Position numbers and translations under genes: made by a program. A DNA stretch of 63,647 bases, filler included, from Stramenopiles sp. TOSAG23-3 (Eukaryota): assembly GCA_900128585.1 (NCBI GenBank). It is 17 parts of 17 records of this genome, joined end to end, with 100 filler letters (N's around TTAATTAATTAA, not from the genome) between each part and the next. Parts side by side here need not be neighbours in the genome. Positions count along the whole stretch, not along the records: positions 60,018 to 63,647 come from LT644145.1; 16 more parts are not named here. One strand, 5' to 3'. Positions 1-63,647 of the stretch are shown piece after piece (the first letter of the stretch is position 1; each line of letters opens with the position of its first letter). A model generated the notes under the pieces. The model had not been told where the DNA came from, did no database searches, and saw only the letters and a list, made by a program, of their open reading frames with translations.

Positions 1-545
1 ACTAACTACTAATAAAAAAAATAACGTTTACCAAATGCGGGTAAGCAAAGAAAAAAATAATAACGATTCTTCTTCTTCTTTGATCAGATGATAGATGTCA
101 TTTTTACTTTATGCTGTGATAATGACTAGTATGAAATAATAATAACGATTGCCATCAATCACGGTTTTATTATTATTCTATTAAAGTTAGCTATAATAGA
201 AGACGACTAAAAAAATGGTCGCTTATTTATTACATCACAGACACTGTGGCACAGCAGTAAGTATTATGAAAAAAATAATAAATAGTATAGTCTAAATAGA
301 ATTGAATTTGAAGTTTGAAGAAGAACGGCGATATAAAAATGTTGTTATAAAAAGTGCTACTTTTTTTTAGTACCTTCCTTCTAAGAAGTATGATTAATAA
401 GACGTACAGAAATATAGTAGATGTTACAATTCAGACTTTTTGCGGAGGACTGGTTATGATTTAAGTACTACGTTTGAAATTTGGTGAAATATTTGATGCA
501 AGATCGGCAAAAGAAAGTTCTCGGTCACGCGCAGAGTGTTACAGA

Positions 546-3500
546 ATGAGCGTTGGGAGTCAGCTAGGCCCGAAAGGCCCGGGAGCTACGGCTGTTCCAA
601 AGGTGCAGAATAATGAAATCGACCGCAAATTATACCGCGTGGTGTTCTTCGCATCTTTGCTGTTTATTCAAGTAATTTTTATAGTTCTGACGTTTATCAC
701 TAGAGATACGCTCTTTCTAAAGTCTTATGGGAAAGACAAGCTTCCGTTTGCCATTTTGAGTGTTTCGTTCATGTCTGTGCCGTTTCTTACCTTGTTTAGC
801 AAAATGTCGAACAAACACTCATTGAATTTGGTAGCGGCGTCTTCTTGCGCAATCATTTCGATATCGTACTTTTTGTTCTATCATATTTTGGAACATGCAG
901 CCTTATTTGACCAAAAAGTGGTAAAGTATACCGCTGCTTGTTTTTACGTCTGGTCTGACGTTGCAATAGGAATCATGCTGCAGCAATTTTGGGAAGCCGT
1001 GTCCTCGTCCTTCAAAATATCAGAGCGAAAGGTGTCAATAAATAGAATTAACTTTGGAAGCACTCTCGCAAGTTTGTTCATTGGTTTTTTCTTGATAAAG
1101 CAATTAGAGGCGTGGAACATCTCGACGGTCAAACTAATTTTGCTGCTGAGTGCACTAGCGTGCCTCATTATGGCAGCGTACATCGTGGCTCCCAGTCCGT
1201 CCACGGGACCGTCGAAAGTGGGAGCAAAGCCATCGGGCATTTCCGACAGCAACGCAGGAGACTCCTCTCCATCCGGATTTTCTATGGTTTTATCAAAACC
1301 GTACTATATTCACATGTGTCTTTTTGAAATTTTTGCAACCATTGGCAGAGTTTTCGCGGACGTTCAAATGCTGGCGTTGCTCTCTAAAGTGTCGGAGACA
1401 GAAATGAAGACCAATCTGGGGTACATCAACGGTTACCAGTCTTTGTTTATGCTCCCTTTGCAAGCCAGCACTGCATACATCAACCGGCATTTTGGTGTGT
1501 TGTATGGGGTAGCATTTCTTCCCTTGTCGTTAGCATTTTTTGGTGGGTTGACCGCCAGCGCTCCTAGTATGACTGTTTTAATTGTGTCGCGAAGTATGTA
1601 CAACGCCGTCATGTACACCGTCTTTAGCACGTCGCGGGAACTTCTGTGGCTACCCCTCACTGCCAACGAGAGGCGCAAAACCAAACCTGTCATAACGGGG
1701 ACCTTTCGCTCTGTTGCAAAGGCAGGAGCAGCGTTCCTTTCTATGGCATTGAAAGAGTTTCAAAATTCTCAGCAAATAGAACCAGTTGAAAAGCGCTCTT
1801 TTTTTGGCACAGTAGTCACGGAAGACAACTCAGTCATGAACTCCAACAACGACGCCAAGATACTGGGAATTTTTATCTTTCTATTGTCCATCGTTTTCTT
1901 GTTCGAAGTACTGCAGGCCAGGGTCTCGTATGCCACTGAATTTTACCATATGCTTGGAGGGCTGGACGGGACAAAAGGGAACAGCACGTCCGAAAATATA
2001 CGCCCAGATGTTCAATATTTGAACATGGCAGACCCGGTTTCGAAACGCATCATTAGAGAAACGCTAAGTTCGGGAACGCCAAGTCAGCGGGTATTCTTGC
2101 TGTCGGCATTACCATTGCACGTAGTGGTAGAGTTTAGGAAAGAGTTGAAGGCCTTGATTTGGGGAAAATCTGTGAGCCCCAGATCTTCAGTAGAATCAGA
2201 TCGACTCGCATCAATGACCAGGAGGGCAATACTGTCGGACAATGAAGAGGACACTGCACTTGGCGAAACGGACGTTTATGAGGATACCGGCCCTCGGGAT
2301 CTGTTCACTCCCATAAAAGCGTTGAGCCGCCAAAACAACGCGCATTCCACGCCCCAAAGGTACGGCCGTTCCGCGTCTGTATCTGTGAGTCCAGTCCAGA
2401 GAAGATCGTCGAAAAAAAAGCTGCTATCCATCGATGGGGTGGACGGGTTGACCGTCGACACGATGCTCCAGAGAAGGGAACCGTTCGGAAACGATGGGTT
2501 GGCAGTCGACCCAAAAATGAACACTGCAATTCGTTTGAAGGCTTTGGAGGTAGCTGGAAGGGCCTCTATGGTGTCTGTTAACGATTTATTGATGCTTATA
2601 TGTAACTCAAAGCTGGCTCGCCCAATCCGCCTCGCGGCTATAGGCATCTGCGGGAACAACAAGTCACTGAATGCTGTCAGTTGTACCCCATTGGTGCGCT
2701 ATCTAGAGAAGCTAGTCGGGGACATCAACCGGCCTCGTACACTTCGAGTCTCGGCGGCTATATGCCTGCTCAAAATTACTGATTGGATGCACGAGGCCTC
2801 TCACATTCTTCTGTACGAAATGCTTCACGCTTCAAACAAACGGCGAGATAAAAAAAGCCAAGTGGCAGCTTTGAGTTTAGTGGGGATCCATCTGAGTGAA
2901 ATGATATCGGACGGCTACCTCATTTTCATTCTGAATGGCGAAGAGGCGCAGAAGAGTATTCATTTGTTAACCGCCGCCATAAAGAGTTGCATGGGCGTAA
3001 GCGGACAGCGCCGTTCAAAAATTCTTGTTCCAAGTTTGGTAAAGAAGCTTGCCATCCCAGCCGTAGTCGATTTAACGTGTGATGCTCTTCTGCAGTTCAG
3101 CATAAAGGATACTTTCACGGTCGTTCAAAAATTGCTGGGCTCTGAGATTGAACAGCTTCAACATGGGGAAATAAAGAGTGATAAATTTTTTGTTGGCATT
3201 TCCAGGTTCTTTTTTCGGGTTTTGGCATTGAAAAACGTGGCTTCTGTCGTGAGCATTACGAAGGCACTGGTTGATACCATCAACAGGGCGATTCAGATTG
3301 GAAATAGCACGAAAGTGGTGGGGCAAAAGGAAAGTTCACTGACGTTAACCAAGGCCTTTGCTGAACTTCTTCGCCAGTCAGTTGATAAGGAATTAAAAGC
3401 TCACATGAGCTCTGAATTTGAAGGTCTGCTCCAGAGTGCGGCTGTTTGCGTGACGAACAAGCTGAAAGAGTTTCACGCCTTTTTATCCGATGTAAAGCAG

Positions 3501-3625
3501 TGGTCTGCAAAAATTGTTCTAGGAAATATCCGAATTCGAGAAGAAGTGCACTTTTTGCTGCAGCTTTGCGCTTTGAACCATTTTCCAAAGGGTGTGAGTA
3601 TTGACCTCTTGTTAGAAGGGGTGAG
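546..3625 (+). CDS. NTT/TLC (ATP:ADP antiporter family)-like MFS transporter with a long C-terminal helical, HEAT-like region; 3'-partial
   Basis: About 12 hydrophobic segments with family-like motifs TRDTLFLKSYGKDKLPF, FYVWSDVA...QQFW, RELLWLPL...ERRKTKP, followed by helical repeats (IRLAAIG, LRVSAAICL). First ATG at 546; the ORF runs into (AGAAG)n and the gap. Confidence 0.72.
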
Positions 3626-3673
3626 AAGAGAAGAGAAGAGAAGAGAAGAGAAGAGAAGAAAAGAGAAGAGAAG
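3624..3673. repeat. (AGAAG)n microsatellite at the contig end
   Basis: Directly visible pentamer run. Confidence 0.9.
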
Positions 3674-3773
3674 NNNNNNNNNNNNNNNNNNNNNNNNNNN
3701 NNNNNNNNNNNNNNNNNTTAATTAATTAANNNNNNNNNNNNNNNNNNNNNNNNNNNNNNNNNNNNNNNNNNNN
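3674..3773. other. Artificial contig spacer (first of 16)
   Basis: 44 N + TTAATTAATTAA (stops in all six frames) + 44 N, repeated identically about every 3.75 kb; contig lengths decrease monotonically. A separate 55-N scaffold gap lies at 23249-23303. Confidence 0.98.
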
Positions 3774-4215
3774 GTATAATTAAAAAATTAAAATTATCCC
3801 TCGGTTTTGTTCCTAAATGCCTGCAACAAATTTTTTGGAAAAGCCATTAAATTTTTTTTGATAGGACAATATTTGTTCGCAATGCTGTGTTCATGTTTTT
3901 CATTCCCATTTTTTAGACTTGATGAAAAAGAAGTGATGATGATGATGATGATTGTCGAATTAACGATGATTGTTTGATTTGTTTCACCATTATAACTATT
4001 TCTCGCTTTGTTAAAGCAACAAAATGTTAGCTGTTGTACATTTCAAGCTCGTAGAAAACAAAGACAGAAAAAATCAGTCCTTGCCTTTATTTAATTTACC
4101 ACACTGGTCCACATAGTAATTTCAGATTCATCCCAATCCCTAAGTTTTATTGTTCTCGATCCAACGACCAAAAACGCATCCACGCCCCTTCTACAAGAAC
4201 AAGACTTTAGCCATC

Positions 4216-5586
4216 ATGAGCGAACCTCTGTGTGATACGCTATACTTCTCAGATGATGAAGATTTGATACCAGTGCCTGCAAATGTGCTTTTAGACTCTC
4301 CTAATGTGCCACACTCCAAATTTCAGGCACCAAAGAAACGTTGTACATCATCAGCCCTTACTCCTGTGACGGAGAAAAAACAAAAAGTTGCAGCATCAGC
4401 GAAGGAAGAAAAAATTAACTTTGTTGTCGCCCATTGCCTGGTTTATCGAAAGGGGGCAAAGCCATACCATCCAGACGAGAAAAATACGTCAGCAGGGGAT
4501 TATTTTGGACATATTAATGCAGTTTGTGGATCAAAAGAAGCACTGAGAAAGACGAAAATGGCGGCAATAGAATGTGTGAAAGACAAGCAGCTTTCGCTTT
4601 TTTTCCAGCCTGCTTCGTCTTCACTGTACATAAAAGATGGCAAGGCCTTTAGAATTTTGAAGTGTGAGGACATTAAGTCGGGTAAAAAATTAATTTTGGC
4701 ATTTGGAAGTGACGGTAAAAAGCAGGGCTTGGTCCAATTCAAAACGCGGGTTGCAGAAGAAAAGAAGCTAAAAAATCTTTCGCGAAAAGTTATCATTTCA
4801 GTAAGACAAAACTGCATAACAGAAGAAAGAAAAAGTCTTCCTGGATTTCAAACCCTGACTTCAAGATCCTTTATAGCATGTGATTTATCTTTGGAAGCTT
4901 TGACTGATTTTATTAAAGTGGTGGTGCAAACAAATGAGGAGAATCCCTCGATTTTTGTCACGTCGAGTACAAAACAACTTCCGCTTCAAGAATTTAATCC
5001 CACCAGTGAGGCTGACATTGAATTGTTTGAGAAATTAGTTAAAACCTCGCCAAAAACAATTTTTCATGTTTGTTTTGGGGGCGGTGCAAAGAAAGAAACT
5101 TCCAGCGATGAAAAAATCGCTCGCATACGGACAACAGAAGAGACACTAGAAAGAATTTACTTCAACGAATCACACAGTTGGTTTCACGGATTTTCGACTG
5201 GGCATGTAAAAATGATGGTAACCTATTTTTCTCAAAAGAAAAACTTCGGGAAATTGAAAGAATTTGATAATGGAAAAGTCACGGATGTACCTTCAGTGTG
5301 GGGCATCGGACACTACAAGCACCTGAAATGTCCGAGGAAAGGGGAGTACAAACCTATTGATGGGAAAATTCCTCCGCCGAGCTCTGTGCAAGATGTAGCA
5401 GCACAGAAAGAGCAAACGGTTAGGGTTGTTGTTGAAAACCAGTCGTCGTCTTCAAAAGAAACTTTGATGGATTTGATTAAGCTTAACAATGCTTTGTATG
5501 CCGCCCATGCCGCAGGTCAAATTCCAGATGCCGTGTTTGAAATACAGAAACAAAATTTGACAAAGAAAATGAAGGAATGCAAATGA
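4216..5586 (+). CDS. Hypothetical protein convergent with the transposase; possible C-terminal SHOCT-like motif
   Basis: Open frame of about 456 aa from ATG 4216; C-terminus LIKLNNALYAAHAAGQIPDAVFEIQKQNL resembles the L..L..L...G.I...EF...K..L pattern. Confidence 0.65.
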   Translation: MSEPLCDTLYFSDDEDLIPVPANVLLDSPNVPHSKFQAPKKRCTSSALTPVTEKKQKVAASAKEEKINFVVAHCLVYRKGAKPYHPDEKNTSAGDYFGHINAVCGSKEALRKTKMAAIECVKDKQLSLFFQPASSSLYIKDGKAFRILKCEDIKSGKKLILAFGSDGKKQGLVQFKTRVAEEKKLKNLSRKVIISVRQNCITEERKSLPGFQTLTSRSFIACDLSLEALTDFIKVVVQTNEENPSIFVTSSTKQLPLQEFNPTSEADIELFEKLVKTSPKTIFHVCFGGGAKKETSSDEKIARIRTTEETLERIYFNESHSWFHGFSTGHVKMMVTYFSQKKNFGKLKEFDNGKVTDVPSVWGIGHYKHLKCPRKGEYKPIDGKIPPPSSVQDVAAQKEQTVRVVVENQSSSSKETLMDLIKLNNALYAAHAAGQIPDAVFEIQKQNLTKKMKECK

Positions 5587-5859
5587 ATGCAACTCCCATG
5601 GAAGTGATGACACTCTTCAAAGCCTGTCTTCATAATTACGTCTGTGCCCTTGTCTTGTGGGGAAACCATTCTTCCGCCGACAAAGTTTGCCACGTTGCGC
5701 ACTGGTAAAAGAATTTTTAATTTAGTTTCTAAAACTTTCTTTTATTCTTTCTGTTTTTAACAATGTATAAGAGATTGAATTTAAAAATGTTTTAATGAAT
5801 TAGGTTTTTTTTTTGTAATCATTTATCATTAGGATATTTAAATTAAAAAGAAGGATACT

Positions 5860-6942
5860 TTAACCATTTCTTAAAACTCTTGCAGCTTCCAGCACCTCGA
5901 CCAATGTCCTAGGTGCCAGTACATCGAATGTGCCTTTGTCTAGTAGCCCAACATGTGCGTATACGTTTCTAATAATTGTGCTGTCCAAGCATGTGCCTGA
6001 GGCCATGTAGTGTGCAGTTTGCTCATCAAAAACAAGGATCAGACGCCGCATGCTTGCCTTGTAAACCCGAAAGAAATACTCTATTGGGTTCAAGTCTGGA
6101 CTATAAGGGGCGGTCCAAACAACATGAACACCATATTCCGCGCACAAATTTTCAACTTGTTGTGGCGGGTGTACCGTCGCATTGTCGAGCACAATGACAC
6201 TGCGGTTTAAACCCGATACAAACGAATTGCAAACTGGCAACAAAAAATTTCGCAGATACTCTATAAAGATGTCCCCAGTAATATTCCCTTCTGCCTTTTC
6301 CATTGGCATCATGGCCTCCGGTATGAAGCCATTCATGTCTGCTGCTGCTATTAACGAAAATGTATGTGAGTCATGCCGCATGAAATACTCTAAAACTCGG
6401 GCATGGGATCCTTGCACTGCCCAACCAGTTTGCCGCTTCGATGTTTCTAGCTTTTTTTGCGTCTCATCTACAAAGACAAGTTGTTCAGGGGCATATCTGC
6501 TAATCTCTTGTAGATATTGCGCCCTTCGAATCTCACATCGCTCTCTGGCAACGCTCAAGAGTTTTCGGTGTGACAAATTCATCGAGTGTAGATACCTATT
6601 CAAGGTGCTGATTGATACAAATGGCAAGCCCATATCGTGCAGATGATTTTGAACCTCATCCAAGTACAACGTTGGATGTTCCAACACAAATCTGCGGAGA
6701 ACTCTGCATTCTTCCTCATCCATAACTTTCGACCCATAATTCAAATTCAAAAGTTTTCGATTGTGGGCTGGTGGGCAGTCCCACGTGAGGTACCACTGAA
6801 TCCAGTCTGAGAGTGTTCGACGTTTAATTTTATGCGGTGCACCATTTCTCCCATCACTGATAGCACGGATAGACAAGCCTGTTAAGAAAAAGTACTCTAT
6901 CATTTCCGACTGTATCGTTCCAGCGTCCAGGGTTCGCGGCAT
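5860..6942 (-). mobile_element. IS630/Tc1/mariner-superfamily transposase, DD34E type
   Basis: FVDET, VLDNATVH and PYSPDLNPIE, with 34 residues between the second D and E; HTH-like HPTLYLDEVQNHL...VSISTLNRYL; ATG (MPRTLD) at 6942. Confidence 0.93.
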
Positions 6943-7873
6943 GTTCGATACACTTTCGTCGCCAGTTCCTACTAATTTCAAAAATCGACACGTAGAAGAT
7001 AAAGTAGAAAATCCCAATCAACTGTAAGAAGTTTGAATCAAAAGAAGCGATCTAGATACGGTGTGAAAAATCCTGGTGTTAAAGTAGAGGTGTTCTCTGC
7101 AAACTTCTAATATGTTACTTTACAACTGGTGGGTTTTTATAAAATATGTGGTGTAATGCGCAGTAGATAATAATGTGTTTAGAAAAAAAGAAGAAGAAGA
7201 AAAAAAAAAAGGAAAAAAAATGAAGAGAAAGAAAGAAAAAAAAAGAAGAAGCTTCCAAAATATATAGTAACGGTGGTTTGTAAAATTAAGTATTTAAACG
7301 CTTAATGAAATTCTTTCAATTCTATGATTTGATGCTGTTATCGATAATAACCTATGCTGTGTTTATGTTCAAAATCAAGTAAAAATATTTTTACAAAAAA
7401 AACAAAAAGAAAAAAGTTGGCGGTATAGCGTGAATTCTACTGTANNNNNNNNNNNNNNNNNNNNNNNNNNNNNNNNNNNNNNNNNNNNTTAATTAATTAA
7501 NNNNNNNNNNNNNNNNNNNNNNNNNNNNNNNNNNNNNNNNNNNNCGCGTCTCAGTCCAGGAAGAAGAGGAAGTAATCTTTAGATCTCAACAATAAGATTT
7601 TTTAAATAAAATTTTTTAAAACATTTTTAAAGATAATATTATCATATCATATTTTTAATAATCCCAGATTTAACTCTCTCTGGTTAAAACACGGTGGGCA
7701 CACATGTTCGGAGCAACGATTTTCTCGGCTTCACTATTTGTGAAACAAAACACACACTCTAATCGACTCGGGCTAAATTTTGGCCCTTGTCAGAAACAAA
7801 AACGAGGGGAAACAAGGCAGGCTGCACTACATGGCCGCCATCGCGCGATGGGCAGAAGAATGCACCATTGAGC

Positions 7874-10489
7874 CTACTTCTTCTTCGCCGCCGCTGGGCC
7901 ACTCATGCTTGGCTTCCGTTCCCCTTTGATTTTCTTCAATGGCTCCACCTTGGCGTCCTCGGCCTCCCCCCCGGTCGCGCCGGTTTGGGAGCCCGTGGCG
8001 CCACCTTTCTTCCAGTCGTTGTAATGATCTAATGCTTCTGCCTTGTGGGAACGGGACTTGTCCACGTTGATCTTGACTAGTCCAGGATCCTTGTTGTGCA
8101 CTTCATCGACCATCTTGTCCACCAAGGTGTGCAGCGACGAGGTGTCGTTCCTATTCCACTTCTTCCACCAGCGCGGGGACTCGCCCGCGCCCGTCGCCGC
8201 GCCCGTCGCCGATCTAACCCCTTGCATCGCGTCGTCCACGATGGCCTGGATCTCCACTTTCTTCGCTTCGATCGCCTTCGCTTCCGTCTCGTTGCCGCTG
8301 GCCTTCACGAGCTGCATTTTCTTCTCCAATTCCCCGTCGGCGCTAGTCGCGTTCTCTTCCTGCTTCTCTACACTATCCTCGCTGCTGCTAATCTTCTTCA
8401 ACGCGTCGGCCATCTCTTTCGCCGCCTTCTTCTCCTCGGCTTGAAGCTCGGCCCGCATGTCCGCGATGTCCTTCTCGGGCTCCTTCTTCGCCAGCGCGTC
8501 CTCGATCCTATCCTTCAAGGCCTTGACGCCGTCGGCCAGGCCCTGGGTGGCGTTGGCCTCCTTCGACGTGTCTTTGTTGGCCGTGAGCTGTTTCCGGAGC
8601 TTGGCGATCTCCGCGGTGAGGGCGTCGGCGAAGTCCTTGTCGTCGCTGCGCTCCTTCAGCTTCTCGGAAAGGATTTCTAGTGCTTTCTCCCCCTTCGCGA
8701 CCGCCTTGGCGGCCATGGCCGCCTGGGCCTTCAGCTGCAGCTGCTGGGCCTCGACGGCCTTCTCCTTGGCGCTGGCCATCAGCGCGTCGGCAAGGCCGGT
8801 CTCGTTGCGTTCCCTGGCTGCCTCGGCCTCGCCCTGGAGCTTCTTGGAGGCGGCCATGGCCGCGGCGCCCTTCGCGGAAATGGAGGAGGACTCCTTCTCG
8901 TCCGCGGCGGCGATCTCCAGGGTCTTCTGCTTGCGGTCTAGCTTCTGGGCCAACGCGAGGTCGCCCCCTTTGCGGGCGGCCGCAAGGGCTTTCTTCAAGG
9001 TCTGGGCTTCGGCGGAGAGCTTGCCAGAGCTCGCCTCGACGGCGCCCTCGATGGCATCGGCCTGGGCCTGGGCGGCCTCCAGCTCTGCCCGGTCGAGCTC
9101 CTTGGACAGGGCCGCGTGCTTCGTGACGTTCCCCTGCTGGTTGGCCTGGTCGGCGAGCGCCCGGAGCTTCTCCACCGCGGCCATCTTGTCCCCGGCCTCC
9201 GCTTTCATCGCGGCGCCCTCCTCCTGGGCGATGCTATCGACGGAGTCGGCCTCCTTCGACTCTTCCTTCATCTTGTCGGCGACGATCCGCTTCTCGGTAG
9301 CCTCCTCCTTGAGCTTGGCCACGAGCTTCTCGTCCAGCTTGTCCTCGGCCTCGGCGGCCTTCTTTTCGGCCTCGGCGGCGGCCGCTTCGGCCTCCTCGAC
9401 GGCGGTGTCGGCGTTGGCCTTCGCCTCGGCGTTCGCAGCGCCCTCCGCCTTCTTGGCCTGGGCCTTCTTCACCTCCGCGGCAGCAATCATGGACGCGGCC
9501 TTCTTCTTGTCACCGGATGCGGCGGCCTCGTTGGCTTTCTTCAGCTCGGCCTTGGCCTCGTCCTGGTCCTTCAGGGCCTTCTCCTCCTTGGTGGCGGCGT
9601 CGGCGGCGGCGTCCTCGCTCCGCGCGGCGGCCGGGACCCCCTTGGCCTGGGCCTGCTTGGCGACCAGCTTCATGTCCTTGGCCTCCTTTTCCAGCTTGGC
9701 GGCCTTGCCGGCGTCGCCGGTGGCCTTAGCGACCTCCGCCTCCTCCTCGAGCTTGTCGCCGGCCTTCGCGGACGCGTCCCCTTTGGCCTGGTCGGCCGCG
9801 GCCCGGGAGGCCTTGGAGGCTATCTTGATCATCTTCAGGAACTTGGTCTTGGTCTTGGCAACCGGGTGCTTCGCGGACGGCATGAAGTGAATCGGGTAGC
9901 CGAGCGTCGAAGCGTCGGTCTTCTTGGCGTCCTGACTGCCGCTGCCCGACCCGGTGCCCCCGCTGAGGAGCGAGCTTTTCACGGGCGAGCTTTTCACGGG
10001 CGAGCTTTTATCAAAGTGCTTCGTTGGGTTCCTGGCCAGGTGGGTGGCCTCCTCCGCGTCTGGGAACAGGCCCACGAGCGACTTGATCTCGTGGGACAGG
10101 TCCTCGCACGGGCACTCCTCCATGCAGGAGTGCAGGCAGGCGACGTTGCCTTTGCACTGCGCCTCGCACTGCTTGGCGCATTTCGCGCTGATGGTGGACA
10201 GCGGGCACACGACGCACTCCCGGTGGCACCGTTGCATGCAGCTGTGCTTCTTGGCCGGGTTCTTGGTGAACCAACGGCATTTGTCCTTGCCCACGCAGCG
10301 GTTGAGGCACAACTGGTTGGAAATAATCACGGAGGACTTTCCGTCATCGTTTTCCCCCCCAGCCTTTGCCAACCCTGGGGCGTCCAAGGTCGCAATCCCC
10401 GCCTCGATCCGAACGGCCGAAGCCGAGGACGCCACCAAGGCAGTGAAGGCAATAACGGCAGCAGTGGTCGTAGCAGCTATGACTCTCAT
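7874..10489 (-). CDS. Secreted protein with a Cys-rich N-terminal domain and a long Ala/Glu/Lys coiled coil
   Basis: 871 aa; signal peptide MRVIAATTTAAVIAFTALVASSASA; CxxxC clusters; strong GC3 bias. Confidence 0.85.
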   Translation of the reverse strand: MRVIAATTTAAVIAFTALVASSASAVRIEAGIATLDAPGLAKAGGENDDGKSSVIISNQLCLNRCVGKDKCRWFTKNPAKKHSCMQRCHRECVVCPLSTISAKCAKQCEAQCKGNVACLHSCMEECPCEDLSHEIKSLVGLFPDAEEATHLARNPTKHFDKSSPVKSSPVKSSLLSGGTGSGSGSQDAKKTDASTLGYPIHFMPSAKHPVAKTKTKFLKMIKIASKASRAAADQAKGDASAKAGDKLEEEAEVAKATGDAGKAAKLEKEAKDMKLVAKQAQAKGVPAAARSEDAAADAATKEEKALKDQDEAKAELKKANEAAASGDKKKAASMIAAAEVKKAQAKKAEGAANAEAKANADTAVEEAEAAAAEAEKKAAEAEDKLDEKLVAKLKEEATEKRIVADKMKEESKEADSVDSIAQEEGAAMKAEAGDKMAAVEKLRALADQANQQGNVTKHAALSKELDRAELEAAQAQADAIEGAVEASSGKLSAEAQTLKKALAAARKGGDLALAQKLDRKQKTLEIAAADEKESSSISAKGAAAMAASKKLQGEAEAARERNETGLADALMASAKEKAVEAQQLQLKAQAAMAAKAVAKGEKALEILSEKLKERSDDKDFADALTAEIAKLRKQLTANKDTSKEANATQGLADGVKALKDRIEDALAKKEPEKDIADMRAELQAEEKKAAKEMADALKKISSSEDSVEKQEENATSADGELEKKMQLVKASGNETEAKAIEAKKVEIQAIVDDAMQGVRSATGAATGAGESPRWWKKWNRNDTSSLHTLVDKMVDEVHNKDPGLVKINVDKSRSHKAEALDHYNDWKKGGATGSQTGATGGEAEDAKVEPLKKIKGERKPSMSGPAAAKKK

Positions 10490-11304
10490 CGTTGATTAAC
10501 GAAGAAGGAAGGAACCTTTCTTTCTCTCAATCTCTCTAAGAACACACACAGAGAGAGACACACACAAACAACACAAACAAACAAACAAAATCACTACAAC
10601 CCAACGTTAACTATTTCTCGCGTCTCCTGTCTTTCTTTCTCTTTCTTTCCGTCCCTACAATTGTTTAAATTGTACGTAAATAACTCTTCCTTTTCTTTTT
10701 AATTTTAATAATTTAATCTACGTAATCCTATTGTAATCCAATGTATTTAATTCAATCCTTTCCTTATTCTAACAAATTGGAATTCTACTTTGATTCTATA
10801 TTTAAATAGGTTAATAATAAAGTATTAGTATACGTATTAAGTATAAATTAAATTTCTTACCATTCTTTTCTTTTCTTTTATCCTAAATAGGAATATATAT
10901 TCATTTAGTATATTAATAATTATACTTATTAATTATAATTATAAGATTACATCCTGGGACCTTCCCCCCCCCTTTTTCCAGAAAAAAAAAGAAAAAAGAA
11001 AGAAGGAAGGAATCCTCATTATTTTATACTTAATAGGTATACTAAACTGTATATTTTATATAGAATGATAGATAGTATAGGAAGAGTATTCTTAATGTGT
11101 TCTATAGGAGATAGAAGAAGGAAGGAAGAAAGAAAGAAAGAGTCGAAAGAAAGAAAGAGTCGAAAGAAAGAAAGAAAGAAAGAAAGAGTCGAAAGAAAGA
11201 AAGANNNNNNNNNNNNNNNNNNNNNNNNNNNNNNNNNNNNNNNNNNNNTTAATTAATTAANNNNNNNNNNNNNNNNNNNNNNNNNNNNNNNNNNNNNNNN
11301 NNNN

Positions 11305-11512
11305 GGTTTGGATCGTCCATGTTGACGGTGGTACCAGTGGCATCGGCGGCACCCGTGGACTCGGAAGTCCCGGTCGCGCCAGTAGTGCTAGCAGTACTGC
11401 TACCATCGGTGCGCTGTACAGCAGCCGGCTCGGTGCTAACAGTCCCAACAGTTCGCTGGCCTTTTGTGACAATCACAAGGATTGCAAGGTATACTAACAA
11501 AAGAACTCTCAT
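11305..11512 (-). CDS. N-terminus of a secreted Thr/Gly/Ala-rich protein (3'-partial)
   Basis: Signal peptide MRVLLLVYLAILVIVTKG, then STTGATGTSESTGAADATG, open to the contig edge. Confidence 0.7.
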
Positions 11513-12238
11513 ATTGAAATAGATAAGAATTGTTTATACAACAAGATACGATAATGTCTGTGTTAGAAGGAAAAGTCTCCTCAACAAGATCGATCAGATT
11601 CTCTCTTGTTTTCTGCAAGCATGCGAAATGAGCATTCATTCATTGACCATTGCAATCTCAATTCATGTTTAATTGCAATCAATTGAATTTTGTTTGCCTT
11701 GTATTGTCATCTATCTTCTATTATTCAGCTAATTAAAATATATCAGAATACTATTTAGTGTTAATTAATTATAAAATATATGATAATTTCCTTACACAGT
11801 ATAAAAATACATACAAATAGAATAGAAAACAAATAGTTCTTTATTATTTACATTGTATATAATAATGAATTAGCATTGAATAAATATTTGTATTCTCTTG
11901 GTTTTAACATAACATAGCATTGATGCTGTAAACCACCCACCACTACTCCACCTTCCCCCCCTTTTCTTTTCTTTTTTTGTAGATTTTTAATTTCCTTCCT
12001 TCCTTCTTTCTTTCTTTCTTTCTTTAGTTTTTCATTCATTCTTTTGTTCTTTTGTTTTAAAATTAAAATACACGACGTACTTGTATGAATGAATACGTAT
12101 TTACAAAGGAATTAATATTCCTCTATTAAATAGATTATTCCAATACTATTTCCTTATTTAAATAATGGTCTTTATTTTTTTTATTTTTTTTTATCGGTTG
12201 ATGAAAATTGAAAAATGGAAGAGTGGGCTTCTTAGATA

Positions 12239-12477
12239 GGGAAAGACAAGATAATTCATAATTAAGGATATATGTTTATAGGGATAACGATATGGGATAC
12301 CTTATGGTATGATTATGTCATATATATATATTTAGGGATTTAGATGAAATCATTTCTCAATATTAATTATAAGTAAATAGAATAAAAACGTGATAAAGTA
12401 TAACTCCATATATACCCACAGGATTGATATTAATATATATACATATCCTTAATTATGGATTATTTTGTCTCTCCAGG
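12239..12477 (+). mobile_element. MITE-like element, copy A
   Basis: Imperfect inverted termini of about 33 bp with a perfect core CATAATTAAGGATAT (12257-12271) / ATATCCTTAATTATG (12443-12457); interior aligns with the reverse complement of 15701-15936. Confidence 0.65.
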
Positions 12478-12968
12478 AAAAGAAGAATGAAATCTGAAAT
12501 CTGATGATTGATCGATTTAATTTTAGAACAAAAAAAGTGTATTGAAATATATAATAATACTAAAGCTATATTAATATAAAGGACACTATATGATGAATAT
12601 GATTCCTCATAGTCTACTATGATAATAGGCTAAATAATAAAAAAAATAGAAGATGATGATGATGACGCTTCTTCTTCTCTTAGCGCTTCTTAATAATCGT
12701 TATTTTTTGTCAACAAACAAGCAAAAAAAACTAAAAAAAAGGAATTATCCAACCGAAGTGTTCAATTATATACTTTGGCTACATGATAATGAAAAAGGTT
12801 GTTATTAATTTATTTTTACAAGTGTTTGTTAAGAATGCACAAATTTTCTTCTTTGACCTTGATCGGTCTAGAAATCCAATTGAACAATTGAACATTGAGG
12901 TAAGGAAACGTTAGCTGCAGTCAGTACGATGAATTGAACTACGGAGACATTACTTTGTATATAGATAA

Positions 12969-14910
12969 ATGGCTGATTTGATCGCGAACGCCCCATCGTC
13001 CTTGTCGGACGATGAGATCGAGGCCCTGCTGGCGATGTTGGAAAAGGTGTCACCTTCGCCGTCCATAGAAATAGATTTTTTTGACGAAACTGGCGTAATT
13101 GCCATGGTTGCAGGGGCGGTCTTGGGAATAGTTGTCTTCATGGCGACGTTTTCAAGCGGAATTGTTTTCTTCTTTGGAATGTCACGTCAACCTTTCTTCC
13201 GAATGAAATTTGTAAATGGAAAAGTTAATACCGCCATTCTTCAAGCATTTTGTTTCATAATCGCGCCATCGTTTGGGATCTTGTCGACGACGACTATATC
13301 TAGAATAGACGCGCTATGGGGCGGCGAAGCAAATGTTTGGCACGTCCGACGCTGGATGGGTGGCATCCAGCTGACGTATACCTTGTCCTTTATAATTTAC
13401 TTTCTTCACTATACGTACATGCAGCGTTTCCCGAAATTAATTCGCAATATTGGTGCAGGGTGCGGTGTATTGGGATTCGCCTTAGGCTGGGGTCTTTTCG
13501 TTCCCTTGCGATCCTACACGTCCGCGGGGGAGGTGGGGGCAGGCCTCATGGTTATGTGGGCTCTGTGGGGGGGCATGTCGTACTACTGGTTCTACAATTT
13601 TGACCAAAAGCTGGAAAACAATTACGAGTATTCGTTGCAAGTCAAAGAAACTCGGCGCTACTTGATGGCAGGAGACCACCCGGAGGTGAACCACAACCAC
13701 GTAACAACGTTTGTGTCGCCTACGGGGACAAATTTACGTTGGTTTGGAACGAAAGCAGGAGGCGGTTGATGCGTATGAAGAAGCGCTTAGGCTTGAACCA
13801 GAGCGAGATGAATTAGAAGCAGTAATAAAGGAACTCAAGCTTCAAATGGCAGAAGATTCAGGGCAAAGTCTTGGGGATGTAATCGCCTTTGCAATCAATC
13901 AAAAGATACACGCTTTTAAAAAGTGGAAAGCTCGAAAAAAGCAGCAGATTAAAGATTTTAAACAAGGCGTCAAGAACGGGTTCAAGAAATTTGGAAAAAA
14001 TGCTTCACGCCTGATAAAGAAGCATTGCGGAGTTTTCGGTAGAATGCACGCAGAGTTTATACTTTTGTATGAAGATTTTCAAGCAGATTGGAAAGGGTTT
14101 TTAATGGGTCAGAGCAAAGCAAAGGTGGAGAGAATGCAAAAGCGGCAAATGTTTTTGAACTACCACGCTTCAAAAATCCAGATAAAGTGGCGAAAAAAGA
14201 TCTACGAACGCCAAAAACAAAAAAAGTCCTCTGAAAAATCGGTCCTACAAACGAGTTTTCTAACTTACGCTCGTGGGGGGTTAAGTATTGAAAATTGCCA
14301 GAGGATAACAAAATGGAGGGTTGGAAATCATGTCAGGGCACTTTGGGAAGACGACGATGAGTACTATGATGGTATTATTCAGAAAATACACGCAAAGGGG
14401 TTTGTGGTGTTTTTCACAGCCTACGGTGATGCCAACATCGTTCGTCCGCAGCATATAAAGCCACCCGAAGACCCGTCTGTCAACGCCGTTAGCAACAACA
14501 TGAACCCACTTGTGCGCCAAGATCAATCGCGAAAGATGATTTTGAACCTCTTGCGCATGAGTCCGCGAGATTTTAAACAATTTGTGATAGAATCGGGCAT
14601 GCCCATGAACGCAGCTGGCCCGGCCTTTCGACAGGCAATGAAGTGGGAGATGAAGAGACAGAAGCAAGACCCGTTCCACCAAATGTCCCTTCTAAAAAGC
14701 CAAGGGAAAAAGAAGCGCCCGTCTGCATCGCAGCTGTTGACCATACAAGGGTTTACAAAAGCAATCGAAGAGCTGGCGAAAGGTTTGTACCCGGGCACTG
14801 CTCGCGCCGTCGGGATAAAATGGATTATTACAAAACATGTAAAGCAAAACAATCCACTGTTTGATGAACAGCGTAAGCGGGCTCGCGACTGTATTCTTTG
14901 GAGGCGATGA
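12969..14910 (+). CDS. Multi-pass membrane protein with TPR, IQ, Tudor and p25alpha-like regions; split over two frames near 13686-13760
   Basis: 12969-13769 has about 5 TM segments. 13711-14910 has a canonical TPR (LRGQIYVGLERKQEAVDAYEEALRLEP), an IQ-like HASKIQIKWRKK and a Tudor (WRVGNHVRALWEDDDEYYDGII...VFFTAYG). Joining them needs an intron or a frameshift. Confidence 0.65.
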
Positions 14911-15700
14911 AGGAAACATTGCTTTCATGCTTGTTATTATACTGACAATTTTATGCCTGGCGNNNNNNNNNNNNNNNNNNNNNNNNNNNNNNNNNNNNNN
15001 NNNNNNTTAATTAATTAANNNNNNNNNNNNNNNNNNNNNNNNNNNNNNNNNNNNNNNNNNNNCATTTGAGCTTCTAACCCTAATCCTAACCATATATATA
15101 GGATACTTTAAAATACGTAATTGTAATTGTAATACATAGGAATAGAATGGAATGGAAAAAAAGGAATCATCTCATCTCAATTCTCCAATAAAAAACAAGA
15201 CTTCGTCAATGTCGAGTTTTGTGTATAGTAATAATTATATACAAATACAACCATAAACATTCATTTGCCTATTGAAATAACAAATCAAACAAAATTATTT
15301 GATTCATACAATGTATAGTACATATATATTACATACGGTTTATCTCTTTATATTATTGTACTTCATTGGACCATAAAATGTATAATTGTACATATTAAAA
15401 ATATATATACTTATAATATAATATTAGTATAGTAATCATAGGAAACGGTCGATTTCAAACCGTTGCCTTTGTTTCTTACATGCACACAGCATAGAAATAT
15501 TACAAAATAACAGCAACAGAGCATTGACATCGAAACGAATAAAAATTCAAATATAGTATACGTATTGTTGTAGTTGTAAATATTGTAAAATAATAGTGTA
15601 TTTATATAATCATAGTATTGATTTTATTGTATTTGTATTTTCCCTATGAAGTAAAGCATAAACCTTTTTTTTTCTCTTCTTGGTTCTTGGCTAAAAGAAA

Positions 15701-15936
15701 ACTGGAAAGGCCAAAATAATCAAATCAAAAGTAAGGATATTATATTAAATATGCTGTGTTTATATAAAAGAGGTATATTATATCACTTTTTTAATTCTAT
15801 TTGGTTATAATTAATATTGAATAAATGATTTCATTTAAATCTGTACATTTATATAGTCATAGCGTTCTAAATGGGTTCATACCAGTTATTCTTACAACCA
15901 CAAATCCTTAATATTTAGATGGTTTATCTTTCCAGT
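15701..15936 (-). mobile_element. MITE-like element, copy B
   Basis: Termini ACTGGAAAG (15701) ... CTTTCCAGT (15936); the reverse strand shares GATTTA.ATGAAATCATTT..CAATATTAATTATAA..AAATAGAAT with copy A. Confidence 0.62.
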
Positions 15937-16439
15937 CCTATTTCTCCTTCGATTATAATAAAATACATAGAAATAGCATCAATATTTGATTTCATTTGTT
16001 TTCTTTCTTCTTCTTCTTCTCCTTTTTTGTTTCCTTTATTTCTTCATGTTCTTCTTTCTTTTCTTCTTTCTACTTCTTTCTTCTTCTTCCTTCTTCATCT
16101 TCTTCTTTTATTTTCTTCTTTTCTTCTTCTTCTCTCCTCACCTGCCTCTGTTTATGTTATTACAATTGAATTGAAAAAAGGGAAGAAGAAGAAGAAGAAA
16201 GAAGAAGAAAGAAAAGGAAGAAGGAGTTTTGTTATTATTTTTTGAATTGAAAATGAATTATATATAAAAAGAAGCAAGTATATATGTAAGTAAGTTTATT
16301 CCAATTTGAAAGGATGGAGTGCCCGTCTTCTATCTTTTCTTGTAGGCACACCGATCCGAAGTCAATTGAAAGAACGGAAGCCATTCTATAGTTTTTAACG
16401 AAACGACTCTTCGACGACGACCACAGATACCACACAATA

Positions 16440-18506
16440 ATGAGCGAACTGCGTACTATTGTGGACCGGCTGAACGGCCACCCTTTCAACAAAGACCTTA
16501 CCCTAGTGGCCTTTGACGAACTCTCCCCATTCGAGCTGCTTCAGCTCGTGAACGAGGTGCTGACGCATTTGGACGATAGGCACGGCGTGGACCTTCGGGA
16601 CGAAGAGCCGAGCGTGACGGCAGCACGATGGATTGAGTTTTTGAGCATTCTCAAGTACACGATCCCCCCCCCCGTCGAGCGGTTCCAGAGCCAGCTTATG
16701 CGGGCCGACCGGAACGTCGTGTACCCGCTGCTGCACTACCTCGTGCAGCGGCTCGCGCAGCTGAAGAAGCGCACCTACTTGGCGCGCTTTTTGGTGACCA
16801 TCAAAGTGCCGCAGCAGTTCGCCATGGACCCGGAGGTCGCGCAGGTGTTCGCCCAGTACCGGGAGCTGCAGAAGGAGTTCAAGGAGACCCACAAGACCCT
16901 CGACCGGCTCCAAGGGAGCTCGCTGTCCCCTGGGGACTTGAAGAAGGAGATCACCCAGCTGGAGGAGGAAAAGCACCAGCTCCACGACAAGATCGAGAAC
17001 CTTCGCCGAAAGACGCAAGGGATGGACGGCTTTGCAGACCTGTTGAAGGTCACGTCCGCCCTTCGCCGCGAACAGGAGGAGGAGGCCAAGTTAGACGAGC
17101 GGATGGCGGAGCAGCAGGCCCAGCTGGCGATGGCGGGCCGCCGGTACCAGGAGATATCGAGGAAGCTCATCGAGCTCAAGCAGAGCATGGGCTCGGACGG
17201 GTCCATTAGCGCGGACCAGCTCCTAGGCCGTCTGGAGGAGGACGTCAGGGATTTAGAGAGCAAGGCCCGGGAGGACCTGCCGAAGGAGTTCCGGGTCCGA
17301 AAGCAGAAGCTCGAGAAGCTCCAGCGCTCGCTGAGCGAGCCCCCGAAGACGGAGGAGGACGTCCGCCAGGTGGAGCAAGAGGTCCGCATGCTCCAGCGGG
17401 ACATTCAACGGCTGACCGACACGATATCGGAGGCCCAGGGGAAGCGAGGGGACGATAGTTTGGCCGTGTTCCGGCAGCAGGGGGCGCTGATCGCGAAGAA
17501 GCTGGAGCAGAAGGAGGAGCAGGTGGAGAAGGCGGAGGAGGCGCGGGACCGTCTGAAGAGCAAAGTGGAGGACATGGAGAGCCAGCTCCGGCAGATGCCG
17601 GGGGGGCGGATGATGCGCGGGGACGAGTTCAAGCAGTACGCCGCGAAGCTGCGCAGCAAAACGAGCCACTTCAAGAAGCTCAAGGAGGAGCTCGCTGACA
17701 TCCGGCAGGAAACCGTAGTACTCTCCCGCACCGAAGCGATCCTCAAGAGCCGGTGCAAAGGGCTGGAGGAGTTCATGAAGGACTTGGAGGAACGGCACGG
17801 GGTCGAGGGGTACACCGGGACAGAGGACAAGCTCGAGCAAGTCTCCAGCCTGACCGCCGCGCTGAACCAGACGAAAGGGAAGACACTCGAGGAGATCTCG
17901 AAGATCGTTACCGACATCAACCAGGCCTTGAAGGAGCGAAAGAACAGGTTAGCCCCGCAGATCAAAGAGCTGCGCGCCGTCCGGAGCGATTACCAAGAGC
18001 TTGAGACCGTGTACTTGGAGAAAAAGGGAGTATTCCAAAACACCGCGTCGGGGCTGGAGTCCGAGCGCGTCAAGCTCGAGCAAGAATGCGGGTCGTACCA
18101 GGACGAGTGCCTGCGGGAGGAGAGCAGGTACCACCTGTTGAACTGTATGATCCAGAAGACTGAAGTCGACCTGAAACGGGTCCGTATGGAAGACAAGTTT
18201 TCTCGCGGGGACGGGCGCCTTTTGCCCGATTTTAAAACCTTTACGGAGTTTTACCAGAATAAAATTTCCCAACAGCAGAGCCTGAGCCAAGCGTTGCGAA
18301 AGCACCAGAACGCCCTGAAAGAGAACGCCCCCCAGGACGGGGTGCAACGGGTACTTTTCGACGATTTGAGGAAACTTTTGGACACCAAAACTACCATCCA
18401 TCGTAACGCAGAGGCAAACGCAGGGGATGTCGAGGACGTCAACGTTGCCTCCTTTGAAGAGTACGGTGGAACCAATGTCATGAAAATTGAACAAGGGCAT
18501 CCATAA
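16440..18506 (+). CDS. IFT81: Intraflagellar transport protein 81
   Basis: N-terminal CH-like domain MSELRTIVDRLNGHPFNKDLTLVAFDEL..., LKKRTYLARFL, long coiled coil, KGKTLEEISKIV and LAPQIKELR; 688 aa, intronless. Confidence 0.95.
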   Translation: MSELRTIVDRLNGHPFNKDLTLVAFDELSPFELLQLVNEVLTHLDDRHGVDLRDEEPSVTAARWIEFLSILKYTIPPPVERFQSQLMRADRNVVYPLLHYLVQRLAQLKKRTYLARFLVTIKVPQQFAMDPEVAQVFAQYRELQKEFKETHKTLDRLQGSSLSPGDLKKEITQLEEEKHQLHDKIENLRRKTQGMDGFADLLKVTSALRREQEEEAKLDERMAEQQAQLAMAGRRYQEISRKLIELKQSMGSDGSISADQLLGRLEEDVRDLESKAREDLPKEFRVRKQKLEKLQRSLSEPPKTEEDVRQVEQEVRMLQRDIQRLTDTISEAQGKRGDDSLAVFRQQGALIAKKLEQKEEQVEKAEEARDRLKSKVEDMESQLRQMPGGRMMRGDEFKQYAAKLRSKTSHFKKLKEELADIRQETVVLSRTEAILKSRCKGLEEFMKDLEERHGVEGYTGTEDKLEQVSSLTAALNQTKGKTLEEISKIVTDINQALKERKNRLAPQIKELRAVRSDYQELETVYLEKKGVFQNTASGLESERVKLEQECGSYQDECLREESRYHLLNCMIQKTEVDLKRVRMEDKFSRGDGRLLPDFKTFTEFYQNKISQQQSLSQALRKHQNALKENAPQDGVQRVLFDDLRKLLDTKTTIHRNAEANAGDVEDVNVASFEEYGGTNVMKIEQGHP

Positions 18507-18660
18507 TATGAGAAGAATAATAATAAAAATCGTGTAATACAATTTCATCATCATACCAGTAGTAGTAGTAGTATGTTATTCTCCTGCCTCCTATATATAA
18601 ATAATAATAATAATAATAATGTGATGATGATATGATGATGATATCTCATTATTTTATCTA

Positions 18661-18694
<34 letters not shown>

Positions 18695-18821
18695 TAAAAA
18701 AAAAAAAAGAAGAAGAACGNNNNNNNNNNNNNNNNNNNNNNNNNNNNNNNNNNNNNNNNNNNNTTAATTAATTAANNNNNNNNNNNNNNNNNNNNNNNNN
18801 NNNNNNNNNNNNNNNNNNNCG

Positions 18822-19484
18822 AAGAATCGATTAAAAGCGTTTAATGTTGATATTAGAGAATGGAAAAACTTGGATAATCTAGTGTTGATGCATAATAAGA
18901 TTTCCGTTTACAACGAAGAGGCATTATGGTCGCACCCAGAACTATCTGGGTTGGCTCTTGGCAGCAACAGGATCACATTACCCGATGCTTCCAGGATATA
19001 TCTACCGTCGTTGATGTTTCTCTCTTTAAAAGACAATGGTCTTCACATAGCACAGACGCTTGGTCGTGACCAGTTTCCAAATTTGTTTCATATGCACTTG
19101 AATGGTAATCACTTGCTAAACTTTCCCGACCAATCTTTGAAAAAACAGTTGGGTTATTTGGCCGTCGCCCGGTGCCAGTTGAAATCGTTGCCGTCGTACT
19201 TATCAGAGTTCAAACAATTGGTATTTTTGGACGCTCGAGGTAACAATATAACAAACGTTGATGATAATTTAAAATTGTTGATGGAAAGAAACGGTGTGGA
19301 AACGTACTTTGCGGGTAATGGTGTTTGCAGCACGGATAGTTCATTGGATTGTGAGCCGTTGTGTTCAAAACACTGCTGGAGTAGAAGGGTATCAAACGAT
19401 GGGTATTGTGACGTTGATTGTGGCACGGAGGAGTGTCAATTTGATGGAGGGGATTGCAATGATCTCAAGAAAACGGCATTGTGA
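18822..19484 (+). CDS. LRR protein with a C-terminal LNR/Notch-like Cys domain (5'-partial)
   Basis: LxxLxLxxN repeats; CSKHCWSRRVSNDGYCDVDCGTEECQFDGGDC; the frame is open to the contig start. Confidence 0.85.
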   Translation, partial: KNRLKAFNVDIREWKNLDNLVLMHNKISVYNEEALWSHPELSGLALGSNRITLPDASRIYLPSLMFLSLKDNGLHIAQTLGRDQFPNLFHMHLNGNHLLNFPDQSLKKQLGYLAVARCQLKSLPSYLSEFKQLVFLDARGNNITNVDDNLKLLMERNGVETYFAGNGVCSTDSSLDCEPLCSKHCWSRRVSNDGYCDVDCGTEECQFDGGDCNDLKKTAL

Positions 19485-19585
19485 TCTGTTCCCTCGGTCG
19501 TAAGCTCGTATTCACAATAACTCGTGCGGTCCAATTATTTCTTAGAAGACTTTTTTATATAATAAGAGAGTACTTTTTACACCTT

Positions 19586-22474
19586 TTAACAGCCACTATG
19601 CCGTTGCTGCAGCAACCTCCGTCTCCTCCCTCCTCCCGCAGCCCGAAACGTGAGACCGTCGAACTCTATCCGTGCGCCGTTTGTTTCCGCGCTCCATTTC
19701 AACGAACCGCACGACCGTCGAAGAAATGCTCCCACGTCTTCTGGAATTTCACCATTCCATACAAACTTTCCATTGTTTGCCGTGATGTCCTTCCTTGCCG
19801 TAGTTTCAAGCCATTCCTTGAAGACGTCGGCGCCCTTCTCATCACTGTCCACTTTAAATGTAATCGCTGCTGGGTCTGCACTCCCAGACGTCTGGCGGAC
19901 AACTTCGATGCCGTTCATGAACTTTTTCCCGAACAAATCAAGGTTCACCGGAATACCGCAGGTTCCTTCCTTGGGGTCCACAGGGCACAAACTTGCCTCT
20001 TCCTCGTTGTTGATATTTTGCCAGAGCTGTGTACATACCAATGTCTTTTTATCTACACCATTGGCGCTATGTCGCGTAATTGTTGAATCATGCCTCGTAA
20101 CTGTTGGACTCTGCCTCCATTTATTAATTTCCTGAACGTTCTCGCAGTCATTCTTTAGGTACGCAGCCTTATACGCGTCGCATAGGCATGATGCGGATGC
20201 TAGGTTGGCAAGGGGGTACTTGTTGGTCTCTTCTTCGCCACTGAAGGCAAGTAGTTTTCTCCTTTGTCGCGGATTTGTTGAATCATGCCTCGGAACTGTT
20301 GAACTCTGCCTCCATTTATTTATCTTTTCCGGCCCCGTTCCTGGTTTTGTTGTTTTGTCTACCATCTCCAGCTGTTCATCGCTCAAGCTCTTACGAAAGC
20401 CATTTGTTATTGCATTATACCCCCCCGCGTTGGCAGCTGTTAGCCTTGCTCTCTTCCTGTATGTCTTTAAAAAACTTGATAGGGTCAATAGTTTGTTTTT
20501 GACGCCACGACCTATCGTTACGCCACGACCTTTCGTTACGCCACGACCTTTCGTTACGCCACGACCCTTCGTTACGCCACGACCCTTCGTTACGCCACGA
20601 CCTTTCGTTACGCCACGACCTTTCGTTACGCCACTACCCTGTTTGACGGCTTTCCCAGTCCCAGCAGCTTGTGCTGTCTTTGCTGTTTTTTTAGTTGTCG
20701 TTGCTGCCTTCGCGGTTTTGATTCCTTTCGTTGTTGCCTTCGCGGTTTTGATTCCTTTCGTTGCTGCATTCGCGATTTTGATACCTTTCGTTGCTGTCAT
20801 CATTCCCCTGAGCCCCGCCGAGACCAGTTTTGCACCTGGAATTGCCACTGACGCCACGTTTGCGATGTGGTACGCTGCCACCGCAACCTTCCTGACGTGT
20901 TTGTTTTTCGCGATTTTTCCTACGGCTTTGCCGAATTTAGAGTTTGCCACCTTTTTCGCCACGCGTTTTGTCACTTTTCCAACGGCTTTAGCAAACTTTG
21001 AGTTCTTCACGTGCTTAGCAACGTGCTTAGCAGCTTTAACGACATGTTTGCCGACATGTTTTCCCATGAATTTGCCGGCCTTCGTTTTCGATGCCCATTT
21101 CGCACCTTTCACAATACCTTTTCCGATTGCACCATACGCCTTGTCGATTCCTTTGCTCGTTGCTACTACTGCTCGCCAAGAATGTTTGTGGGCGACCTTT
21201 GCCGCTTTGCCGACTGCCTTTGCGGCCGTCTTGACACCCTTGGCAGTTTTCTTCGCAGCATTCTTCGCTGCTTGAACGCTTTTCTTCGCAGTCTTCTTCG
21301 CCGCTTGAACGCTTTTCTTTGCAGCCTTTTTCACGGCGTTTTTCATTTTTCCAGCGAATTTCCCAGTCCTCTTTGCCACCTTGATGCTTTTCTTGGCGGC
21401 CTTTTTCGCCACTTGAACGCTTTTCTTCGCAGCCTTCTTGGTTGCCTTGACGCTTTTCTTCACTGCCTTCTTCGTTGCCTTGACGGTTTTCTTCACTGCC
21501 GATTTTACTCTCCCAAAGAATCCCTTTTTCTTCTTCGCCGCCTTCTTGCCCTTCGCGGCTTTCGCGGCCTTCTTCGCTGCCCTTGCTGCCTTCTTCGCTG
21601 CCCTTGCTGCCTTCTTTGCTGCCCTTGTGGCCTTCTTTGCTGCCCTTGTGGCCTTCCTCGATGCCCTTGTGGCCTTCCTCGATGCCCTTGCGGCCTTACG
21701 TGTGGCCCTCCGACTCCGGCGCTGGCTGGCGGCACGACCGCGGGCACGACCGCGGGCACGGCCACGACCGCGGCCGCCCCGGCCCCGACCTCCTCTACCC
21801 TTCATAGCTTTCTGAGATGCACGTTGGTTTACTTCCAAAAATCCCATTTTGTGCGTTGCCATTAACTGAAGTAGTTTGTCTGCTGGTTTTGCCGTTGCTA
21901 CGGATTGATTGGCCTTACTTAACGATGGACTATCGTCGTCATCCTCCTCCTCATCATCCTCTTCTGTCGCATTGATCGATTTGCCGTCTTGGGATGATAG
22001 ACTGCCAGTCTCGGCATCGTCCTCGTCCTCGCCCTCCTCCTCGTCGTCGTCCTCCTCTTCACCTTTAGCAATCCCCAATTTGCTGCCTTTCATCAAACGA
22101 GATAGCGTATTGTCGACGCTTGTTGAGTTGTCATCATCCTCGTCATCGTCGTCCTCCTCATTGTCGCGTTCAACAATGGTTGGTAGCTGGTCGCCTAGGC
22201 GGGTGCGGTTTTCAGCGGCGTCGTCGTCGTCCTCCTCCTCATCATCCTCGTCGATCTCATCGTCGTCGATGGCCTCTGTCGATGAGTCATCGTCGTCATC
22301 GTCGTCCTCCTCCTCGCCGTTAACTGTCGCTTGATTTAGTTCTAACAATGAATTTGTTCTCGTTGTCCCCGTGGTCTGCTCCCCTGCCCTGACACATTTT
22401 TGTTTTGCCTCTTCGCTAAGCAGTGGCGGTTGTTCGTCTCTGATTTGATAAACTTGAATGAACGTAGCTTCACT
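19586..22474 (-). CDS. Low-complexity protein with Asp/Glu tracts, Lys/Ala/Arg-rich repeats, GRGVTK repeats and a Cys-containing C-terminal domain (5'-partial)
   Basis: 920-aa ORF whose frame stays open upstream to the contig edge (SEATFIQVYQ...TNSLLELNQ). Confidence 0.8.
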   Translation of the reverse strand, partial: SEATFIQVYQIRDEQPPLLSEEAKQKCVRAGEQTTGTTRTNSLLELNQATVNGEEEDDDDDDDSSTEAIDDDEIDEDDEEEDDDDAAENRTRLGDQLPTIVERDNEEDDDDEDDDNSTSVDNTLSRLMKGSKLGIAKGEEEDDDEEEGEDEDDAETGSLSSQDGKSINATEEDDEEEDDDDSPSLSKANQSVATAKPADKLLQLMATHKMGFLEVNQRASQKAMKGRGGRGRGGRGRGRARGRARGRAASQRRSRRATRKAARASRKATRASRKATRAAKKATRAAKKAARAAKKAARAAKKAAKAAKGKKAAKKKKGFFGRVKSAVKKTVKATKKAVKKSVKATKKAAKKSVQVAKKAAKKSIKVAKRTGKFAGKMKNAVKKAAKKSVQAAKKTAKKSVQAAKNAAKKTAKGVKTAAKAVGKAAKVAHKHSWRAVVATSKGIDKAYGAIGKGIVKGAKWASKTKAGKFMGKHVGKHVVKAAKHVAKHVKNSKFAKAVGKVTKRVAKKVANSKFGKAVGKIAKNKHVRKVAVAAYHIANVASVAIPGAKLVSAGLRGMMTATKGIKIANAATKGIKTAKATTKGIKTAKAATTTKKTAKTAQAAGTGKAVKQGSGVTKGRGVTKGRGVTKGRGVTKGRGVTKGRGVTKGRGVTIGRGVKNKLLTLSSFLKTYRKRARLTAANAGGYNAITNGFRKSLSDEQLEMVDKTTKPGTGPEKINKWRQSSTVPRHDSTNPRQRRKLLAFSGEEETNKYPLANLASASCLCDAYKAAYLKNDCENVQEINKWRQSPTVTRHDSTITRHSANGVDKKTLVCTQLWQNINNEEEASLCPVDPKEGTCGIPVNLDLFGKKFMNGIEVVRQTSGSADPAAITFKVDSDEKGADVFKEWLETTARKDITANNGKFVWNGEIPEDVGAFLRRSCGSLKWSAETNGARIEFDGLTFRAAGGGRRRRLLQQRHSGC
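20502..20640 (-). repeat. 18-bp coding tandem repeat (about 7 x GRGVTK)
   Basis: ACGCCACGACC(T/C)TTCGTT units on the + strand. Confidence 0.95.
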
Positions 22475-23106
22475 ACNNNNNNNNNNNNNNNNNNNNNNNN
22501 NNNNNNNNNNNNNNNNNNNNTTAATTAATTAANNNNNNNNNNNNNNNNNNNNNNNNNNNNNNNNNNNNNNNNNNNNAAGAAGAAAACAACGACTGTCCTC
22601 GTATTCCTATAATAATTTAATATAGCTGTAATTGCTATATTGGAACGTTCCGTTGCTTCTAATAGTAGGCTGTATTAAAAAAATAATACGTAATCAGATT
22701 CTAGCGCTCTGTACAGTACAGTAGAAGTCGGTATAATAGCCCTATCAATACAATCCTATCTCTGGAAGTGTGTGTGTGGTGTGGTGTGGTGTGTAAACCA
22801 AAATTAATTTCAATGCCGATCTCTCTCTTTTCTCTCCTTGAGTTTGTTTGTTTGTTTGTATTGTTCTTTTAATTGTGTCCGTCCCAAGTCCCAGTGTAAA
22901 CAGTTAATAATTTTGGGGTGTTTTTCTAAGTGAGTGAGTGGGTGGATTGAAATGATTTCACCGAAAAAAAAATGAAAGGGAAAAGAGAGAAAAGGCTCGA
23001 TCTTTGACTTTCAGTTATACTTAATTAACAAAGACAATAAACCACGAACTACTATATCGAACAAGAGGAAAATGAAAATTAACATCATCATCACAGCTAT
23101 TTCTTC

Positions 23107-23155
23107 CTCACAGCTCACAGCTCACAGCTCACAGCTCACAGCTCACAGCTCACAG
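23107..23155 (+). repeat. (CTCACAG)7 tandem heptamer
   Basis: Seven perfect copies, followed by (TTTC)n at about 23171-23230. Confidence 0.95.
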
Positions 23156-23170
23156 CCGTCCGTCGTTCGT

Positions 23171-23230
<60 letters not shown>

Positions 23231-23908
23231 TCGACACTTTCTTTCTTTNNNNNNNNNNNNNNNNNNNNNNNNNNNNNNNNNNNNNNNNNNNNNNNNNNNN
23301 NNNATAATAATCGTCTGTCTACAAGCTCTCTATATAATTTAACCATCTTTAGCAAGAAAGCATCTTCCGTCCTCCTCTAATTACTATACTAATAAATTGT
23401 ACTTATAAATATATTAAATAGAGAAAAGAAAAGAAGAAAAAAGCGAAACAGAAGCACAGCGAAGCGAAGCGAATAGGAGAAGAAGGAAGAACGGAAAGAG
23501 AAAAGGAAGAGAAAATAATGGAGATCATTTTTCTGCTACCTATTCGTATGTTGTTTTGTTCTTATAGGCTTATGGTAAAAAATCTAAAATTATTCCTGCG
23601 GCGTACTTATCATATACTACAGTACTGTTATCATATACTTAATAGAAGAAGAAATAACCTGAAGTAGAAGTAATTTCATCACAGCCGTCCGTCTCCTCTT
23701 CCTTCTTCTTTCTCTTTTGTTTTTCGTTTCATCCGTATCTGGTTGTAATCATTTTATAGATACGTACACTCGGTTTGTTCATGAAAGAAGTAAATAGAAA
23801 GCACTCCAGCGAAAGTAGAATTGAAAAGAACGGCACTAAAAGTTTAACAACGCTTTCTTAACAAAATCATTTTTAACAAGCAGTTATATAAAATAAGTAT
23901 AATACAAC

Positions 23909-24100
23909 ATGCCATCCAACGCAGCAAACGCCAGACGCCGCAAGTCGTCCCAGAACTCTGACGATAACTCGGCCATTCTCAAGTATTACACTAGTGACAG
24001 CACTGGTTTGCAACTTGGTCCCACTGCAGTTTTGGTCATGTGCCTTTTGTTCGTTGGGTTTGTTGTCATTCTTCACATTTGGGGGAAAATTCGCAAGTAA
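23909..24100 (+). CDS. SEC61B: Sec61 translocon beta subunit
   Basis: LKYYTSDSTGLQLGPTAVLVMCLLFVGFVVILHIWGK, the typical tail anchor. Confidence 0.95.
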   Translation: MPSNAANARRRKSSQNSDDNSAILKYYTSDSTGLQLGPTAVLVMCLLFVGFVVILHIWGKIRK

Positions 24101-24840
24101 GCCGTTCATTTTCAGTACATTTTCTAGTAGCTTCCTTCGCTTGGGCACCACCGCCTCTGTGTGAGGTCAAGTTCAAGGGGAGGTTTTTATTGCAATAGTC
24201 ATAGCAGATCATGGTTGTATATGTGGAAGAGAGTGAAAATCATCTTTTTTTTCTCACGTTAAGTTTGAACAGTGGAAAGCGGCAATCGCGGGGAAGACGG
24301 GGAGTAAGTTTAAATTATTCAAAGAAAGAAAAACGTTTTTATTTTGTGATTTACAGGTCTCGTCGTACTAGATGATACACACGCCCTGGGAGAGTACAAA
24401 ACAGTGTTTTGGTCAAAAAAAATAATTTTTTTACTTGCGCCGAGCGATGGTACGACCTTTCTGTGTCACGTGTTCGCTGTTCGTACCTCTTCAACTACGC
24501 CCTGCCTTCTCCACGCGGGGCACCTCAGTCCTTCACGCGGGGCACCTCAGTCCTTCTAGAAATCCAAAACCTCCATAGTTCCGATTCATTTCTGCCAAAC
24601 CACGATAGTTGTCGACCGGAAGTCCGGAGCAGCAAATCAGCACATTTCACCCTTGGAAGCACCGAACGTACGCACAAGCGTCGTTGGACTTTCCTTCGCT
24701 TGTATGATATCGTACTTCTAAATTAAAAACTGGAAGGGGGGGGGAGCCTGTCATAAAGAGTTGGAGAGAAATGAAGTGGGCGCGCCTACGTGCATAAATG
24801 CCACAAGTATTTTTAATTTAATCTTACCTCGGCCCTCCTT

Positions 24841-25605
24841 CTAAACGGATTCACTGTGCCTCCTGTCTATCCCTGCATCAAAGGCCGCCTTCATGACCTC
24901 GTGCGCGGGGTGTTCTTTTTTCCCAGGGTGTTCCCAAACGGGAAATTCTTCGTTTTCCATCGCGGGGGAGGGCTCCCCAAGCCGTCGTTCTAAAAATGGT
25001 TTCAGCTCTTCCCTTCTAATTTCGACAATCCCATTTGTTGTCTCCCCCGACATTCTTCGGGGCTTCGAGAATGCTTTCGCCAAGCTGCGGTTAAGGCTGT
25101 TCCGCTTCATTTCCATCTGCAGCTTTGTTGCCGAGGCATCATACCGTCCTAACTGTACATTCCTCAAGATACCGCGGGCAACTAATTCATCGATGCTACT
25201 GCGTCGTTTCAGACCGTCCTGGAGCTTGTCCTTTGCGTCGTAGTACACTTTTTTGTTCCCGTCCGCGTCGTACATGCCCTTCCCGACCGCGCCCAGCTTT
25301 ACCGCGCGGTCTTTTATGGACAATGCGACCGCGGCCAAATGGGTTAAACTACTAGCTTGGCCTTCGAAACGAAACTCTAAAAACTGTTTGAAAGCCCCCG
25401 CGGTAATGTTTGTGGCCTTCTCCCCCCCTATCATGCGCAACGTAAGTATTGCTTCGTGGACCCCATCCGTTTTTCTTCCGTATGATTTTGCCGAGGACGA
25501 AAAGAACAATGCCAAGACATCCAAGTGCAAAACGTCCTGCATACTCGCACACCCCAGGTTGGAAACGACCGTGTCTGATATCGACCCCCCTTGCGCCGCC
25601 ATCAT
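24841..25605 (-). CDS. RPEL-motif-containing protein
   Basis: AKDKLQDGLKRRSSIDELVARGIL matches the RPEL pattern; a degenerate second copy follows. Confidence 0.65.
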   Translation of the reverse strand: MMAAQGGSISDTVVSNLGCASMQDVLHLDVLALFFSSSAKSYGRKTDGVHEAILTLRMIGGEKATNITAGAFKQFLEFRFEGQASSLTHLAAVALSIKDRAVKLGAVGKGMYDADGNKKVYYDAKDKLQDGLKRRSSIDELVARGILRNVQLGRYDASATKLQMEMKRNSLNRSLAKAFSKPRRMSGETTNGIVEIRREELKPFLERRLGEPSPAMENEEFPVWEHPGKKEHPAHEVMKAAFDAGIDRRHSESV

Positions 25606-26330
25606 GACTGCCCGTACCCAGTAAATGGCAGAACAAAAAGCGTTTGTGTGTGCGAGAGAGACAACAATGAGAATGACAAAGGTTTCTAGTCGTTCAGGTG
25701 GGGAAAGGCCGCTGCACTCTATTGTGTTAATTCATGTAGTGTTGCATAACATGATAAAAAGTATGGTGTTGCATAACATGATAAAAAGTATGTTTGATTT
25801 AGAACAATTAACTAATGGATTCAAAATGTAAAGTGGCTTCTTACTTGCTCATAGTTTTGTTTCTCTTTTTCTTATTTATGATGTTATTTTTATATTATTA
25901 TTATTTGTTTGTTTTTGTCTTTTTATTATTTTGTATTTGTTCTTGTTGGTAGACTACATTTTTTTGTTGTTGTAGTTCCCGTTGCTGTGTTCTATTGCTT
26001 ATTGCACATTAAAATCGAAAAGTGGTAAATAATGGCAATGATGTGGGAATGATAACTTCAAAATCATTATTAAGGCTATAACTACAGGGTCCTCGTATAG
26101 TAATCCCTATATATATATTTAAATAAAAAGAGAACTGTATAAAGTAATTTAATATATACACAGCATCATTTAAAATTATAAATGTTATTTTATTTTGATT
26201 GACTCCCTCCCCCTCCCTCCTTCCTTCCTANNNNNNNNNNNNNNNNNNNNNNNNNNNNNNNNNNNNNNNNNNNNTTAATTAATTAANNNNNNNNNNNNNN
26301 NNNNNNNNNNNNNNNNNNNNNNNNNNNNNN

Positions 26331-26498
26331 ATTCGTGTGGTTGGGGAGGTCGGTCGTGACGTCGATGGTGTCCGAAGGTTGTTTGCGGAGATGAAAGAGA
26401 AGAACATCATAACTGAAAGAGGACAAAAGGAGGGCAGGTTTAATAAAACCGCATTTACGACAACTCGTTCGTTGCAGGCTCCATGTGTCGAAAGATGA
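26331..26498 (+). CDS. 3' end of a pentatricopeptide-repeat (PPR) protein, not in the ORF track
   Basis: My translation: IRVVGEVGRDVDGVRRLFAEMKEKNI...; stop TGA at 26496-26498. Confidence 0.7.
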   Translation: MRVVGEVGRDVDGVRRLFAEMKEKNIITERGQKEGRFNKTAFTTTRSLQAPCVER

Positions 26499-27462
26499 TA
26501 TCTTCGAGGATTTGGTCGGAAATCTCGTCAATGCCTTCAGCAGCGTCGGTGCTCGATGGCTGAGGGGCGTGCTTCGGGGTTAGCCTTGTTAACGCGCCAA
26601 TAACATCATTAACGTTCTCTAAGCAGTCGTCACCTTCTCCAAACTGCTCTGCTGTCTTGTAACTGTAACGCAACCGGTTGTGCTCGTGTAATTTCATAGT
26701 CTTCCGGTGTTTGAGCATCATTTTGGGCAAAAACTCACTATTCTCTTCATCATCGGCGGGTTCACAAAGGTCAAATTCGCTGAAAGTCCGCTTCCGCCCC
26801 TTGTGCCTTGGCCGTGCCTTGATCTTGTTGCTCTTTTGCTGTTCGGCCTGTTTCGCCGTCCGAAAATAATCCATCACAAAGTTCTGTACAGGGTAAGTAT
26901 GAACAATCTTCCTCAACACGTCCGCGGGCGTCACTTTGTCGTCATTTTTTTCGCTGTGCCGCACAGCATCTTTCAACTTTTCATACTCAGGGTCCCTGGT
27001 TTTCTTATAATGGACGCGGAACTTTTGCAGATGACTCTTGACGTGTTCCGAAGTTAAAGTCTCCGGTATGAAACCCATTAGCTTCATTAATTTCTTTGGG
27101 CTCGCCTTTTTCGTTGCATAATCAAAAATTGCGAACAGCAACCGGGCGTGAGAAATCAAAGTCCAATTGAATGAAAAATTTATGCTCTCTTCGACGGGTG
27201 TTACACTTTTTTTTTCGTCGGGCCCATCCGCGCCAAAATTTTTCCTATTAAGCACCACGGTGGAGAAGGAGGGAATAACTTTGGACGAGTTCTCATCTTG
27301 CAGAAATTTTGCAGGAGTAGAGGACGCTTTCAGATGCTGGTACACTTCAAGAAGCTCAATTTGCCTACCCTCACAATCGCTTCCCACCCCCTCTGCAATC
27401 CCACTTCCTACCGTTTCCTTCACCACATCGGACGACGAACTTGCGCCCCCCCTGCTTGACAT
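26455..27462 (-). CDS. GARP/SHAQKYF-class MYB-like transcription factor
   Basis: FNWTLISHARLLFAIF...ASPKKLMKLM...LTSEHVKSHLQKFR. Confidence 0.88.
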   Translation of the reverse strand: MSSRGGASSSSDVVKETVGSGIAEGVGSDCEGRQIELLEVYQHLKASSTPAKFLQDENSSKVIPSFSTVVLNRKNFGADGPDEKKSVTPVEESINFSFNWTLISHARLLFAIFDYATKKASPKKLMKLMGFIPETLTSEHVKSHLQKFRVHYKKTRDPEYEKLKDAVRHSEKNDDKVTPADVLRKIVHTYPVQNFVMDYFRTAKQAEQQKSNKIKARPRHKGRKRTFSEFDLCEPADDEENSEFLPKMMLKHRKTMKLHEHNRLRYSYKTAEQFGEGDDCLENVNDVIGALTRLTPKHAPQPSSTDAAEGIDEISDQILEDIIFRHMEPATNELS

Positions 27463-27829
27463 AACCTTGTCGGACCAACTAACAGAGACAATTTGACTCC
27501 GGCGTGACGGTCGAAACGAATTCTACACGCGTGTACTGGCGTCAAGTTTCCATAGAAAGGCTTCAACCGACAAAGATATGAAAACATACCGTTAATTTTT
27601 TTTATCACTTCCTTCTTACTTACATTTTATTTTACTCTACAGTTCACATTTATTACGAAAGGAAGGATGAATTTTATTTGTAGATCGATGATGATGATAA
27701 TATATATTGTAGAGAAAATAACTTTAAAAAAAATGAAAATGAAAATTAATATAATCACAGCACTCTGTCCTCGTGCCGTCGGTCTGCTCTCTATCTGCTG
27801 CCGTTAAAATCATCAGAAGATTCATTTTA

Positions 27830-27930
27830 GTATCTAAATTAAGGAATGTGACCCTTTGTTCATTCCTCGTATATGATAAGTCTATGTGTCTGTAGGGATT
27901 TAGATGAAATCACTTCTTGATATTAATAAT
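27830..27930 (+). repeat. Partial copy of the MITE-like family
   Basis: TAGGGATTTAGATGAAATCA.TTCT..ATATTAAT is shared with 12333-12368. Confidence 0.65.
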
Positions 27931-27947
27931 GTAACAATATAGGGTTT

Positions 27948-29345
27948 TTAATTCGTGAACGGTAGAAGAAAGGCATCTGCGGAAAGAGACACCTGCGATT
28001 GGGTTCCTAACGACATATCCTTCACTGTCGCCAGGCCGGTCTCAAGTTCGGTTTGGCCGAGTAAAATCACATACCCAAACCCATCACGGTTTGCCCGCTT
28101 CATCTCCTTTGCCAGCTTTTTTGTACCATTTCCTATCTGTACGTGAACACTTTTGGCCCCCGTCGCCCCAACGACGTTGCTACCTTCTAACCGGATGCGC
28201 CTTGCTAGTTTCAGGACCTCGTTTGCAATCATCGTTCCATCGTCGCCGTCCCGTACAATTGGCAATACCAAAACCTTCCTCGATGGGCAGGTCGCGTCCC
28301 GGTTAACGTTTTCAAAGAACTGTGAATTTTCAAGAAACAAATGCAGACGTTCTATACCAGCAGCCCATCCGATCGCCGGTAGGGTAGGCCCCCCGCCTAC
28401 TTTTTCCAGCAAAGTGTCGTATCGACCGCCTGCCAATAGTGTCCCAACCTGCCCGACGGGCTTTCCCGAGCCGTCCTGGGTGCCCGGGTCCCTGATAAAT
28501 TCAAAAACTGTATGGCTGTAATAATCCAGGCCACGGACGAGCCTCGGGTCGATTGTGTAGTCTATCTCCAATGCGTTCAGCCCACTCAAAACTCTATCGA
28601 AGTGATCCTTTGACGCGTCCGAGAGGTGAGCGAGAAAATCGGGGGCGTCTTTTATCAGCGACTGGTCTTCCGCGGCTTTGGAATCCAGAATGCGCAGCAC
28701 ACTGCCACGTTCTAACCGGGCGACGGAGTCTTTGGACAATCCACTTTTCACACTTTCAAAATAGTCCATGAGAACAGTTCGATAGGCCGTACGACTTTCT
28801 TCGTCCCCAAGCGTGTTCACTAGCAACGATGTGTCGTCGTCAACCAGCGTTAGGGCGTCCAGAAAATTGTATGCCATTGAGATAACGTCCACCTCCTCCG
28901 CTGCGCTTTTGGCACCTACTAATTCGACGCCAAACTGCGAAAATTCTCGCTGGCGCCCTTTCTGGGGCCGCTCGTGCCGAAACATGCTGCCCGAGTAGTA
29001 CAATCGGTGCGGGCCGGCCTCGTAGCACTTGCCGGACGAAACGAGGGCGCGGGCGATACTGGCAGTATTTTCTGGGCGCAAGCTCAGGCTTCTTCCCGCC
29101 TGGTCCGTCCAAGTGAACATTTCCTTGGAAATAACGTCGCTGGTCTCTCCCAACGACCGTGAAAACACTCCTGTTGACTCGAACGTTGGCGTCTGTACCT
29201 CCTCAAAACCGTACGCATGCGCTACCTTCACGGCACTGTCAAGAATGGCGCGTCTCTCCCTGCAGACTTTGCCAAACAAGTCCACTGTACCCCGGGGAGG
29301 CAAAAGCTTTCGTTTCGATGAAAACCTGCGCACCATCACGCGCAT
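27948..29345 (-). CDS. hisS: Histidyl-tRNA synthetase, bacterial/organellar type (probably mitochondrial)
   Basis: PRGT.D, LRPENTAS, FRHERPQKGRQREFSQ, LVRGLDYYSHTVFE, GGRYD and GWAAGIERL; Arg-rich N-terminus MRVMVRRFSS. Confidence 0.95.
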   Translation of the reverse strand: MRVMVRRFSSKRKLLPPRGTVDLFGKVCRERRAILDSAVKVAHAYGFEEVQTPTFESTGVFSRSLGETSDVISKEMFTWTDQAGRSLSLRPENTASIARALVSSGKCYEAGPHRLYYSGSMFRHERPQKGRQREFSQFGVELVGAKSAAEEVDVISMAYNFLDALTLVDDDTSLLVNTLGDEESRTAYRTVLMDYFESVKSGLSKDSVARLERGSVLRILDSKAAEDQSLIKDAPDFLAHLSDASKDHFDRVLSGLNALEIDYTIDPRLVRGLDYYSHTVFEFIRDPGTQDGSGKPVGQVGTLLAGGRYDTLLEKVGGGPTLPAIGWAAGIERLHLFLENSQFFENVNRDATCPSRKVLVLPIVRDGDDGTMIANEVLKLARRIRLEGSNVVGATGAKSVHVQIGNGTKKLAKEMKRANRDGFGYVILLGQTELETGLATVKDMSLGTQSQVSLSADAFLLPFTN

Positions 29346-29866
29346 GTTTTTGTCGACGGGCAAACCCACTGCCCGATCTCACGCTCTCTGCAAATGAAAC
29401 AAAAATGTCTTTCAAGTGAATTTATAGAGCATGCCGTTGGTTTCTCCCTCTTGTTATATCCTTTTTTTAGCATTCTTTGGACGACTCGTCGTCATTCTTT
29501 ATATATATTATTCATCGAAAAACACAATTTTTATTTTATAATATTAAATTTATTTATATTCAATCAGGTAGGACTATTATTATATAATAATTATGTACAG
29601 GTACGTACAGGTACCTGGTATTATTAATATGTATGAAATACCTGGTCCGGGTGTCTTGATTATCATGCTCAGAAGATGTATCGGTATTAATACTCCACTC
29701 CATATGCGTCGGTAATCAAAAAAACAAATATTTTAGTTAATATTATTCGTGTGGTAATATAATATAAAACTACATTTGATCCATTTTATAAAATTACTTC
29801 TCGTAATTATAAATAAAAAAATTGAAGAAATGTTACTTTACCCCTCCCAGGTATTTAAAAAATTAA

Positions 29867-29979
29867 TCAAAAAAACTTTTGATTCATCTCTGCTAATAAA
29901 CTTCGGGCGCCCTCGACGTCACGACCGATCTCCCCAACCACACGAATCATTGCGTTGTACGTTCCGGCATCCATTTTGA
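29867..29979 (-). CDS. 3' end of a second PPR protein, not in the ORF track
   Basis: My translation: KMDAGTYNAMIRVVGEIGRDVEGARSLLAEMNQKFF*, matching the PPR consensus (TYN.MI...A..L..EM). Confidence 0.75.
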
Positions 29980-31278
29980 NNNNNNNNNNNNNNNNNNNNN
30001 NNNNNNNNNNNNNNNNNNNNNNNTTAATTAATTAANNNNNNNNNNNNNNNNNNNNNNNNNNNNNNNNNNNNNNNNNNNNAAAAAAATAGAAATAAAAAGA
30101 AAGAAAGAAAGAGAAGAAAGAAAGAAAGAGAAGAAAGAAAGAAAGAGAAGAAAGAAAGAGAAGAAAGAGAAGAAAGAGAAGAAAGAGAAAGAAAATTCTT
30201 TCTTCTTCTTCTGGTATCTAAGTGTACTTGGAGGCTTTGCTTTTTTTTGAGGAACAACCCAAAAATATAATTTCATTCAATAGAAGAAGAAGAGCTATAT
30301 CTATATATATCTAGAATGACTATCTATCTAACAAAAGAGCTTTCCTTTCCTATCCTTTCATTCTTTATACCTTAATCAGTGCATTATCGCTTTTAGCTCA
30401 TTATGCTTAAGTAGCTACTAATTTGCGAATTATTCAGGTACTTGTACAATTCTAGGTGGTGTGTTCTTATTAATTACTTCCCATTATTCATTTGTTAATA
30501 TATTGTTTACATGTACATAGCAAAGGTATCTTTCTTTCATTCATGAATGACTGGTGGTGGTGGGGCCACGGGGGGCCACGGGACACGGAGCGTTGCTTCG
30601 AAACATAAGGATATATGTTCGTAGTCGATCAATTTTATTTTTAATATGAACTCACTGTTAAAATATAAAGAAGTTAGTAAATATTGAGGGTAATATACGC
30701 GTATACCTTAGATTATATTCCATTCTATTTGTATTCATTTGTAGTGAATAAAAAAAAGAATGAGTGGTGGAGGAGGGAATCGTGTTCCCGATGCTGTATC
30801 CCATTGGGTTCAATCTGGAATTAATCTACTTGGTGTGGTGTATTATTTAATGCCTATCAAAACAAAACAAAAATGTGTATACTATAAAAAAAAACAATTT
30901 ATTTACTTATACTTATTAAAAAACGAACACACACACAACAGAATAATCGAAAAAGAAACGGAAATCATCATACGAGGGGGGGGGGGGAGGGGGGGGGAGA
31001 GGGGGCTTAGAGCTTACTTTAAAAGAATCATCTTACAAACTTAAAATTATTCCATTTTTGTCAATTATAGTTATACTATAATTACTCCTATCTTTTGAGT
31101 TTTAGCCAGAGTCTTCACTGTATATTTAGATTAAAACACACAAGGCTATATCAATATAAGGTTGTTTTTCAATATAAGGTGCCAGTGTAGAATTATTTTT
31201 AATTCGACACTAACTTGCTTCTTAAAGGATAGGCGGCTCTCAAGGAACCCCTGGAGCGAAAACTGGGTGGCACCGCGT

Positions 31279-33582
31279 TTACTTGCACGCGCATGGTCCG
31301 CAGCAGAACTTTTTGTCCTCTTCGTGGTTGATTTCATCTTCGTGCTCATCTTCCGGCGCTTTTTTGAGCTCATAGTCTTCGCCCAGCTTGTCTTTGAATG
31401 CTGCCCCACCATTGTCAATGTCAAGGCAGTACGACAACATGATGCTATCGGACGTGATTTCATATACACCGAAAAATACTTCAGCGACAATGAAGGCCAT
31501 GACTGCAACAACTGCGCACACGAAGACAGTTCCTTTTGCGTCGATGTAGTTCTCTGACTCAAATCTACTGTAATCGGCACTCCTTGAAAGCCACAAGTAG
31601 CAAGCTACGGTCGACGCAAAGGTAACGAACACTTTCCCGAACAACATGATCAGGCCAGAGCTGAGCCCAGTGGCACCGAATCGAAGGAGGTTGTTGAAAA
31701 TGGTGAGGAACGATTTGTACGACGAGTAACAGAACGACGAACCATGGATGGACGTGTAAATGTACGCGTTTTTGCTCAGGTACTTGGCACACTTCTCAAA
31801 GCATCCCAGGCAGCATGAGACGCACCCTTTCAGGCATTTCACGAGGCGGTTGTCTGGCCCCCCCTTCATCTGCTTCAGCATGTATGCCACGGCAATTCGA
31901 ATCGTTTGAATTATTGCAATTACAGCCGACCCAAATATGGCAGTGCCAAAGTGCCTTTTCATGGCGATGCAAAGCGCACCGGACATGCCGCCCTCCTGGC
32001 ATCTTGCGCAGCGGGAGGTGTTCCCTAGAGATTCTTGCTTTGTGCCCTTTGGGGTAAAGTACCAGTGGGTGACAGTGCCACCAATGACAAATATTCCAAT
32101 GGCTTGAACAAGCTCGCAGACCCAGAGCCACATGACCAAATCGTAAATAGCAAAGTATTTCAAAGTATCGTCGCCAGTGTACTGTGTGACAATCAAGAAG
32201 GCCCCGGACATATCTTTTACATTCGTTTGGTTAAAGGCCTTTCCTGGATTATAATCTTTAGAGTCCACCGATGCCATCAGCAAGCAGCCTATCAGAATGA
32301 ACAAGACCGTGAAAGCTCCAATGAAGGTGAAAGATATGATCGGCCAGAAGACAATTTTGAAATTGTCGACTACTGCATTTGCCGAAATCTTGATTATTTT
32401 TATTGCTTCGACAATTTTCTTTCGCAAGAAGAGGATGGTTACGAAAAACAAGAGCGAAAGGATAGAGAAGACTATCCCAGCAACTTTGTAATAGTCAACG
32501 TACTCATTGCTGGTCTCCAAGCCGACGGGCGTAATTTCTGCAACGCTCCCAGGCACAACATCCCCTGCAATGATCCCGCCACGAATGAGGGCTAAGAACG
32601 CAAGTGTCACCAAGGCGACGAAAGTGAGAAGTATAGAGAACCATACAAAGCAACCGGCAATTCTACCGACAACAACCAGAAAGAGAAGGCCAACAACGAC
32701 GGAAAATCCCATGCCGCACAGAGCAACAGGCCCTGCAGCTGTTTTAACGTCTTGCACGTACTTGCTGAAACTCTGCAGATTTTTCAATATTTTCGTGGTC
32801 ATTGCTGCTTGCGGAATCTCGACGGAGGTTACTTCCTTCTTGTCTTCGATTTCTTTGCACCTTTTTCTGGCTGTTTGTACCAAGCATTTTTTTTTCTCCC
32901 CACCCTCCCACGTGCACGGGTACCTCACCTTTTTCATTATACCGTCTGAATCCTTGACACACAACCTCCAATAATCTTCGTCGGTTGGCAGTAAAGTGCA
33001 GTTATCAGATTGTAACGGGTTTATGCATCGTTCTTCTTCCATGTCATCGTCCGGGGTCACACTTGGAACACAGCGACCCATTATGGATGTGGTGTCTACG
33101 ACGGTGATGTCGCAGTTGTAGAAGATCTTCTTGCATTTGGCTGTGTCCGGACCAGCGCACGCATCGTTTAGAAGAGTTATGTCCTTCGCCACTTGGTCAC
33201 GGCTAAACGTCGCCGTTCTTAGCAGCTGTTCCTTGGCGGCTTTTTCCGCCTTTGTTCCTGGTTTAAGAGGGCTAGACTCCCAACCGTCTGATGCGGCCTG
33301 TTCCTTGGAATATTCATACGTGCAGAAAATGCTACCCTTCTTTGGGCACTCCTCGGCACAGAACGTGGTGATGGAAATGTCCGAGACACTTGGCAAGTCG
33401 GTGGCGTCCGTAGGTATTAGCCGAACGAAATCGTCGACCATACGAGGGAAAACCCCCTTTTTCGCTTTTTTGATGTCAACGTGTGGCGCTGTGCCTTCCT
33501 TCCACGAGTTTTCGGTGCCGTCGTTTTTGCCTAAGTAAACCCCGCAAACGTTTCCTTTGTAGTCCGTCGAGTGCGTAATAAT
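31279..33582 (-). CDS. Choline transporter-like protein (CTL/SLC44), N-terminus missing
   Basis: TDYKGNVCG, HFGTAIFGSAVIAIIQ, CCLGCFEKCAKYLSKNAYIY and DSIMLSYCLD; the frame extends about 47 codons upstream of the listed ATG to a TAA. Confidence 0.9.
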   Translation of the reverse strand: MITHSTDYKGNVCGVYLGKNDGTENSWKEGTAPHVDIKKAKKGVFPRMVDDFVRLIPTDATDLPSVSDISITTFCAEECPKKGSIFCTYEYSKEQAASDGWESSPLKPGTKAEKAAKEQLLRTATFSRDQVAKDITLLNDACAGPDTAKCKKIFYNCDITVVDTTSIMGRCVPSVTPDDDMEEERCINPLQSDNCTLLPTDEDYWRLCVKDSDGIMKKVRYPCTWEGGEKKKCLVQTARKRCKEIEDKKEVTSVEIPQAAMTTKILKNLQSFSKYVQDVKTAAGPVALCGMGFSVVVGLLFLVVVGRIAGCFVWFSILLTFVALVTLAFLALIRGGIIAGDVVPGSVAEITPVGLETSNEYVDYYKVAGIVFSILSLLFFVTILFLRKKIVEAIKIIKISANAVVDNFKIVFWPIISFTFIGAFTVLFILIGCLLMASVDSKDYNPGKAFNQTNVKDMSGAFLIVTQYTGDDTLKYFAIYDLVMWLWVCELVQAIGIFVIGGTVTHWYFTPKGTKQESLGNTSRCARCQEGGMSGALCIAMKRHFGTAIFGSAVIAIIQTIRIAVAYMLKQMKGGPDNRLVKCLKGCVSCCLGCFEKCAKYLSKNAYIYTSIHGSSFCYSSYKSFLTIFNNLLRFGATGLSSGLIMLFGKVFVTFASTVACYLWLSRSADYSRFESENYIDAKGTVFVCAVVAVMAFIVAEVFFGVYEITSDSIMLSYCLDIDNGGAAFKDKLGEDYELKKAPEDEHEDEINHEEDKKFCCGPCACK

Positions 33583-34946
33583 TTACGTGTTTCAAAGTTA
33601 ATGTGTTATCATATGATATCATATAATGGTTAATAAATTGGCTGTTATATCTCCTCCTATTGCAGATCCTCCCCAAGTTCTGGTCAAGATTCCAATTGAT
33701 TGGTCTTAAAAGTACACAGCGGCATNNNNNNNNNNNNNNNNNNNNNNNNNNNNNNNNNNNNNNNNNNNNTTAATTAATTAANNNNNNNNNNNNNNNNNNN
33801 NNNNNNNNNNNNNNNNNNNNNNNNNTTTAAAAACTCTTCAACATTTTCCCTGAAAGGAAGCTGGTTCTTGTGACCGTCCAACAGAGGCGTTCCCAACCGG
33901 TTGGAGCTTTGTGCTACGTCCATTTTACGAAAACAGTGGTTTCTTCGTCCGTGAACAGTAGGATTTCTTCGCTTTTGTTACACCATTAAACGAAAATATT
34001 GCACTACTTAATAAAGTCCAATTTAAGCAGATTCAATGCGTTTCTCGTGTAAAAACATTTCCCACACGAAAACTTGGAAGAAGAATTATATTTATATATA
34101 GTGTCTTCTATTAATTTTAGTTGTTCGCTGACTGACTATTATTATCTATACCTATTAGTCCTACTATTAATAATAATAAATAATACAACCACTATATGTA
34201 TATGTTGGCGGCGGTGGTGTGTCGTCGTGGTTATAATACAAATATTAGTTGGAGAGGTGGAGGAGGGAGACGAACAAAGATCTGTGGATATACGTTACAC
34301 AGCATTAGTCCAAATAGACTGAAAAGATATTTATTGTCATCGAAATATTATGATGATGTTAATACTCGTAGATCGTAGATCGTCGTAGATCTAGTAGCAG
34401 AAAGCAAAATCTAAACACAACATCAACTACTTCTATGCTGTGTTCATGTAGTATTTGGAGATATGATAATAATAATAATAACGAGTAGAGTACAGCTACT
34501 ACTACCAACCAGCAGTATTAATATTATACCAGTAGAATAAATAATAAATAAAATAAATAGACTAGTCTAAGATACAACAGTAGTACTGTACCAAAATAAA
34601 AATAAATAATAATATTATTCATAATATAATATTATTCCCGTGGATTAGAAGAAGACGACGACGAAGACGATGATGACTATAATAAAAAAAAAAAATAATA
34701 ATAAAATAATATAATAATAAAATATATATAAAAAAAAAAAGTAGTAGTAATAATAATAATAAATTTTTTTATTGAATTGGTATTGTTGCCTCCCATGATA
34801 AATTTTAAAATAGATTGATTTATAAAGTTGTGGGACAATGTGCGAACGAGGAAGAAAAAGAACATGATTGTGATTGGAAATAAGGTACGAATATATACCC
34901 GTTTGGGAGTACATGGCGATTAATATACTACGCTATATTCCGTATC

Positions 34947-37190
34947 ATGTTGAAAGTGTACGTCCATTACCTTGGAAGTGTTGAAGGCACGGAAGAGGTT
35001 GCTACAGTTGTCAAATGTTCGGAAGACGCTGTCAAATCTTGGACTGAAGTGGACCTGAGAGAAGAGTTTGTTGCAAAATACAACAAGAGGATGAAGAAGA
35101 TGAAGAAGACTGGTCGCTTGGATCCGGGCTGTATTGTCTTAAAGTTTGAATCTGGGGAGAAATTTAGTAAGAGAAAAAATCCACCGTCTGTCAGTGAATT
35201 GCAAAGCGGCGCGGACTTGTATGCACACGACGCAAAAAAACAAATGCCCAAAACGAAGAAACGTGCGGAAGACCCACCAAAATCTAGCAGTAAAGCGAAA
35301 TTGAAACCGGTGGCGCCAACTAGTTCCCAGTCGGGGGGTGCTGCAAGCAAAGCGCTGAATAGTCGGGCAAAGACTGCCCTTGGGAAGGGTAGCCTGCGTA
35401 CCGCCAGGTTGCTGTACGAGCAAGTTTTGGCGAAGGATGGCAACAATTTGACTGCGGGTTTGGGGGCAGCCCGAATATACCTAAAGAACAAAAGGTTTCA
35501 GAGTGCAATTGGTGTGCTGATGCCGGACCCTGCAAATCTAAAGGGGTGGGCCACCCACCCTGAGATCCTTGAACTTTTAGGCGATGCATTTCTAGGGTTG
35601 AAAAAGTACAACGAGGCACTTAAATCCTTTGACACTGCGCTGGGCGTAGCCCTGCGAAGCACCAAACAGCCGAATACCCTCCCCGCGGCAGCGAAGCGGT
35701 TTTCAAAGCAAGCCTTGGCCCTAAAAGTCAAGCTTGCCACTGTGCTCTACAATACTTCCGAGCAGGATGCTGCCATACAAGTCTTACAAAACACGTTTCA
35801 AGAAACTGAAGAGTACGTGCCAGCGCTGCAGGCCTACGCCACAGCCGCGAATGATCGTGGGAAAAAAGCAGACGCGATTCAGATATTGCTGAAAGCGATC
35901 GTTCTGGAGCCTAAAAACAAGGAGGTGAAGGAAGCATTGACCGACATGGTGAGGGACGCCGTAGGGATACAGTGTTTGTTGGACACGTTCCAAATAGAAG
36001 AGGGGGAAGGCGTGGCTTCCGCCCTGGCATTCTTGGCTACGGTTGTAAAAGACTTTGGGGCAGTCGACAAGTCCATCCTGCTGTACGAAAAGACGGTCCA
36101 GGTAGCCCCAGACCACCCAAGTTACAACCTGAACTTAATGCACGTTCATGAAATTTTGACAGATTACACAAGCGCCTTGGGCACCGCCAAACGATTTCTG
36201 CTGCGCAAAACTGCAAAAAGCGGTGTTCGCGGGATCACAAACTCGTTGGTCCTGGAGCTGCTTGAGGGAAAAGTAAAGATACCAGCAGAAGTACAATGGC
36301 ATGAAGGGTCCGATTCGCACGCCACCGTGCTCGGTGACGGTTTGCCCCCCATTGGTACAGTCGGGTTTCCCAAAGGGCCGTTGGGGCCGAATGAATTAGA
36401 CCACTTGGCAATCTACTTTACGATAGTGAAGATTTTGTTTGTAATGGGCGACCTTGATAACTTAGCTGCCCTGATTCACATCATTGAGCCGGTACGGCGT
36501 CTTCAAGAGCTACACACAACGACAATCCGAAACGAGCATGCATATTATTGTTGCATTGCACAACTAATGGCAGGCGAGTCTAGACCGACTTCGACGAGCA
36601 AGAACGCGTGCCGCCCGCTGTACATTTGCGGCGATAGCCATACTTTACCACTATCGTGGCGCGAAATTACCGTTCACGGCACAGCCCGTTCGTTAACTCC
36701 CGCGCTTGCAACCGGGGTCAAAGCATGGCACTTGCGCCCGGAAAGCAAATTTTACCCAAAAGTAAACTTTGATGTTGTAACGGCCAAGATACCTAAAGAA
36801 TCGGACGTCGTCTTCGTGTTTTGTGAGATTGACTGCCGGGAAGGCATTCTGGTCGCGGTGGAGAAAGATAGGTACAAAGACGTGAACGAAGGCATTGAAC
36901 ACGTTATTGGTATATACATGGCAAGGTTAGAATCGTTAATCAAGCAACGAAAGCTGCGCGCTTTCATTCACCCAGTAATACCAGTTCTGAACGAGACTCG
37001 GGCGATGGTGTTACGATTTAACAAAATATTGAGGAAGCGCGTCAAGGCCAGAGACGACATGAAGTGGTTAGAATTTGCAGATGATCTGCTCTACAACGGA
37101 ATGTTGCAGAAAAAGTACGAGTTAGATGGCACGCATCTATCTCCAACGTATGTGCCTCTCCTGGAAGGCGCATTGAACAAAGTGGCGTAA
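34947..37190 (+). CDS. TPR-repeat protein with a C-terminal SGNH/GDSL-like domain
   Basis: Multiple TPRs (LLGDAFLGLKKYNEALKSFDTAL); ICGDSH, CEIDCREG and LDGTH motifs. Confidence 0.8.
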   Translation: MLKVYVHYLGSVEGTEEVATVVKCSEDAVKSWTEVDLREEFVAKYNKRMKKMKKTGRLDPGCIVLKFESGEKFSKRKNPPSVSELQSGADLYAHDAKKQMPKTKKRAEDPPKSSSKAKLKPVAPTSSQSGGAASKALNSRAKTALGKGSLRTARLLYEQVLAKDGNNLTAGLGAARIYLKNKRFQSAIGVLMPDPANLKGWATHPEILELLGDAFLGLKKYNEALKSFDTALGVALRSTKQPNTLPAAAKRFSKQALALKVKLATVLYNTSEQDAAIQVLQNTFQETEEYVPALQAYATAANDRGKKADAIQILLKAIVLEPKNKEVKEALTDMVRDAVGIQCLLDTFQIEEGEGVASALAFLATVVKDFGAVDKSILLYEKTVQVAPDHPSYNLNLMHVHEILTDYTSALGTAKRFLLRKTAKSGVRGITNSLVLELLEGKVKIPAEVQWHEGSDSHATVLGDGLPPIGTVGFPKGPLGPNELDHLAIYFTIVKILFVMGDLDNLAALIHIIEPVRRLQELHTTTIRNEHAYYCCIAQLMAGESRPTSTSKNACRPLYICGDSHTLPLSWREITVHGTARSLTPALATGVKAWHLRPESKFYPKVNFDVVTAKIPKESDVVFVFCEIDCREGILVAVEKDRYKDVNEGIEHVIGIYMARLESLIKQRKLRAFIHPVIPVLNETRAMVLRFNKILRKRVKARDDMKWLEFADDLLYNGMLQKKYELDGTHLSPTYVPLLEGALNKVA

Positions 37191-37639
37191 GGAAGTACGT
37201 TCAAGTAAGGGGTTAGGGGCGATTCGGTGAATACATTGCAAGGAAGGATGAATTGGGAAATTTTAAGAGGTTAATAATATCTAAGAACAAGAAAATTCGC
37301 TATTATATATTCAAGTAATTATTAAAAAATAAAAAACATATATATTGGAGGAGGAAGAAGCTCTAGTACCGGTACCCAGGTACTGGTAACGGTAGTGACC
37401 CCACCAGTTCTCCTCGTTTCGTCCTCAGAAGAAAACTAAACTCCTGAAGAAAAAAAAACAATGAACTCTGGNNNNNNNNNNNNNNNNNNNNNNNNNNNNN
37501 NNNNNNNNNNNNNNNTTAATTAATTAANNNNNNNNNNNNNNNNNNNNNNNNNNNNNNNNNNNNNNNNNNNNCTACACTATATATATATATTTTCTTTCAT
37601 CCTAATCATCTTCTTTGACTCACTCTTTTCCTGCTTCTG

Positions 37640-40408
37640 ATGGCAGCGTTTCCTCCACCGAGTGGAACGAAGCGAAAGGCTTCCAACGAGGATTTCGATG
37701 TTTATGGAACCGGTGATATTGATTGGGGAATGGTTGGGGAGAGCGTGGCGCAACTCGAAAGCAAAAAGCCACGGACAACCACAAGCGGGCGTCCAAACAC
37801 TTCTGCCACTTTGAAAACAGTTACGGAACACCGTTCCGCAGGCGTCGACAATGTAGCGCTTCAGAGCAACATTGTTCCTTCTCACTCAGCGCTTCGGAGC
37901 ACACTGGAGAAGTATTTTGGATACAAGGGTTTCCGCGAGGGGCAGTTGGACTGCATCGGCGCCCTGATGGGGGGGAAAGATGTCGCGGTGTTCTGGGCCA
38001 CGGGGAGGGGAAAGTCTTTGGTCTACCAGCTACCAGCGTTGCACCGAAAAACAATCACTTTGGTTGTGTCCCCCTTGATATCTTTGATGGTAGACCAAGT
38101 CAAACAGTTGAACAGCTTGACGCCCGTGGACATTGCTTGCTATTTGGGCTCCGCGCAAATGAATCCTTTGATCGAACGAAAAGCATTGAACGGGGAGTTC
38201 CTCCTGGTCTATTTAACTCCTGAGAAGATCGCAGCGTCGTCGTTTTTGGAGAAGATGCGGGGCAAGGTGGGATTCGTAGCAATCGACGAAGCGCACTGCG
38301 TCTCGGAGTGGGGTCATGATTTTCGAAAGGATTATCGGAACCTGTCTGTGGTGAGGCAAAGACTACCGGGCGTCCCCTTGTGCCTTCTCACAGCAACGGC
38401 CGGGAAACAAGTCCAGGAGGACATTCTCAACAACCTAGGGCTTCAGCGCCAGCATACATTCATCTCGAAGTCCTCGTTTGACCGAACCAACTTGAGGATA
38501 AGCATTCGGACCAAAAGCTTAGATGGCATCCGCGCCGACTTTGCACCGATGGTAAGCCGGTGGAATGGCGCTCCCGAAAGCGCCGTTGTCTACTGCCCAA
38601 CTCGGGGTGACGTTGAGAAGGTTGCCGTGTACCTTGGAAACAGTTCAGTGCTGGGTTCCGGCGTAGTCGCCAAGTACCACGGTGGCATGACCTCGGAGGA
38701 CCGAAGGGAGGCCCACCTTGGGTTTCTGTCCGGGCAGTACAAGGTCATCGTCGCAACGATTGCCTTTGGTATGGGGATTGACAAGCCGGACATTCGGTGC
38801 GTTGTTCATTACGGGACCCCGAAAACGATGGAGGAGTATTACCAACACATAGGCCGGGGGGGGAGGGATGGGCTGGACGCCTCGTGCACGATGTTTTACT
38901 CCCCCTCCGACTTTGTTCGTTACAAGTCTGCGTTTTACACCAAGAACAAGACCGCGAAAGCCATCGAAATGGCAAACAAAAGTGGAGATATCCTGCGAAA
39001 TTTTGTAGAAGACAGGGTCGTCTGCCGTAGGTTTCAGATACTCCAGTACTTCAACGAGACTCCTGCCTTTGGAAGTAGGTGTGGCAATTGCGACAATTGC
39101 CTCGATGGGCGAGACGGGAGCCGTGCACCAACAACAAGGGACTTTGCTGGGCATGCCCAAATAATTTTTGAAGCCATCAAAAGGTTGGGCTCCAGCAGCC
39201 TTACAAAGACGGGGATCACCAAAACCATCAGCGAGATATTGAGGAACAACCCTTCCCGTCGAAGCGCCCTCCCAGGCAGTGTATCGTCAGAAATGTTTGC
39301 AAGTCTGCTTCCAAGCCTGGTACGCGCGCAATACTTGGGAAGGTCCACGAAGCAAAATGACTATATGGCGTATGAGGTGTACCAGCTGACGGCAAAGGGA
39401 AGGCGGGCCTTAACGATGGGCGGTCGGGAAAAGGTGATGCTGCCGATCCCTGACGTTGTGGTAGAGCTGGAGAGGAAAGCGCAAGAGCGAGTGGAGCAAA
39501 CGAAGAGGGAACTCGTTGAAAGTGGTATCGATATTACAATGGTGCCATTAGTAGAACTGAATGCCGGCAAGGGCCCAATCCTGAACGCATACACTAACTG
39601 GTTGTACCGGTTGAAATCTTTGCGCAGCCGCGGAAACGAGAAGCTTGCGGCGGCGTACGAGGAGCTTTTGAAACGGATCGAAGCGTGGCGAGCTAAGACG
39701 TCCGTGCAATTTGAAATGGCACCCCACAATGTCATGCCTGGGTACTTGATGCGGCAAATCGCGTACGTAAAACCGACGAGCAAAGAAGCCCTGGAATCAA
39801 TTGGGGTTCGTATTCGGACTATTGGGGAACTTGCTGAAATTATGGCAAAGTCCGTCGATGAATTGTTCAGCTTAGTCCCAGCGACCAAGCCCTCAAACGC
39901 TGGCCTCCCCATGGCATTTCCAGAACATAGCTTTCAACCAACAAAGCCGTGGCTATTCGCAAAAGAAGGAAAGGGAGCGCACCGCTCTAGCTACGAACGC
40001 TTTCAAAAAGGCGAAATGGTGGAGGCTATAGCATTGCATCGTGAAGACGGGAAAAGCATCAGCCCGGCTACTGTCATATCGCACGTGCTGAAAGCGCTGA
40101 TGCTCGGAAATCCGGTCAATTTAAAGCGATTGGCCAGTTTTACCACACCACCAACCGAAAACGAATGGGACTGCATAGAAATCGCTTCCAACAGTGCAGG
40201 GAACGATGTCGTGGCCACTGAAAAATTTCAAATGGGCACATTGATGCCTTTTATTGTCGGCGAAGAGAAGGCTGCTGTGGGTTACAAAGATCGGTCTGAG
40301 GCTTTGCGAGCTGAAATGTCTCATTGGTATGGTAAAATTAAGTGGTGGATGCATTTGAAACGTGCAGGGTTTGTCCCTCAGTTCGAGGTTTGGAAGAGAA
40401 AAGACTGA
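37640..40408 (+). CDS. RecQ-family DNA helicase (WRN-like, no exonuclease domain)
   Basis: ATGRGKS, IDEAHCVSEWGHDFR, ATIAFGMGIDKPDIR, YYQHIGRGGRDG, Zn-binding CRR...CGNCDNC, followed by HRDC-like and C-terminal HTH regions. Confidence 0.95.
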   Translation: MAAFPPPSGTKRKASNEDFDVYGTGDIDWGMVGESVAQLESKKPRTTTSGRPNTSATLKTVTEHRSAGVDNVALQSNIVPSHSALRSTLEKYFGYKGFREGQLDCIGALMGGKDVAVFWATGRGKSLVYQLPALHRKTITLVVSPLISLMVDQVKQLNSLTPVDIACYLGSAQMNPLIERKALNGEFLLVYLTPEKIAASSFLEKMRGKVGFVAIDEAHCVSEWGHDFRKDYRNLSVVRQRLPGVPLCLLTATAGKQVQEDILNNLGLQRQHTFISKSSFDRTNLRISIRTKSLDGIRADFAPMVSRWNGAPESAVVYCPTRGDVEKVAVYLGNSSVLGSGVVAKYHGGMTSEDRREAHLGFLSGQYKVIVATIAFGMGIDKPDIRCVVHYGTPKTMEEYYQHIGRGGRDGLDASCTMFYSPSDFVRYKSAFYTKNKTAKAIEMANKSGDILRNFVEDRVVCRRFQILQYFNETPAFGSRCGNCDNCLDGRDGSRAPTTRDFAGHAQIIFEAIKRLGSSSLTKTGITKTISEILRNNPSRRSALPGSVSSEMFASLLPSLVRAQYLGRSTKQNDYMAYEVYQLTAKGRRALTMGGREKVMLPIPDVVVELERKAQERVEQTKRELVESGIDITMVPLVELNAGKGPILNAYTNWLYRLKSLRSRGNEKLAAAYEELLKRIEAWRAKTSVQFEMAPHNVMPGYLMRQIAYVKPTSKEALESIGVRIRTIGELAEIMAKSVDELFSLVPATKPSNAGLPMAFPEHSFQPTKPWLFAKEGKGAHRSSYERFQKGEMVEAIALHREDGKSISPATVISHVLKALMLGNPVNLKRLASFTTPPTENEWDCIEIASNSAGNDVVATEKFQMGTLMPFIVGEEKAAVGYKDRSEALRAEMSHWYGKIKWWMHLKRAGFVPQFEVWKRKD

Positions 40409-40968
40409 TCGTTGGGAATTTTAAATGTTCTTTTATTATACAGTTTAAGAAAAGGCGCGGCAGGCTAGTCTAGCAAAAGAGAAGATGTGTAAATAAATAT
40501 TGCAAAATAGATTTTTTTAATGGAATTAACATACACACAGCATATGATACCTAATCTATTTTTTGAATAATCCATCATTAAGTTAAGGAAGAATTTTAAC
40601 CCTAACACCAAAACTTGATTTATTATTATATATATATTAAGAGTACAGAAAAGTGGAAAATTGTATTATATCCATAAATCCTTAATTATTATATAATTCA
40701 TCAATCCAATGGTATAATTATAGAATATCATTGAATACATAGAAATAGTACCATACAATCTTTTCAGCACTTTTTTTCTTCTTTTCTTCTTTTTTTTCCA
40801 TTCTTCCACATTCCACACTAAAGTGTGCTTTCTAAAGTGTAGTAAACGGGTTTGAACATAATAAAGAAAGAATCAAAGGCAAACCATCAATAATCAACAA
40901 CAAAAACGAAAGGAAAAAATAACAACAACAACAAGACAAAACAAACATTTATTTACAATCCTTCAGTC

Positions 40969-41217
40969 ATGAAATTTCAAAGCGCAGCAGTTTATGTCTT
41001 GGCAGCCATTGCCATGATTACTGGAAAGTCAGAAGCCCGACTTGGTGAGGGCCGTCGCCTGGACGAGAACGCAGGCACGTTTTCCCATACATGGCCTGCG
41101 CCAAGGCCATTTCCCCGCATCCCCCACAGTGACGAACTAGTCGGTAGTGGCTACATGCATAACGGGAAATATTACTATAGCGGCCAGGCTGCAAATAGTA
41201 ATTACCATCCAGGTGGC
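40969..41217 (+). CDS. N-terminus of a secreted protein (3'-partial)
   Basis: Signal peptide MKFQSAAVYVLAAIAMITGKSEA, then GRRL; open to the contig edge. Confidence 0.7.
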
Positions 41218-41739
41218 NNNNNNNNNNNNNNNNNNNNNNNNNNNNNNNNNNNNNNNNNNNNTTAATTAATTAANNNNNNNNNNNNNNNNNNNNNNNNNNN
41301 NNNNNNNNNNNNNNNNNTTCTTCTTTCTTCTTCTTCTTCTTCTTCTTCTTCTTCTTCTTCTTCTTCTTCTTCTTCTTTCTTCTTCTTCTTCTTCTTTCTT
41401 CGTTCGTTCGGTTCTTTGCATTCTTCTTTCTTCCACCACGTATATTAATTATAATATTATCGAAGAAGAGAGGAGCGTCGCGACGACGACGTACGTACCA
41501 AGGGAGGAGGCGAAGAAGAAATAAAAATTAAATTGTTATTTTCCTTCGTTTTTAGACAAAACAGAAAAAGCGTCTGGGAAATCATCACCCAGGGAAGAGA
41601 CGCTCCTGAACGATAATTTACTTTCAAATCGTTTCGCCGCATCTGCCACGAAAGTAGAAAAGGCAGGGCGTTTGTTTGCGGCGTATGTGCAGGTAAGGTT
41701 GGCTGTGGTAGAGAGTATATATATAAATAGAGTACAACG

Positions 41740-44700
41740 ATGAGAAGTGGCCGGAAGGATAAGCTAGCGGAAAGGCGGAAGAAAAAACACATACAGTTGG
41801 CGTTCTACGAGACTAGTGGAAACAGCAGTTCTACGTCCAACAGTGTTCGCCGAGAACGTTCGTCATCAAAGTTAAGCAGGAGCAGCCGAAATAGAGATAC
41901 ACGCTCCAAAGAAGAGCGAAGGAGGCGATATGCGCGGGACCAGAAAAATACCGGGAGCCTACCGTATTTGCAAAAAGAATTGAAGCACAGCGGAGTTCCA
42001 GCGGAGTATGTCCAGCGAAATTCCAGCTTTACCATGCTTGTCCCACAGCAGTACGGTTATTCCCAAACGGGAAGCTTGGGCGGCGAGGACAGCGAGGCAT
42101 CAACAGACGCTGCTGCCGCAAACACTTTTCACGCTAGCCTTAGCGAGTCCATGGGGCACGTGGCCGTGCCCCAAGGGCAGAGTGGGTTAGGCCCAAAGCC
42201 TAACGGTAGCCAAGTCTTTAACTCAGAAACGAATAGAATGAAACTGCCAAATAATTTGCCCATATTGAGGTTGGGAGTTCCAAGCGTTAAAGCAAGGGGG
42301 ATGCTGATTTTGAAAAACGTACAATCGCGTCAGACAGAATCCAATGTGCCCGACCCTATCGAACAACGTGCGTCCGCCCCCTATGACGGCGTAGATTCGG
42401 GAGGGTCAAGCACTGGGAATGTCAACGCAGCTCACTACGAGGGGAGCAATTTTGTGAGGTACGGACCAAACAACAGCAGGACAACCACCCCTGGCGTAGA
42501 AGGGCAGTTTTTCAGTGATCTCCAGTCCGGGCCGTATGACATACTGGATCAAAACCTACCAAAACTAGGGGCCCGTCGAGTCTCGAACAAAAAGGTTTTG
42601 AAGTTAGGCGATAGGTTAAGCGGGGTAATGAAAGCGCGGTCCGAAGAGCTTGCCCAAAAACTGCTCACGTCGAAAAAAGACGAGCAGACGGCGCAAGACC
42701 CTTCCTTTAGATTTTATTTTTCGCCGGGCGTTGAAGCGGTACGTTCGTGCCCACCAGGAGTCTGGTATGAAAAAATGGAAGTCGTTCGTCCGGAGAGCAA
42801 AAGCGATCGAGCGGTTGCTGATGAAGGTCACTCCGTACGCCATTTGCATTCAACGTCATATTCGCGGGTATCTCGGCCGAAAAAGGGCAGCAATCATGCG
42901 CGAGATTCGCCGGGTGGAGTTGAAGCGCTTGCGTTTAAATATGTCTGTGCGCATTCAGTGCTGGTGGAGGCTAGTAATTGTGTTGACAAAAATTCGCATT
43001 CGGACGGCCCAAAATTTAGAAGCAAAGCGACAGCGTTCCGCGACAAAACTCCAATGGGCTTTTAGGGGACACATGGGACGAAAGAAAGCGCGCAAGCTTC
43101 TGCGCATCAAGTTGACACGAGTCATGAGAGATCTTCTTAAATACGAGCATATGCTGACGGAAGAAGAGCACGTGATATTGGAGGCTTGTAGTGCAATTTT
43201 GTTCGATCAGCGAGACGACCCGCGGTGGGAACGGGAGAGCATTTACACCTCCACCGACATTCGGCGAGCAATTACTTTGTGCATGAAGATGGAAAAATCC
43301 CGGTGCGATCGCGCAAAACGGAAGAGAGACAAGCATTTGTTGGACATCATGAAAGAGAAGCAAAGAATGAAGATGGAAATGTTGAACAAACAGAAAGAGA
43401 AGTACGCAAAAAAATTAGCCGAAGAGCAAGCGAAGCTTGCTGAAATTGCATGCCGGGAGGAAGAGGAGCGACAGCACGCCTTGAAACTCAAAGAGGAGCA
43501 GGCCGAAGCGGAGCGACTTCGGAAAGAGTTGGAAGAGCAGGTGCTGGCAGATGAAATGAAAAAAATCATGGCATCGCGCGAGCACTTAAAGGAAGACGAA
43601 GAAGCGGAGCGCAAGGCGCTCAAGCAATTGGAGGACATAGAACGAGAAAGGATTGCAAAACTGAAAGCAGAGGATTTGGTAAAGTCGGACGCAAAACGTT
43701 TGAGAAAAGAGGAGCAGCTGAGAGCCCAGGAGGAAAAGCTAGCAAAGCTGGGCATTATTGCCAAAAAGGAAGAAGAAGGGGACAGCAAGGAGGAAGGCAC
43801 GGAAAACCCAGACGATGCAGCTGAGAGCAAGGCCCCCGACACCGAAGAAAAGGCGGAACTAAAAGATGCCGTTACGAAAAAAGCAGTGCAGCGCGGAGGG
43901 GGCGACCCGTTCAAGGTGGTGTGCGACACTCCCTACGACACGGACGACCAAGACGAATTAAACATGAACGTGGGCGAAGAGATCATCGTTCTGGACCGTG
44001 GTGACACCAGCGGTGACGCAAACTGGTGGAATGGAGAAAATAAAGCAACTGGGGCATCGGGTATCTTTCCCAGCGACTGCATCAAAGTCATTCGGAAGAA
44101 AGTCATCGCCAAAGAAAATTTTGTTCCTGAAACCGAGGAGGAGCTGGCCTTGGAGGAGGGAGATTACATAGCTATTTTTGAGTGGGATGGCGCGGAATGG
44201 TGGCGAGGGGAGAACATGTCGAGTAAAAAGAATGGAATTTTTCCGTCAGATGTTGTCATCACGGAAGAAGAGTTTCAAATAGCAGAGGAGAAACGACAAG
44301 CGTTGGAGAAGAAGCAAGAAGAGGAAGAAATGGCAAGGATGGCAGAAATGGCAATGGAAGGGATTGCTTCGCAAGACGACGACGACGGAGAGCGCGCACT
44401 GCGGGTAGTTTTTGACCTGCTAGATTACAACAGAGATGGCACGCTAGAAAGAAAGGATATAATCTATTCATGCATGGACGGCGGCAGAATGGAAAATATC
44501 TTGCAGGCCTGTGGAAAGTTGAGAATTTGGCTCCGGCCCAGCACGATTCATCGGTTTGTGCGCTGTATTGACTATCCGCTCAACAATGGGCACGGAACCT
44601 TTGAGCAGTTTAAGACCTTTATACGCAATCCCCACGTGATCGAGGCGAAACTTTTGAATCAGGACAAGCAGGTACAGGACGCGAAGGACAAGAACGAAGA

Positions 44701-44899
44701 GACGAAAGAGGAGGCGGAGATGGCTTTGGCAGCAGAGGCGGAGGAGTCGGCAAAGCGCAAAAAGGACGAACCACTTGACGATGCCAGTAGCTTGATACCC
44801 GACACAGGCGAGCCAGACTTTGATGTATTGCCACCCCGAGGAATCAAGCGCTCCGAATACAAGTGCAAGCTGTTACCGTGCTTGTTGAAACAGGAATAA
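41740..44899 (+). CDS. IQ-motif, coiled-coil, tandem SH3 and EF-hand protein; two frames joined near 42615-42710
   Basis: IQ motifs (IQRHIRGYLGRK, LQWAFRGHMGRK), two SH3 domains (WWNGEN...GIFPSD, WWRGEN...GIFPSD), EF-hand VFDLLDYNRDGTLE; the upstream ORF 41740-43065 overlaps in another frame. Confidence 0.75.
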
Positions 44900-45226
44900 A
44901 TGTGGGAATGCCCTCCTTAACGTGGAAACTCATTTAAAAGCAAGAAAATTGGCTGTTATTTAANNNNNNNNNNNNNNNNNNNNNNNNNNNNNNNNNNNNN
45001 NNNNNNNTTAATTAATTAANNNNNNNNNNNNNNNNNNNNNNNNNNNNNNNNNNNNNNNNNNNNGGTCTTGGCTGGAAAGGCGGTGATGCATCTATGAGAG
45101 GGGTACTTTGATTTATCAATCAAATTACGAATCTCAGCACCACAACCCTTAATATTACCTACCTTAATAATCCCAGAACTAACAGACGAATAGTCAAATA
45201 AATTTCTTTTTAACAGCAACACATCA

Positions 45227-48200
45227 ATGAGCAATTTCGGACGATTCAGTTTGTTACACCATGAGGGTGGTAGTGAACAAGAAGACGAATACGACAGAAA
45301 TTTTCCTCGTACCCTTGGTATAACATCAGATTTTCCTCGTATAACATCATCACAAGAAGCTCAAATGGAGGAAGAAAATGAGTTAAGTGATGAAATCCGT
45401 CGTGCCGAACATGAGAAAAGGATGAGGAAGGAGTTTGAAGATGACAAGAAAGAAGAGAATCGAAAGAAGAGTATCTTATCCTCCTTAAATACTGATACAT
45501 ATCCTGAAGTTACTCCTCCTGCTTCTCCTGCTTCACCTGTTGTTCGTAAACTGAATTTCAGTGATGGTAACAATGTTAAGGAAAACAAGAGAGACGGTTT
45601 TCAACAACCAGTAATTGACCTCCTTAGCTCTAGTGAAGATGACGAACCAGAAGCACAAGATCAGGACAAGGCCGATTGGGAATTGTGGCGTGGAAGTATA
45701 CGCGATAGTTTAAGTTCATACGGAGTAGAACGACACAACTACAGTAATGATGCGAATAAATTGAAAAAGGCAATACAGCGTCTGCCAGAATGTTCTATTC
45801 AGAGACTATGCAAAATGAAAAACTACGGCTTTCCATTCCTTACTGCCTGTATTACCTGTGCAAACAATTTGCCTAGCGGCAGCAGTACAAGGAGGCCAGC
45901 TCCATATCCTAAGGAATCTTTTGATGTTAATAATATATCTAAGGAGCAATTAAATGAAGTAGTTCATGAATATACCGAAAGAGACCTTAAGCAACAACAA
46001 TCACTGAGGTATATGATAAGTTTACTACACAAATTTCAGCATAACCATGATCGGCTTTTCGATAGGACCGAATTTGAACAAAATGTACTTGATACTTTTA
46101 ACCAAGCGTCTGCAATTGTTTTAGAAAATTCTAAGAATACGGATATCTGTACTCTCTCTGAGAAAATACTAACACACGGAAAACGAAAAGGAAAATCATA
46201 TAGCTGGGTGGTAGCAAATGAACCCTTCTATTGTAATTGGGTATTATTGAATGGGGCTGATGGTAATATTAAGGCTACAAGTGGAACGTTTGAACATTTT
46301 AAAGGATTCCTAAAGCTTGTGTTCTATGGTGAAGCAAAGAAACCCTTACCGGAAAAACGAGATATTGATTATAAGTCCTGGTCTCCACTGAAGAATCACA
46401 ATCTATTACTTGACCAATACCCTGTTCTAAAAAAGTATTTTGAAGATAAAATAATCCGTACTGAAGCCGCTTTAAAAGAAGTATTGAGTGAGTTTGATAG
46501 GAAGGAAGATTTCAAGCTCATTACAAGACAATCATCGTTTAGCAGTGATTCGCGGGAGCAATTTGTACATAGGAGATGCAAATATACAAGAGAATGTACC
46601 TGTGAAATGCGGTTGAAATTCTTCAAACCAACAGAAGAAGAGGCGGAAGAACATTTTAATAGGAATAGTGTACACCCGGTGAAACAGGGTCAATTCTTGT
46701 TGACTGCATGGAGTGGACCAATTGAGAACTGTACTTGTATGAAGAACTTGTACTTAAGCGACAGTAAAAAAATTACAAACATAAACAAACATTTCGATAG
46801 GTTCAGCGTGAATGATTTAGTACCGTTACTTATGCCCTACGTTGAAGTCAATCCGAATATAAAAATGCAAGATATGCTTTGCATACTACGAGAAAATGAA
46901 AGGGCAGGTATGAAATTTGATAGGGACATGTTCCTCGATCACTTCAATAATCTTAATGTTGTGAAGATGATAGAGAGGGCAAAACGGGTGATAAACATCA
47001 GTAACTTTGGAAGTCGAAACTGCTTGGGTATGCTACACCATATGCAAGACTTCCTTCAAAAAAGTGATAAAGACACTCAATTTAAGGTAATAAGGGATGA
47101 GGAAAATCATTATGTGTATTCCTACCTATTGTGTGGTTATGCAAAACGCATGGAATTTAAGAAAACCTTAGTTATTGATGCAGCCCACACAATTTCTTTG
47201 CATGGCTTTTCTAACTGTACTGGAAAGATGTACTTAATTGTTGGAATCGATCAAAATGATCAAAGTTGGCCACTATGTATTATGCACAGCTCGAACGAGA
47301 AGACAGAGACATGGTCACAGCTTTTTAACATTGCAGAAATAAAAAAATTGATAGAGGAGAATCTCCTCCTATCAGATGAGCATAAAAGTATAATTGCTGC
47401 AGTAAAAAAGGTGTTTGGAGATGAATACTACAAAAAATCGTATAAAAATTGCATGATACATAGGCGTGGAAACATTAGGAAAAAACATAAGCACAAACAG
47501 GCAAAACTATTTCAAAATATGTGCTACTCAACAAATAGAAAAGAGTATGAGTACTGGAAAAAGCAAGTCTGCCCTTCAGCATTGAAATACATTGTGACAA
47601 ACCATGGGGAACAGTATTTCATGATCGATGATCAAGTACCACGAGATGTGAAGACTGGAAATCCATGCGAACATAAGAATAGTATGGGAGTTCGTTATAC
47701 GAAATGTTTGCCTGGTAGTTATGCACGATGGGCTTATGGGCCTTTGATACTTCTACGGTTCTATACCTATCATATGTATATGATAATACACTACACTGAC
47801 AAAATTAGTAAAATATTACCTGAACCAGTATTAACCAGAAGAGCTGAAGAAAAATTTGAAAAAGAGTTACTGCGATCAAAACATCTTAAGTTCAGGAACA
47901 AAACAAAACAAAATGATCCTCGGATACTTTCACAGCAAGGGTATTATAAACCATACACTGGTAAAAAAGACCCCACTAAGGACACCATAATAAATAGAGG
48001 TTGTCAAGTATTTGACGATAGGGCAGATAGGGAATACTACACAGTCACATTACAGGAGAATGGAAAATGGGCCCTTAAATGTACGTGTAATTATATGGAC
48101 TATGAGGGTATTCCATGTCGTCATATCTTATTTGCTGCAGTGAAAGCTAAAATTAATGTTCAAAAGACATTTCATCCACTGTGTGATAAAAAATACCACT

Positions 48201-48583
48201 ACATTAAATACAAGGAGAATATGGAGAATGCTCTGTCGCGAGACTTCTACAGCGCAATACCACCTCGCTGGACTGCTGGAAATTACGAGTTAAACCTCCA
48301 AAGGCTACTACATGACCCAGATCAACTTGATACGTGCAATAAAATACTACCAACCTACAAAGGATTCTTGTTCTCATTTAATAAAGAGGGACTCCAAAAA
48401 GATGACTTAAAAGAATGGGACGAAGACGTCTTTAAGAACAGGTTACAAGGAGGAGGAAAGAAGAGGAAAAGGGGGGCAATGGATTTAGATTCTAAAACTA
48501 ACAGGCGTAAAGCACATGAAAAAGGGACTCCAGGCCCCCGGAACAGAAGCAGCCCGTTATCATCTCAACAACACCAACCATAA
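45227..48583 (+). mobile_element. Mutator-like (MULE) transposase with a SWIM zinc finger
   Basis: VIDAAHT, LSDEHKSII.AV..VF, CMIH (CxxH), TGNPCEHKN, SWIM CTCNYMDYEGIPCRH; 1118 aa uninterrupted and AT-richer than host genes. Confidence 0.9.
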
Positions 48584-48923
48584 TTTTACATTACAGATAT
48601 TATCAATTCATTTGTTGTACTTATGTACGAATTAGAATACCATTATTATTAAATCATATCACTTTATTGTACTTCTATAGGAGTTAGAATACCATTATTA
48701 TTAANNNNNNNNNNNNNNNNNNNNNNNNNNNNNNNNNNNNNNNNNNNNTTAATTAATTAANNNNNNNNNNNNNNNNNNNNNNNNNNNNNNNNNNNNNNNN
48801 NNNNAATATTTTTTACATTTCTCTCTCTTCTTTCTTTCCACCTTTCCACCTTTTGAAAATACTGCTACCTTCATCTGGTTGAATTGATGTTTTTAAAGAA
48901 GCAGTTTAACATAAATAATAATA

Positions 48924-49745
48924 ATGAATAAAGTATTTACCTGCTACGCCATTCTTGCTACAGCATTCATTGCGACGTGTGTCAAAGCCGAGTATCCGTC
49001 GTGCTGCACGGGCGGCGTTGCGCCGCAGAGCAACTGCACGGGCCTCGACCAGCACGACTGCGAGTTTCACCTGCCGCAATGTGCCTGGGGGCCTTCGAAG
49101 GAATGCTCACCTCCTTCCTTTCCTACAAGCTTTTCACTCGTCGCTGCACCCTACGGTCACTTCACTGAAGCTCACATGGATGGCAACACGAAAACGTATG
49201 CAATGCGAAAGTTTGGTGGCTCGCAAGATTTACAAGCGTTTGAGGCAATATTTTGCAACGCCACAGGACTTTACACGTTCTACAGTGCACAGGTAGGCAA
49301 TTGTTACTACCAGCAATCGAACACTTGCGACGATCTCAGTTTTCGAAACGCTGTCGCGTTTCTCGCAGATGCAAAAGACGATACTCTCATTTTATTGGTG
49401 AACGGAATTAATCCAAAGTCCGTTCCTTTTTCCTCCAGCACTGGAAATATTGTTTGGTCGGAAAGGACGCCAGCGTGTTCCGACGAAGCGTTCTTGTACG
49501 TCAATGTGACGCTATCCGCGGACAACGCCTTGTTGGCTTGGTCAAGAGGTTCGGCGGTGATTAACCAACTGAATAATACCTGCACAGTCACAAACACTGG
49601 GAGGACGTTTACTAATTTTGTTTCGTCGTCCAATATAACAAGTAAAATGGTGGAAACGTTTGTTAATGGGCGTATTGTTGGAGAAGGTCTGAACTGTTTA
49701 TCAGGCCGCGATTTCTACGATAAGAATACTTGGCGTAACATTTGA
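48924..49745 (+). CDS. Secreted Cys-containing hypothetical glycoprotein
   Basis: Signal peptide, small Cys-rich N-terminal module, several NxT sites; 273 aa. Confidence 0.75.
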   Translation: MNKVFTCYAILATAFIATCVKAEYPSCCTGGVAPQSNCTGLDQHDCEFHLPQCAWGPSKECSPPSFPTSFSLVAAPYGHFTEAHMDGNTKTYAMRKFGGSQDLQAFEAIFCNATGLYTFYSAQVGNCYYQQSNTCDDLSFRNAVAFLADAKDDTLILLVNGINPKSVPFSSSTGNIVWSERTPACSDEAFLYVNVTLSADNALLAWSRGSAVINQLNNTCTVTNTGRTFTNFVSSSNITSKMVETFVNGRIVGEGLNCLSGRDFYDKNTWRNI

Positions 49746-49954
49746 TGACATCAAACGGATTAAAAGAAAGTTTTAATGGTACTCAATAATAAACAAGAAG
49801 AACAACAGTTATCATCACATAATAACCATAATATTAAACGCACGATGTGGCCGGTACCCGATACGCATAAAAATTCCCTGTCATATTAATTTTTCATATC
49901 GGGATCCATACACGTAGATTTTTTCTTGCATGCGTTTATAGCTTTACACCTTGA

Positions 49955-50957
49955 TTACAATATTTCGTAATGGACATGATCAGGGATACCAAACCGTAGA
50001 GTGGCGCTCAATCGGTCGTCGGGACATGGCAAAACCTCGTGCTCGACTTTGTACCGGGCGTCACGTGCAAGTGCGTACACATCGCCTGGTTCGACTTGAA
50101 ACTCGATGGTGCCTACTCTGATCATGTTGTCTCCCTGGAGGACCGCGGTGCTTATGATCTTTCCGCCCTTTGTAAAATCGTCCAAATGCATCCCAACGCG
50201 GCTGCCTCGTTCCATACGTTGCATCTGAATAAAGAGGCACTCTTGTCCCTGCACATCTGGTATGTGCTTCGATATGGTGTCTTGAATTTTTATAATATTT
50301 TCTGCGCCATCCACGAAATCTCCATCAGCCTGGCCCCGTTTTAAGATCGTTTTAAGGTTCGGCCACGTCAGGGGGTCTGTATTGTTCGTAGAGCTCAACT
50401 CCGTCAACACCTTCGTTGCAAACAGCTCGTTTATCGCCGGGTAAGGTTGTAGTGGCAACATCCAGCGGCCATTGTGGTATTCGTACCATTCTAAAAATTC
50501 GTTGGCTTTACCTTTCGTCCGGTACGGTGTCCCATCGCCCCCCTGAATGCGGTTTCCGCTTGTAATGTGTGACAGCAGAGAGTGAACGCTCTCGACTTCT
50601 AGCCCGCTCAGCACAGCCGGAATTACCCAGAGCCCTGGCATCTCAGGGTGCTCTGTCGGCACCCCCGCCGGCAATTCACGAATTTCCCACCGTTTCCACG
50701 ACGGGCGCAACATCTCTTTCTCTTTCATAGCTTTTATTTCTGGAGGCATGTCTGCCGTGTTACCAGACAAGAGCAAGTTTTCTACAACCCAGTAAGCTGC
50801 ACGATTCTTTAAATAAGTCGGGTGAAAGTATCGAAACAGCGACATAACGACCGAGCACTCCCCAGAAACCGGGCGACCCTTCTCTAGAATAACAGTAAGC
50901 AAGACGCAAAAAATGAGGCTCAAGCATGAAACCTCTATTTGGTTCTTAACCGGACAT
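49955..50957 (-). CDS. 2OG-Fe(II) dioxygenase, AlkB-like; probable intron 50884-50950
   Basis: HxD (MHLDD), distal H (VEHEV) and RLSATLR; ATG at 50957 joins in frame through a GTTAAG...CTTAC...TCTAG intron. Confidence 0.8.
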
Positions 50958-51608
50958 ATGTGAATATATAACCCTAACCTCGGTTTTTATGATAACCTGT
51001 GCATTGGGGTGTGTAGGATTTTAGTGCGAAACCGTTCTTCCGTTTTTCATTCGTTTGTACAAGTTTCTTTTTCGTGTAAACAAAAGGAGGAGGTTCTTCT
51101 TTTTTTTTTTGAGATTCTAAATAAATAAATAAATAATACTAAAAAGAGTCTTCAGCCTATGCCTATGTATAGGAAGTTGGATTGGACGGAGGAGGTATTA
51201 AAATCTCCTTCTTCTTCTTCTACTACTACCAAGGTACTACGTACTCATCATCTCTCCTCTCTCTCTAATAATTGACGGCCGCAAAATCACCAGGCCAATT
51301 AAAAATAACAAGGTGCAGTCGACCGGTGTATATTGTGATATTATAGTTTTATGGGGCACGTGCTTTGTTCAATCAATTCTTTAATCAGCCTATAACATTT
51401 TTTTATTTACTGAAACATCTCATCGAGAGCTTTCGCTTCATCTTGCTCGATTGCACTTCCATGCGCATTCCTTCACCTTCAATATCCATTTGCCCCGACG
51501 CCTGGTGCAATCCTGGCGGGAAAGGAAGGGTGATAGCAGGCGTTCTCGTCGTCGCCGCAAAGACCGTGCGATATACAACGCATTGGTGGACAACCGCTTC
51601 GAGCCAAA

Positions 51609-52007
51609 TTATTGTGCTTTCAATGCTTCTTCAGTGCCCGTAATTGTCATTGAATTGACAACGTCCGTATATCCCATACTTTCCAGTATTACTTTCCCTC
51701 TTGCACTACGACCACCAACAGCACAGTGGATTAAAATCGGTGTGTCTTTATCAGCAGGAAGTTTTGAACTTGTCCCTAGTCCAGGAAGTGGTATAAGCAA
51801 AACATGGGCTAGACTATCGTCTACGTGCCCAGCATCCCACTCGCTTTGAGAACGACAATCTATTACAGTGACCCCCTTTTTCTTCCCCTGCATTTTTAGC
51901 GTATCACGACTAGGAGCTTTACAACAGAAACAGTCGTAGTATGCAAATATAAGACCAACGGCGAGGAAAGGAATTAGTTGAACGGCGGTAGTGAGGTATG
52001 CCTCCAT
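51609..52007 (-). CDS. Single-domain rhodanese with an N-terminal membrane anchor
   Basis: VIDCRSQSEWDAGHV and active-site loop HCAVGGRS. Confidence 0.9.
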   Translation of the reverse strand: MEAYLTTAVQLIPFLAVGLIFAYYDCFCCKAPSRDTLKMQGKKKGVTVIDCRSQSEWDAGHVDDSLAHVLLIPLPGLGTSSKLPADKDTPILIHCAVGGRSARGKVILESMGYTDVVNSMTITGTEEALKAQ

Positions 52008-52628
52008 TAATTGTGTTACAATATCGATTAACAAACTTTGAACCAGGTTAAATGTTGATAAATTGTCGCCTGTCTATGATATATGGTATAAGAACTATAA
52101 AACCAGATTATCTTACACCCATAAAAGTAAAAAATGCCTTTCTTTATACGAGTATTTCTTAATAAGATTTTTAAAAGGGCGAGAGAGAAGAAGTTCAAAG
52201 TGGTGGTGCAGATCATATGATGATGTGATGATTTGTGATTATAATTATTCGCTTATGTGATTCATTCTTCTTCTTCTTCTTTTCATTTTTTTTTTCTATT
52301 ATTATTATTTAAATATCTTCTTTCTTTCTTTCTTTCTTTCTTTCTTCTTCTTTTGGTTTTTATTAAAAAATATTAATTATAGATTACAGGAACATAGTAT
52401 GATGAACAAGACAAAAAAAGAAAGATATTTTTTCTCCACCACNNNNNNNNNNNNNNNNNNNNNNNNNNNNNNNNNNNNNNNNNNNNTTAATTAATTAANN
52501 NNNNNNNNNNNNNNNNNNNNNNNNNNNNNNNNNNNNNNNNNNCATTGTTCTTGAACTGACACCTTCTTTTTTTCTTTTTAATTTTAATTACTTAAATAAC
52601 AGCCAATTTTCTTGTTTTTATACATATA

Positions 52629-53333
52629 TTAAAGCTCTGCCACTAACTTCCTCGCTTCTTCCTCGAGCTCTTTCACTTCGCTTAATGAGTCCTTGAAAGC
52701 AGCGGTCTCATCTCTTGTACTTTCCTCCAAAAATGTTGTATCTAGCATCCCCTTTCCTGTCCCCCAATCAAATTTTTCCAGCCATGGCTTTGATTCTGGG
52801 ACTTCAAACGCTGCTTTCGGAACGGCCATACTCTCCAACAATGCTGCCTGGGCGGACTGTTTCAGCTTTAAACGCTCGCCGTCTAAGGAGACCAGCTTCG
52901 GAAACTTGCGTAGCATTGTGGTTGTATACGATGGGTGGGAACACACTGGGTTGGAAAGATCCCCTGCTTTTAGGTACAAATGTTTTAAGTTGGGGCACGT
53001 AGAAAGTGCTTCGATATCTTCCACGGTTTGAATTTGGTTCCCTTGCAACTGTAAATGCTCAAGGGCCTCAAGCTTTTCAAGTCCTTCGATAAAATTAATT
53101 TTGTTCGACGAAAGATTCAGCTTGCACAGTTTGTTCAACGACGATAGCGGCCGCAAATCATCAACTTTCTGCCCCGTTAAGTCCAGCTCTATCAACGAAT
53201 TGCACTCTTCAATCCCACGCAGTGATGCAATTGCCCCAAGCCCTTTCTTCTGGCACGCATGGGCACTGATGTCCAGCCTCGACACCAACTCAAGGTCATA
53301 CGCACCGGACGCTTTCTTTAAAATATTGTCCAT
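52629..53333 (-). CDS. SDS22-like LRR protein, LRRC61-like
   Basis: LRRs plus the cap NPVCSHPSY...FPKLVSLDGERL; N-terminus ILKKASGAYDLELV resembles LRRC61. Confidence 0.8.
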   Translation of the reverse strand: MDNILKKASGAYDLELVSRLDISAHACQKKGLGAIASLRGIEECNSLIELDLTGQKVDDLRPLSSLNKLCKLNLSSNKINFIEGLEKLEALEHLQLQGNQIQTVEDIEALSTCPNLKHLYLKAGDLSNPVCSHPSYTTTMLRKFPKLVSLDGERLKLKQSAQAALLESMAVPKAAFEVPESKPWLEKFDWGTGKGMLDTTFLEESTRDETAAFKDSLSEVKELEEEARKLVAEL

Positions 53334-53534
53334 TCTTACGTACAAACTTTCGTTCACAAACAATACGAAACGTTCTCACAACAGGACAATAATTGATTTC
53401 GAACAGTTGAACAGTTGATCAGTTGATCAGTTGAGTAGACTAAAAACTCAAAACACTTCTTACTTTACTTCTTACTTCTTCTCTTTTTTTCAATACAAAA
53501 TTTTAAAACACAATATAATTTTTTAAAATTCAAC

Positions 53535-53790
53535 TTTTCCTCTTCTTCTCCTTCCCCTTCTTGTTCTTGTTCTTTCTTCTTTCTTCTTTCTTCTTCTTGT
53601 TCTTCTTTCTTCTTCTTTCTTCTTTCTTTTTCTTCTTTCTTTTTCTTCTTTCTTCTTCTTCTTCTTTCTTCTTCTTCTTCTTCATCTTCTTCTTCTTTCT
53701 TCTTCTTTCTTCTTCTTCTTCTTGTTCTTCATCTTCTTCTTCTTTCTTCTTCTTTCTTCTTCTTGTTCTTCTTTCTTCTTCCTTTCTTTT
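53535..53790. repeat. TTC/TTTC-rich low-complexity tract
   Basis: Visible; similar tracts at about 16000-16140, 30096-30195 and 41318-41400. Confidence 0.9.
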
Positions 53791-54044
53791 CGACTCTCGT
53801 TCATTCTTCATCATTGGTTCATTCACTCTCTTCGTTTTTGTATTATTCGCGTTGTTTGGTTTTTTACCAAAGAGTTGTAATATGTGTAATGTAATCAAGA
53901 AGCTTCACAGAGTTAAAGAAGGGCTGCAGCAGAAAGGTACAGGAAAGGTTTGTAAAACTGTTCCAAGTATTTTGAACGTTCAGCCTTTTCAGGAGTGTCG
54001 AATTGACCACGAAAATAGTTAACAAGAAAGACGCAGATACGACG

Positions 54045-55799
54045 ATGGCGTTTCGTAAGATTCTTGGGGGCGTGGTATGTGCACAAATTGGAGGCGCCGG
54101 GTACGGTTACTACTGGGCGACGACAAATTTAGGAGAAGATGCTGTGGAACGTATCATGAGGTATGATAAAGTGGTGATGCCAATGATCTTACAGTACAAA
54201 TGGCTGGAAGCGAAATGCGAAAAGCTCCCGAAGATTTTGCCATCCATTTTTCCGCCGGTTTCATTTGAAGAGGAACAGAGGCAGTTCGAGGTCCTGCACA
54301 AGAAGTTTGCGCCTGCAGCCGTAGACATACATATGGAGCTCGGCGGGTTTTACTACAAATCGGGCCAGAAAATAGCATCGAATATGGGCGGGATCTCTCC
54401 AAAGCCATGGATAGACGCGTTTCAACCGTTTCTTAACGACATCCCGGCGAGGGACCCCAAGGAGGTGCGAACGGTGCTGGAGGAGGGCCTGGGAAAGAAG
54501 CGTGAGGAGGTATTCTCTTCCTGGGAGGAAGAACCGCTGGGGTGCGCATCCATCGGGCAAGTCCACAGGGCAACGCTTCGAAGTTCCGGGGAAAAGGTCG
54601 TGGTGAAAGTGCAGAATCCAAATGCAGAGCAGACCTTCCGGGGAGACGTGTTTGCACTGCGGACGCTGATTGATATGTTTATGCCCCAGCTCTCGGTGGC
54701 ATTTGACGAAATACAGAAACAGTTCGCCACCGAGTTTGATTACCGGGGAGAGTGCCAGAATGCGATAGACATTCGCAACAATTTGAAACACGCGTTTCCT
54801 GATGTCATCGTACCAAAAGTGTACTACGATCTGTGCTCCCAGAGGGTAATGGTCATGGAGGAAGTCGAGAAATCTGAACCGCTCCATGATGTGCTGAAAA
54901 AACAGTTGGAAAAGCTGGCCAAGCAACGCGGGGTCTCCACGGAAGAGTTCATGACATTGGAAAAAAAACGCATGCACGAGGAAGCCAAGCAGTTGAAAGG
55001 GCAGATGGCCCCGTCCATCAGTGCAGAGTCGTACGACGCATACATTAAACTTCAGCAAGGTCGCTATGCAGCGTCCTACGCCTACCGGACGGCGTACAAC
55101 TGGACACTTGGGTGGGTGCTGCCAAACTATGACATGAAAGCCCTGGACGATGAAATCATCGTTCCCTTGAACGCATGCCGCCTCATCGACCTCCTCTTTC
55201 GCACGCACGGGCACGAGGTCCTCGTGGACGGATGCTTCAACGCCGATCCGCACCCTGGGAACATCTTGTGCACCGAGGGGGGTCAGATTGCCCTGATTGA
55301 CTACGGTCAAGTGAAGCGGATCTCAATGGAGCAGAGGGTTGATTTCGCAAAAAGTATTTTGTTGGTCGAGGCAGCGTTGAAACTGGACCCCCGTGTGAAC
55401 GAAAATGTGGACGAGGATGCACACCGTGCGGCCCGGCAGAGTGTCGTGGCACATGCGGTGAAGTCTGGCATGAGAACGGAAAAGATGCTTGACGATACGT
55501 TCTATGAGATGTGCGTTGTGTACTTTGGCCGGATGGACCAGCCGTTTTTGTACCCGGACAATGCCCTGCAATGGACGGACAAGATACAAGAACAGGACCC
55601 TATTGGAAACATTGACGATGTCGATTACCTGGTGATGGTTAACACAAACTCTATGATGCTCCGTGGGTTGGGGGAAATGTTAGGGCAGCCGCGTAATCTG
55701 GCGAAAGCATGGGCACCGCTTGCTCGGCAACTCCTTCGTGAGCAGGGGAAACTTGTTGAAACGGATGAAGAGATTGCAAACTGGACCAAGAAGGTGTAA
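54045..55799 (+). CDS. ABC1/ADCK (UbiB-family) atypical kinase
   Basis: GGFYYKSGQ, PLGCASIGQVHRA, VVVKVQ, EFDY..E, FNADPHPGNI and LIDYGQ. Confidence 0.93.
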   Translation: MAFRKILGGVVCAQIGGAGYGYYWATTNLGEDAVERIMRYDKVVMPMILQYKWLEAKCEKLPKILPSIFPPVSFEEEQRQFEVLHKKFAPAAVDIHMELGGFYYKSGQKIASNMGGISPKPWIDAFQPFLNDIPARDPKEVRTVLEEGLGKKREEVFSSWEEEPLGCASIGQVHRATLRSSGEKVVVKVQNPNAEQTFRGDVFALRTLIDMFMPQLSVAFDEIQKQFATEFDYRGECQNAIDIRNNLKHAFPDVIVPKVYYDLCSQRVMVMEEVEKSEPLHDVLKKQLEKLAKQRGVSTEEFMTLEKKRMHEEAKQLKGQMAPSISAESYDAYIKLQQGRYAASYAYRTAYNWTLGWVLPNYDMKALDDEIIVPLNACRLIDLLFRTHGHEVLVDGCFNADPHPGNILCTEGGQIALIDYGQVKRISMEQRVDFAKSILLVEAALKLDPRVNENVDEDAHRAARQSVVAHAVKSGMRTEKMLDDTFYEMCVVYFGRMDQPFLYPDNALQWTDKIQEQDPIGNIDDVDYLVMVNTNSMMLRGLGEMLGQPRNLAKAWAPLARQLLREQGKLVETDEEIANWTKKV

Positions 55800-56101
55800 A
55801 AAGGGTTGAACAAGTACATAAACATGGCTTGAATTATTATTACTAAATCGAAAATAATAAATATTTTCTCTGTCCACCTTCCTACCTACCTTTGGAGACT
55901 CGTCTGTCGATAAAAGTTAAGACTATCAATGTGATTTTAAGTCATTTACAACAACTATGTATTTCATGTAGTATTTATTGTATCTTATCCTATTTAAGGG
56001 TGCTAAATGTATTGTTGAAATGTCCTAGATAAAAAAACAAGGGAAAGTATAGTAAGTATATATAGCGAGGAGAAAAGGATGATGGGTGTGATGGGGAAGG
56101 G

Positions 56102-56103
<2 letters not shown>

Positions 56104-56179
<76 letters not shown>

Positions 56180-56180
56180 A
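56104..56180. repeat. (GAAA)n microsatellite
   Basis: Perfect tetramer run to the contig end. Confidence 0.95.
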
Positions 56181-56280
56181 NNNNNNNNNNNNNNNNNNNN
56201 NNNNNNNNNNNNNNNNNNNNNNNNTTAATTAATTAANNNNNNNNNNNNNNNNNNNNNNNNNNNNNNNNNNNNNNNNNNNN

Positions 56281-58602
56281 GCCCAAATGCTAGTGGAAAA
56301 ATTGGCAAGCGCGACGGCAAATGCTCTGACGCCCTCGTCGGAAATGCACGAAGCGCGGGAGGCCTCCCCCAAGAGGACCCGGAGAGCCCTGCGGGAACCG
56401 CTGGCGAACCTCCTGTCCCCGCTGTTTTCAAAGGACCCCGGCTTTGGGGTCGAGGATGGGGACGACGTTGGGGGGTCGGGGGGCGCCCAGAAAGAGGCCG
56501 GCGAGGAGGACGGCCATGGCGCCCCTGCCTCGGACGACGACGCGACGGACCGCTGGGTGAGCGCAACCGCGGCCGAGGGGGAGCAAGCGGGCGATGTGAA
56601 GCAAGCGGGCGGTGTCGAGTTGGTGGACTCCCCCTCCCACGGGAACGGCGCGCCGGAGGAGGCGAAAGCGGACCGGAAGCCGCGCCGGGCCAAGCCCGTG
56701 CGAGAGACGGGCACGGGGAAGGTGTCCAATTTTCTCAAGATGCTGGAAGAGACCGACGCAAAAGCCGAGAGAGAGTTGTCGACGACGATGTCGCGCCTCT
56801 CCTCCCCCTCGGGGGCGCAAGACGAGAGTTCAAGCTTCTTGAGCAATTCCCACGTCGCCCTGAGCGAGCAGGCCGTCCGGGCCCAAAACGTGGCAGCCCG
56901 CGGGGACCAGCCGGCCCAGGACGACTGGGAGCGCCAAAGCAGCATTAGCGCCTACGCCCCCAGCCTCAGCGGAATAAGCACCGCCCAATCAAGCGTCTAC
57001 GGCAGCGTTCGGGGCCGCATGACCAGCATCACCATGGAGTTGGAGGACAAGACGCGCACGCTGACCGCAATGAAGCAAAAGCTGCGCCAGGAGCGGTCGC
57101 GCGTCCGTGACCTGGAGGAGCACATGGCGAAGCAGGAGGCCCGCAAAATAAAGGGCGTCCGAGAAGAGTACGAGGACACCATACAAAGGCACCTGAGCTT
57201 CATCGACCGCCTGCTGGCGGACAAGCAGACCCTGTCGGAGAAGTGCGACGCGCTTGCGTCCGAGCTGAAGCGCGTCGAAAACATGTACTCCGGGGGGGTC
57301 GGCGAGCTGAAGGAAAGGCACGCCGCCGAAATGAAGAAGCAGAAAGACGCCTGGTTGGCGCAGGAGAAAGTGCGCCGAGAGAAATGGATGGAGGACAAGA
57401 CCAGGGAGATCAAAACGACGACGATCAAGGGCTTAGAGCCCGAGGTCCAGCGCATTTTGTCCAAGCACAAGCGGGAGCTGCGCCGCATAGACGAGAGGAA
57501 GCAAGACGAGCTGCGCCAGGCCAAGGAGGAGCTCGTAGCGAGGCACGAGGAGAGCTTGCGTGTGGTCCGTGAGCGATACGAGGAAGAGAAGGAGCACGCC
57601 CTGTCCACGGAGCACGGGAACTGGAGGGACAAGCTGAACGACGTCACTGACGAGTGCGAGGCACGCGTGAACGAGATACGGGACCGCCTGGAAGACCGGG
57701 TCGAGCGCCAGAGAAACCGTTTCGAGAAAGAGCGCGCGGACATGATCAAGCGCCACGCCATGCAGGTAGACAAAGTGCAGCGGCAGGAGGTGAAGAAGAG
57801 GGAGGAACTAGAAGCACGGCACACGTCGTTGCTCGAAGACTTGCAGGCAAAGCAAGACGCGCGCATGACCGTGGAGTCTGCGCGCTTCGTGGAGCAGCGG
57901 AACGAGTGGCAGCGGCTTCTGGAGGAAAAGCTCAGGCAGGAGGCGGTCAAGAAGGAGCAAAAATTAAGGGACAGGCTTCGGGAAGAGCGAGACGCCCAAA
58001 TAGACGAGATTATTGAGCGTTTGGACGAGGAGAACAACAAACAGCTGAGCGACTTGACGGCCGAATACGAATCGAGAATACGAGACATGGAGAGGCAGCA
58101 CAACGTTGCCCTGGGCGACCAGGACAAGTCGGCCGCAGATGCCAGAAAGCGGGCCGACCGCCTGTCCTCCCAGTTGGAAGCGTCCAAGGACAGGTGCGAC
58201 AGTTTAGAGGCCAGGCTGGACGAGGCCCAAGACGAAATCTCCGTGTTCAAGGACAAGCTTGGCCGCCTTACACGCGTCGCGGACGACAAAGAGATCAACC
58301 TGCGCCGAGAGTACGCCGAGAAGCGAAGCGGGGATTTGAAGGCCATCGACGGGTTGAAAGTACAAGTGGTCCGACTCCAAAACCAAGTTGCTTCGTTCGA
58401 GGAAGAACGAGAGGAAATCGTAGAAGCAGAGCGGCGCAAGAAAGAAGACGAGATCGATACGCTCCAGGCAAGGGTGGAGCAGACCATCTCTAGAAAAGAC
58501 TCGTTGATTAAGATGCTTCAAGAGCAGGTCGAAGATTTGTCCGTGCGGGCCAAAACAGCAGAAATGCTACTAGAGAGGCAGCGCACTGAATTGCTATCTT
58601 AA
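56281..58602 (+). CDS. CEP131: Centrosomal protein CEP131/AZI1 (probably 5'-partial)
   Basis: YEDTIQRHLSFIDRLLADKQTLSEKC and EKVRREKWMEDKTREIKTTTIKGLEPEVQRI signature blocks within a long coiled coil. Confidence 0.9.
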   Translation, partial: AQMLVEKLASATANALTPSSEMHEAREASPKRTRRALREPLANLLSPLFSKDPGFGVEDGDDVGGSGGAQKEAGEEDGHGAPASDDDATDRWVSATAAEGEQAGDVKQAGGVELVDSPSHGNGAPEEAKADRKPRRAKPVRETGTGKVSNFLKMLEETDAKAERELSTTMSRLSSPSGAQDESSSFLSNSHVALSEQAVRAQNVAARGDQPAQDDWERQSSISAYAPSLSGISTAQSSVYGSVRGRMTSITMELEDKTRTLTAMKQKLRQERSRVRDLEEHMAKQEARKIKGVREEYEDTIQRHLSFIDRLLADKQTLSEKCDALASELKRVENMYSGGVGELKERHAAEMKKQKDAWLAQEKVRREKWMEDKTREIKTTTIKGLEPEVQRILSKHKRELRRIDERKQDELRQAKEELVARHEESLRVVRERYEEEKEHALSTEHGNWRDKLNDVTDECEARVNEIRDRLEDRVERQRNRFEKERADMIKRHAMQVDKVQRQEVKKREELEARHTSLLEDLQAKQDARMTVESARFVEQRNEWQRLLEEKLRQEAVKKEQKLRDRLREERDAQIDEIIERLDEENNKQLSDLTAEYESRIRDMERQHNVALGDQDKSAADARKRADRLSSQLEASKDRCDSLEARLDEAQDEISVFKDKLGRLTRVADDKEINLRREYAEKRSGDLKAIDGLKVQVVRLQNQVASFEEEREEIVEAERRKKEDEIDTLQARVEQTISRKDSLIKMLQEQVEDLSVRAKTAEMLLERQRTELLS

Positions 58603-58773
58603 CTTAAAACTCTCGAAAGTCACACATACAAAAACAATCAAAATCAATCATCCCCATATTATTTATTTTTTTATTTCAGTTGTGTGCACTCTCCTCACAA
58701 AAAGAAGTACGACCTGGTATTTTAGTATCTCGTACATCATCTACCATCCAACGCTCCAGGAATTTTTGCAAGG

Positions 58774-59052
58774 ATGCATCCTGCTGCAAAACGAGTGTTC
58801 TACAGGAAACGAATGAACGAATTGGAAGCGTTCCAACCAAAATGCGAGCAAATGAGGTTCAAAGTGTTCTGTAACCATTGCGACAAGTTCGATGACTCTG
58901 ACTTTGATGAATGCATGATGGAAAGTAACCCGGTCGAATCGCCCAGGTTGAAGGCGCTCTGTTTGCGTGAAGACTTGAAAGCACTAGAGAAAGTGCTGTC
59001 GCAGAAAAGAAAGTTGCGTGCACACAGTGGGGTATCCTCGTTGTTTGCTTAA
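58774..59052 (+). CDS. Small hypothetical protein
   Basis: 92-aa ATG ORF with coding-like composition between AT-rich flanks; no motif recognised. Confidence 0.4.
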   Translation: MHPAAKRVFYRKRMNELEAFQPKCEQMRFKVFCNHCDKFDDSDFDECMMESNPVESPRLKALCLREDLKALEKVLSQKRKLRAHSGVSSLFA

Positions 59053-59245
59053 ATATTTTTTAACTCTGTAAATATTTAAAAAAGGCCGGGGTCTTTTTTT
59101 TTCTTCTTTCAATTGAGATAATCTTGAGAGTCTTAAAACATACTATATAATTAGTTTTTTTACTGAGGTAAATACCAAAGAAGAGGGCAAAAGAGGAGAG
59201 GTGTGCAGAACTATTATTCCATCTCTAGCAGACCACTACTTTATA

Positions 59246-59917
59246 TTAAGATTTCTTTGTAATAAACGCGTCCGGTTCATAGTCAGGACTGTCCATAGGG
59301 GACGGCTGTTGTGGTAAAAACTGCCGCGGCCCTGCTGGTAGTGGTGACGGGTGCTGTTGTGTTTGGGGTCCCATTGAATATCGGAGTGGCGTCCCATTGG
59401 GGTCATAGACCACCCCCCCCATTGACGCAGTTCCCACCTGCCCTGTTGGTAGTGATGCTGGCCCAAATAGTGGATTGATTTGCCCACTGTTGGCCAAATC
59501 TGGGGTTGGCAATGGTTCATTGAACGGTAAGCGTGTTGGTTGCAATGATGATGGCGGCGTATCGGGTATTCCTTGCATTTCGTATTCAAGGGGAACAGCA
59601 GCCTGTTCTGGTGCATGTGCTGGCAAATTGGACCGCGCTTTTCTTGATCTTAATTTCTGAAGAACATAAAGAATGGATACACCAAGTATCAACATGCCAG
59701 TAAGCACAACAACCAACCCAGTTGTGTCATACCCACTGGGTTCACTGTATTTGACATCTGTGGTGTCATTAATTGGTTCTGTGGTGTCATTAATTGGTTC
59801 CTTAATTGGTGGCATCAATGCGGCAAAGGCTTGATAGTTTGAAAATATCGTGACCACACCACTTATCAGTCCAGGGTCGCTGCCTCCATAAGCACTATTG
59901 CCCCATGCTTTCACACT
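59246..59917 (-). CDS. C-terminus of a membrane protein: RCC1-like beta repeat, TM helix and Pro-rich tail (5'-partial)
   Basis: VKAWGNSAYGG...VVTIFSNYQAFAAL repeat, EPINDTT x2, TM LVVVLTGMLILGVSILYVL. Confidence 0.7.
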   Translation of the reverse strand, partial: SVKAWGNSAYGGSDPGLISGVVTIFSNYQAFAALMPPIKEPINDTTEPINDTTDVKYSEPSGYDTTGLVVVLTGMLILGVSILYVLQKLRSRKARSNLPAHAPEQAAVPLEYEMQGIPDTPPSSLQPTRLPFNEPLPTPDLANSGQINPLFGPASLPTGQVGTASMGGVVYDPNGTPLRYSMGPQTQQHPSPLPAGPRQFLPQQPSPMDSPDYEPDAFITKKS

Positions 59918-60096
59918 NNNNNNNNNNNNNNNNNNNNNNNNNNNNNNNNNNNNNNNNNNNNTTAATTAATTAANNNNNNNNNNNNNNNNNNNNNNNNNNN
60001 NNNNNNNNNNNNNNNNNCTTCGATAAAGTTCTGGACGATTGATATAAACTAAGTAAGAACCAACTCTTTTATTAATATCAAATTATCTTTTTACTA

Positions 60097-60109
60097 GGTT
60101 ATGGGCCCA
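60097..60109 (+). promoter_or_regulatory. Primer-binding site, half-tRNAiMet type
   Basis: GGTTATGGGCCCA, the PBS type used by Drosophila copia, complementary to the anticodon arm of initiator tRNA-Met. Confidence 0.85.
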
Positions 60110-60155
60110 AAGCGCACACAGCACTTTGGGATTCACTTGAAATAAAGAAAATAAA

Positions 60156-61061
60156 ATGCAACAAAATATTCTACCAGTCGAGTCGTACAAGAAACTGTAC
60201 GATGGCGATTACGAATACTTCAACAAATTCAGCGAAGAGATCAAGAGTCTTCTGCGTCCACTCAATTCACTATCAGGGTTGCTGCTGGATGACACCATTT
60301 CGGTTGTCAAAATGAAGCGAGGTCCCAGCACGAATTACCAACAATCAGGGAAACTTACCACGAGTTTACAACTGCTGCACTCAGTGATACGCTCGTACAA
60401 AGGAGTCGGTAAGACAGATCTGATCGAAATAACAAAGGACGCCCTAGAGGGATGTCCATCTAGCGTAAGAGACGTTATCCAAGAAATTATCACTGATACG
60501 TCTGAAAGTCAAGAAAAAGAAAGGATGAAAACCCCTGAAAAATTCTATTCAGAATGCGATCTCCATCCAACTGGCAAACTGACGGAAGAAATCCCGTGGG
60601 GAGAATTGATTGAAGCCGTGGAGACGGACGAAAATTATGAATTCCGCGAGGCAAACAAGCTATGGGCGACGCATGAACTTGACCTCCTTGGAGGATTCAG
60701 ATCGCTTTCAAAGACCGATCAAGGAAAGATTCTAAGAACGGGAATAATATCGCGGAAGCAAATTAATGAAGCGATAGCTGTGATTACAGACGTGGTCCAC
60801 AAAAAGCTCTCGGACACAGCCAAGGAAATCTCTAAGCTGCACGATGAAAACACAGGCCAACTGAAGGACGGATATGAAATATACAAGATCCTAAGTACGC
60901 CGACTACAAATGAAATGAAAAACTTAATTATTACCGCTAGCAAGTTATTCTCTGATCGCGGTACCATGACAAGCGAGCAACACTTACGCGAAACTTTCCG
61001 GAACTGTCGCTCCTTTGAACGAGCAATTAAGAGCCTGAACACTGATCTTGAGCCTTCCTAA
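60156..61061 (+). CDS. Gag-like ORF without a CCHC knuckle
   Basis: Starts 46 nt after the PBS; KLYDGDYEYF and DGYEIYKIL loosely match Copia capsid motifs. Confidence 0.65.
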   Translation: MQQNILPVESYKKLYDGDYEYFNKFSEEIKSLLRPLNSLSGLLLDDTISVVKMKRGPSTNYQQSGKLTTSLQLLHSVIRSYKGVGKTDLIEITKDALEGCPSSVRDVIQEIITDTSESQEKERMKTPEKFYSECDLHPTGKLTEEIPWGELIEAVETDENYEFREANKLWATHELDLLGGFRSLSKTDQGKILRTGIISRKQINEAIAVITDVVHKKLSDTAKEISKLHDENTGQLKDGYEIYKILSTPTTNEMKNLIITASKLFSDRGTMTSEQHLRETFRNCRSFERAIKSLNTDLEPS

Positions 61062-63413
61062 AATCGGCTCAGAACCTTCGGCAGTATTTGCTACTTTCAC
61101 GAACGGAGCGTAACATCACACAAACACGATAGCACCAAAGAATTAATATTCGTCGGGTTCAATATCGATGAACCATACCGTGCAATTGATCCACGGACAC
61201 AAGGCCGCAAGATAATATCGTCTTGGCATGCCATATTTGACGAAACAAAAGTCCCCAGGGACTGGCTCAAGAATATTACCGTGTCAAGACTTAAGCCTAT
61301 TCCTATTTGGACAGATACCGACCCCGATGACGATAACGAACCACTTACGTTTAATCCACCACCTGCCTCGACTTCAGAAGGGGTAGAAAGTGATAAAGAA
61401 GAAAAACTCGACCATGGAGAAGTGGAAGAGAGGGGACCTACACCGGCAGATGATGACGATAATGTCAGGAAAGAAGGTGAAGCTCTGACTCAACCATCAC
61501 CACCCAGAAAAATATTGCCACAACGATCGACAAGGGGAAAACTCAAAACAACTTGGAGTCCCACACTTGAGAGTGTCAAAACATATCCGAAAGACCAACG
61601 CAACAGCACCAAACCGAGTACTTATATTGCGGAAGCATTTCTAGCGATAGGAACATTTCTATCGTGCTCCATGATAGCGGACGACGAAACAAAAGACCCA
61701 AAATTTAGTGAGGCAAAACTCAAGGATGTTAGCAAAGAGAAAAGAGACGAAACACTGCTAAGAGATACTTACCCAAAAGCGTGGGGAATCAAAAACCCCA
61801 AGTCAATCAAATCAGCACAGAAGTCACCGTACTGGCCAGAATGGGAGAAAGCGATAGAAGTCGAGATCAGGAACCTAATGAACCATGACACATTCACATA
61901 CGAAGATACCGACAGACAAAGGAAACTCGGCACGAAATTCGTATTTGTAGCAAAACACGATAAAGAAGGGAATATCACCAAATTCAAGGCAAGATTAGTC
62001 GCAAAAGGATATGAGCAAATCCACCTACTGCACTACGACAAAACGTTCGCACCCGTGGCCTACATGAGCTCGATTCTCATGCTGCTAGTGATTTCGGTCA
62101 CGCTTTCCCTATCGTTGTTTATGATGGACTTCAAAGGAGCCTTTTTGCACTCCCTAATGCCTAAAGAGTACCCAGTGTACATCGAAACCCCCTATGGCAT
62201 GCATTGCCCACCTAATAGAGTGATCAGACTCAATAAATCACTATACGGTACGAAAAACGCGGGTCACCTCTGGTGGGAGGACTTAAAGAAACTCCTGATC
62301 AGCGAAGGATTCACCCAGAGCACACACGACCAATGTGTGTTCTATCGACGAGACAAGAAAACAGGAACCATAACGTTACTGGCGACCTGGGTAGACGATG
62401 TACTGGTTTGTTCAAACGATCCTGACATTACCAACTTGAAAAGAAAACTGGAGAAAAAGAAATTCCAAATTAGTACCTTTGAAAAACTCGAATGGTTCTT
62501 AGGGATCTCCATTGAAGTGCAGGAAGATGGCTCGATTATACTCGACCAATCAGCCTACATAGAACACCTACTCAATAAATTTAGTATGACCGAATGCCAT
62601 ACAGTATCCACACCGATAAGCCATAACGAGTTAAACCAGGAAGATGTGTCACCCAAAATAGACACGACCAAGGTTCCATACCGAGGCTTAGTAGGCGGAC
62701 TATCTCACCTTGCTCGATTCACTAGGAGTGACATCCTCTATGCGGTATTTTACTTTGCTCGGTTCCAGAAATCGCCTAATCAAGCGCATTGGAAGGGCCT
62801 CAAGCGAATTTTAAGATACCTAAAAGGGACGAAAGATGTTAAGATTCACATCCGACACCAAGGGAAAGAAGGGGAATTCCTACTTGAAGCATTCGTTGAC
62901 GCCGACTGGGCAACAGCCAAGAGTGACTACAAATCCACGTCGGGCTACTGCATCAAGCTAAATGGTAACAATGTTATGTGTGTGTCCCGCAAACAAAAAG
63001 CAACAGCACAATCCTCCTGTGAGGCCGAGTTATACGCCGCCGGCGTATGCACGATGGACCTAATATGGGCACGAAACATCCTCGAGGACATACTGTCAAT
63101 AAAATTCCCACCAACAAAACTTTACTGCGACAACCAAGCTGTTATCGACAACGTAAAGGGGGATAAAAATTCCAAGCGACTGAAACACTGCATGGTCAAA
63201 CTGAACTTACTACGTGACCACAACAATAGGGAGATCTCTCTTCAGAAAGTGCACACAAAAGAGAATACAGCAGATATTTTCACCAAAGTGCTACATCGGG
63301 GACCGTTCGAATATCTCCGAGAGAAGCTATTGCCCAATTCGAGGGTTCCACCACAGCATGTTCAACAGTTAGTTGGTTCTCATTTTCTAAATGGAATATT
63401 GAGATGTATGTGA
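61062..63413 (+). CDS. Copia pol remnant: SH3-like domain, reverse transcriptase and RNase H
   Basis: NRLRTFGSICY...FVGF...YRAIDP...AIFDE; KFKARLVAKGY, DFKGAFLH, LNKSLYGTK, WVDD; DADWA, SSCEAEL, CDNQ, NTADIFTK. Confidence 0.93.
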   Translation, partial: NRLRTFGSICYFHERSVTSHKHDSTKELIFVGFNIDEPYRAIDPRTQGRKIISSWHAIFDETKVPRDWLKNITVSRLKPIPIWTDTDPDDDNEPLTFNPPPASTSEGVESDKEEKLDHGEVEERGPTPADDDDNVRKEGEALTQPSPPRKILPQRSTRGKLKTTWSPTLESVKTYPKDQRNSTKPSTYIAEAFLAIGTFLSCSMIADDETKDPKFSEAKLKDVSKEKRDETLLRDTYPKAWGIKNPKSIKSAQKSPYWPEWEKAIEVEIRNLMNHDTFTYEDTDRQRKLGTKFVFVAKHDKEGNITKFKARLVAKGYEQIHLLHYDKTFAPVAYMSSILMLLVISVTLSLSLFMMDFKGAFLHSLMPKEYPVYIETPYGMHCPPNRVIRLNKSLYGTKNAGHLWWEDLKKLLISEGFTQSTHDQCVFYRRDKKTGTITLLATWVDDVLVCSNDPDITNLKRKLEKKKFQISTFEKLEWFLGISIEVQEDGSIILDQSAYIEHLLNKFSMTECHTVSTPISHNELNQEDVSPKIDTTKVPYRGLVGGLSHLARFTRSDILYAVFYFARFQKSPNQAHWKGLKRILRYLKGTKDVKIHIRHQGKEGEFLLEAFVDADWATAKSDYKSTSGYCIKLNGNNVMCVSRKQKATAQSSCEAELYAAGVCTMDLIWARNILEDILSIKFPPTKLYCDNQAVIDNVKGDKNSKRLKHCMVKLNLLRDHNNREISLQKVHTKENTADIFTKVLHRGPFEYLREKLLPNSRVPPQHVQQLVGSHFLNGILRCM

Positions 63414-63559
63414 ACAACTTAACTGCCCTGCGAATAGTATTATTATTATTTTTGCAATAATAATAATAATAATATCATTGATGATATTGATGATCGAAGC
63501 AGTCGTCCGGATACAGTTGAGATTTGACACCGTTAAACAGAATGATCTGTTATAACGGT

Positions 63560-63568
63560 GAGAAGGGG
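63560..63568 (+). promoter_or_regulatory. Putative polypurine tract
   Basis: GAGAAGGGG immediately before the inferred 3' LTR start at 63569. Confidence 0.6.
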
Positions 63569-63647
63569 TAGAGAAATGAGACTTCTCTATTCTACATTTG
63601 AGTAGATTACGCGGAAGATACATAGATGAGGAAAACCTTGAAGTCAC

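Follow-up and report, generated by a model that had tools for sequence, protein, structure and literature searches.

Organization of the element

The window, by which we mean the whole stretch of 63,647 nucleotides that was analysed, is a chain of 17 short contigs linked by artificial N44-TTAATTAATTAA-N44 spacers. The last contig, of 3,630 bp (60018–63647), is occupied by a single Copia-type LTR retrotransposon, all features of which lie on the plus strand. It begins inside the 5' LTR, of which it holds the last 79 bp (60018–60096), and ends, together with the window, after the first 79 bp of the 3' LTR (63569–63647); genomic flanks and a target-site duplication are absent from it. We compared the contig with Logan contigs of the public runs X2, X3, X4 and X5, which can show the presence of a sequence, not its absence. 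In all four runs, position 63647 leads back to 60018 across 251 further letters. Three different, unlike flanks (in X2, X3 and X4) precede 63569, and two unlike flanks follow 60096, as seen in X2. Because the run contigs rejoin the ends and the flanks diverge at these positions, we place the LTR edges at 63569 and 60096, which gives an LTR of 409 bp. It starts with TAG and ends with CTA.

The interior from primer binding site (PBS) to polypurine tract measures 3,472 bp. By sequence match, the PBS (60097–60115) is antisense to the anticodon stem-loop region of initiator tRNA-Met, that is, of the half-tRNA type. Positions 60097–60109 are identical at 13 of 13 letters to an antisense tRNA-Met(i) oligo (PMC1797187), a published oligo and not the host's own iMet, and likewise to a second reference, an anti-iMet probe; the window contains no tRNA genes. 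The polypurine tract GGTGAGAAGGGG (63557–63568), with a purine run at 63560–63568, abuts the 3' LTR. LTRs with adjoining PBS and polypurine tract, as expected of Ty1/copia elements, are thus present, the 409-bp LTR being that reconstructed from the four runs.

ORF1 (60156–61058), recognized as an open frame and by homology, comprises the N-terminal 301 codons of gag, cut before the zinc knuckle, and matches no Pfam family. It ends at a TAA (61059–61061), after which the same frame stays open for 783 codons up to a TGA at 63411–63413. This second part starts with the SH3-like C-terminal domain of integrase (61065–61256; PF25597, residues 2–65, E 2.6e-09), the sole remnant of that protein, and continues with a reverse transcriptase of the RVT_2 type characteristic of Ty1/copia (61914–62618; PF07727, residues 285–519, E 3.5e-52, 177.9 bits against a cut-off of 31.6) that carries a WVDD box. 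An RNase H-like region follows (62916–63218); its match to RVT_3 (PF13456, residues 619–719) is weak, with an E of 0.01 that falls below the cut-off. The WVDD box and the acidic positions in DADW, CEAE, CDNQ and ADIF are visible in the 783-aa part and common to the relatives. Searched by sequence against solved structures, the pol part gave no match. The order is that of Ty1/copia (PR-IN-RT-RH), with the integrase tail lying 5' of the RT in the window and the complete order found in relatives.

The sequence-only reading had described this layout, including the in-frame TAA, and the ORFs and Pfam matches agree with it. It had also noted that the CCHC knuckle, the protease, the HHCC motif and the integrase core are missing, which is borne out by pattern search, Pfam and tblastn. 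In the plus frames of the contig, searches for CCHC, D[ST]G[AS] and HHCC patterns gave no match. Only residues 1–305 and 999–1761 of the full-length relative P0141 find a match by tblastn; residues 306–998, which include knuckle, protease and integrase, match nothing in the window. The copy therefore lacks the zinc knuckle, aspartic protease, and integrase HHCC and DDE core of an autonomous element.

Relatives and full-length copies

The proposed search for full-length relatives was fruitful. ORF1 is 51% identical to residues 1–305 of the polyprotein P0141 (1,765 aa) and 24% identical to residues 20–311 of P0131 (1,923 aa). A metagenome scan with ORF1 gave 168 pattern matches, two of which were confirmed: L001, a full-length relative 50% identical to ORF1 with an ORF of 1,653 aa that is open at its 3' end, and L002, which we disregarded as a match of 18 residues on an unrelated 1-kb contig. 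A near-identical copy was not among these two. P0141, P0131 and L001 all carry a CCHC knuckle, Pol_BBD (protease region), gag_pre-integrs, rve and SH3 between the two blocks, and in all three gag-PR-IN-RT-RH forms one ORF free of stops. In P0006 and P0004, the integrase core lies immediately upstream of the point homologous to the joint in the window, and the SH3-like block aligns with P0004, P0006 and P0007. The nearest relatives derive from marine metagenome assemblies. Relatives of the N-terminal 300 residues of gag are rare, with only 19 at E <= 0.001 among 1.84 billion representatives.

The closest copy comes from X3, another sample of the same organism. Its record 7 (5,235 bp) has 2,169 extra letters (723 codons) exactly between positions 61060 and 61061, flanked by sequence without a single mismatch to the window (60018–61060, 1,043 bases, and 61061–62753, 1,693 bases). 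The knuckle, the protease and the integrase core are assigned to this insert, the content of which was seen at its two ends only. X4 and X5 also enter gag-like and integrase-like sequence at the joint. Compared with the X4 and X5 copies, 26 of the 31 coding differences listed are synonymous and five are nonsynonymous; the family is therefore under purifying selection, which an active autonomous lineage should show. This is an undescribed Copia lineage from marine protists, apparently active, that has a gag N-terminus new to Pfam, gag-pol in one ORF, half-tRNA-iMet priming and TAG...CTA LTR ends.

The deletion joint

Homology to the relatives' gag stops at ...LEPS and integrase homology starts with NRLRTFGS, flush with the TAA on both sides. 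In X4 record 14, the sequence continues past 61060 with a C, so that the TA of the window becomes part of a Tyr codon and translates as YIIGLGNWIR, the continuation found in P0141 and L001. The letters that precede 61061 in X2 and X5 end in AT, which together with the A of the window gives Ile; they translate as YQEYLGKNPSREI, an integrase stretch present in P0006, P0141 and L001. Judged from these letters, two codons cut by the deletion yield the TAA as a by-product: TA is what remains of one for Tyr, and the final A comes from one for Ile. The two sides are fused in direct orientation with no overlapping bases, so that the joint cannot be slid. The missing piece starts with CATC and ends with AAAT, and a spliced or intron-loss origin is ruled out, as neither GT...AG nor AT...AC bounds it. 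The predicted RNA fold of 61020–61100 is ordinary (z -1.35; 22 of 200 shuffles fold equally well).

The window's joint was not recovered among the listed contigs of X2–X5 (0 of 4 runs), in the rest of the window or in viral_contigs, a collection unlikely to hold such an element. Searched by tblastn and blastn, the remaining 16 contigs of the window likewise yielded neither a second copy nor the missing PR-IN piece. The deletion in X2 is another one, 40 letters shorter and therefore out of frame, but with a left breakpoint identical to the base. Gag consequently ends after the same 301 codons in both forms, with TAA in the window and TAG in X2. The X2 joint contig has a depth of 6, equal to that of its neighbours (depths are per-contig means and are not taken as copy numbers), and there is no full-length branch among the listed contigs. 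Two deletions that share one exact breakpoint hint at a hot spot of template switching. In X3, a further unlike junction lies behind 62753. The runs of organism A comprise only 4–8 million letters each; this small size would fit single-cell material that had been amplified, a source in which chimeric joints occur often. Among the runs, X1 (share 0.99) may be the source of the contig; the RNA runs X15–X20 showed small shares only (0.06–0.13).

Origin of the deleted copy

On balance, we are inclined to regard the contig as a one-off deleted copy; its parent would be an autonomous Ty1/copia element that encodes gag-pol in a single ORF and belongs to a marine protist. At full length, this element is predicted to measure about 6.46 kb and to encode a gag-PR-IN-RT-RH polyprotein of 1,808 codons. 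The loss of 2,169 bp would have taken away the gag C-terminus including its zinc knuckle, the protease, and from integrase both the zinc finger and the catalytic core. Since both sides are identical to the full-length copy, the deletion likely was a single recent event. Its likeliest origin may be a non-homologous template switch of the RT during cDNA synthesis, at a switch-prone site, and the product, defective in either case, would be an integrated copy or a cDNA that had not integrated. With LTRs, PBS and polypurine tract kept, copying in trans would be possible in principle, while expression of the RT from the deleted copy would be unexpected, barring chance readthrough. The sequence-only reading had most simply proposed an in-frame internal deletion derivative mobilised in trans. 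The deletion is confirmed by the X3 copy with its 2,169 additional letters and identical flanks. Mobilisation in trans found no such backing, as the joint does not recur among the listed contigs of X2–X5 and no second insertion site is known. The same reading had named beforehand a unique joint together with a near-identical full-length copy as the refuting outcome, and this is what the comparison with the X2–X5 contigs gave; it is the proposals of a selected integrase-free element and of a bipartite pair that are refuted by it.

It is possible, although we do not think it likely, that the joint was made in vitro from the full-length element, as a chimera of single-cell whole-genome amplification or a misassembly, and that no such copy exists in the organism. 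The full-length form is found in X3, X4 and X5, while none of the four runs has the joint itself among its listed contigs; both flanks match the full-length copy letter for letter; and the deleted copy is an orphan 3.6-kb contig, lacking any flank, among unplaced contigs. Moreover, three small samples of one organism show three rearranged joints (the window; X2, with 40 more letters; X3 behind 62753). Passages of PMC1855051 and PMC5372508 describe deletions and rearrangements created by multiple displacement amplification (MDA). According to a passage of PMC1855051, inverted chimeras make up more than 85% of those formed by MDA, and overlaps of 2–21 nt occur in over 70%. The joint in the window resembles such chimeras in being a deletion joint in a small, probably amplified sample that was not found elsewhere; however, it is direct and free of overlap, which would place it in a minority class, and its left end recurs exactly in X2, where random chimeras should not coincide. 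The assembler path through the joint is unbranched from LTR to LTR, the X2 joint contig is as deep as its neighbours, and amplification of the source material is itself presumed. The deletion thus probably arose in vivo by template switching, or possibly as an artefact of amplification.

Two readings in which the deleted form has a life of its own fare worse. A propagating non-autonomous family, packaged and copied by the proteins of full-length copies, would be in keeping with the retained LTRs, PBS, polypurine tract and 5' part of gag, with full-length helpers in the same organism and with the several LTR flanks (three before 63569, two behind 60096). We consider it improbable, given that no second joint was seen among the listed contigs of the four runs, in the rest of the window or in viral_contigs, that the divergence from the full-length copy is zero, and that the differing flanks cannot be assigned to deleted copies. 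It seems scarcely credible that the element is a selected integrase-free retroelement that relies on readthrough of the TAA, or on reinitiation there, to make its RT, or that it is half of a bipartite pair whose other member provides protease and integrase, both of which had been suggested from the open frames. All that speaks for it is a frame of about 1,085 codons, interrupted once, by a stop at the joint. The reading frames are intact because they are 100% identical to the full-length copy, from which they were inherited unchanged (0 mismatches), rather than through any selection acting on the deleted element. Two split codons account for the TAA, one deletion in three keeps the frame by chance, and the X2 form is out of frame. 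The close relatives with both blocks (P0141, P0131 and L001) have protease and integrase in one ORF and lack the stop between gag and pol that programmed readthrough would be expected to conserve, and P0006 and P0004 have the integrase core right upstream of the homologous point.

We also regard it as quite unlikely that position 61060 is a defined break point, for example because a shorter gag RNA has its 3' end there or because RT pauses strongly, at which recurrent deletion derivatives yield copies encoding truncated Gag only. If this were true, such copies might act on the full-length element as inhibitors or regulators. Ty1, which a truncated Gag restricts, would offer a comparison.

The result is mainly negative, since an integrase-free Copia with a gag-stop-RT layout would have meant a new retroelement architecture. 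What looked like such an element is either one copy of a normal autonomous Copia with its middle deleted or an artefact derived from it. As the window is made up of short, unplaced contigs from small samples, rearranged joints in it need checks at the level of reads.

Among known systems, the element comes closest to Drosophila copia and Ty1/copia (Pseudoviridae): it has an RVT_2 RT, an integrase SH3-like domain 5' of it, and the LTR-PBS...PPT-LTR layout, and its relatives keep gag-pol in one ORF. Its PBS corresponds, in antisense, to an internal stretch of initiator tRNA-Met, and a passage in PMC5371799 describes a "half-tRNA" primer for Drosophila copia. It differs from them in the loss of the gag C-terminus, protease and integrase core, in a gag N-terminus outside the Pfam gag families, and in LTR ends of TAG...CTA instead of TG...CA. 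Template switching by RT makes deletions, and BARE-2 and Dasheng are examples of internally deleted non-autonomous LTR retrotransposons. Like these, the copy in the window has lost a coding segment and kept LTRs, PBS and polypurine tract, with a full-length relative in the host. Unlike the deleted families, in which there are many copies per deletion, it shows its joint once (0 of 4 other runs, listed contigs), beside a second, different joint in X2 with one common breakpoint. By description, it may also be likened to CoDi, the Copia-like elements of diatoms, which are Copia-type and belong to stramenopile algae of the sea; for the element in the window, marine metagenome assemblies supplied the nearest relatives.

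Layout of the element and its relatives

The Copia copy fills the final contig of the window (60018–63647). On the plus strand, an open reading frame of 301 codons (ORF1, 60156–61058) is followed by a TAA stop (61059–61061) and, in the same frame, by a pol remnant of 783 codons that extends to 63413. Pfam searches placed SH3_retrovirus at residues 2–65 of this 783-codon part and RVT_2 at residues 285–519 (E 3.5e-52); residues 619–719 gave a weak match of RNase H type, and ORF1 matched no family. The CCHC, D[ST]G[AS] and HHCC patterns were found in no forward frame of the element contig, so that the layout proposed in the sequence-only reading, with neither knuckle, protease nor HHCC patterns, is borne out.

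ORF1 is, judging by homology, the N-terminal portion of gag. We found three relatives of similar length. At E ≤ 0.001, a search of 1.84 billion representative proteins gave 19 relatives, all of them unnamed environmental sequences. The 300 N-terminal gag residues of this Copia lineage thus have few relatives and lie outside every Pfam family. One of the 19, P0131 (1,923 aa), has a block homologous to ORF1 (residues 17–309), with Pol_BBD, gag_pre-integrs, rve, SH3_retrovirus and RVT_2 downstream of it. A search for longer relatives gave P0141 (1,765 aa), which is 51% identical across the entire ORF1 and carries zf-CCHC at 398–413, DSGA at 602, the motifs HVDIMY at 828, SDGEKG at 902 and DSQQNLAE at 930, and LNRCRTFG at 998. 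The window matches this full-length protein only at its residues 1–305 and 999–1761. The metagenome locus L001 has the same layout in a single ORF, which runs for 1,653 codons and off the end of its contig. The lineage thus normally encodes gag-PR-IN-RT-RH in one unbroken frame.

The joint and the full-length copies

The gag homology of the window copy reaches ...SLNTDLEPS; at the equivalent stretch, P0141, L001 and the protein relative P0001 read ...LPHS or ...MPHS, then YIIGLGNWIRQ. The integrase homology begins at NRLRTFGS, and upstream of the equivalent position another relative, P0006, has ...YQEYFGKDPARSI plus a complete catalytic core. Both homologies end at the TAA.

From 24 listed sequencing runs, four (X2–X5) were compared with the window as Logan contigs. 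X2 and X3 carry the organism label of the possible source run X1 and come from different samples, while X4 and X5 belong to other studies. Record 7 of X3 (5,235 bp) matches 60018–61060 at its positions 331–1373 and 61061–62753 at its positions 3543–5235, each with no other letters, and 2,169 letters (723 codons) separate 61060 from 61061. In X4 (record 14) the match ends at 61060, and the continuation, together with the window's TA, translates as Y-I-I-G-L-G-N-W-I-R. In X5 (record 21) the match begins at 61061; the letters ahead of it, in X5 and X2, translate as Y-Q-E-Y-L-G-K-N-P-S-R-E-I, then N-R-L-R-T-F-G. The TAA is therefore an accident of the joint, made from the TA of TAC (Tyr) and the A of ATA (Ile).

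A different deletion is seen in X2 (record 3, 474 bp): between 61060 and 61061 it keeps the final 40 letters of the full-length piece, of which the last 30 match the loose end of X5. The window form lost 2,169 letters and ends in TAA, the X2 form lost 2,129 and ends in TAG. The left breakpoint is identical, and therefore each form codes for an identical Gag fragment of 301 residues. The deletion in X2 is out of frame; an in-frame loss has a chance of one in three.

The same organism also has a full-length copy whose flanks are identical. The window copy has therefore inherited its open frames and intact catalytic residues, which give no evidence that selection acts on an integrase-free form. 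A full-length copy of this kind, beside a joint that had no second sighting among the pieces listed in X2–X5, is the outcome that the sequence-only reading had itself named as a refutation. Together with the origin of the TAA, it refutes the proposal of a selected element lacking integrase or of one half of a bipartite pair. An in-frame deletion derivative, also suggested from the sequence alone, is supported by the X3 copy; its mobilisation in trans is unsupported. Compared with the X4 and X5 copies, 26 of the 31 coding differences listed are synonymous, and the X4 copy lacks 21 letters (3 + 18), in frame, at 61470–61491. Purifying selection acts on the element family, as it does on active autonomous elements. 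The X4 gap falls in the acidic linker between integrase tail and RT.

Origin of the deletion

Under either origin considered here, the element derives from a normal Copia as a one-off. We lean towards a deletion in vivo, by a reverse-transcriptase template switch that would leave a defective integrated copy or cDNA. This is favoured by the direct orientation of the joint and its lack of overlap, by unbranched contig paths and by the exact left breakpoint common to different deletions in two samples. A joint made in vitro, as an amplification chimera or misassembly, is a distinctly weaker candidate that still deserves weight: the samples are small (4–8 million letters), X3 contains a third unlike junction, behind 62753, and the direct joint of 61060 to 61061 is absent from the pieces listed in X2–X5, Logan contigs being informative on presence, not absence. 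However, PMC1855051 describes MDA chimeras as inverted in the main, usually with overlaps of 2–21 nt. Position 61060 may be a hot spot for template switching or the site of a defined RNA end. The local RNA fold at the joint is unremarkable. Splicing was ruled out, as the missing piece is bounded by CATC...AAAT.

LTRs, primer binding site and the other contigs

All four runs (X2–X5) connect 63647 back to 60018 via 251 letters; the LTR therefore measures 409 bp (63569–63647, the 251 letters and 60018–60096). The full element is predicted to span about 6,459 bp with a polyprotein of 1,808 codons. Unlike flanks ahead of 63569 differ between X2, X3 and X4, and two unlike flanks stand behind 60096 in X2, so several LTR insertion sites exist. 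The LTR begins with TAG and closes with CTA, where TG...CA is usual, and has an imperfect terminal inverted repeat (TAGAGAAATG / CTTTTTACTA).

The PBS (60097–60115, plus strand) is complementary to an internal part of initiator tRNA-Met, the region of its anticodon stem-loop. Its positions 60097–60109 are identical (13/13) to the antisense tRNA-Met(i) oligo in PMC1797187 (human) and to a zebrafish probe. Such a PBS implies half-tRNA priming, a mode described for Drosophila copia in PMC5371799.

The window consists of 17 contigs of 3,630–3,673 bp in descending length, with N44-TTAATTAATTAA-N44 spacers and an extra N55 run at 23249–23303. As this chain is artificial, 'genes' on either side of a spacer are unlinked. 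GC content is 0.51–0.65 at 8001–10000, 20001–22000 and 56001–58000, against about 0.34–0.46 in other contigs, and AT skew there is strong (-0.47, -0.44 and +0.41, respectively). An 18-bp tandem repeat lies at 20502–20638 and a TTC array at 53537–53781.
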